64,000 bases of DNA from Candidatus Bathyarchaeota archaeon (GCA_963833575.1 CAWHXY010000004.1:256001-320000), one strand, 5' to 3'; numbered from the stretch's first letter, positions 1-64,000 are shown. A program made the numbers and translations. Notes: generated by a model not told the origin, from the sequence alone.

Positions 1-1488
1 TCTGAGTTTTTTGTATGCGACCCCTAAAACTCTTAAGCCCTCAGCGCTAAGATCAAAATATTTTTGTTCAATTTTCTTTCGAATTTCATCGCTAATATCG
101 TGAACAAGCCCGCCTAATTCGTAAAATGTTGAAACTTTCAGAATTTCTTCGGGTGCACCTTTAACGATGAAAAATCTTTGCCGTTCTTTTTCGACAACGA
201 CTGAAACTCGTCTCCGCACGAAATCGAATGGAACTTCATCAATTTTCTGGAAGTTTTCAAGGGTGATTTCCTTATGAATAAGAATTGCTTCGTCTAACGG
301 ACTCTTCAATCCAGTTTGATAATAACTATTCAAATAAGAATACAATAGAACTTTGTCATCATCTTCACCTTCCACATCAACATGCATAACAAGAGATATT
401 CGATTTTCAGTAAGCGTACCCGTTTTGTCTGTGCATAAGACGTTCATGCTGCCAAAGTTTTCGATGGAAGGCAAGTGTTTGACAATAACGCCTTTTTTTG
501 ACATGTTTACGGCGCCTTTGGAAAGATTCATCGTGATAATCATAGGCAAAAGTTCTGGGGTCAAACCTACTGCTAAAGCTGCCGCGAAGAGCAAAGATTC
601 TATAATGCCACGATGAAAAAGCGCAAGGACAATAAAAACAAAGAGAATGAGGACAAATGTTACTTGCATTATGAGATAACTAAAACCTTTCACACCCCGC
701 TCAAATTCGGTTTCAGGCGGTTTTGTAACAAGTTTCTTAGCGATTTTACCATATTCTGTTGAGCCGCCGGTCTTAATGACAACAGCTATGGCTGAACCGC
801 TTACTGTCGACGTGCCCATAAACAAGTAATTGTTCCATTCAGTTATCGAACCTGACTGGAGATTTATTGACTCTAGCTTGTTAGGTGTCTTTTCAACTGG
901 GAAGGATTCCCCTGTAAGAGCACTTTGGTTAATGAAAAGGTCTTTGGCATTGATTATTCTTGCATCTGCTGGAGCAATGTCTCCAGCAGACAAATAAACT
1001 ATGTCACCTGGAACAATCTGCGAAAGCTTGAGTTCCTTCTTTGCATTATCGCGAAGTACTGTAGCGGTGGTGCTGACTTTTTCTTTAAGCAGTTCAGCAG
1101 CGTTCTCCGCTTTAGATTCTTGATAGTGATCAATGCCGACGCTGATTAATACGATAATGAATATGATGCTGAAGTCTGGAATATCGCCTGTTGCACCTGC
1201 GAATACCGATGCGGCCAAAAGTATAATGATCAAGGGACTTTTGAAGTGAAGAAGAAAACTTACTATGGCAGAACGCTTTTGTTTTCTAGCCAATTCGTTA
1301 GTGCCATAAACATTTAGCCTTCGCTCTGCTTCTTCAGAACTCAAACCCTTGGGTGAAGTCACCAAACGAGTCATTAACTCGTCCGCTGGCAGAGTTAACA
1401 CTTCTTCGGTGGTTACAGTAGGCTGCGCTAAAGGGACATTTTCTTTAACTGTGAATATTTCTGGATTTCTATGCTCGTCATCAGCCAC
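1..1488 (-). CDS. mgtA: Mg2+-translocating P-type ATPase (MgtA-like), runs off the left edge of the window
   Basis: Not in the ORF track because there is no stop in the window. Manual minus-strand translation gives LTGES, GLTPELLPMI (MgtA-type), GSMNVLCTDKTGTLT (phosphorylation site) and KGAPEE. Probable GTG start at 1488 after GGAGA. Confidence 0.88.
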   Translation of the reverse strand, partial: MADDEHRNPEIFTVKENVPLAQPTVTTEEVLTLPADELMTRLVTSPKGLSSEEAERRLNVYGTNELARKQKRSAIVSFLLHFKSPLIIILLAASVFAGATGDIPDFSIIFIIVLISVGIDHYQESKAENAAELLKEKVSTTATVLRDNAKKELKLSQIVPGDIVYLSAGDIAPADARIINAKDLFINQSALTGESFPVEKTPNKLESINLQSGSITEWNNYLFMGTSTVSGSAIAVVIKTGGSTEYGKIAKKLVTKPPETEFERGVKGFSYLIMQVTFVLILFVFIVLALFHRGIIESLLFAAALAVGLTPELLPMIITMNLSKGAVNMSKKGVIVKHLPSIENFGSMNVLCTDKTGTLTENRISLVMHVDVEGEDDDKVLLYSYLNSYYQTGLKSPLDEAILIHKEITLENFQKIDEVPFDFVRRRVSVVVEKERQRFFIVKGAPEEILKVSTFYELGGLVHDISDEIRKKIEQKYFDLSAEGLRVLGVAYKKLR

Positions 1489-1703
1489 GTTTTTCTCCGC
1501 CAGTGCTCACTCAACAAGAGCGAAGCCAACCTATCAATACCAGAAATATCATTCTTAAAAACAGTTCCTAACTAACATCAAATTAAGTTGAGTTAATTAT
1601 CAAAAAAAGAAAATTGGTTAATGCGGATAATTGTTTTTATAGTTCTAACCAAGATACACTAACAACAAGAAAGCGGCTAGTGATAACCTATTTGAGGACA
1701 GCT

Positions 1704-2726
1704 ATGAAAAAAGCAGCATCAATAGCAACACGAGCCCTTACTCCCGGTAAGCCTCACCATGCTCAATGGTTAATCACGAGAAAATGCAACTTCCGCTGTG
1801 CAGGTTGCAATGTCTGGAAAGAACAAGATCCAAGGGAACTTGAAACAGACGAAATAAAGAAAGGACTAGATATTCTTAAAAAACTTGGCGTAGTTGAACT
1901 TGTGCTGTCAGGCGGAGAGCCGCTATTTAGGGATGATATAGGCGAAATACTTGATTATGCTTCAAAGAGTTTTGTTACAACTGTCTGTGATAATGGAAGC
2001 ATGGCTGCCAAAAAAATTGACACATTACGAAATGTAGATTTTGTCGCAATTTCGATTGATAGCTTAGATGAAGCAAAAAACGATTCCATAAAAGCAGTGC
2101 CGGGCGCATGGAAAATGGCAATGGAAGCCGTTGAATACCTTCACAAAGAGGGAATTGGCGTTAGTGTTACTCCAACAATTTCACAAAAAAATCTCTGTGA
2201 AATAGTGGATATTACTAATTATTTTACTCAAAAAGGTATTCCAGTCTGGTATTGTCTTTATTCATACGATGTTTCAATTGATGAAAAACAACTTTTTAGG
2301 ATTGGGAATGCAAACGACGAGTTCGTTATAAAAGATAATCAAGCAATTGTTAAACTTTGCAATTCCTTAATTGAAATGAAAAGAAAAAATAAAAAAATTC
2401 TTATGACTAATAAACTTCTGAAAACTGTAAGAAGCCTATATGGCGAAGAAGGGAGAACCTGGAAATGCCAAGCACTTGGCAACTTTCTAGTAGTTGACCA
2501 TTTAGGAAGAATTGCGGGATGTCATAGTCACAATTTTGCTGCATCAATATTTGATTTGCCAAAGAAATGGAGCAGCCAAGAATTTAACCAATTACGGGAA
2601 ACGTACTATAACTGCACGCAATGCAGCTACTTATGTTATGTTTTCTATTCTCTTCAAGGAAGCCCATCGGGCTATCTATCGTTGGCTTTAGACCAGTGGA
2701 AAAACGCAAAACTAATTTTCAAATAA
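1704..2726 (+). CDS. Radical SAM protein with Cys-rich C-terminal (SPASM/twitch-like) region
   Basis: CNFRCAGC (CxxxCxxC), SGGEP, ISIDS and C-terminal CTQCSYLC. ATG at 1704 after GAGG is preferred to the ORF-track start at 1614. Confidence 0.85.
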   Translation: MKKAASIATRALTPGKPHHAQWLITRKCNFRCAGCNVWKEQDPRELETDEIKKGLDILKKLGVVELVLSGGEPLFRDDIGEILDYASKSFVTTVCDNGSMAAKKIDTLRNVDFVAISIDSLDEAKNDSIKAVPGAWKMAMEAVEYLHKEGIGVSVTPTISQKNLCEIVDITNYFTQKGIPVWYCLYSYDVSIDEKQLFRIGNANDEFVIKDNQAIVKLCNSLIEMKRKNKKILMTNKLLKTVRSLYGEEGRTWKCQALGNFLVVDHLGRIAGCHSHNFAASIFDLPKKWSSQEFNQLRETYYNCTQCSYLCYVFYSLQGSPSGYLSLALDQWKNAKLIFK

Positions 2727-2831
2727 GAATCTCGCGCTAGATTTGTGTTTCAAAGACAATTAAGTTGTTGTTTGCATTTTCAAGTTCCTCTGGAACTTTG
2801 TTCTGAAAGAAAAGTCTCGATCAAATCTGAA

Positions 2832-3440
2832 TTAGAAAGAAACTGAAATAACCATATTTCCTATTACTCTGCAGAGAACTTCAAAAACCTCATCGGCACT
2901 CAGATTATCTGTATCTAAAACCAGATCAAACGGAGCAAAATCTTCGTCCAAAGAAAAGCCGTAAAGCTTCTTGTAGATAGTTTTTGTTCTTTCTTCTTTT
3001 TCTTTCAAAACTTTGAATGCTTCGTTTACTGTTATCTTATCACGTTCGGCAACTCTGGCTGCTCTCTTTTCTATTGAAGCCAATAACCAAATTTTGAAGC
3101 CTTCCTTTAGCAACCAGGGCATAGTCCAACTGTCCAAGAGAACGTTTCCGTGCTGAGCATATTCTATGAGCTTGGCGTCTACTGCTTTGTCAAATTTAGG
3201 GTCATTTATCCGTTCACTTAGAAATTTTAAGCCTTCCGGGCTTTCCCACCAACCTTGACGAGACGAATCATAACCTTCTGCGGTGGCGAGTTCTTTGAGC
3301 GCATCGCCACCTGAATAACAGCTCAAATCATATTTTTCAGCAAGCTTTTTGGATAATGTGCTTTTTCCAGTTCCAGCCATACCTGAAATGCAAATCACTA
3401 TTTTCTTGCCAACAACGAAAGATTTTGTATTCTGATCCAT
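2832..3440 (-). CDS. cmk: Cytidylate kinase (archaeal type)
   Basis: ISGMAGTGKST P-loop, KIWL.AS.E.RA.RVAERD and DLVLDT; usual position downstream of secY/DUF106. Confidence 0.9.
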   Translation of the reverse strand: MDQNTKSFVVGKKIVICISGMAGTGKSTLSKKLAEKYDLSCYSGGDALKELATAEGYDSSRQGWWESPEGLKFLSERINDPKFDKAVDAKLIEYAQHGNVLLDSWTMPWLLKEGFKIWLLASIEKRAARVAERDKITVNEAFKVLKEKEERTKTIYKKLYGFSLDEDFAPFDLVLDTDNLSADEVFEVLCRVIGNMVISVSF

Positions 3441-3462
3441 TTAGCGCCACCATTGATCTCAA

Positions 3463-3978
3463 CTAAGGCTCAATAGGCATTATGCCTAGTATACGTGAAG
3501 AAAGCAAACCGAAGAAGAATGAGCAAATGGGGTACCAATAGAAAACAGGAATTCCGCTAGCAACGAACACATGGCCACTACCCGTTAGAGTTGCACTGGC
3601 GATTGTACCAATACCAGGGATGAAGGCCATCACTCTGCTTCCAAATGTGGGAGTCAAAACCAAAAACCAAACAATTAAGTAAACGAAAGAGATGCCAAAT
3701 TGAACCATTTGAGGCTTAACCATTTTAGCCTGCATATTTTTTACTTGCGACTCTTTCTTTTTAAGTTTCTCAACTTGCTTTTTATCGTTTGCTCGCATAG
3801 CTTTCATGGTTTCCGAACGATATTCAGCCATTTCTTTCTGCATTACGCGATATTGTTCCCATCCAACAAAATAATTGATCAGAACTCTGTTTATTCCAGA
3901 GTTTATGAACGCAATTATCGCTGAGATAACCATAATAATAATTGTTGCCAAAGGTAATGAAGTGACAGCTATAGACAT
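3463..3978 (-). CDS. EMC3/TMCO1 (DUF106, Oxa1-superfamily) membrane protein
   Basis: TM helix, coiled coil, further TM segments, then WY..CS; syntenic after secY. Confidence 0.85.
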   Translation of the reverse strand: MSIAVTSLPLATIIIMVISAIIAFINSGINRVLINYFVGWEQYRVMQKEMAEYRSETMKAMRANDKKQVEKLKKKESQVKNMQAKMVKPQMVQFGISFVYLIVWFLVLTPTFGSRVMAFIPGIGTIASATLTGSGHVFVASGIPVFYWYPICSFFFGLLSSRILGIMPIEP

Positions 3979-4255
3979 CTTTCTTTTCCTCTTAACTTTG
4001 TATGCGTATCTTGTTTCCTTGTTAATAACCGTTTTTACTCTTAGCCTTGGAACCTTTTTAACAAAAGCGTTTTTCTACTCTTAGTCTTGTTCTCTATGAG
4101 CTGCCTCGCTAACAGTTGCAATCGTATTAGAAAGGGGGCCATTCACAAGTTCTAAGATACAAAAATTTCGAGTTATTAAGAAAAAATCGCAAGGAGCAAC
4201 TGAGCCATTTAAGTTTAGTTATTACCAACTATTTGAAGCTGTAGTTTTGTTGGCG

Positions 4256-5689
4256 TTAGTCTCCAAGGATTCTTCTGAATGCTGGAAACATTTCGGCTGC
4301 TCTTTCGCGCATTAACAATTCATAGTACTGGTAAATTATGCCTACTGATAGCAAGATTCCTGTACCAGTGCCGAAAGCACCCAGGAAATCTGACATTCCC
4401 ACGACTAGCCCTACAATGATTCCGCCCAAAACAGTAACCACAGGAATATAACGTTTAAGGACAGCCTCAATTGGTCTTCCTGATCTGCGATAACCTGGAA
4501 TCTGCATGCCTGAGTCCATAAGCTGCTTAGCAACTTTCGCCGGTCCCAAACCACCAACTTCAAGCCAAATTAGTGAGAATACAGCGCAAAAAGCAACAAT
4601 AATGCCTAGGTAAGCAGCAGCCCTCAATGGGTCAAGCGCTACCTGATTAATGTTTGTTGGCGCCGTAACAAGGTAAGTAATGCCTCCTACAGGTGTAACA
4701 CTACCTGACGTTGCGTTAAATTTGAAGTCACCTATTATTTGGAATAAGAGGTTTGTTCCAGGAGCAGGGCGACCCATTTGGCTCCAAAGCAATTGGGCGA
4801 AAAAGTAAACGTTTGCAAACAGTGCTGAGGCAAAAATAACTGGAAGGTTTGAAACGTACAATAATTTAATTGGATACTTACTCCTGAACCCTTTGTACCC
4901 TGCATAACTCATTGGAAGCTCAATTCTAACACCATTTAAATAGATAACCAATAGAAACACACCAATAGTAGCAAAGAACCCAAGCAAAGACGGATAAACT
5001 CCATTGGCTGAACCAAAAATGTACACTATCGTTGCGTTTGCCCCGTTAAAGGGGTTAACATGACCTAAGAAAGCTGAAAGAGAGCCAACAAATAATCCCG
5101 TACTTGGCGAAAATGTATCCCAGACAACGGATTGAGCAACACCAGCCATGATGAATAAACTGATTCCACTGCCTAATCCCCAGCCTTTCTGGACAAGTTC
5201 ATCCATTAACATAACAACTACGCCTGTACCAATTAGTTGAAGTAAAATAACTAAAGCAATTGGCCCAGAAATCGCGCCGTACATGCCGCTTATGATGTAT
5301 GCTACCGCCTGAATTGCGGTAAGAATAACTGTGAATACTTTACTTGCAGAAGTGAATAGTCCCCTATCTTCAGGGTCAGACATATCACATTGAATAATGT
5401 TGGAGCCAGCAAGCAACTGCAAAATCAAACCTGCTGTAACAATAGGCCCAATACCTAATTCCATCAAGGTTCCGCGGTTGGAAGCAAAAATAACTCTTAA
5501 TGAACTAAATTGATCTTGTGCGGACGCTGCAACCCCATAAAGTGGAATCTGGGTCATTACAAGGAAAATAATTAAAACAAGCGCTGTCCAGAAGATTTTC
5601 TCGTTAAAACTGACTTTTCGCTCGGGCTTTTTAATTTCAGGCAGAACTCTGCCGAGTGGTTTAAAAAGACCGAGGAATCTTCCGGGCAT
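4256..5689 (-). CDS. secY: Preprotein translocase SecY/Sec61alpha
   Basis: GTLMELGIGPIVTAGLILQLL, GLGSGISLFI, YPIKLLYVSNLP, GTGILLSVGI. Confidence 0.98.
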   Translation of the reverse strand: MPGRFLGLFKPLGRVLPEIKKPERKVSFNEKIFWTALVLIIFLVMTQIPLYGVAASAQDQFSSLRVIFASNRGTLMELGIGPIVTAGLILQLLAGSNIIQCDMSDPEDRGLFTSASKVFTVILTAIQAVAYIISGMYGAISGPIALVILLQLIGTGVVVMLMDELVQKGWGLGSGISLFIMAGVAQSVVWDTFSPSTGLFVGSLSAFLGHVNPFNGANATIVYIFGSANGVYPSLLGFFATIGVFLLVIYLNGVRIELPMSYAGYKGFRSKYPIKLLYVSNLPVIFASALFANVYFFAQLLWSQMGRPAPGTNLLFQIIGDFKFNATSGSVTPVGGITYLVTAPTNINQVALDPLRAAAYLGIIVAFCAVFSLIWLEVGGLGPAKVAKQLMDSGMQIPGYRRSGRPIEAVLKRYIPVVTVLGGIIVGLVVGMSDFLGAFGTGTGILLSVGIIYQYYELLMRERAAEMFPAFRRILGD

Positions 5690-5698
5690 TTAGCAGCT

Positions 5699-6124
5699 TT
5701 ACTCTCCGTTAGCTTGGGAGCTTATGATTTCTCCGCCAGCTTCCTTGATCTTCTCAGCTGCCGATTTTGAGTATGAGGCCACCTGCACGATTAGGGGTTT
5801 AGTAATCACACCTGTTCCAAGAAGCTTTGTGAAGCCCAAAGCAGTCAAGTTAATTTGAGGCTTTTCCCCCTGGCTTGTTCGCGCTATTTCATCTACCTTT
5901 TTGAGGTTTACCGTGTTTTCGTGACGATGTAGGCTTTGAGGTGAAGTAAATCCGTTTTTACCAAAGTAGTCAGGCTCATGAGTAACAACCCAGCTCCACA
6001 GGTGCTTGTGTCTTCCAACTTTTCTATGCCCTTTGGAGCCACTGTCTCGGTGTTGACCTATTCTACCGTAGCCCTGTGTTCGTGAACCTCTAAATTTACG
6101 TATTTTTCTAAGTTTATGCGGCAT
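5699..6124 (-). CDS. rpl15: 50S ribosomal protein uL15
   Basis: RKFRGSRTQGYGRIGQHR, KLLGTG, S.SA.EKI.EAGG. Confidence 0.97.
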   Translation of the reverse strand: MPHKLRKIRKFRGSRTQGYGRIGQHRDSGSKGHRKVGRHKHLWSWVVTHEPDYFGKNGFTSPQSLHRHENTVNLKKVDEIARTSQGEKPQINLTALGFTKLLGTGVITKPLIVQVASYSKSAAEKIKEAGGEIISSQANGE

Positions 6125-6569
6125 TTTGATCAGCTTCTTTGTTTATTGTTGTTTCAGCTTTCTTGAGTTTAATTTCAAGCACACCATTCTTGAATTTGGT
6201 ATACATGATGTCTGGAATCACTACCTTCGGAAGATTTAAACTTTTATAGTACCTGCGGTCTTTCGATTTGGCCGACAGCGTAAGTTTCTGATCTTTCACA
6301 TGAATTTTGAGAGTATCCTTATTAAAGCCTGCGATTTCAGCAACAATTGTTATGAAGTTGCTCTCCTGGAATATATCTATTAGTGGTTTTGGCTCTTTCA
6401 GCTTACGTTCTGAATGACTTTTAAATTGACGGAAACTTTGAGGGGTAGGCACTGACTTAACATGATAAGCATGCTCTGGTTTGGTTACTAATTTTTTAGT
6501 CTTTGCCGCTGGATGTTTGAATCCAATCAATTTACGGTTTTTTGTGGTTCTTCGCCATTTTGTGCTCAG
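6114..6569 (-). CDS. Hsp20/alpha-crystallin domain protein inserted in the ribosomal cluster
   Basis: EPKPLIDIFQE...AEIAGF...YYKSLNLP...KFKNGVLEIKL. The ORF-track start is TTG 6530, but the frame is open back to CTG 6569, which follows a GGAGGGG RBS-like motif. Start uncertain. Confidence 0.85.
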   Translation of the reverse strand: MSTKWRRTTKNRKLIGFKHPAAKTKKLVTKPEHAYHVKSVPTPQSFRQFKSHSERKLKEPKPLIDIFQESNFITIVAEIAGFNKDTLKIHVKDQKLTLSAKSKDRRYYKSLNLPKVVIPDIMYTKFKNGVLEIKLKKAETTINKEADQNAA

Positions 6570-7027
6570 GTCTTTCCCCTCCGATTAACTAACGGATTTC
6601 TTCAGAGGTATTATAAAACGTATCGCACATAAAGAGCAAGAAAACAGGATTAGGACATAAAGCAATTTACCAATGAAAATGATGAGTCCATGCTTATTTT
6701 TGTTAGATTGGTAGCACGACTCCGATTTGATAGCAAAAAACAAAAATTAAATTCCGCTTTCTTTTTGATTTAAGTGAAGAGTTAATGGCTCAGCCAACAT
6801 TTAGAATTGCTGCTTTTTTTCTTCCGTGCACAATTATGATTTGGCGGATTCATAATAGTTAGGACATTATCAGAATAATTAGCGTTTTTATAACACCTGA
6901 AAATAATCAATTTCTCCTTTAGGCAAATAATTGATTTCCAACAAACTAATGTTTTTAACGAACTAAACTAGCTAGCCTAAACTGATTAAAAAGTTTAAAG
7001 AACAAAAAATGACAGCAAAAGCTGGCT

Positions 7028-7516
7028 TTAGACCATGCGTTTTACTAAGTCGTTTATTGCTTCTCCGCGGTAGCCTGCTTCGCCACCTGCTTTAAAGCCT
7101 TTTTTGGTTTTACCCTTGTATCCTTTGCTTGGCGGATGCAACTTGAACCTTGGCTCAATGTCAGGGAGTTTTTGGAATTGTACTTTGCAACTTACGATAG
7201 CTTCTGCGAGGTCATCGATTGTTTTGTAGCCTACTTTCTGGACGTATTCTTCTGTTATTTTTTTGTCGCCGGCTAATCTTGCGCGTTTCTGCAGCATCAT
7301 AGCAACGGTTTCTTTTGTGGGTTCGCCATATGTGATATAACTATTTACACGCTGAAGCATTCCTTTGTAGGCTGCACGACCATCAATAAGCACTGCATGG
7401 TTTGTGTGACCTAAATGGAGGAAGTCAAGAGTTTCTCTCGTTTCTTTTTGTGCCCTTACGGTTCCTCTGATTTTGACGACTACTAGGCATTTGCAGTCCT
7501 TAGTTTCTTGCGTCAT
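7028..7516 (-). CDS. rpl30: 50S ribosomal protein uL30 (archaeal long form)
   Basis: VVKIRG, GMLQRVNSYITYGE, FKLHPPSKG, GYRGEAINDLVKRM. Confidence 0.96.
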   Translation of the reverse strand: MTQETKDCKCLVVVKIRGTVRAQKETRETLDFLHLGHTNHAVLIDGRAAYKGMLQRVNSYITYGEPTKETVAMMLQKRARLAGDKKITEEYVQKVGYKTIDDLAEAIVSCKVQFQKLPDIEPRFKLHPPSKGYKGKTKKGFKAGGEAGYRGEAINDLVKRMV

Positions 7517-8160
7517 TGTTTCACCCAGTCCACTTGAGTAATCAAATTGTAGGTGCTTCGTAAACCATCAAAAATTGCACCTGCGTAAGAGGGAACTGTT
7601 CGGGTTGAACCGAAGCTTCTCATCCACAGGTCTTTGACACCTGCTAAGCCTAAGATTACTTTAGCTACTTCGCTTGAAACTAAACCTAAGCCTCTTGGAC
7701 CTGGAACAATAACTACTCGAACTCCGCCGCATTTTCCTTCAACTTGGAATGGAACTGAATGAGGTTTACCGCAACCGCATTCCCAACTTCCGCATCCCCG
7801 TTTTACTGGAATAATATTTAGGCGGGCATTCGCGGCAGCCTTCTCAATAGCGTTTCGTACTTGGCTGGCTTTTCCTGAACCTAAGCCAATGTAGCCATCT
7901 CGGTTTCCAACAGCAACTATAGCTTTAAATCGGGATTTTTCGCCGGCGTCAGTTTGTTTCTGTACTAGATTAACGTTTATGACTTCTTCTTGTAGATCAG
8001 GAATAAGTGAATCAACTATTTGGGATTCAGAAATTTTTATGCCACTAAGAAATACATCTTCAATAGTTGTTATCTTACCTTCCTGAATCATTTTGCCCAA
8101 ACGGGTTTTAGGAACCCACTGCTCTAAGTTAGGTTTTCGATCATTATCTCTTCGACTCAT
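7513..8160 (-). CDS. rps5: 30S ribosomal protein uS5
   Basis: WVPKTRLG, VQKQTDAGEKSRF, RGCGSWECGC, PGPRGLGLV. Confidence 0.98.
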   Translation of the reverse strand: MSRRDNDRKPNLEQWVPKTRLGKMIQEGKITTIEDVFLSGIKISESQIVDSLIPDLQEEVINVNLVQKQTDAGEKSRFKAIVAVGNRDGYIGLGSGKASQVRNAIEKAAANARLNIIPVKRGCGSWECGCGKPHSVPFQVEGKCGGVRVVIVPGPRGLGLVSSEVAKVILGLAGVKDLWMRSFGSTRTVPSYAGAIFDGLRSTYNLITQVDWVKQ

Positions 8161-8978
8161 GCTTTCTTTCCACCTTTCTTACTTGCCTTTTCCTTTGGCG
8201 CTGTCTTTTCCTTTGGCGCAGCTGATTCCTTTGCTGCTGCTTTTGGTTTTGCTGTTTTTTTAGCAGACAGCTTTTTTTGTTCTGCTGGAGCAGCCTTTTC
8301 TTCTTGAACTAGAACTTCTTCTTTTTTAATGGGGGCAACTTCTTTCTTGGCCGGTGCCGTTTTCTCTGGTTCAGGAATTACCTGTTTTCCAGTTTTAAAT
8401 GAATCAATAATTTCTGCTTTTGCTTTAGTGACGAGTTCAGCGATTTTTTCTGGAGCTACACCTCTTGAGGTGTATTTTGAGAATTTTGCGGTATATTCTT
8501 CTGAGCCAGCGCCTAAGCTTTTGGCATATTTGGCGATATGTTCGCCTTTCATTCGTTCCTTAACAATTTTTTCTTCACTGTGAGGAACCTGAACGCCTGC
8601 ATCCAAAACACCGCTTAACGCGGCGAAAATCTTGGCTCCTTTAGTGGGGGCAACCAAGCCAATGTCTAAGATTGCTTCTTTAAAGCCTTTAGTTTTTGCC
8701 TTCAAACCGCAGAGTAACCCTGTAAGGTAAGCTGCTGGAATGTTGCCAGTTGCTGCTTTCCAACTGTAATTCTTGACTAGTTCGCGGCTGTTAGCTGCAG
8801 CTAAAACTTCATCACCGTGAGATTTGGCAATCAATATTTGTACTGTTACGTTTCTATTTGCTCCTCTAATAACAAGCCTAGGCTTTCCAGAAGTAACTAG
8901 AGCTTTACGGGCTTGGTAATCAGTTTTTCCTTCACGTCTGCGTCTTAATTTTACTCTGTAATTGCTACTTTTTGCCAC
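8157..8978 (-). CDS. rpl18: 50S ribosomal protein uL18 with Lys/Ala/Glu-rich C-terminal extension
   Basis: RRRREGKTDY, N.PAAYLTGLL, AILDIGL; low-complexity tail of roughly 75 aa. Confidence 0.97.
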   Translation of the reverse strand: MAKSSNYRVKLRRRREGKTDYQARKALVTSGKPRLVIRGANRNVTVQILIAKSHGDEVLAAANSRELVKNYSWKAATGNIPAAYLTGLLCGLKAKTKGFKEAILDIGLVAPTKGAKIFAALSGVLDAGVQVPHSEEKIVKERMKGEHIAKYAKSLGAGSEEYTAKFSKYTSRGVAPEKIAELVTKAKAEIIDSFKTGKQVIPEPEKTAPAKKEVAPIKKEEVLVQEEKAAPAEQKKLSAKKTAKPKAAAKESAAPKEKTAPKEKASKKGGKKA

Positions 8979-9434
8979 TTAACGTTTCCTCCACAATTCG
9001 TTGGCTTTCAAGTTACGTTCCAACTCAGCTATAGACTGGAACCTACCACTTCCAGCCATCCTGTAATATTGGCTGTAAGTTTCTTCAGTTATGATTCTGG
9101 ATGCCTTTAACTCACGAAGCTTGCGTCTTAGAGAACGAATCTTAAGCATCCAAGCATCTTTCTTTGTAACTTTAGCATAGCCTGCGCCTGTGATGCTGCC
9201 AGGGCCACTACGTCTGCCTTTAAGCTTTTTCTCGCGGATCACTTTGGCTCTGGATCTGCTAACGCCCTTCTCAGGCTGTGAAACGATGATTTTCTCGTGA
9301 ATGAGTTTTCTTACTTCTTCGCGTGTAATTGCGCCTTCAACATCGCCCATACGTTCAGGGTCTATCCACACACGGTTTTGCCCGATTTTTAGGATTTGAG
9401 CTGCTAGACGCCTTTGGCTTTTTAGGTCGGTCAT
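8979..9434 (-). CDS. rpl19e: 50S ribosomal protein eL19
   Basis: QRRLAAQILKIGQNRVWIDP, KGVSR.R, W...IR.LR. Confidence 0.97.
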   Translation of the reverse strand: MTDLKSQRRLAAQILKIGQNRVWIDPERMGDVEGAITREEVRKLIHEKIIVSQPEKGVSRSRAKVIREKKLKGRRSGPGSITGAGYAKVTKKDAWMLKIRSLRRKLRELKASRIITEETYSQYYRMAGSGRFQSIAELERNLKANELWRKR

Positions 9435-10048
9435 TGTTTTTCGTCTCCCTTCTTTGATTCAGGTTTGGTCTTCTTTGGTTCTTTTTCCTTCTTTTGCTTT
9501 TTCTCTTTCGTTGCCTTTTTCTCTTTACCTTTAGGCGTTTCTTCTTTCTCGATTTCTTTGTTTGCGGTTTCTTCCATTTCCTCTACTGTTTTGCCCTCAA
9601 TCTTTTCCTCTGTTTCTTCTTCTTTCTTTTCTGCTTCAGCGGAAACTTTAATGTTTAAGATTTTAAGGTTAAGTTTCTTGGCTTCTGCAATTACTAGGGC
9701 GCGTTTTCTTTTGCCAACTGTGTGTGAGATGCGTATCGCTTGAGTATTGGGATCAACAATGGATAGTTCTTGGACATTGTTAACAAGTACTTCTCGATAT
9801 CCTGATGGATGTAAGCCTCTGGCGATTTTCGGTCCCTTGTAACCAACGCTTACGCCAGCGGGCCAACCTTTAATTTTTCGCCGGATTTTGTTATCTAATC
9901 CTCTAGGCCTTCTCCAGCTTACGCTGAACCTATCATATTTCCAGCTTTCAGCTCTAATGAATTTAGGTTTCTTATTTTTAGCGCGAGCTCTGAGTTTTAG
10001 TTCTTTTTGTGATAATGATGGTTTCTTTTCGATTTTTTCAGTAGCCAT
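9431..10048 (-). CDS. rpl32e: 50S ribosomal protein eL32 with Lys/Glu-rich C-terminal extension
   Basis: WRRPRGLDNKIR, RGLHPSG.REVLV.N; K/E tail of roughly 70 aa. Confidence 0.96.
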   Translation of the reverse strand: MATEKIEKKPSLSQKELKLRARAKNKKPKFIRAESWKYDRFSVSWRRPRGLDNKIRRKIKGWPAGVSVGYKGPKIARGLHPSGYREVLVNNVQELSIVDPNTQAIRISHTVGKRKRALVIAEAKKLNLKILNIKVSAEAEKKEEETEEKIEGKTVEEMEETANKEIEKEETPKGKEKKATKEKKQKKEKEPKKTKPESKKGDEKQ

Positions 10049-10593
10049 TAGGCAATACCCTCGTTTCTTTCGTAAACGTAAATGCCGTCGAGGAAAACTC
10101 TTGGGTCTTTATTTCTTACTCTTGTAGCTTGTTCAATGTTGGCGGCGGTTTGACTTACGTGTTCTAAGTCTATTCCTTCAACAATGATATCGTCAGGTTC
10201 GATTTTGACTTTGACATCGCCGATTAATTCTATGCTACGTCCTCTTCGCTCCCCAGTAAAGTTTTCAATCAGTATAGATCTGCCTTGAAGCTTCACGGAA
10301 ATTGGGAAGTGGGAGAACACAATTTTTAGTTTGTATTGGTAGCCTTTTGTGACGCCTGTAATCATGTTTTGAATGTGTGATGTTATTGTTCCTACAAGGG
10401 CGGCTTCCTTTTTGCGGGGCCACTTTGCCCAAATGCGAATATTTTTGCCTTCGCCTTCGATTGTGATTGGGGCAAAAGTAAAGTCACGGACTAAAGAGCC
10501 TTTGGCACCTTTAACGTTGACTTTTTTGCCGTCTAGGCTTACATCCACGTTATCTGGAACTTTGATAGTTTTAGAGATTTCTGGGAGCCGCAT
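10048..10593 (-). CDS. rpl6: 50S ribosomal protein uL6
   Basis: HIQNMITGVTKG, SHFPISV, KDPRVFLDGIYVY. Confidence 0.98.
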   Translation of the reverse strand: MRLPEISKTIKVPDNVDVSLDGKKVNVKGAKGSLVRDFTFAPITIEGEGKNIRIWAKWPRKKEAALVGTITSHIQNMITGVTKGYQYKLKIVFSHFPISVKLQGRSILIENFTGERRGRSIELIGDVKVKIEPDDIIVEGIDLEHVSQTAANIEQATRVRNKDPRVFLDGIYVYERNEGIA

Positions 10594-10606
10594 AGATTAC
10601 ACTTCC

Positions 10607-10990
10607 TTAATATACGAAGGCTAATAGCCTTCCTCCAAGATTCTTTTCTTCAGCATCCTTGTGTGCAACCACGCCTTTTGAAGTGGAAACAACCATTATG
10701 CCTACGTCTCTGGATGGTAAGAACTTCTTTTCCCAGTCTTCGAATCCATCGACCTTAACTGGGTATCGCGGTTTTATTGGTCCGCACTTGTTGATTCTTC
10801 CTAAGAGCTGAACCTTGAATTTTCCAGAACGCCCATCGTCAATAAACTCGAATTCACCTATGTAACCGTTGAGTTGCATTATACGTAGGACTCGCCCCAG
10901 AAGTTTAGAGGCAGGACTAATAATGCATTCGCGCTTGTTTCGCGTTTCGTTATTTTTGATAGTTATCAAACCGTTTGTTAAAGTGTCCAT
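10607..10990 (-). CDS. rps8: 30S ribosomal protein uS8
   Basis: [36 protein letters not shown]. Confidence 0.98.
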
Positions 10991-11001
10991 TTTCTTAGCT
11001 C

Positions 11002-11166
11002 CTACTCATATTTTTTGAACCCAAGTTTTGGGGCTGCCTCTCTGAAACAGTGCCTACATAAATATAAATTGTACCGTCGAATAACCGGTCCATAAGCACC
11101 GCATCTAACGCATGGTCTTGAGCCTTTTCCGTATTTCCGTACTTTTTTAAGTTGCTGTTTTCCCAT
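11002..11166 (-). CDS. rps14: 30S ribosomal protein uS14 (Zn-binding), 54 aa, below the ORF-track cutoff
   Basis: Manual translation [54 protein letters not shown]; lies between rpl5 and rps8. Confidence 0.96.
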
Positions 11167-11182
11167 ACATTCATCCTTCTGT

Positions 11183-11725
11183 TTACTCGATTTGGACTCC
11201 TAAGGTTTGTTTGACGAAAATTATTGATTCTTCGGGCGTTAAGATGTGCTTACGACCAATGCTTTGTTTTTCTTTACGTCGAATCCTTACTCTTTGCCCT
11301 GGACGATTAATTGAGACGCAAATATCCATGCCGAAGATTCCTATCTCAGGGTCATACTTTACGCCTGGAATTTCAATGTGTTCTTTTAGCCCGAAGGCGA
11401 AGTTGCCGCGTACATCGAAGGAAGACTTCGAAACTTTGTTATCCACGACTGGTAAGACCTTCTTTAAAAAGTCAATTGCTTTTTGTTTTCGCAATGTTAC
11501 AACGACTGCAATTGATTCGCCTTCACGTATGCCGAAGTCACGGATAGTTTTTTTGGCTTTTCTTTTGACTGGTGTCTGGTCTGTTATTTCTTTGAGGACT
11601 TTATTGGCTTTTTCAAGTGGCTCACCTGATTTTCCAACGTTAAGATTTACCACTACTTTTTCAATCTGTGGCTTAAGCATTGGATGCTCTGCCCAAGTCT
11701 TAACTATAGCTTCTTCTTCAGACAA
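11183..11725 (-). CDS. rpl5: 50S ribosomal protein uL5
   Basis: [43 protein letters not shown] start at 11725 overlaps the end of rps4e. Confidence 0.97.
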
Positions 11726-12482
11726 CTGCAGATGCCTCCGGTATAGCAATAAGGGATTCATCCTCGCCTATCGAAAAGATAAAGTCCAAGATCGTTTGGT
11801 AACGAACTCCAACCGTGTCTTCGATTACGACTAGTGCTTGGCGACGTTTTTTAGCTTCAGTCTTTTCGATTTCTATTATTTTACCTTGTTTACCAATGTT
11901 CTTTCCGCCGGTAATTATTGCCAAGTTTCCTTCCTTGGTTTTCAAGCTTTGAACCACTTGTTTTTCTGGAACCTTCATTTTAAGGATGTCAAATGTGGAG
12001 TAGGTGACTTCTTCTGGATGCTTTGGGTCAGCAACTTTAATGAATAAATTTGAGCCGTCGTGAAATGAAATCTGTACGCCTTTCTTAGCCGTGTTTTTGT
12101 CTTCAACTCGGACTAGTTTGAAGTTTGCTTCTTCCTTGCTTATTGGGCTCACTACCAATCCCTTGTTGGAAGGCAATACTCGATAATATTTTCCTGCATC
12201 AGGCATAGATATAACATCCATTAGACCGACTGGAAAATCATCTTTCTGCACAACTTTTCCATCTACTAGCACCTTACTTTGAGCAAGGATTAGCTTGCCT
12301 TCTTTGCGTGTTTGTGCAATGCCGAGTATGTCTCGGAGAACAAGAGTCAATGATAGACAATTGTCCTGTGAGTGCGCGCCAGGTGAGGGCTTTACTATCC
12401 AAGGCATCTCTTTTCTATGAATTGGCCAGAACCTTGGAGCTGGCTTGCGTTTCATCCTTGCGGTTTTTCCTTTTTTACCCAA
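11718..12482 (-). CDS. rps4e: 30S ribosomal protein eS4
   Basis: KR.PAPRFWPI.RK, PSPGAH, FPVGLMDVIS, ITGGKN.G..G.I. Confidence 0.97.
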   Translation of the reverse strand: MGKKGKTARMKRKPAPRFWPIHRKEMPWIVKPSPGAHSQDNCLSLTLVLRDILGIAQTRKEGKLILAQSKVLVDGKVVQKDDFPVGLMDVISMPDAGKYYRVLPSNKGLVVSPISKEEANFKLVRVEDKNTAKKGVQISFHDGSNLFIKVADPKHPEEVTYSTFDILKMKVPEKQVVQSLKTKEGNLAIITGGKNIGKQGKIIEIEKTEAKKRRQALVVIEDTVGVRYQTILDFIFSIGEDESLIAIPEASAVV

Positions 12483-12484
12483 AA

Positions 12485-13306
12485 TTATTGTCCTCCTTCT
12501 TCTGAAATTTTACTTTTAGAACTTGACTTAGACGCTGTTTTCTTGGTTGACGTCTCTTTCGCAGATGGTTCTTTGGAAGCAGCGTTTTTCTTTGCCACCG
12601 GCTTTGGCTTTGAAGCTTTTTTAGCATGGACCTCTTCCTCGGCAAGCTTCTCTTTCGCCTCAGGTGCCTCTTCCTTTTTGGCGACTGGCGTTTTAGCGGC
12701 AGTTTTTTTTGCTGTTGTTTTCTTTGCTACAGGCGCTTCTTCTACGGCAAGTAACTCTTTAGGCTTTTTCGCTTCTATTTCTTCGGGAACCTTTTCCGCA
12801 GCTTCTTCTGCAATCCCAGTAACCTCAGGTTCTGCTGGTTTTTCCTTTTCGACTTCTTCAATTCTTGCTTTTGTCTTTTCAACTTTCTTTGAGGGCTTTA
12901 CTTTTGCTTTTTCTTCTTTCTCAGGCTTTTCTATTTCTTTCTTTCTGCCAAGGATCTCTTTTCGCTGTTTATCGTCAAGATTGAGATTTCTTATTTGAAT
13001 TTTGGATGGGTGCACCGAGATGAAAATGTTTGTTCCATCGACTTTTTCACGTGTTAATCCTTCAAGGTAAACTCGGAAATTTTTGGGGTCAACTCGTGAG
13101 ACTTTGCCTTCAAACCCTTTGTTATCGCCGCGTTGAATGCGGACTGTGTCACCTTTTCTCACAGGAAGAGTTTTTGCGCCTCTTGAAGCAGTAAGCTCGC
13201 TAGATAGTGGAGCTGCCATAAGCTTGTGACGAATATGAGCAGGAGCATTAAAGAGCCTTTTACGCTGTTTACCCGGATTTTTTACTCGTTTAGTTTCTTG
13301 CATCAT
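12485..13306 (-). CDS. rpl24: 50S ribosomal protein uL24 with very long Lys/Glu/Ala/Pro-rich C-terminal extension
   Basis: PGKQRKRLFNAP.H.R, PVRKGDTVRI.RGD.KG.EGKV, HPSKI.I; tail of roughly 150 aa. ATG at 13306 or 13303. Confidence 0.96.
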   Translation of the reverse strand: MMQETKRVKNPGKQRKRLFNAPAHIRHKLMAAPLSSELTASRGAKTLPVRKGDTVRIQRGDNKGFEGKVSRVDPKNFRVYLEGLTREKVDGTNIFISVHPSKIQIRNLNLDDKQRKEILGRKKEIEKPEKEEKAKVKPSKKVEKTKARIEEVEKEKPAEPEVTGIAEEAAEKVPEEIEAKKPKELLAVEEAPVAKKTTAKKTAAKTPVAKKEEAPEAKEKLAEEEVHAKKASKPKPVAKKNAASKEPSAKETSTKKTASKSSSKSKISEEGGQ

Positions 13307-13314
13307 TCTTACAC

Positions 13315-13755
13315 CTACACTATTATGCTTGAAGCGCTTGCAATTCTCGGCCATCTTTCAGCTGCTTCTCTTGCCACAGGACCCCTTATTTCAGAGCCTT
13401 TCATTTCGCCATCCGGAGTAATAATTACTGCTGCGTTATCTTCAAATTGAACCCAAACGCCATCGATGCGTCTGAAAGTTTTTCTTTGACGAACAATAAC
13501 CGCTTGGAAAATCTTCTTTCTCATGTCAGGTGAGCCTTGTCTAACGGAGACTGTTACTTTGTCGCCCACTGTAGCGGAGGGGTAACGTCGTAATCGACCT
13601 TTGTAACCCATAGCTTGAATCAAACGTAGAACTCGTGCACCTGTGTTATCAGTGCATTTCATTTCTGAACCTGATAGAAGCCCTCTGCTAATTTTTTGTC
13701 CGTGTGATAGCATTCCTTTTGCAACTAATGCTCTTTGTTTTGCCTTCGCCGCCAT
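13315..13755 (-). CDS. rpl14: 50S ribosomal protein uL14
   Basis: CTDNTGA, AVIVRQRK, FEDNAAVI, GPVAREAAERWP. Confidence 0.98.
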   Translation of the reverse strand: MAAKAKQRALVAKGMLSHGQKISRGLLSGSEMKCTDNTGARVLRLIQAMGYKGRLRRYPSATVGDKVTVSVRQGSPDMRKKIFQAVIVRQRKTFRRIDGVWVQFEDNAAVIITPDGEMKGSEIRGPVAREAAERWPRIASASSIIV

Positions 13756-13756
13756 C

Positions 13757-14083
13757 CTACTTTTCCTCTCCTAATTTTTCTACCACAACAAAAGAAACAG
13801 TTTTGCTGATTGGTCTACATTCAGCAATTCTCACTCTATCCCCTTCTTTTACATCAATGCACGGGGTGTTGTGAGATGCAATGTGACCGTGTCTTCGTTC
13901 ATACCTTTGGAATTTGGATGAGAATTCTAAGTATTCTCTGTCCACTATGACGGTTTTATCCATTTTTGCTGTTTGAACTACGCCATCTAGTATGCGTCCT
14001 CTTATTGCAAGAGTTCCGTGGAATGGACAGTTTCGGTCATCGCAAGTTTTTTTCGGTTGCTTGAAAGTCAGAGACATTACCAT
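13757..14083 (-). CDS. rps17: 30S ribosomal protein uS17
   Basis: CDDRNCPFHG, KMDKTVIV, AECRPISKTVSFVV. Confidence 0.98.
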   Translation of the reverse strand: MVMSLTFKQPKKTCDDRNCPFHGTLAIRGRILDGVVQTAKMDKTVIVDREYLEFSSKFQRYERRHGHIASHNTPCIDVKEGDRVRIAECRPISKTVSFVVVEKLGEEK

Positions 14084-14358
14084 AACCTCTTAATGCTTTT
14101 TTTAAGTCGATCCTCAGGTCTGCCTACTAAAAGTTTGCCGTCAATTTCGGCAACTGTTCCGTCTGCAAACTGAAAGTTGAAAAATGCTAATTCTTTAATT
14201 ACACTTTTCGTTTGGCCTTCACTAATCAATGTGAAAGTGTTTTTTGTTTCGCCTACAACTATGCCGCCTAAACCAACGTAGCCGCCATGTGGGCTTCTTG
14301 TGATTTCAGCGCCAGTTCCAATAAATTCATAGCGAATAATGTCAGGAGTTATTTTCAT
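14077..14358 (-). CDS. rnp1: Ribonuclease P protein subunit Rpp29/Pop4
   Basis: EFIG, G.VVGETKNT, IDGKLLVGRPEDRLK; canonical position between rpl29 and rps17. Confidence 0.93.
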   Translation of the reverse strand: MKITPDIIRYEFIGTGAEITRSPHGGYVGLGGIVVGETKNTFTLISEGQTKSVIKELAFFNFQFADGTVAEIDGKLLVGRPEDRLKKSIKRLW

Positions 14359-14663
14359 TGCGAAGTCGACTCCTTCGTTTCTTTCTTAACTTCATTTTTC
14401 TTTGCTGGCTTTTCCGTTTTTTTCTTGGGTTTTTCTTTGGGTTCCTCGGCTGCTTTCCTTATTCCCAGTTTATTCTCGTTTTCTACTGTCAGTATTTGAG
14501 CAATTGTTTTGCGCAATTCCCTAACTCGTGTTGGGTTCTCAACAGCGCCGCCAGCATTAATCATGGTTCTCATGCGAGCTAGCTCAACGCGTAAATCAAC
14601 CACTTTCTTTGCTCTATCCTCAGGGGACATGGCAACTATTTCTCTAAGCCGAATTATTGCCAT
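14355..14663 (-). CDS. rpl29: 50S ribosomal protein uL29 with K/E-rich tail
   Basis: ENPTRVRELRKTIAQILTV; tail of roughly 35 aa. Confidence 0.95.
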   Translation of the reverse strand: MAIIRLREIVAMSPEDRAKKVVDLRVELARMRTMINAGGAVENPTRVRELRKTIAQILTVENENKLGIRKAAEEPKEKPKKKTEKPAKKNEVKKETKESTSQ

Positions 14664-15418
14664 TATTCTTTTTTCTCCTCAGGTTTTGGTTCATCTGCTA
14701 CTTCTTTGGCTTGCACTTCAGGTTCCTCCGAAGATTCTTCAATTGGAACTTCTGTCGGTGCTTGCTGTTCAGTTGATTTGACTATTACTTGAGCTGGAAC
14801 GGCGACTTTTTCTTCCTCAGGCAATTTTGTAAGAATAGTGATTCTGTCAGGGAAATATGCGTCTGGAGGCATAATCTTTACTCTTACGCCAATAATTCCT
14901 GGTTTTAGTTGAACATGTGCTTCAGCTTTTTTCATAGCCACTAGTGCTGGTTCTCCACATCGTGGGAAGTAGCCTGCTCGGAACTTTTCGAAGCGAGCAC
15001 GTTCGGTTGTTAGTTTGCCGCTTATAACTATTTCAGCGCCAAGTGCGCCTGCTTCCATGACTTGGTTTAATGCCCAAAAACCTGCGCGTCTGAAGTGAAC
15101 TCCTCGTTGTAGTGCTGAGGCCACTCTTGAAGCAATAACGTAAGCGTTGAATTCTGGGACTTCAATTTCTGAAACTGAAATTTGAGGGTTAGAAACTTTG
15201 AAATTTTGTTCTAGTGCTGAGGCGAGTTCTTTTATTGTTTCTCCTCCTCTACCGATAACTAAGCCTGGACGCATAGCATAAATTACAACATGTGTACCAA
15301 GTGGGGTTTTGGAAATGTTCACTCCACCATATCCAGCTCTGTCAAGTTTTTTTTGTAAAAACTCATCAATTTCTGTTCTTTTGATTGATTCGGTTATAAA
15401 ACGTTTTACTATGCTCAT
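14663..15418 (-). CDS. rps3: 30S ribosomal protein uS3 with acidic tail
   Basis: RAGYGG, RPGLVIGRGG, GAEIVISGKL, G.IGVRVKIMPP. Confidence 0.98.
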   Translation of the reverse strand: MSIVKRFITESIKRTEIDEFLQKKLDRAGYGGVNISKTPLGTHVVIYAMRPGLVIGRGGETIKELASALEQNFKVSNPQISVSEIEVPEFNAYVIASRVASALQRGVHFRRAGFWALNQVMEAGALGAEIVISGKLTTERARFEKFRAGYFPRCGEPALVAMKKAEAHVQLKPGIIGVRVKIMPPDAYFPDRITILTKLPEEEKVAVPAQVIVKSTEQQAPTEVPIEESSEEPEVQAKEVADEPKPEEKKE

Positions 15419-15904
15419 TTATTGCTCTCCTGAGGATGGTTTTTCATCTAGGACTATTTCGACATGCGTTGTAGTGTCATATTTTGGTGAGGCGCTACCG
15501 TGGGCTCTTGGTGTGTAACGCTTTAATTTTATGCCTTGGTAAGCTGCCGCATGGATTATGCGTAATCGGTCAACATCTAAACCTTTGTTTTCAGCGTTTG
15601 ATTGGGCCGATTGTAAAACATCTAAGATCTGTTCGGACGGTTTAACAGGGTACCTTCCGCAAAAACTATTTACGAGCCCATGGCGATGGGGCAGTTTTTT
15701 ATTATACCTAGTGTAGGGAACAGCTTTCTTTTTGGCTGCGACGTCCCGTAAATACTGTTTTGCATCGTTTAGCATCATGCCTTTGATGGCTTTGCAGACT
15801 TCTCGAGCTGCTTTATGGGACACTTTGAGTTCTCTGCCGCTGGCTTTCGCTGTTTTTTCTGGATTGAGCAATTCTTCGATTATAGAGTATCCCCATTTTG
15901 GCAT
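15419..15904 (-). CDS. rpl22: 50S ribosomal protein uL22
   Basis: VSHKAAREVC.AIKGM, GRYPVK, NAENKGLD, PRAHGSA, THVEIVL. ATG at 15904 after GGAGA. Confidence 0.97.
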   Translation of the reverse strand: MPKWGYSIIEELLNPEKTAKASGRELKVSHKAAREVCKAIKGMMLNDAKQYLRDVAAKKKAVPYTRYNKKLPHRHGLVNSFCGRYPVKPSEQILDVLQSAQSNAENKGLDVDRLRIIHAAAYQGIKLKRYTPRAHGSASPKYDTTTHVEIVLDEKPSSGEQ

Positions 15905-16357
15905 TCTTATATCTCCGATGCGCAAACAAACACGTAAAAGCAATTTATATGGCTTTCCGTATCAAAACATAAAGTTTCGATTATTTGGTTGAGTTGTGTT
16001 CCTGCGAGGGAACTATTCGAACGCGTGAGGTGTACAGTTTTGGATATAGCTTTTGCCTTTTATAGTTTACCTATAAAAATTTGTAGCTCTATATATCAGC
16101 AATAAATCTTGAGAAAACAGCTTTTAGTTCGTTGAATTAACCTGCCTGATAGTTATTGTTTTCAGTATGAAAAGAAGAAAGTCGCTGGAGGCAACCCTCA
16201 TCTTATTTCATTTTAGCTGCAAACTACAGCCATATTAAAAATGATTGAAAGAACAACAACAGTCCATGGATGCTTTGTTGTTGTTCGTCATTTCATTCTG
16301 CGATTTGTTTATGTTTCACTTAATCGCTAATGAACTTGTTAAACCGGAGCAAACTAA

Positions 16358-17425
16358 ATGTCGAATTCAAATGAAAAGATCACGATGCTGCATGGCGCTG
16401 GTGGGACAGTCATGCATAACTTGGTTAAGAACTACATTGTCAAATATTTCGGCGGTTTAGGCAATACAGCGGAAGTCCCATTGGAAGCTATGGATGACGC
16501 CGCAGTCATAGGCGACATAGTATTCAAAAGTGACTCCCACGCGGTGAAACCAATATTTTTCCCAGGCGGAGACATCGGACGTCTATCAATCTCAGGTACT
16601 GTTAATGACATTTCAGCTATGGGGGCAGAGCCATATGCTCTTGCTTGCGGGTTCATTTTGGAAGAAGGTTTGCTAATTGGTGATTTGGAGAAAATCCTCT
16701 ACAGTATGCATAAAACGTGTGTCGAAGCAGGCGTCGGCATCGTCACGGGTGATACGAAAGTAGTGGAGAAGGGCAGTTTAGGCGGCCTTGTAATGAATGT
16801 TTCAGGGATCGGCAAAAGAACAGCTGCCTTAGAAAACAACCTAGCAGTGGCCAAGCAATACCGAGCAATTGCCTCTCGCTGGACGCTGGATTCAAACCTT
16901 GTTTCAGGCGACAAAATCATCTTAACAGGAACCATCGGTGACCATGGATTAGCCGTGCTATCAGCCCAGCAGGGATTAAAGTTTGGCAGCGAAATAAAAT
17001 CTGACGTTCGTCCATTGAATCGTATGCTTCAACGATTATTTACTGAAATAGGGGGGGTTATTTCGGTAAAAGATCCTACTCGTGGTGGCTTAGCTGATGC
17101 CTTGAATGAGTGGACTGAGAAATCCAAAGTCGGCATATTAGTCAACGAAGACAAAGTTCCGATAAGACAGGATGTACAGGCTGCATGCGATATGCTTGGT
17201 TTAGATCCATTAGAAGTTGGAAATGAAGGTAAATACATCATCGGTGTTGTAGCCCAAAAAGCTGACCAAGTCCTTCAATTTTTGCGTCATACGGATGAGG
17301 GTAAAGATGCACAAATAATCGGCCAGGCCACAACGGAGTTCAAGGGTGTAGCCATGCAAACGACAGTGGGCGGAAAAAGAATAATTGCAAGACCTATTGG
17401 CGACCCCGTGCCGAGAATTTGCTAA
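16358..17425 (+). CDS. hypE: Hydrogenase maturation carbamoyl dehydratase HypE
   Basis: HGAGG, DSHAVKPIFFPGGDIG, TGDTKVVE, KDPTRGG, C-terminal PRIC. Confidence 0.97.
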   Translation: MSNSNEKITMLHGAGGTVMHNLVKNYIVKYFGGLGNTAEVPLEAMDDAAVIGDIVFKSDSHAVKPIFFPGGDIGRLSISGTVNDISAMGAEPYALACGFILEEGLLIGDLEKILYSMHKTCVEAGVGIVTGDTKVVEKGSLGGLVMNVSGIGKRTAALENNLAVAKQYRAIASRWTLDSNLVSGDKIILTGTIGDHGLAVLSAQQGLKFGSEIKSDVRPLNRMLQRLFTEIGGVISVKDPTRGGLADALNEWTEKSKVGILVNEDKVPIRQDVQAACDMLGLDPLEVGNEGKYIIGVVAQKADQVLQFLRHTDEGKDAQIIGQATTEFKGVAMQTTVGGKRIIARPIGDPVPRIC

Positions 17426-18510
17426 CCTTGGATAGGAACGTTTTTTGCCCAAACCCTGCATGTTCCTTCGTTGCTCACCATGCATGCGCCGACAGGTTTC
17501 TCAGGTGTACAAGCCTTCAAAAACATGGGGCATTGGTCGGGTTTGATTTTTCCGATTATTACGAGGTGACATTCACATCCAAGCAAGATGTCTTTGCCTT
17601 GTTCCACGTGAACCCCATATTTTAAGCGTGCATCATAATCTGCTAACTTTTCGTTAAGTTGCAACGCTGAGTCTGGAAGCATGCCAATGCCCCGCCAATT
17701 GCCGCCTGTTATAGTAAATGCCTTACTCATCATTTCTAACGCTCGAAGATTGCCTTCAGGCTTAACAACGCGGGGATATTCATTCTCCAACTTGGGTTTT
17801 CCTTCGACATGTTGCTTAACAATCATGTAAACAGACATCAACACATCATTAGGTTCGAACCCAGCCACGACCGTTGGCATTCGATAGACTCGAGGGAACA
17901 ACTCGTAAGGTTTCAAGCCTATAATAGCGCTCACATGCCCAGGCGCTATGAATCCGTCAATCTGCAAGTCACCTACACCTAGAAGGAGTTCCATGGCAGG
18001 AGGAATTAATCGATGCGATACCAAAAAACTAAAGTTTCTAGTCGGTTTGCCGAGTGCTTCAAGCGCTGTTGAAGGAGCGGTAGTTTCAAATCCAACTGCG
18101 AAAAACACGAACTGTTTCTGCGGCTCGCTTTTAGCCATTTCAACTGCGTCTGAGACCGCGTAAACAATTCGGACATCAGCACCTGCTGCTTTAGCCTCTA
18201 AAAGCGACATTTTGCTGCCAGGCACGCGCAAAACATCTCCAAAGCATGTAACCACAATTCCCATCTGGGCAATCTGTACTGCTTCATCGATTTCAGCCGC
18301 TGGCACAATGCAAACGGGGCATCCGGGACCAGCAATTACCTCAACATTCTCAGGTAAGAGGCCGCGTAATCCAAAATGTGTTATGGTCCATTCGTGTGTT
18401 CCGCATACGTGGCAGATTTTTATTTTTTCGGTTTGTGATGCTAAGTTTTTGATTTTTGACGCTATGTTTTGCGCCAGTTCGGGGTTTCTGAACTTTAGGT
18501 TTTCAGCCAT
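17422..18510 (-). CDS. hypD: Hydrogenase formation protein HypD
   Basis: HVCGTHE, GPGCPVC, GFETTAP, PGHVS, GACMVS.EGTC. Confidence 0.97.
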   Translation of the reverse strand: MAENLKFRNPELAQNIASKIKNLASQTEKIKICHVCGTHEWTITHFGLRGLLPENVEVIAGPGCPVCIVPAAEIDEAVQIAQMGIVVTCFGDVLRVPGSKMSLLEAKAAGADVRIVYAVSDAVEMAKSEPQKQFVFFAVGFETTAPSTALEALGKPTRNFSFLVSHRLIPPAMELLLGVGDLQIDGFIAPGHVSAIIGLKPYELFPRVYRMPTVVAGFEPNDVLMSVYMIVKQHVEGKPKLENEYPRVVKPEGNLRALEMMSKAFTITGGNWRGIGMLPDSALQLNEKLADYDARLKYGVHVEQGKDILLGCECHLVIIGKIKPDQCPMFLKACTPEKPVGACMVSNEGTCRVWAKNVPIQG

Positions 18511-18530
18511 TTCTATCGCTAACTTGCCGT

Positions 18531-18755
18531 TTATTGTTGGGAAGTTTCAAGAATGCTGTTCCATAAACTTAGGGTTTCTTTGGCTTCTTTTTCTTCGATA
18601 ACTGTAATTGCGTAGCCCGCGTGCACAAGAACATATTCGCCTACTTTAGCTTCAACAAGCGATACGTTGACTTCGCGCATGACGCCCTGGCCAAAATCAA
18701 CGTTAGCTTTAGTGCCATTAATATCCATAATTTTAGCTGGGATTGCTAAACACAT
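18531..18755 (-). CDS. hypC: Hydrogenase chaperone HypC/HupF
   Basis: MCLAIPAK N-terminus (Cys2) and VGEYVLVHAGYAI; start placed at ATG 18755. Confidence 0.97.
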   Translation of the reverse strand: MCLAIPAKIMDINGTKANVDFGQGVMREVNVSLVEAKVGEYVLVHAGYAITVIEEKEAKETLSLWNSILETSQQ

Positions 18756-18804
18756 AACTATCAATTAACAAGGAGGCTTGAAAGATCGATAAAAAGAAAT
18801 TGGT

Positions 18805-21087
18805 TTAGAACTTGGAAAATCCAGCTACAACTGCCTGACCAAACGACACTCCGCCGTCGCCAGCTGGAACAGCTTCATGAACCAAAAACTGCAGGCCAGC
18901 AGCTTCAACAACTTCACGCATGATTGAGGCAAGTATTTGGTTGCAGGCAGCGCCACCTGAAAACCCAACCTGTTTAACGCCCAGTTCCATGGCGTTTTCA
19001 GCTGCCAAATCAGCTAACCCCCTTGCTAAATAATTATGTGCAGAAAAAGCCAAATCAGCAACAGAAAATTTTTGCCTATTCTCAAAAATTGCCCTCAACA
19101 TATTGGATGTGTGAAGCATATCGTCGTGAAAAAGAGGATTTTGGTGCAACACCTCTTTTCCAGCTAAGGCGGCTGATTCAAGTTTCATGGCTGGCTCCCC
19201 CTCATAACTTCGCTCAAAACAAACGTTCAGAACTGCTGAAACAGCATCTAAAACTCTGCCGCAACTCGTGGTTTCAACAGTTCCGATTCCTTTTCTAAGT
19301 TGGTCTAGAAGCAATTTAGCCTCAGTTTCGCCAAACGGCAAATGTGAGCTGTTTTGCATCAACCAAGGTTCAACTTCTAAGCCAGCCTTATCGAGCATTC
19401 CAGCGGATACACGCAGGGGATAACGGCTGGCTACATCGCCTCCCAAAAGTGGCTGGGGTTCCAAATGCCCAAGACGCATGAATTCTGTTGATTCACGGGT
19501 ACAAAAGAAGACCTCTCCTCCCCAAGCGCTCCCGTCAGTACCGTAGCCATACCCGTCGCAAACCACAGTAACAGCCTCTTCTAAGTTGTGCTCAGCCATC
19601 AAAGCTGCGGCGTGAGCATGATGATGTTGAACTTGGATGAGCGGTAAACCGTCGGCTTCTGCCATTTCTTTAGCTAATGCGGTTGTAGTGAATTTGGGGT
19701 GTAAGTCGCAAACGACGGTTTCAGCGTGGCAGTTGGTTAAGTGGTAGAGGTGGGTTGTGGCTTCTTGTAGAAACGCTCGGGTTTCTATGTTTTCGACGTC
19801 GCCGATATGTTGGCTGATGAATGCTTTGTCGTCAAGCAGAACGCAAGCGGTGTTGTTTAGTTCGCCCCCCAGTCCTACTACGCATCGCTTCGACTTCGTT
19901 TTGAGCCTGATTGGTGCTGGAGCGTAACCTCGGCTTCGCCTAAGAAAAACTTGGTGGTTTCCATGAACGCGCATAACTGAGTCGTCGCATCGGTGGGCGA
20001 TTTTGCGGTTATGGAACAAAAAATAATCCACTGTCCCACCTAAAGTTTTGAGGGCTTGATCGTTGTCTTTTACGATGGGTTGGTTTGGCGGGTTGGCGCT
20101 GGTCATCACAAAAGCGGGGTCGTCGACTTTGTCAAATAGCATGTAATGAAGACCAGTATAGGGCAACATGACGCCGATGTTATGCAGGTTCGGCGCAACC
20201 AGCGGCGATAAATTGTAATTGCCTCTTTTGTTTAGCAAAACGATTGGTCGTGCAGGGGAAGATAGCAGTTCCTGTTCCTTCGAATTTACTTCGGCAAAAC
20301 TCTTTGCCACCTCAAGGTTTCTTGCCATTATTGCGAAGGGTTTTTGGCTTCTATGCTTCGTTGCTCGAAGCCGTTCCAAAGGTGCCTCAAGCATAACTGA
20401 GGACGCAATGTGGAAGCCGCCGTACCCTTTTATGGCAAGCACATTTCCTTCAGACAGCAGTTTTCCTGCTTCACGCACAGGGTCTTTGGCGCTGACCGTT
20501 TCGCCTGTCCTTGTGGTTAGGTAAGCTTCTGGTCCACAGGGTACACAAGCTATGGTTTGCGCATTAAAACGGCGGTTTGTTGGGTCGTCATATTCTTTTT
20601 GGCAGAAGCCACAAAAGGGAAACTCGCGCATGGCAGTATTTTCGCGGTCATATGGCAAGCGTTCGATGATTGTGAAGCGTGGACCGCAGTTGGTACAAGT
20701 TATAAAGAAATATTCGTAACGCGGATTTTTTGGGTCACGCAGTTCTGTGAGACATTCGTTGCAGATGGCTATGTCTGGCGGAATAATTGAGCCAGATTGT
20801 TTTGCTTCTCCTGAGCTTTTTATAATCGTAAATTTGTCATATTCGTTTTTGCTTGAAAGCGCAGTCGATTTAACCGTGTCTATTTGCGCTAAAGGCGGCT
20901 TTTTCTCTGTCAAATCACGCGTAAAACTTTCGATGCTTTGCTCAGGCCCTTCCAAAAGGATTTCTACTCCGGCATCTCCCATGTTCCGAACGTAGCCTGC
21001 CAAACTATTTTCCATCGCCAAACAATAAATAAATGGGCGAAAACCTACACCCTGAACAATACCTGTAACATTGATTTTTACGCGCAA
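18805..21087 (-). CDS. hypF: Carbamoyltransferase HypF
   Basis: Acylphosphatase domain (GIVQGVGFRPF), two Zn fingers (CTNCGPRF), QHHHAH, DG.GYG.DG, GDGGVSFGQ. Confidence 0.97.
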   Translation of the reverse strand: MRVKINVTGIVQGVGFRPFIYCLAMENSLAGYVRNMGDAGVEILLEGPEQSIESFTRDLTEKKPPLAQIDTVKSTALSSKNEYDKFTIIKSSGEAKQSGSIIPPDIAICNECLTELRDPKNPRYEYFFITCTNCGPRFTIIERLPYDRENTAMREFPFCGFCQKEYDDPTNRRFNAQTIACVPCGPEAYLTTRTGETVSAKDPVREAGKLLSEGNVLAIKGYGGFHIASSVMLEAPLERLRATKHRSQKPFAIMARNLEVAKSFAEVNSKEQELLSSPARPIVLLNKRGNYNLSPLVAPNLHNIGVMLPYTGLHYMLFDKVDDPAFVMTSANPPNQPIVKDNDQALKTLGGTVDYFLFHNRKIAHRCDDSVMRVHGNHQVFLRRSRGYAPAPIRLKTKSKRCVVGLGGELNNTACVLLDDKAFISQHIGDVENIETRAFLQEATTHLYHLTNCHAETVVCDLHPKFTTTALAKEMAEADGLPLIQVQHHHAHAAALMAEHNLEEAVTVVCDGYGYGTDGSAWGGEVFFCTRESTEFMRLGHLEPQPLLGGDVASRYPLRVSAGMLDKAGLEVEPWLMQNSSHLPFGETEAKLLLDQLRKGIGTVETTSCGRVLDAVSAVLNVCFERSYEGEPAMKLESAALAGKEVLHQNPLFHDDMLHTSNMLRAIFENRQKFSVADLAFSAHNYLARGLADLAAENAMELGVKQVGFSGGAACNQILASIMREVVEAAGLQFLVHEAVPAGDGGVSFGQAVVAGFSKF

Positions 21088-21185
21088 AGATAGAGCCTTA
21101 ACTAATTCAAGAACAAAGATTTCTCTTATACATTTCGAAGAAATTTGACAACATTTAAAACAAACAAATTTCCATCAGATTATGT

Positions 21186-21404
21186 TTGATGGGAATGAAA
21201 GGAATAACATTTGCAATCGCATTTATCTTAACAGTTTGTTTTGTCATCAGTGGAGTCGCGCTTTACCCGAATATCTTAGGTCGAGCAGCAGTTTCTAACA
21301 ACGAGTTTGTTTTCGGGTTTTTCTTAGGTCCATTTTCTGTGTTATTGTTCTTTGCGTGGATTGGAGAAAAAATCGTTTTTAAAATAAGGAAAAGAAAAAA
21401 GTAG
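21186..21404 (+). CDS. Small two-TM membrane protein, hypothetical
   Basis: Two hydrophobic segments and a basic C-terminus; fills the gap between hypF and the ligase. Confidence 0.6.
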   Translation: MMGMKGITFAIAFILTVCFVISGVALYPNILGRAAVSNNEFVFGFFLGPFSVLLFFAWIGEKIVFKIRKRKK

Positions 21405-21405
21405 A

Positions 21406-23034
21406 TTACAGTTTTTCTTTCAGCAATCGCTTTAAAACTTTGCCCGCAGAACTAACAGGCAATTCTTTCCTAAACTCAATGTCCCTTATTGCTTTGTAGG
21501 ATGCGACTTTGTCGTTAACGAAAACCATTATTTGTTGTGCCGTTCCAGCTTTACCTTCTTTGAGCACAACGAAAGCTTTTGGAACTTCCCCCGCCAACGG
21601 GTCTGGTTTGCCGACCACCGCGCACAATTTCACAGCTGGATGCTCATAGAGGATGTCTTCGAGGTCGCGCGGGTAGACGCTGAAATCCTTGGTTTTTATG
21701 AGGTCTTTCTTGCGATCGGTGATATAGAAGTATCCATCTTTGTCCATATGTGCAATGTCGCCGGTCAAAAGCCATCCGTTGCGGAGTACCAAAGCAGTTT
21801 CCTCGGGCTTACGCCAGTATCCCTTCATGACTTGTGGTCCCTTCACAGCCAGCTCACCTGTCTCGCCCGCGCCAAGAGTTTTTTGCCCTGTTCCCAAATC
21901 AACTATCCGCGCGTCCGTATCGGGCAGCGGCAACCCGATTGAACCCACCTTCACCATCCACATTGTCCTTTCAACTGGACTGCAATGGGTAACTGGAGAT
22001 GCCTCGGTTAACCCGTAGCCTTCTGCTAACAATCCGCCTGTGACTTGCATGAACCGCTTTTGGACTTGCGGAGGCAAAGAAGATGCACCTGAAATACAAA
22101 CATTAATTGAAGTTAAGTCATATTTGCCAAGCTCTGAATTCGCCAGCAACGCAGAGTACATAGTTGGGACACCGCAAAAGACTGTTACTTTATACTTCTG
22201 GATGAATTGCAAGGCTTTGGCGGGCTCAAACTTTGGCATTAGAACCATTTTTGCAGCTAAACTTACGGGTACATTCAGGCTGGTTGTCATGCCGTAAATG
22301 TGGAATAGGGGAAGCGCTGTCAGGAAGGTTTCTTGTGCGGCTGTGCCTTTTATCCAAGCGGCGAAGGCAAGAGCGTTTGAAATGAGATTTGTATGAGTTA
22401 GCATGGCGCCCTTAGCAGTTCCCGTTGTGCCGCCTGTGTATTGCAATGCGGCTAGGTCTTCATCTGGATGCATTTTCACGTTTTGGCAGCTACAAGGGGC
22501 TTTTTCTAATAAAACCTGAAAAGCAAAAGTGTGTGGAACATCTAGCGTGCGCGTCTTTTTATAGCAATAGTCATCAAGCCCAGTTATTATAACGTTTTTG
22601 AGCTGGGTTTTTTGTTTAACCTTCGTTATTATTGGATAAAGGGAGTCTAACGCCACAATAGTTTGCGCGCTTGAATCGTTCAGTTGGTACTCAACTTCGC
22701 GCTCCCGATGAAGCGGACTTATAGCTGTTACCACACCGCCTGCCTTGAGGATTCCGAAGTAAGCAACAATGAATTGGGGGATGTTGGGAAGAAAAATTGC
22801 GGCACGGTCACCTTTCTTTAACCCTAGTTTAACAAGGGAATTAGCAAACTGATTTGAGAGCAAATCCAACTGAGCATAAGTAATTTCCCGCTCACCGAAA
22901 ACTATGGCGGTTTTTTGTGGAAATTCCTTAGCGCTTTTTTGGAGGATTTCTTGGAGAGGAACTTGTGGATATTCGATGTGTTTTGGAATTTGGGGTGGCC
23001 ATGACTTAAACCAAGGCTTATTATCTGTCATCAA
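21406..23034 (-). CDS. Long-chain fatty-acid-CoA ligase (AMP-binding family)
   Basis: QYTGGTTGTAKGAMLTH, EGYGLTEASP, GPQVMKGYW, TGDIA, LP.S..GKVL. Confidence 0.92.
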   Translation of the reverse strand: MMTDNKPWFKSWPPQIPKHIEYPQVPLQEILQKSAKEFPQKTAIVFGEREITYAQLDLLSNQFANSLVKLGLKKGDRAAIFLPNIPQFIVAYFGILKAGGVVTAISPLHREREVEYQLNDSSAQTIVALDSLYPIITKVKQKTQLKNVIITGLDDYCYKKTRTLDVPHTFAFQVLLEKAPCSCQNVKMHPDEDLAALQYTGGTTGTAKGAMLTHTNLISNALAFAAWIKGTAAQETFLTALPLFHIYGMTTSLNVPVSLAAKMVLMPKFEPAKALQFIQKYKVTVFCGVPTMYSALLANSELGKYDLTSINVCISGASSLPPQVQKRFMQVTGGLLAEGYGLTEASPVTHCSPVERTMWMVKVGSIGLPLPDTDARIVDLGTGQKTLGAGETGELAVKGPQVMKGYWRKPEETALVLRNGWLLTGDIAHMDKDGYFYITDRKKDLIKTKDFSVYPRDLEDILYEHPAVKLCAVVGKPDPLAGEVPKAFVVLKEGKAGTAQQIMVFVNDKVASYKAIRDIEFRKELPVSSAGKVLKRLLKEKL

Positions 23035-23075
23035 ATCATTGCTCGCAGGGACATTTTATGAATCTTTTTAAGGGT

Positions 23076-23444
23076 TTATTTAAAAGATTTTGAGTAATCA
23101 GTCAAACCTAACCTGTTTCCAAATGGGTCATCAAACTCAACCGCCAGACCTGTCTGGATCTGAAACGGTTCAGATAGAAACTTTAGGCCTTTGGCTTTGA
23201 GGCGTTTGTATTCTTCTTGCACATTATCCACCACAAACCAGATAGTTGGTTTGGTGTTTGGGAACTTGCTTGTGTCTTTCAAGATAATTGCGGGCTCGCT
23301 ATCACCGACCTTGAAGGCTATCATGCCCATATTTGAAAAGTCAAATTTGACCGGTAGCCCTAGAAGGTCTTTGTAGAATTCTTTTCCTTTTTTCAAATCA
23401 CCGCTTGGAAGGAAAAAATTGTCATAGTCTTTCATTAGTTTCAC
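23076..23444 (-). CDS. VOC/glyoxalase family protein
   Basis: FY.DLLG, WF.VDNV, F.DPFGN.LGL. Confidence 0.85.
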   Translation of the reverse strand: MKLMKDYDNFFLPSGDLKKGKEFYKDLLGLPVKFDFSNMGMIAFKVGDSEPAIILKDTSKFPNTKPTIWFVVDNVQEEYKRLKAKGLKFLSEPFQIQTGLAVEFDDPFGNRLGLTDYSKSFK

Positions 23445-23502
23445 TAAGATTGGTTCTTAGTCAGGTTGTTAATAAGATTTTACGGTAAATTGAGGAAATG
23501 TT

Positions 23503-23611
23503 TGGTGCCGGGAACGGGATTCGAGCCCGTGACTTCTGGTCATAAGGCGCTTGCCCCTTACAAACTCCAGATTATGAGTCTGGCGCCCTAGCCAGGCTAG
23601 GCTACCCCGGC
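23503..23611 (-). tRNA. tRNA-Met (CAT, elongator type) with a 31-nt intron at position 45/46 and encoded CCA
   Basis: Minus strand: GCCGGGG acceptor pairs with TCCCGGC-A-CCA; anticodon arm CCAGA-CTCATAA-TCTGG; T arm ACGGG-CTCGAAT-CCCGT. Removing 23534-23564 restores the variable loop AGGTC. Confidence 0.92.
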
Positions 23612-24201
23612 ACGCAAAATGCCGCCGTTTTTGGTGGCTGAAATCATTTAGTTTGTTTTCGATGATTTAAACTTTTAAGAAGACTCCAAAGATTTGCTCG
23701 CTACATTAAGTAGAAACTAATGGTTAGTAGTGGGTGTGGTGGAAGTTTTAGAGCTAAAATGAACCTGAGGATTCAAAAGCGCTTGTTTTTAACTTGAAAA
23801 TCGGCTCAAATCAAGCTTAGATTCGCTAATCATTGGTGGAAGTGGCTTTGAGTACTGTGGAGTTTTGAACTATTCTTCCATGAAATAAATGTGCAATTGA
23901 ACTTGGACGACGTATTTTTGCACTGAAAGCACCAAGAACGTGTGGGCTTCTAAAATTTAATGAATTGTAGGAAGAATGACTATGAGTGAAAGCTTAATGC
24001 ACCAGTTGTTAGGATTGGGCATTGGGCGCTTCGGTTGCAGTTTGCAAGGAAGCTTGCAACTTTCGTGGTCAATTCAAATGCGGAGCACTTGTCTTTTTCA
24101 AAGGAGCAAGCCAGAATTGCTTGTATGCATCATAAAATTGGCATTTTGTTTTACATAAAATTTATTGGAGTGGAAAACGCAAGCATATGTGGTGAGTTTG
24201 T

Positions 24202-24795
24202 TTGTCTTCAGATAATGATGATTATCCTGAATGGCCAAGAAAACGAAGGGGCAAGGACCCGTTTTTCGGCGATATAGATGAGATGTTTCGTGAAATGGAG
24301 AAAATGATGGATGAAGAAATGAAGAATTTTGCCGATAAGGTTCCGAAGGAATATGTTAAAGAGCGCAAACTCCCCGATGGAAGCACGGTTAAGGAGCTTG
24401 GACCCTTCGTTTATGGTTATAGTATGAAGATTGGTCCTGATGGCAAACCTGAAATTCAAAAGTTTGGAAACCTCAAAAAAGGACTCACAGGAACACCCCA
24501 GATTAAAGAAGAACGTGAGCCACTTGTAGACATTGTAGAAACAGAAGAAGACGTCCATGTGGTTGTGGAGTTGCCGGGCGTTGAAAAAACTGACATAAAA
24601 CTTCACGGTACAGACGATTCCTTAACGATTTCTGTTGATACACCCCACTACAAGTATTACAAAGAAGTAAATTTGCCAGTTAAAGTAAAGATTGTAGAAG
24701 CACATTCAAGCTACAAAAACGGCGTCTTAGAAGTAGTAATTCCCAAAGCCGAATCAGAAAACAAGCCTAAAGGTCTACCTATCGATATAGGCTAA
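24202..24795 (+). CDS. hsp20: Archaeal small heat shock protein Hsp20
   Basis: GPFVYGYSM.IGPDGKP.I..FGN, EREPLVD, ELPGV.K.DI, YKNGVLEV. Confidence 0.95.
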   Translation: MSSDNDDYPEWPRKRRGKDPFFGDIDEMFREMEKMMDEEMKNFADKVPKEYVKERKLPDGSTVKELGPFVYGYSMKIGPDGKPEIQKFGNLKKGLTGTPQIKEEREPLVDIVETEEDVHVVVELPGVEKTDIKLHGTDDSLTISVDTPHYKYYKEVNLPVKVKIVEAHSSYKNGVLEVVIPKAESENKPKGLPIDIG

Positions 24796-24841
24796 AAGCT
24801 AAATTCACTGTCAAGCTAATCTTTATGCAGCGAGTGTAGAA

Positions 24842-25252
24842 ATGAGCGGCACTTCAGAAATAGATACGTTAAACGCTATATGTCGAGAAGCAAAAACAGC
24901 GGGAAAACTGTCAGGCTCAAACATAACAGAGCTCTACGAACTTTTCGGATCAAGATTCACAAAAGCCCTTGACGCATTAAAAGAGAACCGCGCAAAAAAA
25001 TATATTTTTAAACCAAGCGGAAGAGTCGTTTGGATAGTTATAGGCAGAGAGAGGGATTACTTGATTATGCCAGAAGCTGAATTCTGCACTTGTGACGATT
25101 TTTATTTTAGAGTACTAGATAGAAAAGTCCACATGTGCTATCACATCTTAACTCAGAAGATCGCGCAAAACCTCAGCTGGTTTGAGACTATTGATGAAAA
25201 CGATGACTGCTATGACATGTTGATGAATGAGTGGAAAAAAGCGACTACTTAA
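24842..25252 (+). CDS. SWIM zinc-finger domain protein
   Basis: FCTCDDF...CYHI (CxC-x-CxH). Confidence 0.75.
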   Translation: MSGTSEIDTLNAICREAKTAGKLSGSNITELYELFGSRFTKALDALKENRAKKYIFKPSGRVVWIVIGRERDYLIMPEAEFCTCDDFYFRVLDRKVHMCYHILTQKIAQNLSWFETIDENDDCYDMLMNEWKKATT

Positions 25253-25298
25253 ATATTAAGAGGCACAAGAATATGATAAAATGCAAGGATGAATCTCT

Positions 25299-25418
25299 AT
25301 GGATTTAAGCGCATACTTCATAAGTTTACAATATGTCCTCATGGGCTCAATTTTTATCGCACTAGCTATGATCTTCCTCTACATGTACTACGGCAAAGAA
25401 GAAGAGGAAACCGAATAA
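25299..25418 (+). CDS. 39-aa single-TM microprotein with acidic tail
   Basis: Manual translation MDLSAYFISLQYVLMGSIFIALAMIFLYMYYGKEEEETE; followed by a T-tract and converges on a DUF131 gene. Confidence 0.55.
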   Translation: MDLSAYFISLQYVLMGSIFIALAMIFLYMYYGKEEEETE

Positions 25419-25425
25419 ACCCTTT

Positions 25426-25722
25426 TTAAACGCTAAACCTTCCCGATCTTCTGTTCGTTAATACAAAGATTATGACACTCACAATTGCAAGAATTATTCC
25501 AATTACAATAAGCCAAGTGGCATTTGGTCCTGATCCAAAAACGATTGGAAATGGTCCGATAAAAATAACCGCTCCAACGCTTCCGGAACCCAAAACCATT
25601 GATGCAACCACCGCAACAATTACTCCAACAAAGATCAAGGCAAATCCTAAAATTATAAGGTTGAAAAGCCTGCTGGAAATCGCGATGCCTTCCTCTTCAT
25701 TTTCCTCAGCGCTTCGCAACAT
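25426..25722 (-). CDS. DUF131 (TIGR00304-like) membrane protein
   Basis: GAVIFIGPFPIVFGS motif between TM helices. Confidence 0.8.
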   Translation of the reverse strand: MLRSAEENEEEGIAISSRLFNLIILGFALIFVGVIVAVVASMVLGSGSVGAVIFIGPFPIVFGSGPNATWLIVIGIILAIVSVIIFVLTNRRSGRFSV

Positions 25723-25726
25723 CGGA

Positions 25727-25987
25727 TTACCTCAGCAACCAGTAATAAATTAGCGCGGCTATCACCAACACTATTGTGAGTGTTAAAGCAAGTACCAAAA
25801 CCGTTTTTACTGATTCTTTATTTGTTCCAAAAATTATCGGAATAGGACCAATCATGATTACGCCCACAGCCTCCACCTTTCCTTTACTTGCACCGCGGAT
25901 TGCCAATAAAATAACTGCTAAGACGGCAATTATGATTCCGACAGCAATCAACGCTATGCCAACTGCAAAAAGAATTGTACCATCCAC
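25727..25987 (-). CDS. DUF131 (TIGR00304-like) membrane protein, tandem paralog
   Basis: GVIMIGPIPIIFGT motif. Confidence 0.82.
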   Translation of the reverse strand: MDGTILFAVGIALIAVGIIIAVLAVILLAIRGASKGKVEAVGVIMIGPIPIIFGTNKESVKTVLVLALTLTIVLVIAALIYYWLLR

Positions 25988-26109
25988 GCGGTTATCCTCC
26001 AGCGCTCCAAATTAAGAAAAGATCTATGTTTTTAATAAATACAACAACAAAACTTGCAAAATGCAAAAAAATTAAAAGCGGCAATATATCTTTATCGTGT
26101 CGGCGTAAA

Positions 26110-27261
26110 ATGACCACTCAAGACATAATTGACCAAATTTTAGAAAAAAATCCTGGCTTAAGCCAAGCTCAGATTCTTGAAAAGGTACATGCTGAAAAAG
26201 TCAGAACAGGTGGGCTACTTGATGAAAAGACACTTTTGAGGTTAATTGCTGCAAAATATGGTGTTTCAGTGCAACAAAACGAAATACATAACGATGGAAC
26301 CTTATCAACAAGCCGATTGTTCGCCGGATTAAACAACGTTACAGTAGCAGGTCATGTAATTGCGGTTTTTCCAGTTAAAAGCTTCGAAGGCGAAAAACCG
26401 GGAAAATTTGCAACCATCATGGTAGCGGATCACGACGGCATAATCCGCGTAGTGTTGTGGAATGATAAGGCAGAGTTAGTTGAGAAGAACGAACTAAAAG
26501 TCGGACAAACAATCCGGCTACTTCACGGTTACACCAGACCAGATTTATACGGCAAAGTTGAGTTGCATCTTGGCGGCAAAAGCCAAATTGAAGTCGAGCC
26601 TCCAGAAAAAGCCATTGCATACCCAGCCATCGGCAAGTTTGCTAGCAAAATAAGTTCCCTAAGCAAGACATCTGGGAATGTACATCTTTCTGGCACTGTT
26701 AAAGCGGTTTTAGGGTTAACTAAGTTTACTCGAAGTGACCAAAGCGATGGAACAGTTATGCGGTTCACTTTGGCTGATAGTTCTGGAGAAGTGACAGTTG
26801 TTGCTTGGAACGAAAAAGCTTTAGAATTAGAAAAAAAACTGAAAGCGAACGCGAGTCTACAATTGGGCAACGCTAAGGTAAAAGAAACCCAAAATGGGGG
26901 ATTAGAAGTTCATGTTGACTTCACCAGTTTTGTTGATATTCAAGCTCCACCATTGCAGTTTACGAAAATATCCAGCTTAGCAGAAAACCTCAGCGCAAAT
27001 GTTGAAGGCGAAGTTTCGACAATTTTTGAAAACAAAGAAGTAACTACGGCGAAAGGAGAAAACGTGAAGCTAATGGTTTTTGAATTAAAAGACGATTCTG
27101 GCGCCGCAAAAGTTTCGGCTTGGAGACAACACGCAGAAGCTCTTAATGCCTTAAAGATTGGCGATAAATTGCGTTTGGAAGATGTTTATGCTAAGAAGGG
27201 TTTTGGAGATAAAATGGAGCTCTCTACCAGGAATGCTACGATTGCCTCCGTTATTTCCTAA
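26110..27261 (+). CDS. Replication protein A-like ssDNA-binding protein (three OB folds)
   Basis: N-terminal helical domain (GGLL...L.LIA..YGV) and repeated D.SG...V..W OB-fold motifs; ATG at 26110. Confidence 0.85.
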   Translation: MTTQDIIDQILEKNPGLSQAQILEKVHAEKVRTGGLLDEKTLLRLIAAKYGVSVQQNEIHNDGTLSTSRLFAGLNNVTVAGHVIAVFPVKSFEGEKPGKFATIMVADHDGIIRVVLWNDKAELVEKNELKVGQTIRLLHGYTRPDLYGKVELHLGGKSQIEVEPPEKAIAYPAIGKFASKISSLSKTSGNVHLSGTVKAVLGLTKFTRSDQSDGTVMRFTLADSSGEVTVVAWNEKALELEKKLKANASLQLGNAKVKETQNGGLEVHVDFTSFVDIQAPPLQFTKISSLAENLSANVEGEVSTIFENKEVTTAKGENVKLMVFELKDDSGAAKVSAWRQHAEALNALKIGDKLRLEDVYAKKGFGDKMELSTRNATIASVIS

Positions 27262-27306
27262 AACTTGCATCTAAAACAGTGATTTCTTGATTATTCAGTT
27301 GTCTTC

Positions 27307-27846
27307 TCATTGCTTGCCATTAAATTGTTTTTTCTGTACCTCAGAGTTCTTATTAGTATAACCTGAGAAAACATGCTCATCTTTTGGCATATTACAATAA
27401 CTTTCGCAGTATTTTGTAATTGTCGGAAAAATTGCCTTCACACGTTCAACACGCTTCTTTGCGTTAAGCTTCTCGCCAAGCTGAATCACGTCGTTTGGCT
27501 TGCTAAATTTCTCAACTGTGCCGTCTTCGCGTTTCCGCTCGATTTTTATGCAATCATCAACCATGCAGTTTAGCACGCAAGCACCACAGTAAACGCATAA
27601 GTCCTCCGTTAATCCAACTCCGCTATTAGTCCAGTACAATGCATTAGTTGGGCAGGCTTTGATGCAAAGTTTGCATTGTCCGCCGACGCATGTGAATTTG
27701 TTTATGTTTACTTTGCCGTCTTTGAAGAGCTCTTTTATTCCCGTTGGCTCCAAAAGCTCTTGTCTACGCTTCTTTTTTTCCTGTTCGGGGTTTTCCTCTG
27801 ACATTAAGCCGAATATATCGTAGGAAGAAGCGTTTTTCTCTGGCAT
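27307..27846 (-). CDS. 2x[4Fe-4S] ferredoxin-domain protein
   Basis: CVGGQCKLCIKACP and CVYCGACVLNC. Confidence 0.85.
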   Translation of the reverse strand: MPEKNASSYDIFGLMSEENPEQEKKKRRQELLEPTGIKELFKDGKVNINKFTCVGGQCKLCIKACPTNALYWTNSGVGLTEDLCVYCGACVLNCMVDDCIKIERKREDGTVEKFSKPNDVIQLGEKLNAKKRVERVKAIFPTITKYCESYCNMPKDEHVFSGYTNKNSEVQKKQFNGKQ

Positions 27847-28057
27847 TTAGCGAAACCACAGGTCAAACTGGTTTGTTTTAGAAATACGTTTTATGAATTA
27901 TAATTACTTATCTTAGAAGTTAGAACATTTGTACCTTAGAAAAATGAGTTTTTAAAAGAAAATTCGATTTTGATTGATGTAGCTTTATAAAATTCGATGT
28001 AATAATAGAGAATCCAAACATTTTTGCTTAAATACGCAAAACTGAAGGTAGCTGTTA

Positions 28058-29520
28058 ATGAACACAATGCCAGAAGCTCAAAACAAAGCACCTGCATCGC
28101 CTGTCCGACATAACAATATCGTGTTAGGCATAGTAATGCTTGGAACACTTATGGGTGCACTTGACAGCACCATAGTTCTCCTAGCTTTTCCTGTAATAAA
28201 TGACAGCCTTCACTCTGACCTTGCGACCTCATTGTGGATTATTCTGGCTTACCTTCTTGTCCTCGCCGTTGCAACAACTCAGATGGGCAGAATAGGGGAC
28301 ATTTATGGCAGGAGCAAAATATTCAATTTAGGATTCGTAATTTTCACCGTTGGCTCAGCCCTATGTGGTTTCTCACCCCACATTTACCCGCTCATAGCCT
28401 TCAGAGGCGTTCAAGCTGTAGGGGGAGCAATCATGCAGGCAACCAGCGGAGCCATAATAGCTGATTACTTCCCAAGAGAAAAACGTGGCAGAGCTTATGG
28501 TTATAATTCGCTTGGATTCACTGCTGGGGCAATGTTAGGCATTGTACTAGGGGAATAATAACCACATTTGTCAGTTGGCAATTCATTTTCTTCATCAACA
28601 TTCCAATCGGCGTAGTCGCCGTAGTTGTAGGTTATAGGTATATGAAGGATATTTCGCCGAGAACAGCTACAAAATTAAATCTTTCTGGGATGGCGTTGCT
28701 TGCTTCGGCATTAGTATTGCTCTCGTTGGGATTGGTCAGTTTCGCGGCTGAAGGACTTAGCGTTTTCAGCGTAGTCTTAGCAGTGATTGGAGCAGTCTTG
28801 TTGCCGGTCTTCATTTGGTATGACCGCCGACTTGATAATTCCATGATTGATTTCGAAGCATTCAAAAACAAGGTTCTAAGGAACGCAATTTTCTCGGCAT
28901 TCTTTACAAGCGTCGGATATTTCTCGGTAGTTTTTCTGGTAATAATGTATTTACAAGGTATAAGAGCGCTTACACCTTTGAACGCTTCCTTGCTACTGGT
29001 ACCTGGATATGTGGCCGGCAGTTTTCTCGGTCCAATAATGGGTAGACTCTCCGACAAATATGGCTCACGAGAAATAGCTACGCTGGGAATATTCTTCTTA
29101 GGATTGGCCGTTTTGATTTATTTGAGCTTAGGTGCCACTTCGCCACTATACATCGTGTTGCTGGCGTCAGCGGTTTCAGGTATAGGAACATCCATGTTCT
29201 TCCCAGCTAACAACAGCGCCGTAATGGCAAATGTGAGAACAGGTTCATTCGGCAGCATCTCTGGCTTACTTAGAACAGTCCAGAATATTGGGTTAGTTGG
29301 CAGTTACGTACTGGCAATCTCAGTTGCAGCAGCTTCAATACCAAGGCAAGTGGCTTTCGAAGTTTTCGTGGGAACAACAAACCTTTCTGGTGGGGTAAGT
29401 CAAGCATTCATCTCGGGGATAGATCACGCGTTTTATGCTTCAATAGCTATCTTGACAGTTGCAGGCGTACTGTCATATATCAGAGGAAAGGACGTAAGAA
29501 AACAAACAACTGCTAAATGA
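28058..29520 (+). pseudogene. MFS drug:H+ antiporter (EmrB/QacA, DHA2) split by a 1-nt frameshift
   Basis: ORFs 28058-28558 and 28642-29520 are the N- and C-terminal parts. Adding one G to the G4 run at 28550-28553 gives continuous [22 protein letters not shown]. May be a sequencing error. Confidence 0.85.
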
Positions 29521-29594
29521 AACTTTACTAAAACCTAATTACTCCGCTGCCACAATTAATTCTTAAATTATAGCAAATACTCTGGAGGCTTGGC

Positions 29595-30548
29595 TTGGGC
29601 AAACTCAAATTTGGAGTATTCCTTCCATTCTACGCATTCCAAGCGAAAGAGCCCCAAGAACACTTCAGGCTTATTCGTGACATTGTTTTAGAATGCGAAC
29701 ATTCAGGTTACGATTCAATTTGGCTTGACGACCATTTAATGTACAATGATTGGTCCATATTTGAAAGTTGGACAACCCTCTCCGCTCTTTCTTCAATAAC
29801 AAATAGCATACGTCTTGGAACTATGGTTTCCTGCAACGCACACAGAAACCCACCATTGCTTGCAAAAATGGCGGCTACACTTGATGTCATATCAGGAGGT
29901 AGGTTGGAGTTCGGCATAGGAGCAGGTATCCAAAAAAACGAGCATGACGCCTATGGTTTTGGCTTTTCTAAACAAAGCGTTCGAATCGAGCATTTGGGTG
30001 AGGCTTTGGAATTGACAAAACAATTGTGGACTAAGGAAAAAGCCAGCTACAGAGGAAACCATTATTCACTATTTGATGCGGTGTGCGAACCTAAACCCAT
30101 TCAGAAACCTCACCCTCCCGTAACGGTAGGCGGTGGTAGCGAACTTTTAATACAAAAAGTAACTGCACCTTATGCTAATAGGTTTGATTGGGGCTTCTTG
30201 CCTTCTGTTGAAATGTATAAGCTCAAACTTGAGATTTTGAAGAAACAATGCACAAAAATCGGCAGAAACTTTGAGGAAATTGAAAAATCCTGCTGGCCAG
30301 GGGGCCAAGTTCTAATTGCAAAAAATCAGAATGAGCTTAATGAAAAAATTTCTCAGCTCAAACCAGCAAACGTAAGAGTAGAAGACTTCAAAAAGACTAT
30401 CCTTGCAGCTATCCCTGACGAATGCGCCGATCGACTGAAGGTTTATACAGATTTAGGTGTGACTTATTTTATGTTATTTTTCTGCGATTTACCAAGGCCA
30501 GATAGTTTGAGACAGTTTTCAGAAAATGTTATCAGCAAAATGAGCTAA
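29595..30548 (+). CDS. LLM-class (luciferase-like) flavin/F420-dependent oxidoreductase
   Basis: GYDSIWLDDHL, RLGTMV, LAKMAATLDVISGGRLEFGIGAG, PKPIQKPHPP..VGG. Confidence 0.9.
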   Translation: MGKLKFGVFLPFYAFQAKEPQEHFRLIRDIVLECEHSGYDSIWLDDHLMYNDWSIFESWTTLSALSSITNSIRLGTMVSCNAHRNPPLLAKMAATLDVISGGRLEFGIGAGIQKNEHDAYGFGFSKQSVRIEHLGEALELTKQLWTKEKASYRGNHYSLFDAVCEPKPIQKPHPPVTVGGGSELLIQKVTAPYANRFDWGFLPSVEMYKLKLEILKKQCTKIGRNFEEIEKSCWPGGQVLIAKNQNELNEKISQLKPANVRVEDFKKTILAAIPDECADRLKVYTDLGVTYFMLFFCDLPRPDSLRQFSENVISKMS

Positions 30549-30871
30549 AGATCTCCTTGGGCAATATGCGATAGCTCATGAACAATAATTTCATCTAAGC
30601 TGTGGTAAGGATTTTCCCTAACTATAATGACATATTCGACATCGTCGGCTTTGTTAGCGTTAAACACGCATGCATCAGTACCATTTGTCGAAAGGGTTCT
30701 GCCCCACTCATAAATTTCGCGCATATCATCTGCGGGGCAGCGCCTATGATCAATTATGTAGTTAAAATCTTCGTCTGTTAACTTAAATGCTTTAATTTTA
30801 GGCAGCGGCTTGCTGGATAAAGTTTTCCATACCTTAACAAGTTTGCTTTGATGAATGCGCTTAGCGTCCAT
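30545..30871 (-). CDS. Small hypothetical protein with a C-terminal HExxH motif
   Basis: IIVHELSHIA near the C-terminus; ATG at 30871 chosen. Confidence 0.6.
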   Translation of the reverse strand: MDAKRIHQSKLVKVWKTLSSKPLPKIKAFKLTDEDFNYIIDHRRCPADDMREIYEWGRTLSTNGTDACVFNANKADDVEYVIIVRENPYHSLDEIIVHELSHIAQGDL

Positions 30872-31323
30872 ATGGATTCCTTCAACCAAAACCACAAAAA
30901 TACTTCCTACCAATTTCTTGCCCGTGAAAACTCACGCGCTCAATTTTCAAACAAAGGTAATCAAAATTAATAAGTATTTATTGTAAAAGTGTTTGCAGTA
31001 GTTAAGCCACTACAACAAGTAAGGTAATATCCATATTTTAGGACCTGATCTTTTTGAATTTTTGTCGTTAAGTCACCTTGTCAAAAAACTTGATTTGCGT
31101 TTCCTGTTTTTTCTATGGAAACTACCTCTGTCAGCTAGACGCATGATCATACTGTGATTTTTGGTTGGCTGAGTCCGGTTTCCCTTCGAATGCATTTTCG
31201 AAGACATTTCCGTTGTGAGCATCCATGGAAATTTTAATGAAACGTTTCAAGAAAACTGTTTCACAGTTGTTTCAGCGAACTATCTTACCATTCCAAGCCC
31301 ATATAGTATTCAGAGGTGAAAAA

Positions 31324-31614
31324 ATGATAAACACAAAAGCTATAGTGCTCCTAATAGCAGCCTCAGTCCTCGTAGCAGCAGTTGCAGGTATTGCTTTCGC
31401 CCAATACGTTGGTTCACAAACCAACGGAACTATCACAAGCCAGACCCCACAAGGCACAACCGGTTCTACAGGCGCAACCTATCTGTACCCACAACAAGGC
31501 TACAACCTGTATCAACACAATATGGTTATCCACTCGGTAATGAAAGAGGTATGGGCATGTGCAGTCGCTTCTGGAGAATTAGCGACTAACAACCCTCTTG
31601 TTTTCTTTGCCTAA
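31324..31614 (+). CDS. Small secreted low-complexity protein, possibly frameshifted near its 3' end
   Basis: Signal-peptide-like N-terminus after GAGGTG and a T/G/Q/Y-rich body. An alternative frame at 31518-31589 reads QYGYPLGNERGMGMCSRFW. Confidence 0.55.
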   Translation: MINTKAIVLLIAASVLVAAVAGIAFAQYVGSQTNGTITSQTPQGTTGSTGATYLYPQQGYNLYQHNMVIHSVMKEVWACAVASGELATNNPLVFFA

Positions 31615-31621
31615 CTTTTGT

Positions 31622-33250
31622 CTATTCGGATGGAGTTGGCGAGTACCTGCTTAAGTAGCCTTTAGAGATCTTTGGTTTGCGTGGCTTCCATGTAGCTATT
31701 CGCTCTTTAAGCTCTTTATCTGATAACTCAACTTTCAAGACCCTGTTGGGTATGTCAATTGTTATTTTGTCGCCATTTTTTATAGCGGCAATTGGGCCTC
31801 CGTCAAAAGCCTCAGGTGCAACGTGTCCGATGCATGGTCCACGAGTGGCACCGGAAAATCTGCCGTCCGTAATCAAAGCTACGCTTTCGCTTAGACCCAT
31901 ACCTGCAATTGTAGCTGTGGGAATTAGCATTTCGGGCATTCCAGGTCCACCTTTTGGTCCTTCATAACGGATAACCACTACGTCGCCTGCCACTACTTCA
32001 TGTCGTTTCATTGCTTCTTCAGCTTCGTGTTCTGAATCGTAAACTTTCGCTGGTCCTTGATGTTTCATCATCTTAGGTGACACTGCCGCCATTTTCACAA
32101 CTGCACCATGAGGAGCTAAATTGCCTTTGAGTATAGCTACGCCGCCTTCCTTGTGAACAGGATTATTGAGTGGGCGAATGACTTCGGCATTGATTATTTT
32201 GGCTTCTGCGACGTTTTCCCCAACAGTTTTACCAGTAACTGTTAAGGCATCGAAGTGAACGAATTGTTTAAGCTCTTTAATTAGTGCAGGTATGCCGCCG
32301 GCATTGCCTAGATCTGCCATGTCATAATCTCCGCTTGGAACCATGCTGCAGAGGTGTGGGACTTTTCGTCCTATTTCGTCATATTTTGCTAGACTAAGTT
32401 TAGCTCCTGCTTCTGTAGCGATAGCTGAAAGGTGCAAGATCGAATTTGTAGAGCCTCCAAGCGCCATGTCTACTGCCGCAGCGTTTTCAAAGGCGTTCTG
32501 GGTCATGATTTGTGAAGGCTTAATGTCTTTTTTGACTAATTCAACGATTTGTGTTCCGGTTTGCTTGGCAATTCTTTGTTTAAGTGCGCCATTTGCAAGA
32601 GCTGTGGCACAGTAAGGAAGAGACATGCCTAAGGCTTCAGTCAAGCAAGCCATGGTGTTTGCTGTGAACATACCGTTGCAGGAACCACAGCCGGGGCAAG
32701 CTACGTTTTCAAGTCTTGCTGATTCTGCGGCAGTCATTTTGCCGGCGAAGACTTTGCCGACGGCTTCAAAAACATTGTTGACTCCGACTTTTTGTCCATC
32801 CAGTACGCCTGACTCCATTGGTCCACCTGTGACGGATATAGCAGGCACATTTATTCTTGCGGCTGCCATAAGCATTCCTGGAGTGACTTTATCACAGTTT
32901 GAAATCATCACCATGCCGTCGAGACGGTGAGCTTGCATCATTATTTCAACTGAGTCAGCTATTAATTCGCGACTTGGAAGCGAATACCGCATGCCTTCAT
33001 GCCCCATGGCTATGCCATCGCACACGGCTATCGTGTCAAATTCAAAAGGTATTCCGCCTGCTTCCAGAATTCCCTCTTTAACCGCTTCACCTAGAGCTCT
33101 AAGGTGAACATGCCCTGGAACAATTGATGTGTAACTGTTAGCTACTCCGATGAATGGTTTAGCGAAATCTTGATCTGTTAAACCTAGACTTTTCAGTAGG
33201 GCTCGGTGTGGTGCTCGTTCAGTTCCTTTTTTTATTTCGTCGCTCCTCAT
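31622..33250 (-). CDS. ilvD: Dihydroxy-acid dehydratase
   Basis: [65 protein letters not shown]. Confidence 0.97.
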
Positions 33251-33337
33251 ACCTGTAACCTCGTGTGCATTAAGACACCCATAATTTTATATTTAAGGTT
33301 GACGCACTGAAAAAAAGAGATGTAACTTAAATGGGGT

Positions 33338-34858
33338 ATTGCTTTATTCAACCGTTTCCCTAAACATGTAAAATTTTTAGACACCACCCTCCGTGATGGA
33401 GAACAAACACCTGGAGTATCACTTGTTCCTGAAAATAAATTAAGAATTGCTCAACGTTTAGACGAACTTGGTGTAGACGTAATCGAAGTTGGGTTCGCCG
33501 CCGTTTCTGAAGGCGAAATGGAATCAGTACGCCTAATTGCTAAACAAGGCTTGAAAGCTGCAATCTCAAGCGCAGCAAGAGGAACAAAAAACGACATCGA
33601 TGCTGTCCTAAAAGCTGGAGCCTCAACAGTAAGCATGATCATTCCAACATCTGATTTACACATTGAATGTAAACTACACAAGACACGAGAACAAATCCTT
33701 AAGTCAACAGACGAATGTGTAGGATACGCTAAAAGACATGGTTTAGTGGTGGAGCTTTTAGCGGAAGATGCAACCCGCTCTGACTTTGATTACTTAACAA
33801 AGGTTTTCCAAACCGCCGTTGATGCTGGAGTAGACAGAGTTATTCCATGCGATACCGTCGGAATCTTAACGCCAGAGCGTTCAGCAGAGTTCTTCTCGAA
33901 ACTAAAAGACAAAATAAAGGTTCCAGTAGGCGTACATTGCCACAATGATTTTGGCATGGCCGTCGCCAACACAATTGCCGCTTTAGGCTCTGGTGCAGAA
34001 GAAGTACATGCAACCATAAACGGACTAGGGGAACGCGCAGGAAACGCATCACTGGAAGAAGTAGTTGTGACATTAAAGTCGCTCTACAAAATGGATATAA
34101 ACATAAAAACAGAGTTGCTCTACAGTACCTCCCAGCTGGTTTCAAGATTAACTGGGGTTTATGTACAACCTAACAAAGCAATTGTCGGCGAAAATGCTTT
34201 CACTCATGAGTCAGGAATTCATACACAGGGGATGCTTGCCAACCCGTTAACTTACGAACCTATTGCTCCAGAATTGGTCGGTTGCAAACGCCGCATTTCA
34301 CCCGGGAAACATTCTGGATCTCATGCAATACGCGCAGATTTAGAAAGCATGGGTCTCAAACCTAGTCAAGAACAGTTTAAGGAGATATTCCAACGTATCA
34401 AAGAGCTAGGTGATAAAGGCAAAACCGTCATGGATGCCGATGTGCTTGCTATAGCAGAAAACGTTATGGGCTTAAGCAAAGCTAAACCGATTCGGCTGGA
34501 AGAAATGACATTTGTTGGTGGCGATAAAGTAACGGCAACTGCTTCTGTACGACTCGCATTGAACGGCAAGGATGTATGGGGTGCAGCAGTCGGAGTAGGC
34601 CCAGTAGATGCAGCCATAAATGCGGTCAAGAATGCTATTGCAGAAGTCGAACCTATCACGCTTGAACAATATATGGTTAAAGCCATTACAGGCGGCACAG
34701 ACGCCATGGTCGAAGTAGAAGTGCGAATGCGCAAAGGCAACAGAGCAGTGACAGCTATGGGAGTCCGCGAAGACATAGTTAAAGCAAGTATGGAAGCAGT
34801 CTTAAGCGCTATGAACGTGTTAACAACAGACTACAACAACAAAAAAAGCCACAGCTAA
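33338..34858 (+). CDS. 2-isopropylmalate/(R)-citramalate synthase family (LeuA/CimA) with C-terminal regulatory domain
   Basis: The frame is open upstream of the ORF-track ATG (33518) and encodes FLDTTLRDGEQTPG; also HCHNDFGMA, GLGERAGNA, HESGIH, G.GPVDA. True start unresolved. Confidence 0.92.
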   Translation: MALFNRFPKHVKFLDTTLRDGEQTPGVSLVPENKLRIAQRLDELGVDVIEVGFAAVSEGEMESVRLIAKQGLKAAISSAARGTKNDIDAVLKAGASTVSMIIPTSDLHIECKLHKTREQILKSTDECVGYAKRHGLVVELLAEDATRSDFDYLTKVFQTAVDAGVDRVIPCDTVGILTPERSAEFFSKLKDKIKVPVGVHCHNDFGMAVANTIAALGSGAEEVHATINGLGERAGNASLEEVVVTLKSLYKMDINIKTELLYSTSQLVSRLTGVYVQPNKAIVGENAFTHESGIHTQGMLANPLTYEPIAPELVGCKRRISPGKHSGSHAIRADLESMGLKPSQEQFKEIFQRIKELGDKGKTVMDADVLAIAENVMGLSKAKPIRLEEMTFVGGDKVTATASVRLALNGKDVWGAAVGVGPVDAAINAVKNAIAEVEPITLEQYMVKAITGGTDAMVEVEVRMRKGNRAVTAMGVREDIVKASMEAVLSAMNVLTTDYNNKKSHS

Positions 34859-34974
34859 AATATGCACTGAATTTTTTTCTTAGTATTTTGCAAGAATTTT
34901 TCCTAAGTCAGTAATACAATACTAATAATTCAAGTAAGCAAACTTAAGTATTACCAAAATAATAAGTATTAATA

Positions 34975-35253
34975 GTGATAGATTTGTTTGAAGTCATCAG
35001 TGTTACAAAAAAAGGACAAGCGACAATACCCAAAAAACTAAGAAAGAAATACGGAATTAAAGACAAAATATTAGTAGAAGACAATGGAAAAGAAATAATA
35101 ATAAAACCTCTTCCATCTCCAGATGAAGCCTTTGGTTCATTAAAATCAATGTTCAAAGGAAAAACAGCAAAGGAATTACTCGAAGAAGCAAGAAAAGAAG
35201 AATTTACGCAAGATGAAAAGTGGATTAAACGTGCTAGAGCGGCTAACATTTGA
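34975..35253 (+). CDS. vapB: AbrB/MazE/SpoVT family antitoxin
   Basis: VTKKGQATIPKKLRKKYGI; overlaps the downstream PIN gene. Confidence 0.88.
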   Translation: MIDLFEVISVTKKGQATIPKKLRKKYGIKDKILVEDNGKEIIIKPLPSPDEAFGSLKSMFKGKTAKELLEEARKEEFTQDEKWIKRARAANI

Positions 35254-35632
35254 TTCTGAACCTATTTTAGCCTTTTACTTAGGTGAAGCAGGCGGCGAAA
35301 TAGTTAACGAATTCCTAAAAAAAATTCAAAAAGGCGAAACTGAAGGTTACATCAACGTAGTTAACTTAACTGAAATTTATTACATTTTATCAAGGGGAAG
35401 CCCGTTGATCGCTGAAAAAACCCAAAGAGAACTCCGTTTATTCGGTTTAAAGGTTATTCCAGTAGAAGATAACGGTTTATGGCGCGAAGCTGGAAAAATA
35501 AAATGCAACCATTCACTATCGCTTGCAGACGCTTTCGCTGTTGCCACAGCTCAGAATTTAAAGACCAAACTTGTAGTCGGCAGCGACAAAGAATTCAACA
35601 ACATGGATGTCCAACTTCTAAGAATACGTTGA
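35231..35632 (+). CDS. vapC: PIN-domain VapC toxin
   Basis: FDSE, NLTEIYY, LSLADAFAVATA, V.SD.EF; GTG at 35231 overlaps the antitoxin end. Confidence 0.88.
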   Translation: MLERLTFDSEPILAFYLGEAGGEIVNEFLKKIQKGETEGYINVVNLTEIYYILSRGSPLIAEKTQRELRLFGLKVIPVEDNGLWREAGKIKCNHSLSLADAFAVATAQNLKTKLVVGSDKEFNNMDVQLLRIR

Positions 35633-35641
35633 ATTTTACCA

Positions 35642-36415
35642 CTACGCGCTTATTTTTGGTGGTGGACGCACTCGTTTTCTGCCGAGTTTAATGCGTAGCG
35701 CGATGCGGTAGAGTTTGCGCAGTGACTTTACCAACTGCTCAAGGGTTGGTGCTGAGGAGAATATGAGTGGTATTTGCTCGTACTCAGCTATTCGTATGGC
35801 TTCTGCGTCAGGCGGAGTTTTGTGGAACACCACAATCCTTGGCTTTAAACTGCTGACTCGTACAATCATCATGGGCAAGGCGCCTGTTTCTACATTTGTG
35901 AAAATGAGTGCGCGATCAGTCGTAGCTCCGAAAAGCTGGGTGTACTCCGAACCTGAGTAGGTTTCAACCGCTTTGGTGCTATCGATAACTGTGTAACCAT
36001 TCACTTCTTTAACATACTTATCTTTACAAGCCACTACTTCGCCGTTAATTGCCCTGCACAAATACTCAACTCGAACTGGAATAGGAAACTCACGCAAATC
36101 TACCACAGCCATACTTGGTGAACTAGTAAGTCTGGCGAATTCCCGAATAAAGCGGCTGCCTTTTCCTTCATCAATGTGCAAAAGCGAGAGCACGAATCGT
36201 CTTATGAATTTGGCTCCCGGACTTTTTCGTCGCCCACTCTCATAGTCGCTAATAACACCTGAAGATGACAACCCCATAGTCTCGGAAAGCGTCGTTTGGG
36301 AAACAGCGAAAAGCTCTCGCCATTTCCTCATAGTAGATCCTGGTTTGCCTGAAAGAATTATTTCTCCAGCAATTCTTCTTGCTAAAACTTCCCTGAGGCT
36401 AGGCGATACTGACAT
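35642..36415 (-). CDS. XRE-type HTH transcriptional regulator (conserved archaeal COG1709-like)
   Basis: RIAGEIILS..PG..MRKWRELF.VSQ, VISDYESGRRKSPG, RALIFTNV. Confidence 0.85.
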   Translation of the reverse strand: MSVSPSLREVLARRIAGEIILSGKPGSTMRKWRELFAVSQTTLSETMGLSSSGVISDYESGRRKSPGAKFIRRFVLSLLHIDEGKGSRFIREFARLTSSPSMAVVDLREFPIPVRVEYLCRAINGEVVACKDKYVKEVNGYTVIDSTKAVETYSGSEYTQLFGATTDRALIFTNVETGALPMMIVRVSSLKPRIVVFHKTPPDAEAIRIAEYEQIPLIFSSAPTLEQLVKSLRKLYRIALRIKLGRKRVRPPPKISA

Positions 36416-36621
36416 TAAGTGGCTCCACGGTTTGCACTCTTCTCTTAAGTTAGACATATAAAACTTTAGTGCCTTCAAAAAAATAGAGAATCAACGGTTA
36501 AGCTCTTTTTCCAAAAAATTATGTATATTAACTTTGGGGTAAAGCATGGATTTTTAGTTCTTATTAATTTGAGTTATCGCTTGCTGCATTTTGAAATTCT
36601 AAATTGATTTATTAGGAAGTT

Positions 36622-36679
36622 TTGCGTAGTAGAGGAGTAACGTTCCCAGTCGAAAAGACAGCAAGAACGTTCCTCGCAA
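36622..36679 (+). promoter_or_regulatory. Long imperfect hairpin immediately upstream of the alba RBS
   Basis: TTGC/GCAA, GAGG/CCTC, AACGTTC/GAACGTT and GTC-GAAAA-GAC form nested complementary segments. Confidence 0.5.
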
Positions 36680-36704
36680 TGAAAATAAAAAGGAGTTGAT
36701 ATAT

Positions 36705-36995
36705 ATGGCAGAAAAACCAAATGATGTAATCTTCGTTGGAAACAAACCACCCATGAGCTATGTACTCGCTATCATAACAGCATTCTCTTCAGGCGCAGGG
36801 AAAGAAATTACCCTAAAAGCAAGAGGACAAGCAATTACTACCGCCGTTGACGTTGCAGAAATTACAAGAAGCCGCTTCCTAAAAGACCTCAAAGTAACAA
36901 AGATCGCAATCGGCACCGCAGAGATGCCACCAAGAGAAGGCGAAAACAGGTCTCGAATGGTTTCAACGATAGAAATTACTCTTACAAAAGAGTAA
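36705..36995 (+). CDS. albA: DNA/RNA-binding protein Alba
   Basis: IFVGNKPPMSYVLA, LKARGQAITTAVDVAEI, VSTIEITL; ATG at 36705 after AGGAG. Confidence 0.96.
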   Translation: MAEKPNDVIFVGNKPPMSYVLAIITAFSSGAGKEITLKARGQAITTAVDVAEITRSRFLKDLKVTKIAIGTAEMPPREGENRSRMVSTIEITLTKE

Positions 36996-37066
36996 ACCAT
37001 GGCGAACAAAAACCATTAACCTGGGAGTATAAGCTCTCCAATCTTTTTACATATTAATTTTTTGTA

Positions 37067-37912
37067 CTATTTTTTCATGTAAATCTCAACTTTCTCTACA
37101 ATTTGACTGAAAGCTTTAGCTGCAGATGAATCTTTGTGTGCAATAATAAATGGGTGGCCTTTGTCCGAATCCGCTCCTACGGTAGGATCTATAGGAATAC
37201 TTCCTAGAAAGGGAACACCAGTTTCTTGAGCCATTTTTTTGCCGCCTCCTGACTGGAAAATCTCGGTTTTTTTTCCACAATGGGGGCAAACAAAACCGCT
37301 CATGTTCTCTACAACGCCAATTATGGGCATTTTCATTCTTTCAGCGAAAGTAATTGCCTTTTTTACTACTGTACTTGAAAGGCCTGTGGGCATGGTGACG
37401 ATTACAACTCCGTCCATTTCTGGGAGAAGTTGAGCAATGCTGAGTGGTTCATCACCGGTTCCTGGAGGCAAATCGATGAATAGATAATCAAGTTCTCCCC
37501 AAACAATATCAGTGAGGAACTGGCGAATTGCCCTCATCTTTAGTGGTCCACGCCAAATTGTAGGAGCCTCCTCTGGCAAAAAGAAGTCAATAGACATAAC
37601 TTTCATACCTAACGGGCCCTCAACTGGGAAAGCTCCTAAGGGACCAGTTTCTACGATTTGACCTTCTAAACCAAGAAGTTTAGGAACACTTGGCCCATGA
37701 ATATCCGCGTCTAAAACGCCAACTTTGTTTCCCATTTGCGCAAAAGCGGTTGCCAGATTCACGGTTACAGTGCTTTTTCCTACGCCACCTTTACCGCTTA
37801 TAATGGCAATTTTATGTTTAATTTTGCCCATTCTTTCTTTTAGATTCTGTTGTGATTCTGTTTGCTGATTCTTGTAAGCTTCAAGTTGAGCCATGTTTCT
37901 TTCTAAAGCCAT
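37067..37912 (-). CDS. mrp: Mrp/NBP35 Fe-S cluster carrier ATPase
   Basis: SGKGGVGKSTV, DADIHGPS, IWRGP, DLPPGTGD, ENMS.F.CPHCG. Confidence 0.95.
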   Translation of the reverse strand: MALERNMAQLEAYKNQQTESQQNLKERMGKIKHKIAIISGKGGVGKSTVTVNLATAFAQMGNKVGVLDADIHGPSVPKLLGLEGQIVETGPLGAFPVEGPLGMKVMSIDFFLPEEAPTIWRGPLKMRAIRQFLTDIVWGELDYLFIDLPPGTGDEPLSIAQLLPEMDGVVIVTMPTGLSSTVVKKAITFAERMKMPIIGVVENMSGFVCPHCGKKTEIFQSGGGKKMAQETGVPFLGSIPIDPTVGADSDKGHPFIIAHKDSSAAKAFSQIVEKVEIYMKK

Positions 37913-38029
37913 TCAAAAAACACCAATTTACAAGTTGTTAAGGTTTGATTCTTAAGTGAGCTAAAAAAGTTTGCGGTTGATTGATACTGCTGAGTTACCA
38001 CAAAGGTAAAAAAATTCGAGAAATATTTT

Positions 38030-38353
38030 TTATGCTTCCTCAACCGAGGATAGCTCAAACTTGAATAAATCTCCGCCCTTTTCTTTAATTATTTTTATTG
38101 TTTCTTTGTCTGATACTTTGGCCATACTCTTTTCTTCTTCAGGAGACATTTTCGCTTTGAACACTCGAAATGTCGCCACATAATTTTCTCCCTTTTCCAT
38201 TTCTTCTAACAAACTGCTGTTAGGCACATCGAGTACAAAAGGCACCATCGTCTCCATATCCAGTGCATCAATTTCCCGAAGTTTAAGGTCTATATCAATA
38301 ACATTAATTCGTTTTGTTTTGAACTCATAAAATTCCCACTTAGGCTCTTTCAT
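38030..38353 (-). CDS. Hypothetical protein
   Basis: 107-aa ORF with an ATG after GAGGT; no motif recognised. Confidence 0.6.
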   Translation of the reverse strand: MKEPKWEFYEFKTKRINVIDIDLKLREIDALDMETMVPFVLDVPNSSLLEEMEKGENYVATFRVFKAKMSPEEEKSMAKVSDKETIKIIKEKGGDLFKFELSSVEEA

Positions 38354-38464
38354 TATTTTTTACCTCATATTTGTGTTATTATAGCCTATTTATATTGATT
38401 TTTCATTGCCTCGTTTGACAAAAGAAGAAATTCACGATAGTTTTATGGATTCACAATTAAGTTG

Positions 38465-38965
38465 TTAACCCACTTTATAACCTATTTTTCGCAGGAACCC
38501 ACGACGTTCAATGATGTCAGCTTCAGTTTCTATGCCTGTACTTTTTAACCCGTCAACAACGCCAATAATGCCTCTTCCCTGAGCAGTTTCAGCAACTATT
38601 ACTTCTAACGGGTTGGCAGTGGCCGCGTAAATTGTGCACACTTCAGGCACAATCTTGATTTTATCAAGAACATTAAGAGGATAAGCATTTTTAATGTAAA
38701 TGAGAAAGCTATGGCCACAGGCAATTTCAAGGGCTTTTTGTGCAGCTAAACGGCGTAGTTCGTCATCGTTTCCTTCGTGGCGAACTAGGCAAGGTCCAGA
38801 ACTCTCGCAAAAACCCAAACCGAATTTAATATTGGGCACAGAATTAACCAGTGCCTCGTAGAGGTCTTCAGCGGTTTTTATGAAGTGTGCCATGCCAATG
38901 ATTGTGTTGCAATCTTTAGGCGGGTCGACTTTTACTGTTTTTATCTCCAATTTTAAGCCTTCCAA
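38465..38965 (-). CDS. Adenosine-specific kinase family (DUF355) protein
   Basis: HFIKT.EDLYE, FG..FCESSG..LVR, AYP.NVL, ATANP.EVIVAET.QGRGI.GVVDG. Confidence 0.88.
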   Translation of the reverse strand: MEGLKLEIKTVKVDPPKDCNTIIGMAHFIKTAEDLYEALVNSVPNIKFGLGFCESSGPCLVRHEGNDDELRRLAAQKALEIACGHSFLIYIKNAYPLNVLDKIKIVPEVCTIYAATANPLEVIVAETAQGRGIIGVVDGLKSTGIETEADIIERRGFLRKIGYKVG

Positions 38966-39065
38966 CTTACTGTTAATCGTTTCTAGGGATATAATGTTTT
39001 AACCAATCGCCTTTAAGCTGGCAAAACCTAAATATCAAAGAATTGTATCTGATTCGGGAATGCAC

Positions 39066-39142
39066 GGGCTGGTAGTTCAGCTGGTATGAACGCTTGACTT
39101 GCACTCAAGAGGTCGGGGGTTCAAATCCCCCCCAGTCCACCA
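39066..39142 (+). tRNA. tRNA-Ala (TGC), CCA encoded
   Basis: GGGCTGG/CCAGTCC acceptor with G3:U70; anticodon arm CTTGA-CTTGCAC-TCAAG; T arm GGGGG-TTCAAAT-CCCCC. Confidence 0.96.
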
Positions 39143-39168
39143 GAATAACTCCCGGACATTTTGGGGAT

Positions 39169-39338
39169 TTATTTTCTTTTTCTGAATAGCTTGTTGCCGC
39201 TAAAGTCGCAGACAAATTCAAAGCCTGCGTCTATAAGTTGGCAAGATTCCAATTCAGAGTGTGCGACACGAGCTGTGAAGTCATCGTCTTTGACACGACC
39301 AGCTGAGTGTAAAGCAGTGTGTTGTTGATTGATTTGTG
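39169..39338 (-). pseudogene. C-terminal relic of a tyrosine recombinase/integrase (frameshifted, N-terminal portion deleted)
   Basis: Manual translation HKSINNTLLYTQLV (box II His...catalytic Tyr), a frameshift, then KDDDFTARVAHSELESCQLIDAGFEFVCDFSGNKLFRKRK*. The stop lies about 26 nt from the tRNA-Ala 3' end, in convergent orientation. Confidence 0.8.
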
Positions 39339-39460
39339 AGTAACCTTTTGGCTGATGGATTATAGCTAAGAAAAAATATCACTTGCGATATAAGGCTTCA
39401 CCGTCCTTGCGTCAAATCTACTGCTCACCTAATACTGCCTTGAACGCCCATAAACAAGCG

Positions 39461-39521
39461 AAAATAGGGGTTTTGCGGGTTAAATCACGAGGCTGATCAG
39501 GGTTCAAATTCGCACAATCCA
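39461..39521 (+). repeat. att-like repeat copy 1 (motif + degenerate tRNA 3' end)
   Basis: AAAATAGGGGTTTTGCGGGTTAAATCAC...GGGTTCAAATTCGCACAATCCA. Confidence 0.6.
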
Positions 39522-40089
39522 ATTGCACGCCACTAAAAAAACTCCTAAGGTCTTCTAAGGATTGGCGGGCATAGAAAGAACCGCCTTAGAATTATTATGT
39601 TTGTTTTTATAGGTTCTGATGATTAGATAATTAACTAAAGACCTTCCTCTATACCCCCCAATTTATTGAAGGCCTTTGACGCACAATTCTTCAAGAGCCT
39701 TCAATGTTCTGTTCCCAAGTCCCTTATCGCCGGAGAAAAAAGTGCCTGACAAGAATGCTGGGCGGAATTCTTCCAAAGTTATCTTGATGCTTCTAAAAGG
39801 AGCACAATTTGTCTCTCTCCTTTAACTCGTTTTTGACCACTTAGTCTGATGAGAAATACGAGCTGATAGAGGCGTCCAATTTGAGTTAAGCGAGTTAAAT
39901 CATATTTGCCAAGCAAGTTAGCTGCTTAAAATTTGAAAGGTGAGAGTTAGGGCGTTTTCTGCCCTTTTGCCTTGAATCGAGCGCTGTTCAGTTTTTCAGT
40001 TAAAGAATTAAGCCGATGCTTGAACTCTTCAGGAGATTCAGCGTTGTTAAAGACTGCCATCAAAAAACCTCAGTCACCTAAGTCCTACC

Positions 40090-40386
40090 CTAACTTTGTT
40101 GTCGCTCCGTGCAGATTTTTTGGCAAAGCACATGGTTTAGCTCCTGCTCAAGACTCCGCAGCTTCTTCTGTTGAGCCAACATGATAGACATGACCATGGG
40201 TTCAAAAATTATTGGATTGGTGGCGCAACTGCTTGCTGAAGCGAGACTGCGGCAACTATCCATCATCTGGTCAAAGGCTTGCCGATCTTCTTCGCTCGCC
40301 AATCCATCTTTGAAATTTTTCCATTTGCCAATCTCGACTTCCAAAGCCATTCTATAAGAAGGAATCGTCTTACCCAACTCCGACAC
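40090..40386 (-). CDS. Small helical protein of the 'MG(R/K)T.PS(Y/F)R' type, resembling the PolB2-associated arCOG07300 family
   Basis: GKTIPSYRMALEVEI..WK.F...L...DR..FD.MM...R..ASA.S; family link from memory, not searched. Confidence 0.6.
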   Translation of the reverse strand: MSELGKTIPSYRMALEVEIGKWKNFKDGLASEEDRQAFDQMMDSCRSLASASSCATNPIIFEPMVMSIMLAQQKKLRSLEQELNHVLCQKICTERQQS

Positions 40387-40735
40387 ACCTCCATAACTCT
40401 ACTATCATTTTCATAAACAAACACCTAGTTCGAGCATATCGCCTAAACTGTTTAAAAAGCAATTCAAGAAACATGTATTCGGGGCAGTAGAGAGAAGAGT
40501 GAAAATGAAAGTTAGATTGGACAAATGGGTTTCAAATAGTTTGTATTTTTAGAAAGGGTTTGCTGAGGCTCTGGAAAACAAAGGAGAAAATAAAGCAAAT
40601 GCAAATGCCCTATCTTCCAAATGCTATAGCTATCTCGTGAATTCTAACCAGAGCCTGCTCAGCCCCACTCTTCGTCCGATTATTTTTCTTCTTGACTAAA
40701 AAAAGGGAAATTGATTTTTTTGGGATGCAATTTTT

Positions 40736-43700
40736 TTAAGCTTTCTTTCTGAGGATTAGAAATCCGACGACCGCGACTGCGATGATTATCGCGATTCCTA
40801 CTGCTAATATGTATGTCAATAGGTTTGCATTTGTTGCTATGTCTGCTAATGTTGTCGCTTGCGGCGATGCTGTTGCTGCTGGACCGCCGACAACCATAGT
40901 GGTTTCAGCAGTTGATGGCCAGTATCCGTTGGTACCTGCGAACGTGGAGGTCACAGTATAGATGCCTGGAACGTTTGGAGGCGTCCAACCGAAATGATAT
41001 GAGCCACTTGCATCAGTTGTCGCGCTGCCAAGGGTTACGTAGTTGCCGTTAGGATCAAAGCCAGTCAAGGTCACTGTAACACCTGTGAAGTTGGTTGGTT
41101 CTGCTTGTTGCTGGTAGACATAGCTCATCCACGAGCTCATGCTTGTATCGGAAGCACACGGAACTCCGTTAGGAAAGTCAGCTGCCTGCTCAGTTTGCTT
41201 TGTGCCAGCGGCAATATCCATCACTGTTCCTTGGATAACTACTTTTGTACCTGCTGTAATAGCATCTTGTGGTGCCTGTACTGTGGTAGCGCTTGGTCCT
41301 CTGCCAGCACAGTAAGCTTGCATGTCGTAACCATTAAGGAATACTGCATAGCCGTCTGCGAGAGCTGGCGTGTTCATACTACCGTAATCTGAAAGTGTCC
41401 ATACTTCTTGTCCCGTAGTGGCGTTAATAGCGCGCATCAGTGCTCCTTTGTAAATCGGGTCGGTGACCGTGTGCTCATTACTCATCAGGTATACTATTCC
41501 GTTGCCACTAATAGGTCCAACGTAGTTCGGATATTCACCGTAAGGGGAGCTTAAGCTATAAGTGCTGTTGCCTGCGCCTCCGTTACCGTAAGTGAAGTCT
41601 AAAGCTCCAGTCAAATCGTTATAGGCGTACAATACTCCTCCCATTCCATCAGCGTAGTAATGACCGTAAGCCAGTGCACCGAGTATACCGTAGCCAAGCT
41701 CATAGTATTGGAGACCAGGTGTCATGGTTGCAGTTGGACCCCATATCTGTGCGCCTGTGTTCAGATTAAATCCCACAAATTGCATTGTTTCCTCATAATA
41801 TTCAACGAAGGTGCGGGTTTGCCAGTCGGCGCCTTGAATGCTGATAGTGAAGTTGCCTGCTGGTGGATTGTAGTTCTGCATCCATAATATCGAACCGATT
41901 GCTCCCCGAGACGCGTTGAGGTTAATGGCGAAGAGTGTGTATGGAAGTTGTGGCCAGCCTGTTGAAGTTGTCGAGAAGCCAACAGGTAGAGAGCCGTTTC
42001 TGCAAAGCATTATGTCACCAAAGTTAGCTGCAACTACAGTTACTGGATTTGTTCCGGATTGTGCATAACCATCAGCTCCTGCGGTTCCTTGTTCAGTTGG
42101 TGTTACTAGCAGTCCGTTGGCGGTGTTATAAGTGGGTTGCAAAGGCATGGTGTTGAGCCATGGTATCGAGACGTTCCAGTCGTAAGTGGTTTGAGCCATG
42201 GTATTAGTTGGATATATAGTGCTGGAGTTTAAGGGGATGTTTGCATTGGCTATGATTGAGGAACCATACGGGACGAAGACGGTTGCACCGGGGGCGCCTG
42301 GTGACGTAGGTGGTAGTGTGGCAGTGGTGCCAAACGGTGTTATTGGAACACCTGTAGATGAAACGAGTGCTCCGTTGGTTGCATTTATGATTGATGGGTT
42401 AGTACTTCCGCCCGAGCTGTATGGGTTTACATCGTATTGCCATATCTTAGATGAGTTCCACTCTTGTAGATACCACTGTGGATTCGTCGAAGTGCCGCAG
42501 TTGGCAAAGACATATCTGATCTGTTCGCTGCTTGGGCCTGGTACAGTCGCAGTTGTTAGAGCTGTGGCTGGCTTGCCCATCTCTAGCTGGCCCGTCGCGG
42601 GTGCAAATCCTGGAACATTAGTGATGTTGAACAAGCATGTACCTGTCAATCCATCGAAAACCTCCCACATTGAAGGCAAACCGGTTACACTTCCTCCTAT
42701 AGGTGAGAATAGCATTGGTTGGAATGCGCCGTGTTGTTCGCCGTTCCAAAGGTTGTAGATGTAAGCGAATGATATGCCATTTATATTATTCGAAGACCAA
42801 ATAAGTTGTCCTGTTTGCAGGTTGATGCATTCCTCTGGCCCAGTTCCGGTGACTCCTACTGTGCTCTTGAAGTACATCATTCCGTCTACTATTATCACTT
42901 GACCTCCGAACCCTGAGAATGAACTGGCGAATCTTCCAAGATAGCAAGAGCCCTCGAAGTAGCCAACTCCTTGAGCATCAGTATACAGGTTTCCTCCGAC
43001 TGTTCCACCTGATGTCAGCGGCAGCGTCCACATGACGTGAGGAGTCAGAGGTCCTACAGAATCGCCATGAAACACTGAGGAGCTAGTATAGCCTGCTGCT
43101 TGTGGTGAACCTGTGCCTAGCCAGTCAGACGAAATTGTGTACCAATTAGAGTTCTCACCGTATATTGGTCGAGTCCAGTAGCTTGTCGGCATCGGTTCGC
43201 TGTTTACGGCTGATGGTATCGGTGTTTGTTGAACAGTGACTGTTGTTGATGCGCTGCTTGGCAGATAAGTGTCGTTGATTAGTATTGAACCGGAGTAGCC
43301 ATTGCCTCCTGCTCCATATACTTGTCCTGGGTAATTAAAGGTGAGAGTGTACGTGCCAACCTGAGTGGGAGTGAAGGTAGCGTACACATTTGATGTTGGA
43401 TCCCAGACAGTAGGCCAAGTCTGCGTTGTGTTTGTGCCGTCAGGCGCTGTGATAGTGAGCTTGAAGTTCTGGAATCTCCAAACGTTTGATGTCAATGATG
43501 CGCTTGCTGTGGCGCCAGTCGTTCCAGGGAGAGCAGTCGTTCCGCCAGCTGCTCCATAAACAGCGTTGAGCCAGGCATAAACAGTTTCTGTTTGACCGAC
43601 ACCTATAGGGCTTGGCGTCGCTTGAATGTAGGCATATGTTGGAATTTGCCATGCGGGTGTATGTGCTAAGGCATTTGGTATTAGTGCCATTGAAGTTGCC

Positions 43701-43762
43701 ATTGAAAGTATAAAGAATATTGCAATCAATATAGCTGAAATTTTATTTTTTAGTATTTTCAT
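40736..43762 (-). CDS. Giant (~1000 aa) secreted, C-terminally anchored beta-rich protein (PQQ-like beta-propeller plus Ig-like domains)
   Basis: Signal peptide from ATG 43762; repeated IN..TG..IW / AINATTG.EVW propeller motifs; T/S/G/P/N-rich; C-terminal TM helix followed by RKKA. Confidence 0.8.
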   Translation of the reverse strand: MKILKNKISAILIAIFFILSMATSMALIPNALAHTPAWQIPTYAYIQATPSPIGVGQTETVYAWLNAVYGAAGGTTALPGTTGATASASLTSNVWRFQNFKLTITAPDGTNTTQTWPTVWDPTSNVYATFTPTQVGTYTLTFNYPGQVYGAGGNGYSGSILINDTYLPSSASTTVTVQQTPIPSAVNSEPMPTSYWTRPIYGENSNWYTISSDWLGTGSPQAAGYTSSSVFHGDSVGPLTPHVMWTLPLTSGGTVGGNLYTDAQGVGYFEGSCYLGRFASSFSGFGGQVIIVDGMMYFKSTVGVTGTGPEECINLQTGQLIWSSNNINGISFAYIYNLWNGEQHGAFQPMLFSPIGGSVTGLPSMWEVFDGLTGTCLFNITNVPGFAPATGQLEMGKPATALTTATVPGPSSEQIRYVFANCGTSTNPQWYLQEWNSSKIWQYDVNPYSSGGSTNPSIINATNGALVSSTGVPITPFGTTATLPPTSPGAPGATVFVPYGSSIIANANIPLNSSTIYPTNTMAQTTYDWNVSIPWLNTMPLQPTYNTANGLLVTPTEQGTAGADGYAQSGTNPVTVVAANFGDIMLCRNGSLPVGFSTTSTGWPQLPYTLFAINLNASRGAIGSILWMQNYNPPAGNFTISIQGADWQTRTFVEYYEETMQFVGFNLNTGAQIWGPTATMTPGLQYYELGYGILGALAYGHYYADGMGGVLYAYNDLTGALDFTYGNGGAGNSTYSLSSPYGEYPNYVGPISGNGIVYLMSNEHTVTDPIYKGALMRAINATTGQEVWTLSDYGSMNTPALADGYAVFLNGYDMQAYCAGRGPSATTVQAPQDAITAGTKVVIQGTVMDIAAGTKQTEQAADFPNGVPCASDTSMSSWMSYVYQQQAEPTNFTGVTVTLTGFDPNGNYVTLGSATTDASGSYHFGWTPPNVPGIYTVTSTFAGTNGYWPSTAETTMVVGGPAATASPQATTLADIATNANLLTYILAVGIAIIIAVAVVGFLILRKKA

Positions 43763-44120
43763 TTTGTGTTTTTCTTCCTTTCTATTTTTGTTTCGATTGA
43801 GAAGAAGCTGAGAAAGATGCCTCTTCCCAACTACTTTGCTCTCTTTATCTTTGAGTGTAAATAATTTGCGTAAAGCATTTGGGGAATAATACAGCAAAAA
43901 ACTACCATTTTTTAAATATAAAAGAAAAAAATTGTAATGAAAAAGGCAAATTCTATTCAAAAAATCCTAAAAAACCTGTTTTTACGTACACGCGAGTTAA
44001 TAGTCTTCAAGAGGAAAATTCATTAAATAACTTGCATATAAAACTTAACTATTTTACCAAAATTATAAATTCTAAAGCTTTTTATCTACATGCACCATGA
44101 AAAGCTATTCAGGAATATAG

Positions 44121-44594
44121 ATGAGTGCTAAAGCAGAAATTGACGAAATTGACATCATAATTTTGAAGGAACTAATTAAAGATGCGAGAACAAAATGCAC
44201 AGAAATAGCAAGAAAGTGCGGGTTATCAGTTCCTGCCATAACAATGCGAATAGAACGGCTAAAAGCAACTGGTGTAATAACCGGAGCAGCACTTTACATA
44301 AACATGAGCGTTATAGGCTACCTTCAACCAGCCACCATAATGATAGAAGCTACTCCTGACCAAGAATCAACAGTCATCAAAATAGCAAAACAGCTGTCGA
44401 ATTTAGTGATGATAGATAGAAGCGTTGGCATGAGCAATTTAGTCCTTTTCTTAGTTGCTGAAGATATAAAAAAAATAGACGCAATAAAGCAGAGCATTAA
44501 AAAACAAGCGAAAGTAGGAAAAATACAAGTCAGCTTCTGGCACACTCCAGAGTTTATCTTTGAAAATATTGACCTTCAACAAACAGGATCTTGA
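44121..44594 (+). CDS. Lrp/AsnC family transcriptional regulator
   Basis: IDEIDIIILKELIKDAR...EIARKCGLS..AI..RIERLKATGVI. Confidence 0.9.
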   Translation: MSAKAEIDEIDIIILKELIKDARTKCTEIARKCGLSVPAITMRIERLKATGVITGAALYINMSVIGYLQPATIMIEATPDQESTVIKIAKQLSNLVMIDRSVGMSNLVLFLVAEDIKKIDAIKQSIKKQAKVGKIQVSFWHTPEFIFENIDLQQTGS

Positions 44595-45067
44595 AGTCCA
44601 TGGATAAGATTGATGAAAGCATATTAAAGGAAATTACAAAAAATGCCCAAACACCTTTTCTAAAAGTCGCAGACAAACTCGGCATTTCATCTAAGACTGT
44701 TAAAGAAAGGTACGAAAAAATGAAGAAGAATGGAATAATTCTACGTCAAACTATTACACTTGATCTTTCAAAAATAGGGTATCAAGGCAAAGCGTACTTA
44801 GCAATTACGAATTCCCCAGACCAAGATAGAGCAACGACCATAAGAGCCCTGAAACGAGTGCCCAACATATTCATGATAACAGAAATCGTAGGAGATTTCG
44901 ATATTTTAGCACTTGCAGTAATTAGAGACCTCAACAGTTCAATCAATCTTGTAAAGGAAATCAGAGAAATCCCAAGCGTACAGCAGGTGCAAGTAGCTCT
45001 TGTTGCTGATGCCTCCTTCCCAGTTGGAGAGAGGTTTAGCGAACTTTTCATAAGAGAGACCCATTAA
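44591..45067 (+). CDS. Lrp/AsnC family transcriptional regulator (tandem)
   Basis: MDKIDESILKE..KNAQTPF..VA.KLGIS..TV..RY, plus a RAM domain with GDFDIL. Confidence 0.9.
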   Translation: MKSMDKIDESILKEITKNAQTPFLKVADKLGISSKTVKERYEKMKKNGIILRQTITLDLSKIGYQGKAYLAITNSPDQDRATTIRALKRVPNIFMITEIVGDFDILALAVIRDLNSSINLVKEIREIPSVQQVQVALVADASFPVGERFSELFIRETH

Positions 45068-45220
45068 AGCAATTTGACTTTTTGCAAGCATGCGCTAGTA
45101 TTTTTTTGAGAAACTTGGCACGCCCAGTTGCAATCGTTCCACTATTCAGATGCTTAGACATTTGGCACTAATAGGTAATGTTCCGTTGGTGTTTGAGTTG
45201 TGGGTTAGCACGCCGCGCTG

Positions 45221-45277
45221 AAAAAAAGGGATTTCGCGAGTGACAACTCAAGGGCTTCGAATCCCATCCCCGCACCA
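45221..45277 (+). repeat. att-like repeat copy 2 (motif + 3' end of a non-Ala tRNA)
   Basis: AAAAAAAGGGATTTCGCGAGTGACAACTC-AAGGGCTTCGAATCCCATCCCCGCACCA. Confidence 0.72.
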
Positions 45278-45318
45278 AATTTTCTTAAGCATTAAAGTCC
45301 TAATTATGTTGAGAATGC

Positions 45319-45984
45319 ATGAATTGGAAATGGAAGCTCCTATCGTTCATGGTCGTCATGATTATTGTGGTTTCAGGAGTCACAGTCTTCTTTCTAAACT
45401 CAGTGAATGCCCCTAAGCAGCAAGAATTGCCGATTCGCATCGCATGTGTTGGAGATAGTATAACAAATGATTCTGGTTACCCAGATGACCTTTGGATGCT
45501 TCTTGGCGCAAACTACAACGTAAGCAAATTCGGCGCGGGCGGTGCAACGGTAACGCTAAATTCTGAAAAGCCCTACATCGACCAAATTGAAATGCAGGAA
45601 GCAAAGAACTTCCAACCAAATATCATCATTATCATGTTAGGAACTAATGATGCTTACCCAGGCTTTCAAAGATTCAACGCAACCTTTGTAGAGGATTACA
45701 AACAGCTAATTGCCCAATTTCAAGCGCTGCCTACAAACCCGAAAATTTGGGTTGTTAAGCCACCGCCGATTTTCAATAACGGCACAGGGTTAAGCACCGA
45801 ATTCTTTGATTCAACCATTATTCCCAGAATTGAATTGGTCGCAAAAGAAACCAACTTGCCCATAATCGATGTCTATTCAGTGCTGGCTGGCCATCCCGAT
45901 TTTTTTGTTGATGGGGTGCACCCGAAAAGTGAAGGCGCAAAAGCAATCGCTTACGAGATTTACAAGGCATTAACTTCAACTTAA
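45319..45984 (+). CDS. Membrane-anchored SGNH/GDSL esterase/lipase
   Basis: ACVGDSIT (block I), MLGTND (block III), DGVHP (block V); N-terminal TM helix. Confidence 0.92.
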   Translation: MNWKWKLLSFMVVMIIVVSGVTVFFLNSVNAPKQQELPIRIACVGDSITNDSGYPDDLWMLLGANYNVSKFGAGGATVTLNSEKPYIDQIEMQEAKNFQPNIIIIMLGTNDAYPGFQRFNATFVEDYKQLIAQFQALPTNPKIWVVKPPPIFNNGTGLSTEFFDSTIIPRIELVAKETNLPIIDVYSVLAGHPDFFVDGVHPKSEGAKAIAYEIYKALTST

Positions 45985-46047
45985 TGCTAACTTTTGCCCA
46001 TTCCGTTTTTGGTTTGTTAGATAAAACTTTACCCTACAACGATCACT

Positions 46048-46109
46048 AAAAAGGGATTTTGCGAGTGAAATCTCTTGCAGAGCGAGGATCAAATCCCCCC
46101 CCAGTCCAC
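46048..46109 (+). repeat. att-like repeat copy 3 (motif + near-exact tRNA-Ala 3' end)
   Basis: AAAAAGGGATTTTGCGAGTGAAATCTC...TCAAATCCCCCCCCAGTCCAC versus tRNA-Ala TCAAATCCCCCCCAGTCCAC (one extra C). Confidence 0.8.
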
Positions 46110-46668
46110 TCCAACACAAACTTTTCACTGACTAAACGATAGAATAAGTCAAACTTAGAAATTGTTTATTGTATTTTATAGTTCTGGTGACAAGCTATTT
46201 TCCCGAAGAATCTTTCTCCGTCTATACCCCAAGATTTTTGAAGGACCTTGTACATGCCGCCAAGCTCTTGCTGGGCAAACAAATCCGGATAGCAGTTCTA
46301 TTTATTATCAATATTCTCAGTTCATAAGACTTATTTTCGAAGAAAAAGCAGAAGACTATTGAAACAACTTGCGCGTCAATGAAAAAATCTTAGGCTCTCT
46401 CGCGTTGATATTTCTTAGTTCAGGCTGCGTACCTGCTTACTTTCATTTTAAGCTTTATGCGATTGTGTTTTGGATGTCTGGTTTTGCTTTGATGAATGTA
46501 CATATTTTTGTTTTGTCGCGGAAAAAATTCTAAGGCCTGCCGCAAATCGAGCAGTATAAAGACAACCAAGACAAATATTATTTTATACGTTCTGATGATG
46601 AGATAAAATTCAAAATACCTCTTCTCTTCTGCAGGAGTGAAATTTCAGAAGACTTAGTAGATTCACTA

Positions 46669-46869
46669 CTAATTTATGTTTGGCGGATTTATTTCGCTCG
46701 CAACGATCAGAACCTGCTCCGTCAAGAACTGTTCCAACCAGTCAAGCCTATCGGAGCTGTCAAGTGCTTCTTTGTGTGCAGCCACATGAGTCTTAACGGC
46801 AATGCTCATGGCTTTCAAATCCGGAACAATTAAGATTTCAGAGCCGCATATACATCTTATAATAGGCAT
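46669..46869 (-). CDS. Small putative Zn-binding protein (CxC...HxxxH)
   Basis: MPIIRCICGSEILIVPDLKAMSIAVKTHVAAH; the ORF extends upstream to 46956. Confidence 0.6.
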   Translation of the reverse strand: MPIIRCICGSEILIVPDLKAMSIAVKTHVAAHKEALDSSDRLDWLEQFLTEQVLIVASEINPPNIN

Positions 46870-47435
46870 CCCTTTGTCACGTAGAGCGAGTTTGTTTTTG
46901 CGGTTTTGACCTGAATTGCAATTAATTTCTTGAGTACTTCGTTTTGTCATGCCCATTCAATCTAGACTTGCCCACTTTTTGGTCTGCAACGGGAGCAAGT
47001 GGATTTCCATATTATCCTGCAAAACATAAAAAAGATTGTGATAGGCTTAGCGCAATCACATGCGAATAATTCCTTTTATTTATTTAGTTTTAGATTCATT
47101 CTTGATTCTAGAGAAAAGTTTTATCAACAAAATGCTTGATTTCTTGAATCAAACAACCGCTGACTGGCTTTCTTTCGCAAATTTGATCAGCGTAGAGGCA
47201 GACTGAGTGAATTGACAAGTGCGATACGCCCACAAGCAGAATCATGAACAGCATGCCTTGACCATTTTTTTTTCACACGCATATAGCTTAAAATTCTCTT
47301 TCTTGATTCAAAATACATAATTTGTCAATTAACTGGAATCAAACAACGTGAAATAGCAAAAAGTTTATAAAAAATCAGCCCGTTATTGCACTGGAAAGAC
47401 CACCTCTGAAACTGGAGAATCATGAGGCACAGCAG

Positions 47436-47705
47436 ATGAGACGATCAAAACTAGAAAGTTACGTTGACATCCTCAAAGTATTAGCGCATACCGGTCCATT
47501 AAAGCTAACACACATCATGTACAAATCTAATTTCAACGGAAACATACTCAGAGAATATCTTGACTTTCTAATCAAGCAAGGCTTGATAGAAGAACGAACA
47601 ATCAAAAAGAGACACTCACTTTTCGCCGTTACTCAACGAGGCATGACAGTGCTGAAGCATTTCCAAGAACTCACGCAAGAAATATCCGCCATAGAAGAAC
47701 CATAA
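47436..47705 (+). CDS. Winged-helix regulator (archaeal HTH_45 type)
   Basis: MRRSKLE..VDIL.VL...GPLKLTHIMYK.N.N...L.EYL.FLI.QGLI...T.RG. Confidence 0.85.
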   Translation: MRRSKLESYVDILKVLAHTGPLKLTHIMYKSNFNGNILREYLDFLIKQGLIEERTIKKRHSLFAVTQRGMTVLKHFQELTQEISAIEEP

Positions 47706-48092
47706 ATTCAAACAAAGACCCGATTCTAATTGGGCTCAATAGGATAATACAACTCGAAATTTTGTGTATGAAAAACCTTTATGCCCAAGTTAAGAAGACG
47801 CATGAAGGTTTCCCTTGCAAGTGGGTGACCACTAAAGTAACATTTCAAGAGTATGTTCACTTGATGAAAGAGCAGGTTGGGAAAACAGAAGAAATTAAGA
47901 AGAAATTGAACAATTACGAGTCTTTGAAAGACTGAGGCAACAAAAAGTGCAAAGAACAAATCAGCAATAAGAAATTCAACACGATTAGCCGTTTGGAAAA
48001 CTATGAGACAGCCTAACTCAATGCTTACAGCAAAAAACGGCCAGAAAAAGTCAAATAAGAACTGAAGATAGAACTGGAGCCGCTGCTCAATT

Positions 48093-48920
48093 TCAAGTTA
48101 CATCGTTTGTTTGATACTCAGGCGGTGGGGGTGGAGGCGGAACATCTAACATTTTGTTTTGTTTTCGCTTTCTCACAAATAACCCAACTACGAACGCGGC
48201 GACAACTATAATCGCGACAGATATGGCAATCAAGTATACGGAAACGCCTTGGCTAGAATTGGCTCCTTTTTGTTCTGCAACGTTTGCCAGGTCCAAGTAA
48301 GTAGATACATCCTGAAGAGTAATCAAGGCTTGGGTCCAGTTTCCAGCGTTAGCTTGTGATGGTGCAAGGTCGTAAGCGGCTTGTGCCTGCTGCAGGTATG
48401 ACTTAGCACTGGCAATTTGATAGTGGGTTCTGTTGGCCGTGTTCATTTGATTTTCAACCTGAGTTAACAAAGTGTTGTAGAGTTTTTCTTCGGCTGGACC
48501 AACCTGTATTGTTGAAGATGGAGAATCCCATGAGAAAGTGTTAGATGACGCATCTACACCGTCAACACCGACATAATAGGTGTGTAGACCCTCTGTAACG
48601 TTAGTTGGTATCTGAACTGAAAATGACTCTGAAAGAACTGAGTTGGAGGTTGAAACATAGCCTGGAGTGCTATTCAAGTTAACCCCATAGAAGCCATCTG
48701 TTGGCATCCAGTCAAAATGAATGCCTACGTAGTATATCGTCAGCTCTTGACTGCTCTGGAAAGTCACTTGTGCGCCAATTATGTCGCCACCATAAAAAGT
48801 GGAATTTGCCCAAGTAACGGTCGCTGACGCATCACTTGAGTCAAGAGCAAAAACTAAACCGCTAGAAACAAAAAGCATACTTACGCAAACCGCAATTAGA
48901 ACTATTCCAAGTGATTTCAA
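48093..48920 (-). CDS. Secreted/membrane-anchored protein (Ig-like domain, helical stalk, C-terminal TM, poly-Pro tail)
   Basis: Signal peptide, beta-rich domain, TM helix followed by RKRK, then PPPPPPP. Confidence 0.7.
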   Translation of the reverse strand: MKSLGIVLIAVCVSMLFVSSGLVFALDSSDASATVTWANSTFYGGDIIGAQVTFQSSQELTIYYVGIHFDWMPTDGFYGVNLNSTPGYVSTSNSVLSESFSVQIPTNVTEGLHTYYVGVDGVDASSNTFSWDSPSSTIQVGPAEEKLYNTLLTQVENQMNTANRTHYQIASAKSYLQQAQAAYDLAPSQANAGNWTQALITLQDVSTYLDLANVAEQKGANSSQGVSVYLIAISVAIIVVAAFVVGLFVRKRKQNKMLDVPPPPPPPEYQTNDVT

Positions 48921-49109
48921 CGGGAATCTCCTCTCTCACTACCGCTAACTCTACAAACTATATAATTTTTTGCCGTGAATTGCTACCGATAACCGATTAA
49001 GAAATCTATCACAAAAACTTCTTTTTGTACGCTTGCTATTGAGAATAACTCTTAAGATCTTAAAGCTCCAATGACTCCGTCAAAGATAACGAACGCTTAT
49101 TCAAGAAAG

Positions 49110-49172
49110 AAAAAAAGGCTCTTTGCGAGTGACATATCCACTCTGACTTCGTCTAAGTCCACCCAAGTCCAC
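49110..49172 (+). repeat. att-like repeat copy 4 (most degenerate)
   Basis: AAAAAAAGGCTCTTTGCGAGTGACATATC...AAGTCCACCCAAGTCCAC; the end matches tRNA-Ala AGTCCAC. Confidence 0.58.
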
Positions 49173-49184
49173 TTTCATGTTCTC

Positions 49185-49358
49185 TTAAATCTTTCTTTGT
49201 TTCTGAATAATTCTCAACGCAAAGAAGAGAGTGAACAAGAGTGCTAGAAAAACCACAAACCACACTGCAAAGATTTCACCAGTAAGCAAGTAGGTGGTTA
49301 CTATTACCAAAAGCAACACTAAAAGAAGAATTACCATAAGTTTCATACGTAGATCCAT
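49185..49358 (-). CDS. 57-aa two-TM microprotein
   Basis: Manual translation MDLRMKLMVILLLVLLLVIVTTYLLTGEIFAVWFVVFLALLFTLFFALRIIQKQRKI; GAGGA upstream. Confidence 0.55.
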   Translation of the reverse strand: MDLRMKLMVILLLVLLLVIVTTYLLTGEIFAVWFVVFLALLFTLFFALRIIQKQRKI

Positions 49359-49510
49359 ATCTTCTTCCTCAAATCGTCTATTCTCTGTTTTATGGATTTA
49401 AGACTTTAGAAAATAGAATATGTCATAATAATTCATACATTTTGAAACCGAATGTATGTAGGTATGAAAATTATATTTATCTATGAAAAATTGTTTGTTG
49501 ATTAAGGGTT

Positions 49511-49675
49511 TTAGAATTTCTTGACTTCTAATTTTACGATTTTGTGGCAGTTTAAGCATTTTGTATAAACTAGTTCAAATCCTTTGAGTATGTCAAAGTT
49601 TCTTTGTGTATACAATCTCTGGTTTCCATGTTCACAAGTTACTTGCCTAAAATAAACTATGTTGTCCTCTTCCAT
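49511..49675 (-). CDS. 54-aa putative zinc-ribbon microprotein
   Basis: Manual translation MEEDNIVYFRQVTCEHGNQRLYTQRNFDILKGFELVYTKCLNCHKIVKLEVKKF (CxH...CxxC); AGGAG upstream. Confidence 0.55.
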   Translation of the reverse strand: MEEDNIVYFRQVTCEHGNQRLYTQRNFDILKGFELVYTKCLNCHKIVKLEVKKF

Positions 49676-49822
49676 TAGTCTCCTTTCCTCGCTAATGTGA
49701 GAAGTTCTCCTTTCTCCTCAAACAAGGAAGTGCTGTTTAATGCTTAAAAGGGATATTTCGAAATCCGAAATATGTCAGCTGATTTTGAAGACTGAAAGCT
49801 AAGTCAGTTTCTTCCTTCGCGC

Positions 49823-50794
49823 TTAGCCTTTGACGATTGGGCTTCCGTTCTTGTAGGAGCATTGGATGCCGTATTTTTTTACGCATGCAAGGCATAGCAC
49901 TGGGTCGCACAAGCTTGTGCTTAGGTATTTCTCGCCTCCATCGGGGGCAATAGCCACTAAAACTCCTTCTGAAAGCTCTTTTGCCTTTTGAAGGGCAACA
50001 TGGAAAATTGCTCCAGAGCTAGGTCCAACGAAAAGCGCTTCTTCCAGAGCCAAAAGCCTAGCAGCCTCATCAGCGGTCTTGGGATTAACATAATGCACTT
50101 CGTCGACTAGCTCTTTGTTCCAGATGGCGGGTACGTACTGAGTTTTTAAATCTTTTAAGCCTTGAATTGCTGTTCCTACTTCAGGCTGGACAGCGATTAT
50201 TTTCACGTGGGGGTTGTGCTCTTTTAGTCGTTTTGAGACTCCCATGAGTGTGCCTGACGTTCCGATTCCCCCGAAGAAGTGAGTTATCTGCCCGTTTGTA
50301 TCTCGCCAGATTTCTTCGCCAGTGGTTTCGTAATGTGCCAAAACGTTTGATTGGCTAGCGAACTGATTGGGCAAAAAATAATTTTCCGGGTTCTTGCTAA
50401 CCATCTCATGAGCTAAGTCTTCGGCTCCATCCATACCCTTGGGTCCATCGCTTAACACGATTTTGGCGCCAAGCGAAATTAGGATTTGACGTCTCTCAAG
50501 CGTCATCGTCTCAGGCATAACCAAAACAAGGTCATAACTCTTAGCGCGACAAACCAAAGCCAACCCGATACCCGTATTTCCGCTAGTTGGTTCTATAACG
50601 GTTTTTCTATGGTTAAGCTGCCCAGATTTTTCTGCCTGCTCAATCATGTATTTTGCAATACGGTCCTTAACTGAGCCTCCCGGGTTGCACTTTTCTAGCT
50701 TAACAAACAACTTGACTTCAGGATTAGAATTTAGGCGTCGTATTTCGACCAGAGGAGTGTTGCCGATAAGATCGAGAACAGTTTTGACAGTCAA
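49823..50794 (-). CDS. cysK: Cysteine synthase (CysK/CysM family, PLP-dependent)
   Basis: IGNTPLV, NPGGSVKDRIA, EPTSGNTGIGLA, GIGTSGT, PDGGEKYLST. Confidence 0.92.
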   Translation of the reverse strand: MTVKTVLDLIGNTPLVEIRRLNSNPEVKLFVKLEKCNPGGSVKDRIAKYMIEQAEKSGQLNHRKTVIEPTSGNTGIGLALVCRAKSYDLVLVMPETMTLERRQILISLGAKIVLSDGPKGMDGAEDLAHEMVSKNPENYFLPNQFASQSNVLAHYETTGEEIWRDTNGQITHFFGGIGTSGTLMGVSKRLKEHNPHVKIIAVQPEVGTAIQGLKDLKTQYVPAIWNKELVDEVHYVNPKTADEAARLLALEEALFVGPSSGAIFHVALQKAKELSEGVLVAIAPDGGEKYLSTSLCDPVLCLACVKKYGIQCSYKNGSPIVKG

Positions 50795-50893
50795 GTAAAT
50801 GCACCCTAAACATGTAAGATAGTTTAAAGGAACTATAAATCATGTGCTTGCAAAAATAGAAAGATTAGTTTAAATTTAAAGCAAACACTGTTT

Positions 50894-51502
50894 TTGTATA
50901 TGAGTAAACAGTTGAAAAGATGCTGGAATACGGATGAACCGCTATACATCAAGTATCATGATGAAGAGTGGGGTGTTCCGTTACATGATGATAAAAAACT
51001 TTTCGAATTCTTGATTCTAGATGGTTTCCAAGCTGGTTTGTCGTGGTGGCTGATTCTTAAGAGACGAAACGAACTGAGAAAAGCATTTGACAATTTTGAT
51101 CCTGAAAAAATGGCAAAATACTCATCCGACGACGTTGCACGCTTATTGAATGCACCCGGCGTAATCAAAAACAAATCCAAAATCTCTTCAGCTATTAACA
51201 ACGCCAAACAGTTTCTAAAGCTTCAAATAGAATTCGGTTCATTTGACGCCTTCATTTGGCAATTTGTAAAAGGAAAAACAATCAACAATAAATTCACTTC
51301 TTTTTCAAACGTCCCAGCTGAAACGGAAGAATCTAGGGCCATGAGCAAAGAATTGAAGAAAAAAGGATTCAAGTTTGTTGGACCTACAATATGTTATGCT
51401 TTTATGCAGGCAGCCGGTATGGTGAACGACCATTTAGTTGACTGCTTTCGATATAAAGAAATCGTGAAAACTAAAACCAACGTGTCTCATTCTCCTAAGT
51501 AA
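50894..51502 (+). CDS. tag: DNA-3-methyladenine glycosylase I
   Basis: RCW, YHDEEWGVP, FQAGLSW..IL, GFKFVGPTICYAFMQA.GMVNDH..C. Confidence 0.95.
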   Translation: MYMSKQLKRCWNTDEPLYIKYHDEEWGVPLHDDKKLFEFLILDGFQAGLSWWLILKRRNELRKAFDNFDPEKMAKYSSDDVARLLNAPGVIKNKSKISSAINNAKQFLKLQIEFGSFDAFIWQFVKGKTINNKFTSFSNVPAETEESRAMSKELKKKGFKFVGPTICYAFMQAAGMVNDHLVDCFRYKEIVKTKTNVSHSPK

Positions 51503-51602
51503 TTGAATATCTGAAATTGATCCATTTTCATTTTCAGGGCAAGATTTTATTTTCATTTTCAAGCATGGTATTAGATCATATAATCGAAAGTGGTGGTTTC
51601 AC

Positions 51603-52142
51603 ATGGTAAACAATTCGACTACAAACAAGGGTTGGTTTATCAAAGGATTAGGTGCAAAAGGGCCTGATCCGAACTTGAAAGAGAAATTAATGCTCTTTGG
51701 CCAGTTCATTGGCGATTGGAATATTGTCGAAGCCCACTATACGCAAGCCGACGGAACTGAAGTCAAAATGAAAGGAGAGGTTCATTTTGGATGGATCCTT
51801 GGTGGGACAGCAATACAGGATGTTTGGATGGGCTGCCGAGAAGGTTCTCGAAAAGTCACTCTTTTCGGGACAACTATTCGATTCTATGAGCCTAAGATAG
51901 ATGCTTGGCGCAGCACTTGGCTCTTTCCCATCAAAGGTCTTGTGCAAACTTTCATTGCTCGAAAGGTCGATGACGAGATTGTTCTCGAGAGCAAGACTGA
52001 TGAAGGTTACCCAGAAAAATGGATATTCTCTCAAATTACACCAAATTCTTTCAGATGGCATTCCCAGGAAACACATGATAACGGTAAAACTTGGCAGCTT
52101 ACAGAGGAAATGCAAATCCAAAAGGCTGAAGCAAACCGGTAG
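51603..52142 (+). CDS. Hypothetical beta-barrel protein (DUF1579-like)
   Basis: FGQFIG.W, F.W.L.G.AIQDVW, GTTIR.Y, W.FS.IT..SF.W, D.GKTW. Confidence 0.6.
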   Translation: MVNNSTTNKGWFIKGLGAKGPDPNLKEKLMLFGQFIGDWNIVEAHYTQADGTEVKMKGEVHFGWILGGTAIQDVWMGCREGSRKVTLFGTTIRFYEPKIDAWRSTWLFPIKGLVQTFIARKVDDEIVLESKTDEGYPEKWIFSQITPNSFRWHSQETHDNGKTWQLTEEMQIQKAEANR

Positions 52143-52199
52143 CTTTCCGATTGTAAGTTAATTAAGTCAAACAAAGAGTATATTTAAGGGGCTAAGGCA

Positions 52200-52628
52200 G
52201 TGAAAATCAGCTATGAAAAATCTGAGAAGCCTTCTTCATCAAAAGTAACTGTTGGTTCAATAGCCAGAATGCCTGTTCCAACCGTTGATCCTTCAGATCA
52301 TGTTTCTAAAATTGCTTCACTTATGGTAAATTGTAACATAGGTGCCGTTATTGTCATGCGAGAAACCGAACCTTTAGGCATAGTCACGGAGAAAGATCTT
52401 ATACGAAAAGTAATATACGCGCATAAAAACGCTCAAGATATCGTCGCCCAGGAAATAATGAAGGCACCATTGATAACAATATCGTGGGATAGGACCATTG
52501 AGGAGGCACTCGAAATTATGCAACATAATGGCGTGAGAAGATTGGTAGTTCTCAAGGGCGAGAGCATGGTTGGTCTATTAACTGAGAGACGACTCTTGCA
52601 TGCAAAATTATCAAACGAACCTAAATGA
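52200..52628 (+). CDS. CBS-domain pair protein
   Basis: IGAVIV, GIVTEKDL, EIMKAPLITI, VRRLVV, GLLTE. Confidence 0.88.
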   Translation: MKISYEKSEKPSSSKVTVGSIARMPVPTVDPSDHVSKIASLMVNCNIGAVIVMRETEPLGIVTEKDLIRKVIYAHKNAQDIVAQEIMKAPLITISWDRTIEEALEIMQHNGVRRLVVLKGESMVGLLTERRLLHAKLSNEPK

Positions 52629-52743
52629 AACTTAAGAATTTGTGCTGACCAAGTGTTTTGATAGATATTGTGACGCGGTCAAATTTGTATTTGAACCAAA
52701 CTTAAAACAGCGGAATTTGCCGAGAAATAAGTGGTAAAATGAG

Positions 52744-53064
52744 TTGAATCTCTTGTCAAAAATCTATAATAATCCTGAGGTCCCAATCGAAGTGAAAACT
52801 GGTGAATTCTTCACCATTTCATTGGAGTCGAATCCTACAACAGGGTTCATATGGGATGCGAAATATGATTCTACACTCATCGAAGAGCTCAAATCAAAAA
52901 GTTTTATTCCAATTTCCAAAGCATTGGGTGCCGAAGGTAAAGAATTATTTGAGTTCCAGTCAAAAAAAGTAGGTCACACTTTCATTACTATGAAATATAA
53001 AAGGTCTTGGGAGAACGAAACACCGCGGAAAACGTTGATTTTCAAAGTCGAAGTTAAAGAATAG
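52744..53064 (+). CDS. Chagasin-family (I42) cysteine protease inhibitor
   Basis: Signature loops L.SNPTTGF.W, GA.G.E.F.F, Y.R.WE. Confidence 0.88.
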   Translation: MNLLSKIYNNPEVPIEVKTGEFFTISLESNPTTGFIWDAKYDSTLIEELKSKSFIPISKALGAEGKELFEFQSKKVGHTFITMKYKRSWENETPRKTLIFKVEVKE

Positions 53065-53214
53065 GGTTTTTGAAGAAATCGAGACAGTGGATTGAGTGTA
53101 AGAATCGATTGAAGGTCAATTGTTTCTCAATTCTAAAGAAAAATGATTTGTAGAAAAGGCTTAAAAGTTCAGACATCATTAAACGCTTGTAGAGTTTTTA
53201 GGGGAAATACAAAC

Positions 53215-53979
53215 ATGTCTATGAAAATTCAGAGATATGGTTGGATTCCAGATCTGCCGGATCATCGAGACTATATGTTTGCTGCTGCGCCTGAATTCCT
53301 TACCAAACTTCCGCCAAGTTACGATTTGACAAGCCTGTGCCCCCCTGTCTATGATCAAGGCCAATTGGGAAGTTGCACTGCAAATGCTATTGCAGCTGCA
53401 GTCGAGTTTGATTTAATGAAACAGAAACAGAAGAATATTTTTGTTCCATCGAGACTTTTCATATACTATAATGAGCGTGTCATTGAAGGTACGGTGGCTT
53501 CAGATTCTGGTGCTCAAATCAGAGACGGCATTAAGAGCATAGCAGCACAAGGTGACTGCCCTGAAAAGCTTTGGCCCTATGTCATCGCTAAGTTTGCGGT
53601 TAAGCCATCAACAAATTGCTACAGCCAAGCCAAGAAATACAAGGCGATTAATTATCAGAGACTTGTTCAAGATCTCAACCAGTTTAAGGGATGCTTGTAT
53701 TCGGGCTACCCATTTGTTTTTGGATTTACTGTCTATGAAAGCTTTGAAAGCCAAACGGTTGCTCAAACTGGTCACGCACCTATGCCAGCACCCGAAGAAA
53801 GATCATTAGGGGGACATGCTGTAATGGCAGTTGGATACGACGATTCAAACCAGTGGTTTACAGTTAGGAATTCTTGGGGGAACAACTGGGGAATGAAAGG
53901 TTACTTCACTCTGCCCTATGCATATTTTCTCAATGACAATCTTTCGAGCGACTTTTGGACGATACGCGTGGTAACATAA
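53215..53979 (+). CDS. Papain-family (C1A) cysteine peptidase, xylellain-like
   Basis: YGWIPDLPDHRD, DQGQLGSCTANA (catalytic Cys), SRLFIYYNER, GGHAV (His), RNSWG..WG..GYF (Asn). Confidence 0.93.
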   Translation: MSMKIQRYGWIPDLPDHRDYMFAAAPEFLTKLPPSYDLTSLCPPVYDQGQLGSCTANAIAAAVEFDLMKQKQKNIFVPSRLFIYYNERVIEGTVASDSGAQIRDGIKSIAAQGDCPEKLWPYVIAKFAVKPSTNCYSQAKKYKAINYQRLVQDLNQFKGCLYSGYPFVFGFTVYESFESQTVAQTGHAPMPAPEERSLGGHAVMAVGYDDSNQWFTVRNSWGNNWGMKGYFTLPYAYFLNDNLSSDFWTIRVVT

Positions 53980-54142
53980 AACAATCTTCCATTTCTTTTT
54001 TTCCCATTTTGTTTAATCCCAGTTCCTTCGCTTGTTTTTTGATGGTTTTCAGTCTATCTGTACTACAAGTTTATCAAAAATCATTGCTGGGCAAAGCTTA
54101 AAGACAAAGATCCCCGCAAACTAGAGATATTGAGTAGGTAGC

Positions 54143-54733
54143 ATGCAGGCGTTAAGTATTGTTTTAGTATTAATCAGCATCGGAACCATGGTAGGACCAA
54201 TTGCAGGAGCTGTAATAATCTATAGAGATAATTTGTCTCAACTTGTTGTTCCGCCACAAATCAACAACCTCATCAATAATAACGACGGCAATAGCAATAA
54301 TAACAATAATAATGGCAACGTTGGAAGCGGAAATTTCGGTGTGGGTAATAGTGGCGGAGGATTTCCAACACCAACCTTGGTAAATGAACAAATTAACCTT
54401 GAAGCAAAAACCTTCACTGTTACCTTTAACGTGACAAATAGTTTCAATTATGATTTAACCGTAAATTCATTGAACGCTACCGTAGAAAGTAGCCAAGACC
54501 ACTATCAACTAGGAACAATCAGTTTGGGCTCGCCCGTTACAATAGTTGCTAATCAGAGTTCACTAGTAACAGTTTCAGGGGCATGGACACAGGAAGCAGT
54601 AGATCACGTACAAAATAATTTTCCAGACGCTACATCGATTAACGTTGACTTAGCCTACGTAACGATAGATGTAAATGGCATAATAATTCAACAAACTCAA
54701 CCGATAAACGTAGGCGAGATTCCTCTAACTTGA
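54143..54733 (+). CDS. Membrane-anchored Asn-rich beta-sandwich protein, hypothetical
   Basis: N-terminal TM helix, poly-Asn linker, F.VTN.F.YDLTV beta-rich domain. Confidence 0.65.
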   Translation: MQALSIVLVLISIGTMVGPIAGAVIIYRDNLSQLVVPPQINNLINNNDGNSNNNNNNGNVGSGNFGVGNSGGGFPTPTLVNEQINLEAKTFTVTFNVTNSFNYDLTVNSLNATVESSQDHYQLGTISLGSPVTIVANQSSLVTVSGAWTQEAVDHVQNNFPDATSINVDLAYVTIDVNGIIIQQTQPINVGEIPLT

Positions 54734-54737
54734 ACCG

Positions 54738-55358
54738 GTGTGCCTGATGCTAAAAGAAATAGCGTTAAACAAAATTAACATAATTGCCATGACTGCGGGA
54801 ATTTCCACTCTATTATTAATAGCAATTTCAGTTTTTGTCCCCTGGTGGCAATTCACTGTTGGAAAACCAACAATCGCACTAATTAGTTTCTCACCAGTAA
54901 ACTTCAACCTTATGCTCTTGGGAAACTCAATGGCAATACCGTTGATTTGGGCGACTAATCTAGCATGTTTTCTAACGTTGCTTTCTGGCGGGATCATAAT
55001 GTTAATTTATTCTTTGAAACCAAACAAATCTTACTCAAAAAAACTACTTGGATTTGGATATAAACAACCGGTGTTTTCAGTCATACTCTTTGTCGTCGAA
55101 TTAATTGCTTTGACCATAGTCGCAAATAGCGTTGCAGGATTTAATGTTCCTATACAAGGCGCAGGTGTACTCCAGATTCCACAATCAATAACCCAGGGAA
55201 GCGGCGTAAACATATCAGTCAACGTTTTGGCAGCTTTAGAGTGGCCATTCTACTTTGGGATTATCGTGGCAGGATTATGCATTACGGCTCGGCTCTACCA
55301 ACCAAAAAAATTAGCAGTTGTAGAACCTTCTGCACCTATTGTGGCTATGAAAAATTAA
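54738..55358 (+). CDS. Four-TM membrane protein, hypothetical
   Basis: Four hydrophobic segments and a PWW motif; directly follows the previous gene. Confidence 0.65.
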   Translation: MCLMLKEIALNKINIIAMTAGISTLLLIAISVFVPWWQFTVGKPTIALISFSPVNFNLMLLGNSMAIPLIWATNLACFLTLLSGGIIMLIYSLKPNKSYSKKLLGFGYKQPVFSVILFVVELIALTIVANSVAGFNVPIQGAGVLQIPQSITQGSGVNISVNVLAALEWPFYFGIIVAGLCITARLYQPKKLAVVEPSAPIVAMKN

Positions 55359-55426
55359 CTAACCTACGCCTTCCTTTTTTTACTCTATTTAGGTTAAAAA
55401 TTCAATGCGGTCAGCTCAAATTTGCC

Positions 55427-56665
55427 TCAATCATTTATTGCATTTGTTTTTTGTTGTTCTAGCCAGTTCCTTGATTTCATAACAGTTTTTCCAGCAAACT
55501 TCAATTCCAATGCATCTTCATAAGGACAGATTTCAACACATCTTGCGCAGAGCATGCATCGTGATTCAGTTACATCGCCCCCTTTCTTTTCATAAACGTC
55601 CGTTGCTCCAGTTGGACAAACACGCTTACAGACCCCACATTTAGTGCATTTCTCCTCGTTCTTGGTCAATTTTGTCAAAGCAATTTGTTTGAAGGGTGTA
55701 AAACTGCTAAATAGCGCTGTTAATGCGCCGAGGGGACAGATTCGACACCAGAATCGCCTAAAGATTAGAGCAACAATTGTGACTGCTATCAGGATGGCTA
55801 AGTTTAGCGATGTAATGTAGTAGCCACTTATCCAGAGTGGGCCGTAGGCTATCTGGGAGATGTATGACCACTTCATTGAGCCTATTCCAGCCAAGATTAA
55901 GATGCAAAGGGGTCGCATGGGGCAAACTAAACAGAAGGGCTCGTTGAGGGCACCAACATTTCCTGCTTCGGTTCCTTCTGGTCCGCCGGGTCTAGTGCCG
56001 GGAACAATTTGAGTGCCGAAAATCGCATAAGAAGCAAAAATAACACTGAGAATCAAAAAAACGGCAATAATGATATATCGTGATTGGCCAAGCGCCGTGT
56101 TTGTTTTTTCAGAAAAACGTAAATGACGTATTCGTGTAGCTTTTCGAATTCGTGTCAAAACATCCTGATACAAGCCAAAGGGACATAGCCAACCGCAGAA
56201 AAATCTACCCGCTATAATAGCTGCAACAGCTACCATACCCAAAACTATACCGATTTTTTCCAAGCCAGAAGTTGAATAGATTACTTCATAGCCTCTCGGA
56301 TAGTTCCAAAATGGAAAAATGTAAGCTTGCAGTTGCCATATTGGACAAGTAACCGTTCGCCCATTAGGATAGTAACATGCCAAAATGGGGATAGAAAATC
56401 CGTCTGGAAACTGGTTTCCAAGTAAATTTGTTCCAACCAACGCACTTCGCGGCGAAGGACCCAAAGGAGCAAACAACGGCTGATTAAATGGACCTATAAT
56501 GAGCCCCATAAAGACGGCAAATACAGCGACTATTTGAATAAAAAGCCTAAGAGAACTAACTTTTTTCGTTTTGTCATGAGTTAATTTATAGATAAGTAAA
56601 ACTCCGACGATGACAATTGCCACGTAAACGGGTAATACGATACTAATCGGAGTTTCTGTAATCAT
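55427..56665 (-). CDS. Membrane-bound 4Fe-4S binding protein (NapH/MauN-like polyferredoxin)
   Basis: GRFFCGWLCPFG, FCLVCP, RFWCRICPLG, CTKCGVCKRVCP, CMLCARCVEICP. Confidence 0.9.
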   Translation of the reverse strand: MITETPISIVLPVYVAIVIVGVLLIYKLTHDKTKKVSSLRLFIQIVAVFAVFMGLIIGPFNQPLFAPLGPSPRSALVGTNLLGNQFPDGFSIPILACYYPNGRTVTCPIWQLQAYIFPFWNYPRGYEVIYSTSGLEKIGIVLGMVAVAAIIAGRFFCGWLCPFGLYQDVLTRIRKATRIRHLRFSEKTNTALGQSRYIIIAVFLILSVIFASYAIFGTQIVPGTRPGGPEGTEAGNVGALNEPFCLVCPMRPLCILILAGIGSMKWSYISQIAYGPLWISGYYITSLNLAILIAVTIVALIFRRFWCRICPLGALTALFSSFTPFKQIALTKLTKNEEKCTKCGVCKRVCPTGATDVYEKKGGDVTESRCMLCARCVEICPYEDALELKFAGKTVMKSRNWLEQQKTNAIND

Positions 56666-57423
56666 CTTTGCACTTCTTCCTCGCGATATTTTAATGCTGG
56701 GCTTGGCTTCTTAGACTTCACCAATTCGTCATTGTTCGGAGACTTTGTTTCTCTCACTTTGATTACAACAGATGCAGCAACCACAACCGACAATGAAACA
56801 ATTATTGCAAGCGCCACTGAATGCTGCTGATAGAAAGGCAAGTTTGAACCCATAGTACTGCTATCGAAAAAAGCCCAGTGGATAATACTGACATTTCCTG
56901 ATGACGCGCCGTTGACAAAAATTGTCCCATCTGGCGAAATTGTCCATTCTTGCCCTTCGGGTAAAAACACAAAATTATTACCCACTATAACGCTCCAATC
57001 GACTGCAGTAAATGTCTCTCCCGCGGTGGCTTGGCCAAAATTGAAAACCTGTTTGCCTTGACCTTCAAGCGTATATAGTAGCAAAGAGCTCCGGCGCGTA
57101 AAATTGAGAGCCGAGTAAAAATCAATTGTAATGTTTGAATTTTGGGCTGAAACTGTAAAATTTTGAAGTGTCTGTGATCCAAGGAGATTTAGATTTGTAA
57201 AAGTCCAAGAGTCATTTTCAAGTATTGCTTTGGAATAAGTACCATTGACTGCGAAGCTTACAGTGCCATTGTAGAGGGGGATGTTGAATTTTTCTGTTGG
57301 GGTAAGAGTTAGGGTATTTTGTGCTTGCGTAATAGGATAAATCCATGGGGAAAACGAGAGAATAATAATTATGGTAACTCCAACTGAAACTTTGCTATTT
57401 ATTGTTACCATACCCCAAGCCAC
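56662..57423 (-). CDS. Secreted/membrane-anchored hypothetical protein
   Basis: Signal peptide, N/S/T-rich beta domain, C-terminal TM helix; 4-nt overlap with the polyferredoxin gene. Confidence 0.65.
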   Translation of the reverse strand: MAWGMVTINSKVSVGVTIIIILSFSPWIYPITQAQNTLTLTPTEKFNIPLYNGTVSFAVNGTYSKAILENDSWTFTNLNLLGSQTLQNFTVSAQNSNITIDFYSALNFTRRSSLLLYTLEGQGKQVFNFGQATAGETFTAVDWSVIVGNNFVFLPEGQEWTISPDGTIFVNGASSGNVSIIHWAFFDSSTMGSNLPFYQQHSVALAIIVSLSVVVAASVVIKVRETKSPNNDELVKSKKPSPALKYREEEVQR

Positions 57424-57551
57424 GTTTCACAATAATAAATTACCATGTTAAGCTATAAGAGTTTTCTAGAAGCATGGTGATGACTCCGCAGATAAGAAAA
57501 TGTGGATTTATCCGTTTTGCCTATTAATAAGAAATGCTAGATGAAAGTTAA

Positions 57552-58373
57552 ATGAAGAAATCCTTGGTAATTGCCTCGGTACTTATAATAATCACAGTTG
57601 TAGTAAGTGCTTCAATACTTGTTTTTCTAAACAATAACAAACCCGCAAATCCCCCATCGACACCACGCTACACTTACGCGGTAGTTAACACGTATCCGCA
57701 TGACACAAACGCCTTCACAGAAGGACTCGTGTATTCAGATGGCTCTCTCTACGAGAGCACAGGACTCAATAGCGCCTCATCATTACGCAGAGTCAACCTA
57801 ACAACTGGGGCTGTTCAGCAAGAGGTAACGTTGCCAAGCCAATACTTCGGCGAAGGAATAACAGTTGTCAACAACACCATTTTCCAGCTTACATGGCAGT
57901 CAAACATAGGCTTCATCTACAATAAAACCACCTTTGCATTAATAGGAAACTTCACTTACCCAACAGAAGGCTGGGGCTTAACCTTCAATGGAACCCAGTT
58001 GATCATGAGCGACGGAACAAACAACCTCTACTTTATTGACCCAACCACTTTTGAACGCACAGGACAAATCCAAGTTCACGACGGAAACAAAACAATAGTA
58101 AACATTAACGAACTAGAATATGTCAACGGCGACGTTTACGCCAACATTTGGCATACAAGCACAATTGCCATAATCAACCCACAAACGGGACAAGTCAAAG
58201 GATGGATAGACCTCACTGGACTATCAAGCGCAAACGAAAACAACTCAAATTCCGAAGCAGTACTGAACGGTATCGCATACGACCAAAAAAACGATAGATT
58301 GTTTGTAACAGGTAAAGATTGGGCAAACCTGTATGAAATAACAATAATGCCAGAAGCCGCAATACCCGCTTAA
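57552..58373 (+). CDS. Glutaminyl-peptide cyclotransferase (type I, beta-propeller)
   Basis: YPHD..AFTEGL, LYESTG, YFGEG, EGWGLT, MSDGT, NELEY, VLNGIAY, VTGK.W. Confidence 0.93.
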   Translation: MKKSLVIASVLIIITVVVSASILVFLNNNKPANPPSTPRYTYAVVNTYPHDTNAFTEGLVYSDGSLYESTGLNSASSLRRVNLTTGAVQQEVTLPSQYFGEGITVVNNTIFQLTWQSNIGFIYNKTTFALIGNFTYPTEGWGLTFNGTQLIMSDGTNNLYFIDPTTFERTGQIQVHDGNKTIVNINELEYVNGDVYANIWHTSTIAIINPQTGQVKGWIDLTGLSSANENNSNSEAVLNGIAYDQKNDRLFVTGKDWANLYEITIMPEAAIPA

Positions 58374-58414
58374 AATAACGCTTATTTTAAACCGTTCTGC
58401 ATTAGCTTCTTTCA

Positions 58415-59221
58415 TTAATGCTGGGCTGTATAGTAAGAGAGAATTGCAAGCGGAACAACAAGAATATAGGAAACTAATGTTCCAAGCCAAATGCCCAAGA
58501 TGGGAAACAAATAACGCACAGACACACTGAAAGGAATAATCGTAAAGATTCCACTCAAAACTAACGGTTTAGTCATAGCACGAGAGAATTCCGTACCCAT
58601 GCTTCTATTCAAAATAACAAGGGTTGACGTGAAAACTGCTGGAAACGCAGCTGCGATACCTCCAAGGACGGATCCGCCAATTTGACTTAAAAGAACTGAA
58701 AGCAAAACAAGAGAGCCAGCGCCTACCCCACGTAAAATAACCTCATGAAATTTGTATGTCTTTTTTTCTCCTTTTAGATTCTGGATCTTTAGTTTCTTGA
58801 AGAAAAAATAAGTCAAAACTGAAATTACAGTTCCACCAACTAATGAAAACATAAAATCACTAAGACCGGAAACAACAATCAAGGCAGAAGCAGCAAACCA
58901 AATCATAAGAGAGAAGGTTATACCGCGAATAAACCTTTTCTGCGCAAAAAAAGCATAGAAAAACAGGTATGCACTCGTGACACCGAAGGCTAATGGGAAA
59001 ACTGTTGTTGCCTGAACTGCAGCGTTTGAAGATTGGTTAATCCCTATAAAGAAAAAAGAGAAAGCTGATGCTGAAGGAAGCCCACCAAGGACGCCGCCTA
59101 AAACGCTGCCTCTCTTTTCAGCTACGTTAGTGATTATGCTTACCCAAAGGCTTCCAACCGCAAAAGCCAAAACAAGATGCAGAACTATTGAGGCATCAAC
59201 CATAATTTCACTATTTGTCAA
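58415..59221 (-). CDS. Multi-pass membrane protein with internal duplication (DUF3147-like)
   Basis: Repeated G.VLGG....(L/F)P motif in both halves; about 8 TM helices. Confidence 0.6.
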   Translation of the reverse strand: MTNSEIMVDASIVLHLVLAFAVGSLWVSIITNVAEKRGSVLGGVLGGLPSASAFSFFFIGINQSSNAAVQATTVFPLAFGVTSAYLFFYAFFAQKRFIRGITFSLMIWFAASALIVVSGLSDFMFSLVGGTVISVLTYFFFKKLKIQNLKGEKKTYKFHEVILRGVGAGSLVLLSVLLSQIGGSVLGGIAAAFPAVFTSTLVILNRSMGTEFSRAMTKPLVLSGIFTIIPFSVSVRYLFPILGIWLGTLVSYILVVPLAILSYYTAQH

Positions 59222-59274
59222 CTTAATGTTTTATTAACTTTCTAGCGTGCTTTTGCGGATCCTGCCAGTTCATT

Positions 59275-59961
59275 TTACCATAGAAAAGGAATTAATCGAT
59301 ATCGAACCTTTTGGCAATATTCCAAGTAACCTTCCAAGTGCGCAGTCAAGAACTTTTCTTCCCCGACAATTCTCACGGCAATTGCAGCCAAAATAGGTGG
59401 AAAAGCAAGCAATCCCCAAAACGAGCCTAAAGCAAGAGGAGTAAAAAGCAACATTACAAGCGCTCCAGAATACATTGGATGACGTACTTTCCCGTATGGA
59501 CCACTTGAAATTACTTTTTGCCCTTCATTAACCTCAACAAGGACAGAGGTATAGCTGTTTTCTTTGAATACTAGAAAAATCATGAAAATACCAAGCGCTG
59601 CGAAAACATCCCCAACTAAACTCAGGTAAGAAGGAACACTTGACCGTTGGTAATGATGGTCAATAGATGGAATGAGAATTAGCAGTATGAAAAAAATGCT
59701 TATGGCAGCTTGTGTGATTTTTTGTGTATTTTCTTTTTCAGACGCGCCAACCTTCAGTCGACTTGCGATGAGGTTAAGGTCTTTCTTTAAAAAATAAGCA
59801 CTTACTGCTGTTATGCATGCTAAAAAGACAAGCCAATATACCCATGCTTGCCAATAATTCAGTGTCCAAGCAGGCAAAAACAATGCAACCCACAACAAAA
59901 CCGCAAGTGCAGATAATCCCAAAATCGCCTGTTTGGTTATACTCAGACCAGATTTACTCAT
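59275..59961 (-). CDS. Isoprenylcysteine carboxyl methyltransferase family protein
   Basis: Q.VISSGPY..VRHPMYSG, RI..EEKFL, GY.EY..KVRYRLIP..W. Confidence 0.9.
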   Translation of the reverse strand: MSKSGLSITKQAILGLSALAVLLWVALFLPAWTLNYWQAWVYWLVFLACITAVSAYFLKKDLNLIASRLKVGASEKENTQKITQAAISIFFILLILIPSIDHHYQRSSVPSYLSLVGDVFAALGIFMIFLVFKENSYTSVLVEVNEGQKVISSGPYGKVRHPMYSGALVMLLFTPLALGSFWGLLAFPPILAAIAVRIVGEEKFLTAHLEGYLEYCQKVRYRLIPFLW

Positions 59962-59997
59962 ACATCGCCAACTCGGAAAATTACTTAAAGAGAATGT

Positions 59998-60363
59998 TTA
60001 AGCTTTGCACTCTTTGAGTTTGCCTAATTCTAAAGCGCCCTTAATTAATCGCTCCAACGATTCAAAATCAGAGTGTTGAACAGTGGTTTGCTCAAAGCTT
60101 ACATAGTTGTTACTTTTTGCTTTGATAACACATCTTTCGAATTCTTCATGTAAAATATCCTTAGTCATAATTGGCTTACCATCAAGCAGTCGTAGATCAC
60201 AAGTGAGGCAATATTCAAAATCAAACTCTAGCTTCCTTCCTTTGGAATTGTCTTCACCGAAGTATTTGATATCTTTCGCTAATTTACCAAAGTCGACATC
60301 GTCAAATTCAACAAACAACACCCGAGTCTTTTTAATATCATGCATATGGCTCAAAGTAGTCAA
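59998..60363 (-). CDS. Hypothetical protein
   Basis: 121-aa ORF; no motif recognised. Confidence 0.5.
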   Translation of the reverse strand: MTTLSHMHDIKKTRVLFVEFDDVDFGKLAKDIKYFGEDNSKGRKLEFDFEYCLTCDLRLLDGKPIMTKDILHEEFERCVIKAKSNNYVSFEQTTVQHSDFESLERLIKGALELGKLKECKA

Positions 60364-60510
60364 TTCTCAGCGCCCGCTGACTCTCTCTTAATGACTTCAT
60401 CATTAAAACGGTTTTGCAATTACTATGACGACTTTAAAATTATATATAATGGGTAATGGTTGATATGGTCTCTTGAATGTATAGTCACCGTTAGTTTGGG
60501 GGAAAATTGG

Positions 60511-60942
60511 TTGGATGAAGTATTAGACATGTTAGATAAGACTGCGAAGCGAATTCAGAAAACTTTGGATGAAACTAAAGAAGCCACTTGGAAGCAATCT
60601 GCGCTATACGAGCAAATCATGAAGTCACCCGAAGCATCGGACCACCAAAAAATCAAGGCATTTGTAAAGAAAACTCGCTATTTAGATCAGCTTGAAGCCC
60701 TGAACTCCCAACTCAGTTTGCTATATACTCTACAGATTTTTGCGTTTAAAGTTAAAGTTCTTGAAGTAACCGTTGGCAACATAAATGACCAACTTTCAAA
60801 ATCTGGAATACTCCTAAAATCAGCAGAAATAGAAAACATAAAAACAAACATTGACTCCCTCAAAATCCTCATAGAAGCACAGTACGAATCCATGAAAGAA
60901 ATCCACGAAAGCCAAAACAAAACCTTAGACTACATCCATTAA
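60511..60942 (+). CDS. Coiled-coil hypothetical protein
   Basis: Heptad-like helical sequence; TTG at 60511 after GGGGGA chosen. Confidence 0.65.
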   Translation: MDEVLDMLDKTAKRIQKTLDETKEATWKQSALYEQIMKSPEASDHQKIKAFVKKTRYLDQLEALNSQLSLLYTLQIFAFKVKVLEVTVGNINDQLSKSGILLKSAEIENIKTNIDSLKILIEAQYESMKEIHESQNKTLDYIH

Positions 60943-61125
60943 ACGTTTTAGCTAGAACACATCTAAAACCTCATAAAAATAATAAGAGTGACGTGCTATT
61001 TCCTAGTTGGGAGAAAAACAGTCCTTAACTAAACTAACTGACTCTTACGCTCTGCCATAAAACTTACTCTTTTCATACAAAAACAAAAATAAAGAAAACA
61101 AAAGAAGGGGATCTTGCCATCTTTT

Positions 61126-62364
61126 TTATGATGAACCTGTGCTAGTTGGAGCTGGTCGGGTACCCAAGACTAGTGATATGCTAAGGGTTTGACTGTTTCG
61201 TACCACTGTTAAGTTCACGGTTTGTCCGGGTAATGTGTATTCTTCTAAGTATGATGATAGATCGTCCATGTTTCTGATTCGTGAACCGTTTATGCCTACT
61301 ATTATGTCGCCACCTGTGTAAACCGTGGTGCCGTCAACTACGATTTGATTGGTACCTGTTTTGATTCCAGCTTTATCTGCCGGTCCACCATTTATCACTT
61401 GCTCAATTAAGACCCCGTATGTGACTTCTGTTCCCATCTGCTTTGAAATGTCGTAAGTCATGTCTGCTCCGCCTATGCCAAGGTATGGATGGGCATTGTA
61501 CGTTCCGTTAGTTGCCAAAGCGTTGATTTCCCGCATTATTGTATCTGAGGGCACGGCAAAGCCTAATCCTTGCGAGCTAGTAACTATGGCTGTTGTTATG
61601 CCGATAACTTGACCTTCATAGTTGAGCAGCGGTCCTCCTGAATTGCCCGAGTTTATGGCGGTGCTTGTCTGTATAATGTCAGATATAGCATATGCGTTTC
61701 CTGTATCTTCAGTAATTGTTCGGTTTAGGGCGCTGATTATTCCTGTAGTCATAGAACCTGTTAATCCGTAGGGGCTGCCTATGGCAATTGCTTCGTCACC
61801 GACTTTCAAACTTGATGAGCTTACAATTGTTAATGGAACTAGTTCAGATTGTGGAGCGTCAGTCGAAAGTATAGCTAAGTCTGAGTATATGTCTGAGCCT
61901 AACACTTTGGCAGTGTAGGTGTTACCGTCTTGGAATGTAACTGTAACGTTTACGCCTCCGTCGACAACGTGATAGTTTGTGACAACGACATCTTGACCAT
62001 TAAGATCATAAATGAAGCCTGAACCTTGAACTTGAGAGTAGGAAGCTTGATTGAACATGTTAGATTCTAATTGGAAGTCTTCAATAACTACTACTGAAGA
62101 TGCCGCCTGCTGATATATCTCGGAGAGCGAATTGTTGTCCGTAGAATCAACAGCGACTGATTGGTTTGAAGTAACTGACGCAGATGAGTCTGAGCTTGCG
62201 GCTTGATTTGAGTTGCTTGTTTCTTGCGTTTGCTGGCTGCTACTTGCAGTTGGATGGTCAATATAGTATCCAGCTAATCCTGCTGTAAGGCTAGCTACAA
62301 AAAGTACAGTGATTATTAGAATGGCAAGTTTGACATTTCTTGGTTTCTTACTAGGAGTTTCCAA
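61126..62364 (-). CDS. htrA: HtrA/DegP-family serine protease with PDZ domain
   Basis: GSGF, VTNYHVV, SDLA, AIGSPYGL, IQT..AINSGNSGGPL, PDZ (GGPADKAG...GDIIV); N-terminal TM helix. Confidence 0.93.
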   Translation of the reverse strand: METPSKKPRNVKLAILIITVLFVASLTAGLAGYYIDHPTASSSQQTQETSNSNQAASSDSSASVTSNQSVAVDSTDNNSLSEIYQQAASSVVVIEDFQLESNMFNQASYSQVQGSGFIYDLNGQDVVVTNYHVVDGGVNVTVTFQDGNTYTAKVLGSDIYSDLAILSTDAPQSELVPLTIVSSSSLKVGDEAIAIGSPYGLTGSMTTGIISALNRTITEDTGNAYAISDIIQTSTAINSGNSGGPLLNYEGQVIGITTAIVTSSQGLGFAVPSDTIMREINALATNGTYNAHPYLGIGGADMTYDISKQMGTEVTYGVLIEQVINGGPADKAGIKTGTNQIVVDGTTVYTGGDIIVGINGSRIRNMDDLSSYLEEYTLPGQTVNLTVVRNSQTLSISLVLGTRPAPTSTGSS

Positions 62365-62604
62365 TATTTATCCCTCACATAGGTTGCATAAGCCTAAAGG
62401 AATAAATATTGTTCCAAATCGCACCCAAATTAATTCTAAATTATATCCAACCCCACAGCAAATAAGCTATTTTCACATGGTAGAGATATTGAAAAAATGG
62501 AGTAGATGCTTTTCAATTTTAGGCAAAGCAAAAAGAATGATTTCTTCAGACTAACTCTGAGTTATTCCTTGAAATGACTGACTTAAACTGGCTTAAACTC
62601 TTCC

Positions 62605-63003
62605 TTAAGACTGGGATAGATACGGCTGCATGTATTTTCCGAGGAAATCAAAGGTTTCAGCATGGAAAAGATGGCTTTTGCAGTGGCAGTCTGAGCATCC
62701 AAAGCCAGCAATGGACTCAGCGTTCTTATCCAGTAGGCTGGCGATTTTGCATTCTTTTGGTTTGTTACCTTGCGTATAGTAGACGCCAATCACCTTTGCC
62801 TCTTTGTTGTTTAGCAGGTAGTCGATATGCCAGAACAAGCGTTTCTGTCTACTTTGGTGTCTCTTCACCCTTAGCTCAAGATTGTTTTGTGCTGAACCCA
62901 CATAAGCATACAAGCCCGACGGGAAAGACAACAAGCCCAAGGCACCGATGTTCAGGCTTATTGTTTTGGCTATTTCGACGATTAGCACGTATATGCCCTT
63001 CAA
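62605..63003 (-). CDS. GIY-YIG nuclease family (DUF123) protein
   Basis: KGIYVL, YAYVGSAQ..L..RV.RH, WHIDYLL, GFGCSDC.C.SHL. Confidence 0.88.
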   Translation of the reverse strand: MKGIYVLIVEIAKTISLNIGALGLLSFPSGLYAYVGSAQNNLELRVKRHQSRQKRLFWHIDYLLNNKEAKVIGVYYTQGNKPKECKIASLLDKNAESIAGFGCSDCHCKSHLFHAETFDFLGKYMQPYLSQS

Positions 63004-63239
63004 CAGCTACTCTCACCTAACTACACCAAGAATTACCTAAGCGTCTAATTTTAAGTCTGAGTTTTTTGTTGCCTTTTCTACAATAACTTGTAAGTAAAAG
63101 CGCTACTACGCAACTATTTCTACTGGAATAAGATAGAATAAGCGTTTCTTTTTTAGGTCATTTTTACTTGATAGAGCTGCGTTTGCGTTAAGAATTAAAT
63201 ATTGAACTAATTACTGTTGCTAAATGAGGAGACTGAATC

Positions 63240-64000
63240 TTGGATGAAGAAGAGTTCAGAAACTACTGTTTAGACAGAAGACTGGATGAAAAGACAATAC
63301 AAGCGCACATCCAGATTGTTAAAGAATTCGAAGCTTTCTTAACAATAAAGTGCCAAAACAGAAGCATAGCTAATACAACTTCCGCCAATTTACACAATTT
63401 CGTCAGACACTTAATAGGCACAAATAGGAACACGTGGGATAACATGCTTCCTATAGTAAGATACGCCCGTTTCATGAACAATAAAAAAATAATTGTTGCT
63501 GTGCTGGAGCTTCTTGACGGAAGTGACGTTTTGGAGAACCTCTCAAACACCATAAAGCAGACAACAGGTAACACCAAACATAAGGCGATTTTCAAAGGAA
63601 TCACGCTACCCCCTCTGGGCACTCTTCCAAAAGATAGGGCAAAAATAACTAAGAAGTTCATGGATAATCTTGAATCAGAATTGGGCGAAGCCAAGTGCAT
63701 AGAAATTCTTTTAAGTGGACCTCATGCCGAGCCTAAGGAACAGTTCTTGCCTGAACAAAAAAAGTTCCTGAAATCTAAGGACATAGATGACTATCTTGGA
63801 AAGAAACATGAAGAATACGTTGCAGAGCTCAAGAACCATATGAAAGAAAAAACACTCTATTACACTCAGGAAATCACCAAAGAAGTTCTTGACTACGTAA
63901 AAGAAACTCCCACCTGTCAAGTAGGCGTGAGAGACGGAAACATAATCTTCGTCACCAAGATTCCCTACATGGCTAAGAAATATCTGCGAGAGAAAGACCC
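63240..64000 (+). CDS. Hypothetical protein (DUF6144-like), runs off the right edge
   Basis: Not in the ORF track (no stop in window). Open frame from TTG 63240 after GAGGAG: MDEEEFRNYCLDRRL...LELLDG..V...L...GVRDGNIIFVTKIPY. Confidence 0.7.
   Translation, partial: MDEEEFRNYCLDRRLDEKTIQAHIQIVKEFEAFLTIKCQNRSIANTTSANLHNFVRHLIGTNRNTWDNMLPIVRYARFMNNKKIIVAVLELLDGSDVLENLSNTIKQTTGNTKHKAIFKGITLPPLGTLPKDRAKITKKFMDNLESELGEAKCIEILLSGPHAEPKEQFLPEQKKFLKSKDIDDYLGKKHEEYVAELKNHMKEKTLYYTQEITKEVLDYVKETPTCQVGVRDGNIIFVTKIPYMAKKYLREKD

Follow-up and report, generated by a model that had tools for sequence, protein, structure and literature searches.

A segment of a Candidatus Bathyarchaeota genome, 39143-49185 of the window (the 64,000-nucleotide stretch of DNA analysed here, from genome G000), is probably a hotspot island formed by plasmid-like elements of one family that inserted serially into the 3′ end of a tRNA-Ala(TGC) gene. 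The island is a stack of decayed integrative elements, which is a known kind of genome scar and not an integron, and no new type of recombination system comes to light here. It is organized as follows.

39066-39142, plus strand: intact target gene, tRNA-Ala(TGC), on the attL side (ARAGORN; Rfam tRNA, 70.6 bits)
39143-39356, minus strand: element arm adjoining the tRNA and relic of a Xer-like 'FRKRK' tyrosine integrase (approximately the last 62 codons, frame broken)
39458-39530, plus strand: att-like copy 1, A-run, GGGGTTTTGCGGGTTAAA and T-loop-like GGGTTCAAAT, with a tail that is not Ala-like (nhmmer E=0.002)
40493-40553, plus strand: possible fifth att relic, very degenerate (GTGAAA...GGGTTTCAAAT), and module border (weak, from direct sequence reading)
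40554-45206, both strands: surface protein/Lrp module
40736-43960, minus strand: 1074-aa surface protein gene (Pfam, weak PQQ_2 and Ig-like matches)
44121-44594 and 44591-45067, plus strand: two Lrp/AsnC regulator genes (Pfam)
45221-45277, plus strand: att-like copy 2, A-run, exact motif and tRNA-Leu-like 3′ end TTCGAATCCCATCCCCGCACCA
45319-45984, plus strand: GDSL/SGNH hydrolase gene (Pfam Lipase_GDSL_2, 3.5e-20)
46045-46109, plus strand: att-like copy 3 (attR), A-run, exact motif and tRNA-Ala 3′ end TCAAATCCCCCCCCAGTCCAC (nhmmer E=1.4e-6)
46110-49106, both strands: older module between copies 3 and 4
46669-46956, minus strand: gene of a 95-aa Cys-rich protein
47436-47705, plus strand: gene of an HTH_45 winged-helix protein (Pfam)
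48093-48920, minus strand: gene of a 275-aa anchored protein
49107-49185, plus strand: att-like copy 4, outermost decayed attR and right border of the island

The borders of the island emerge from comparison with relatives. In the closest of these (G044), homology extends to position 39141, is interrupted by 3.45 kb of unrelated DNA and sets in again at 49186. Because both flanks are shared exactly to these points while the DNA between differs, 39143-49185 is, by this comparison, an insertion whose right border coincides with copy 4; the right border in G044 itself carries a degenerate motif copy. An adenosine-kinase gene and tRNA-Ala are kept as a pair in 19 of 20 genus loci fetched. As had been suggested as a check, content and order downstream of the tRNA were compared among these 19 loci: all differ, and the gene order of the window is found in none. 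The insert is different or absent at the same site in relatives, as is the case for tRNA-targeting integrative elements and islands. Six of these loci (L047, L048, L050, L052, L058 and L061) bear same-strand motif copies followed by Ala-like tails.

The four same-strand motif copies reported by the first-pass annotation were recovered. The 18-mer GGGATTTYGCGAGTGAMA matches at 39467 (3 mismatches), 45228 (0), 46053 (0) and 49117 (3) when up to three mismatches are allowed, against 0.18 matches expected, and none of 100 shuffles reached four. An A-run lies directly 5′ of each copy, which on the opposite strand therefore finishes with a run of 4-7 T residues. The sequences following the motif vary from copy to copy. 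The tail of copy 3 (46089-46109) equals tRNA-Ala 39121-39140 plus one extra C (20/21 nt), in agreement with the near-identity to the tRNA-Ala 3′ end described earlier. The accompanying claim that a tRNA 3′ end follows each copy holds fully for copies 2 and 3, although the tail of copy 2 is that of a tRNA-Leu-like and not an Ala 3′ end, and it holds in part for the other two: copy 1 has the T-loop-like stretch only, and in copy 4 the T-arm has decayed and only the Ala acceptor strand AGTCCAC(C) is left, present twice. In copy 3, and as AGTCCAC(C) in copy 4, the tRNA 3′ end recurs in direct orientation at the far border.

The integrase relic noted beside tRNA-Ala is real. A tblastn comparison with the intact integrase of G098 aligns 39172-39291 with residues 341-380 at 95% identity and, in another frame, 39288-39356 with residues 319-341 at 65% identity; translated in the minus frame, the relic terminates in ...KLFRKRK*. 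The window and G098 are identical over 39120-39175, from the T-loop of the tRNA onward, spacer to the integrase stop included. Only ~62 codons remain, and the island contains no functional integrase. A tyrosine recombinase adjoining its target tRNA is found intact in G098, L215 and L217. The G098 enzyme has 380 aa and a Pfam Phage_integrase match of 8.2e-22, and its closest solved structure is XerA 5hxy (1.4e-11). Xer-like in type, the integrase of this family has a Cys-rich domain at its N terminus and a ...FRKRK tail at its C terminus; it scores 88.3 bits with the XerA model (cut-off 220) and 58.7 bits with the NCBIfam integron-integrase model (cut-off 265).

Integrase, tRNA and motif occur together well beyond the window. 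In G098, an element of 21.5 kb runs from the intact FRKRK integrase, which lies directly against tRNA-Ala, to a motif variant with a perfect Ala tail, and three further copies follow beyond it; cargo in G098 includes defence genes. Such motif-bearing Ala repeats, together with the right border at copy 4, sustain the earlier proposal that several elements accreted at tRNA-Ala. A 1.5-kb integrase-only element (L217) consists of tRNA-Arg, an intact integrase and the motif with a 27-nt exact repeat, and L260, L265 and L284 are arranged similarly. The combination of an integrase (or its relic), a tRNA and a motif-bearing exact repeat of that tRNA's 3′ end recurs in metagenome contigs, and in G000 a frameshifted integrase beside tRNA-Cys on C1 is matched by the motif with a Cys tail at the end of C5. 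A clean free attP, which would unite integrase, core and motif in a single circular contig, was not among the recovered sequences, and four cases of an integrase followed by the motif in metagenome contigs are relics or lie at contig ends. The co-occurrence seen in G098, in L217, L260, L265 and L284 and in C1 and C5 supports the suggestion that the shared non-tRNA motif is the conserved att-site arm of one tyrosine-integrase ('FRKRK') family.

In a model of serial integration, each insertion would rebuild the tRNA and put the integrase beside it, leaving a two-part attR at the far end. The first part would be the element's own arm, composed of the A-run and the ~19-nt motif, and the second the chromosomal copy of the tRNA from T-loop to acceptor end. 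Newer elements would displace older ones outward, and the latter would be reduced by deletion to small integrase-less modules. The motif is a putative protein-binding site, either for the extra domain of the integrase or for an accessory factor, that may be kept at a fixed distance from a crossover region in the T-loop. In the circular form, transcription of the integrase gene is probably terminated by the T-run of the opposite strand. Copies 1 and 2 are without Ala tails and count against plain accretion, which therefore does not explain every copy; the island's lack of an intact integrase is likewise a point against the model.

For copy 2, the neighbouring gene offers a clue, as the SGNH gene is probably a captured chromosomal flank of a tRNA-Leu(CAG) integration site. 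Its product shares 59-62% aa identity with the SGNH proteins that relatives encode next to tRNA-Leu or an att of Leu type. A (degenerate) motif, a Leu tail and an SGNH gene are found together in G097 and G106, an intact tRNA-Leu(CAG) is followed by SGNH in G043, and the tRNA-Leu(CAG) locus of G000 itself has a 49% SGNH paralogue. Flank capture is preferred to a cassette because the left site is of tRNA-Leu type and because the unit resembles the native tRNA-Leu(CAG)-SGNH neighbourhood. Copy 2 and SGNH would then represent an attR formed at a tRNA-Leu(CAG) gene plus its chromosomal neighbour, which an element may have taken up by aberrant excision and carried to the tRNA-Ala locus.

The gene content first assigned to the modules is broadly right, with Pfam identifying two Lrp/AsnC regulators, the GDSL/SGNH hydrolase and the HTH_45 winged-helix protein in addition to the 1074-aa surface protein. 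There are 1-4 genes per module, both strands are used and the modules bring regulators of their own; the SGNH module alone is single-gene. In L050, L053, L055 and L057, homologues of the surface protein are encoded directly downstream of tRNA-Ala or flanked by att copies. Many genomes of the genus also have the pair of 95-aa small protein and winged-helix protein (34-79% aa identity), which in one instance adjoins tRNA-Cys directly. The modules between copies 2 and 3 and between copies 3 and 4 are without an integrase and are flanked by att copies whose motif is common to integrase-bearing elements, as in CIMEs.

This arrangement invites the reading of the locus as an integron- or CIME-like platform, in which the att copies would still be substrates for integrases acting in trans and integrase-less modules would be excised, inserted and reshuffled as cassettes. 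Arrays with short modules do recur: 4-5 copies in the window, six degenerate copies spaced 0.5-2.6 kb in a second array of G000 on C8 (a tRNA anchor was sought and none was detectable), several copies in G098, and two tandem units of surface-protein gene and att in L050. In several arrays the modules are very short (0.5-1.3 kb), which decay can explain but does not predict; like the missing anchor on C8, this counts against the model of serial integration. In contigs of run X2, the surface-protein/Lrp module (42634-45206, ~98% identity, 50 differences in 2573) gives way to 3265 nt unlike the window, and the SGNH module (45251-46084, ~93%) is preceded by 2142 nt unlike the window, so that both stop at att borders and continue into other DNA; X2 and X3 contigs with the surface-protein gene diverge left of 40553/40554. 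The left half of copy 3 is also nearly the same as that of sites in L124 and G098 with other tails, such that one left arm occurs with a different tail in each of three genomes. However, there is neither a resident integrase nor a fixed attI-like site, the integrase travels with the element in intact cases, modules are multi-gene and on both strands, and the four copies fold no better than shuffles on either strand (z-scores of -1.67 to +0.83). Module copies above ~87% DNA identity are absent from 119 other genus genomes, and neither excised circles nor empty-site joints nor joints between att copies were seen in the assembled contigs of four runs, which drop rare forms. Simple accretion predicts that array members carry the tail of their anchor tRNA, and most do. 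We consider the platform improbable, and the integron-like cassette system of the first-pass annotation is not supported: it has no functional integrase and no hairpin sites, its modules are multi-gene, and its single-gene unit is better read as flank capture. Integrase-less modules may be mobilised in trans. A broader proposal, itself improbable, is that att relics of this family are still recombination-competent, with passing FRKRK integrases excising, inserting and reshuffling integrase-less modules between tRNA-anchored arrays, and with aberrant excision at these sites routinely mobilising tRNA-adjacent chromosomal genes such as SGNH. If true, the locus would be an archaeal, tRNA-anchored functional analogue of integron/CIME gene capture, with a 19-nt motif at a fixed distance from the T-loop as the common handle.

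The distribution of the motif bears on whether it belongs to recombination at all. Exact and near-exact copies of GGGATTTYGCGAGTGAMA are confined to this locus in the whole genome, and a relative-derived profile finds more diverged copies elsewhere in G000, with nine matches at E<0.05, six of them read with a T-loop-like tail. Among 41 related genomes, nine contain a 20-mer with at most two mismatches (reversed control, 0), and five of eight such matches outside G000 precede a T-loop-like tail. A scan of named genomes yielded at least 118 loci, of which 52 of the 118 listed pass an A-run/GGG filter; 34 filtered loci fall among the first 80 listed, and 30 of these are labelled Bathyarchaeota or Bathyarchaeia. 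The consensus of the ~19-nt motif is GGGG.tTTGCGGGTGAcATCTCCAC. Within the listed loci, 54 instances place the motif 16 nt (41), 15 nt (7) or 17 nt (2) before the T-loop, the distance being undefined in 4, although the search pattern permitted a 21-nt range. The tails match the 3′ ends of many different tRNAs. These collection scans used motif-derived patterns, so conservation inside the pattern is partly built in, but spacing and tails are not; the flanking TCCAC, left free by the pattern, also varies little across the 54 instances.

The T-run on the opposite strand does resemble an archaeal terminator signal, and the motif could in principle have nothing to do with recombination and instead act as a generic terminator of transcription or belong to a structured or regulatory RNA. 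This is very improbable, since the motif is linked to tRNA fragments, as first proposed, and is not scattered (50/54 instances lie 15-17 nt before a T-loop), the copies fold no better than shuffles and match no Rfam family, and a T-run alone would not need 19 conserved bases. The suggestion that each copy is a stranded int(C), the 3′ end of an integrase gene spanning attP as in SSV-type 'suicidal' integration, draws on minus-strand copies that read ...D[FV]TRKxPFF in one frame and on the equal spacing in copy 3 and L008 of DFTRK from GxGF, the latter of tRNA origin, but it has next to no likelihood and is already contradicted: no long ORF ends in the motif in nine instances examined, the integrases, intact in G098 and L217 and frameshifted in C1, end FRKRK* before the tRNA and are whole when integrated, and the little-varying TCCAC is easier to reconcile with constraint at the DNA level than with a coding constraint.

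Read as an att arm, the motif combined with a T-loop provides a cheap and specific border marker for one widespread element family in Bathyarchaeia, a largely uncultured lineage whose mobile elements are barely described. It lets islands, their order of arrival and their cargo (large surface proteins and regulators here, defence genes in G098) be delimited in metagenome-assembled genomes. The fixed spacing translates into a concrete, testable hypothesis, that of an archaeal integrase system with an accessory DNA-binding site, and the SGNH case is a worked example of how a tRNA-adjacent chromosomal gene may become mobile.

Among known systems, integrons (IntI, attI, attC) share with this locus a row of short recombination sites separating modules, one of them single-gene. 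They differ in having an intI-type platform integrase next to attI and a cassette promoter, whereas no intact integrase is present in the island; in attC sites that are imperfect palindromes folding as single-stranded hairpins, whereas the sites here are tRNA-derived and not hairpin-forming; and in cassettes, most of which are lone promoterless ORFs that share an orientation. The capture of genes in chromosomes of archaea by SSV-type 'suicidal' integrases, reportedly described by She et al. in 2001, is similar in that elements are trapped at archaeal tRNA genes and captured genes stay behind. In that system attP lies inside the int ORF, which integration divides into int(N) and int(C); the integrase gene here is unsplit by integration and ends before the tRNA, and trapping would be by deletion. 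The route proposed for copy 2 and SGNH is reminiscent of specialised transduction or aberrant excision, where an attR and a neighbouring chromosomal gene are carried off by an element, except that it is deduced here from the synteny of relatives only.

CIMEs arise in the accretion-mobilisation of integrative elements of the ICESt type in Streptococcus, and Dehalococcoides has tandem islands at ssrA. Both resemble the window in having integrase-less modules between att copies of the same family at one RNA gene; the host here is an archaeon. Finally, tRNA-targeting tyrosine-recombinase elements and islands have an integrase beside an intact tRNA, a direct repeat of its 3′ end at the far border and a hotspot with differing content, all of which are found here. 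The class whose integrase stays intact on integration presumably comprises pNOB8-type elements in archaea and P4- or lambda-like islands in bacteria. Archaeal tyrosine-recombinase elements are described as integrating in tandem and forming arrays in passages of PMC8371274 and PMC6563490, and the passages of PMC8371274 retrieved by word searches discuss arm binding for phage lambda only. What sets the present family apart from other tRNA-targeting elements is its strongly conserved ~19-nt non-tRNA motif, positioned 15-17 nt from the T-loop and common to elements at many tRNAs.

The DNA to the right of the tRNA-Ala gene was read in the first-pass annotation as an array of att-like sites left by serial integration. 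This reading is supported by the borders of the island (39143-49185), by the tRNA tails of its sites and by the link of these sites to one family of tyrosine integrases. The 18-mer proposed there, searched with up to 3 mismatches, has four same-strand matches in the window against 0.18 expected, and none of 100 shuffles contained four, which bears out the four copies. All four are preceded by an A-run. The tRNA gene and the copies are as follows.

39066-39142, + strand: tRNA-Ala(TGC), the sole tRNA gene in the window (Rfam tRNA, 70.6 bits)
39467: copy 1, retaining a T-loop-like GGGTTCAAAT alone
45228, same strand as copy 1: copy 2, followed by a full tRNA-Leu-like end, TTCGAATCCCATCCCCGCACCA
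46053, same strand: copy 3, followed at 46089-46109 by TCAAATCCCCCCCCAGTCCAC, the tRNA-Ala 3′ end (39121-39140) with one additional C
49117, same strand: copy 4, retaining the Ala acceptor strand alone

The accompanying claim of a tRNA 3′ end behind each copy thus stands for copies 2 and 3 and holds in part for copy 4 (acceptor strand) and copy 1 (T-loop-like). Gene calls broadly agree with the gene content assigned earlier to the modules between the copies.

Relatives delimit the inserted DNA. Twenty same-genus loci were collected with adenosine kinase, the gene to the left of the tRNA, as anchor. The tRNA-Ala lies at the same position in 19 of them, and none of the loci has the window's gene order to its right; the gene-order comparison suggested at the outset therefore yields a difference at all 19 loci with the tRNA. 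Homology to the closest relative, G044, reaches 39141 and resumes at 49186. Between these flanks G044 carries an unrelated 3.45 kb, whose right border bears a degenerate copy of the motif. The stretch 39143-49185 is thus an insertion, with copy 4 as its outer scar. Immediately to the right of copy 1, 39547-39820 has 77-80% DNA matches in two other genus genomes (G020:C65 and G102:C5), where neither motif nor integrase was detected.

The conserved part of the site is a motif of ~19 nt that is not derived from tRNA. Downstream of tRNA-Ala in relatives it forms a composite of an A-run, GGGG.tTTGCGGGTGAcATCTCCAC, a few bases, and the T-arm and acceptor strand of tRNA-Ala (loci L047, L048, L050, L052, L058 and L061). 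A 20-mer with up to 2 mismatches matched 9 of 41 related genomes from five genera (f/g labels) of the order, while the reversed 20-mer matched none of the 41. Of its eight matches outside the window's own genome (G000), a T-loop-like tail follows five; the other three are spurious. Named genomes were also scanned for core, gap and T-loop, with a gap pattern permitting a 21-nt range, and gave at least 118 loci. Among the matches listed (118 loci), 52 loci with 54 instances passed an A-run and GGG filter; in the first 80 listed loci, 34 pass, of which 30 are labelled Bathyarchaeota or Bathyarchaeia and four lie in bacterial-labelled bins. In these 54 instances, again among the matches listed, the T-loop follows the motif end at 16 nt in 41, at 15 nt in seven and at 17 nt in two, and is not found in four. 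A wide range of tRNAs supply the 3′ ends that form their tails. Full pairing between the tail and the pseudo T-stem on the motif side occurs in just 8 of 50 listed instances, which suggests that identity with the target begins at the T-loop. Sites in L124 and G098 have nearly the same left arm as copy 3, joined to different tails, which is consistent with a crossover at the T-loop.

In G000, a profile derived from these 54 instances has nine matches at E<0.05, and a T-loop-like tail was read behind six of them. Pattern matches in viral contigs were spurious, as all eight lacked the A-run/GGG prefix and a tRNA-like tail. A typical composite of motif and T-loop was observed on a 667-kb contig of a record labelled Gemmatimonadales (L085), and others on short contigs of bacterial-labelled bins (L092, L108 and L147); misbinning or mislabelling may account for them.

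The integrase that accompanies the motif is a Xer-like tyrosine recombinase with a C-terminal FRKRK. Right of tRNA-Ala in the window, the minus strand reads ...LIDAGFEFVCDFSGNKLFRKRK*, and this ORF end is the tail of such a recombinase. In the related genome G098, an intact 380-aa integrase gene abuts tRNA-Ala. It matches Pfam Phage_integrase at 8.2e-22, its best solved relative is XerA (5hxy, 1.4e-11), and it falls under the cut-offs of the NCBIfam XerA and integron-integrase models. The window relic is 95% identical to its last 40 residues, and the arm from the tRNA to the integrase stop codon is identical in the two genomes. The element itself is intact.

G098:C6:1042300-1063800 (L192/L197): 21.5-kb element at tRNA-Ala

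Its cargo includes genes for a PriCT-type primase, a type IIG-like N6 methylase/restriction protein and a Shedu-type protein (SduA). It ends in a motif variant with a perfect Ala tail, and three more copies lie past this terminus. Inside the element, ~940 nt before the terminal attR, is another att-like site, whose tail is Arg-like.

In 18 of 80 metagenome loci with relatives of the FRKRK integrase, a tRNA gene for Ala(TGC), Arg(CCT), Leu(TAG) or Leu(TAA) lies on the strand opposite the integrase, no more than 200 nt from its end. Several of these 18 carry the motif and a repeat of the same tRNA's end at the far side. The minimal case, L217:3380-5000 (~1.5 kb), consists of tRNA-Arg(CCT), an intact integrase, and the motif with a 27-nt exact repeat, without cargo. 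In many of the 80 loci, as in the window, the integrase is reduced to its last 20-80 codons beside the tRNA; such stubs are read as a sign that deletions are unable to cross the tRNA. A search of the same loci for free attP (an integrase end, the motif within 250 nt and no tRNA) returned four candidates (L218, L282, L285 and L290), all relics or at contig ends, and they were dropped. In G000, contig C1 begins with an FRKRK integrase (C1:95-1542; one frameshift) next to tRNA-Cys, and contig C5 ends with two motif copies with tRNA-Cys tails (107700-108700), the counterpart of this integrase. This element probably spans an assembly gap. The co-occurrence of motif and FRKRK family anticipated earlier is thus found in G098, L217, several metagenome loci and the C1/C5 pair.

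Copy 2 and the SGNH gene behind it probably differ in origin from a simple Ala site. In G043 an SGNH gene directly follows an intact tRNA-Leu(CAG), and in G097 and G106 one directly follows a degenerate motif with a Leu tail; these proteins share 59-62% aa identity with that of the window. At G000's own tRNA-Leu(CAG) locus, a 49% SGNH paralogue lies ~850 nt (one gene) downstream. From this synteny, copy 2 with its SGNH gene is a plausible case of flank capture: an attR would have formed at a tRNA-Leu gene and later been carried, with its chromosomal neighbour, into the Ala island.

Contigs of four public runs (X1-X4) were aligned to the region, as assemblies that show neither rates nor circles. 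X1 has pieces of at least 99% identity, one spanning copy 3. In X2, one contig matches 42634-45206 with 50 differences and continues for 3265 nt that do not resemble the window; another has 2142 nt equally unlike it and then 45251-46084 with 55 differences. X2 and X3 contigs diverge left of 40553/40554, where a fifth, very degenerate att copy is possible from the sequence. These divergence points imply that modules end at att copies in other organisms too. The contigs of X1-X4 report no joint between att copies (e.g. 45277-46109), and assemblies drop rare forms. The joints that are listed have short sides (21-38 nt) and 90% likeness, lie mostly within the surface-protein gene, and are read as repeats or other organisms instead of excision. 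Uncovered chromosomal flanks in X2 were not taken as a sign of horizontal transfer of the modules, since lack of cover is no evidence.

A whole-island DNA search of 119 other genus genomes found no recent module copy above ~87% identity; the best matches are paralogous surface-protein genes at 64-74%. The family at 40736-43960, large secreted proteins with weak PQQ_2/Ig-like matches, is the most frequent cargo of the genus immediately behind tRNA-Ala and occurs also at L050, L053, L055 and L057. L050 holds two tandem att-bounded units, each a surface-protein gene plus att. A 72% DNA paralogue of the window gene lies at G000:C7:481388-484275. Many genomes of the genus (L205-L212), and further loci of G000, also have the pair encoded at 46669-47705, a Cys-rich protein of 95 aa with an HTH_45 winged-helix protein. 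In G051 (L208) the pair directly adjoins tRNA-Cys, with the two genes placed as they are behind copy 3.

A second array in G000, at C8:157300-164500, lies on the minus strand and has six degenerate copies of A-run and motif within 7 kb; intervals of 0.5-2.6 kb that contain small ORFs separate them. Neither ARAGORN nor Rfam found a tRNA anchor near it. Six sites form a subclass with a common longer tail (...GGGTTCAATyyGATTCCCC...GGAGGGTTTGAGTTCAACCC) and no obvious tRNA 3′ end; the motif is clear at the first, degenerate in the others and barely present at C8:21973.

G000:C7:627703 and 628307: subclass sites
G000:C8:21973, 26891, 157357 and 159259: subclass sites

A different integrase family of 480-497 aa is also present.

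G000:C2:199-1704: integrase
G000:C4:3550-5030: integrase
G000:C7:18743-20300: integrase

One copy runs antisense through tRNA-Gln, and two are followed by same-strand 3′ fragments of tRNA-Lys and tRNA-Asn without the motif.

The first-pass annotation went further and likened the array to an integron-like cassette system, with a single-gene module between two att sites. This part is not supported. The island has no working integrase, and its sites are tRNA-derived, not hairpin-like; where intact, the integrase belongs to the incoming element. Module size ranges from one gene to four; genes lie on both strands, and the modules bring regulators of their own. A structured RNA was rejected, since none of the four copies folds better than shuffles on either strand and the copies match no Rfam family besides tRNA itself. 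The motif translates on the minus strand as D[FV]TRKxPFF, and a coding remnant was rejected as there are no long ORFs and the integrases stop before the tRNA. Covariation of its 5′ GGGATTTyG with the T-loop (C/G in copy 2, T/A in copy 3) fails in instances with TTCGAAT tails.

The accessible text of papers on archaeal tyrosine-recombinase elements describes tandem integration and array formation (PMC8371274; PMC6563490). Arm binding, searched by word in the accessible text of PMC8371274, appears for phage lambda only. In the accessible portions of work on viruses and genomes of Bathyarchaeia, integrases are mentioned and att features are not. Word searches of that literature, in which the sequence itself is not searchable, returned no description of the motif, and paper supplements may list Bathyarchaeia elements. 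The motif is a useful family-specific marker of such elements, and the SGNH unit a plausible instance of flank capture. A split integrase of the SSV type fails as an explanation because no ORF enters the motif and, in contrast to SSV-type split genes, FRKRK integrases terminate before the tRNA.
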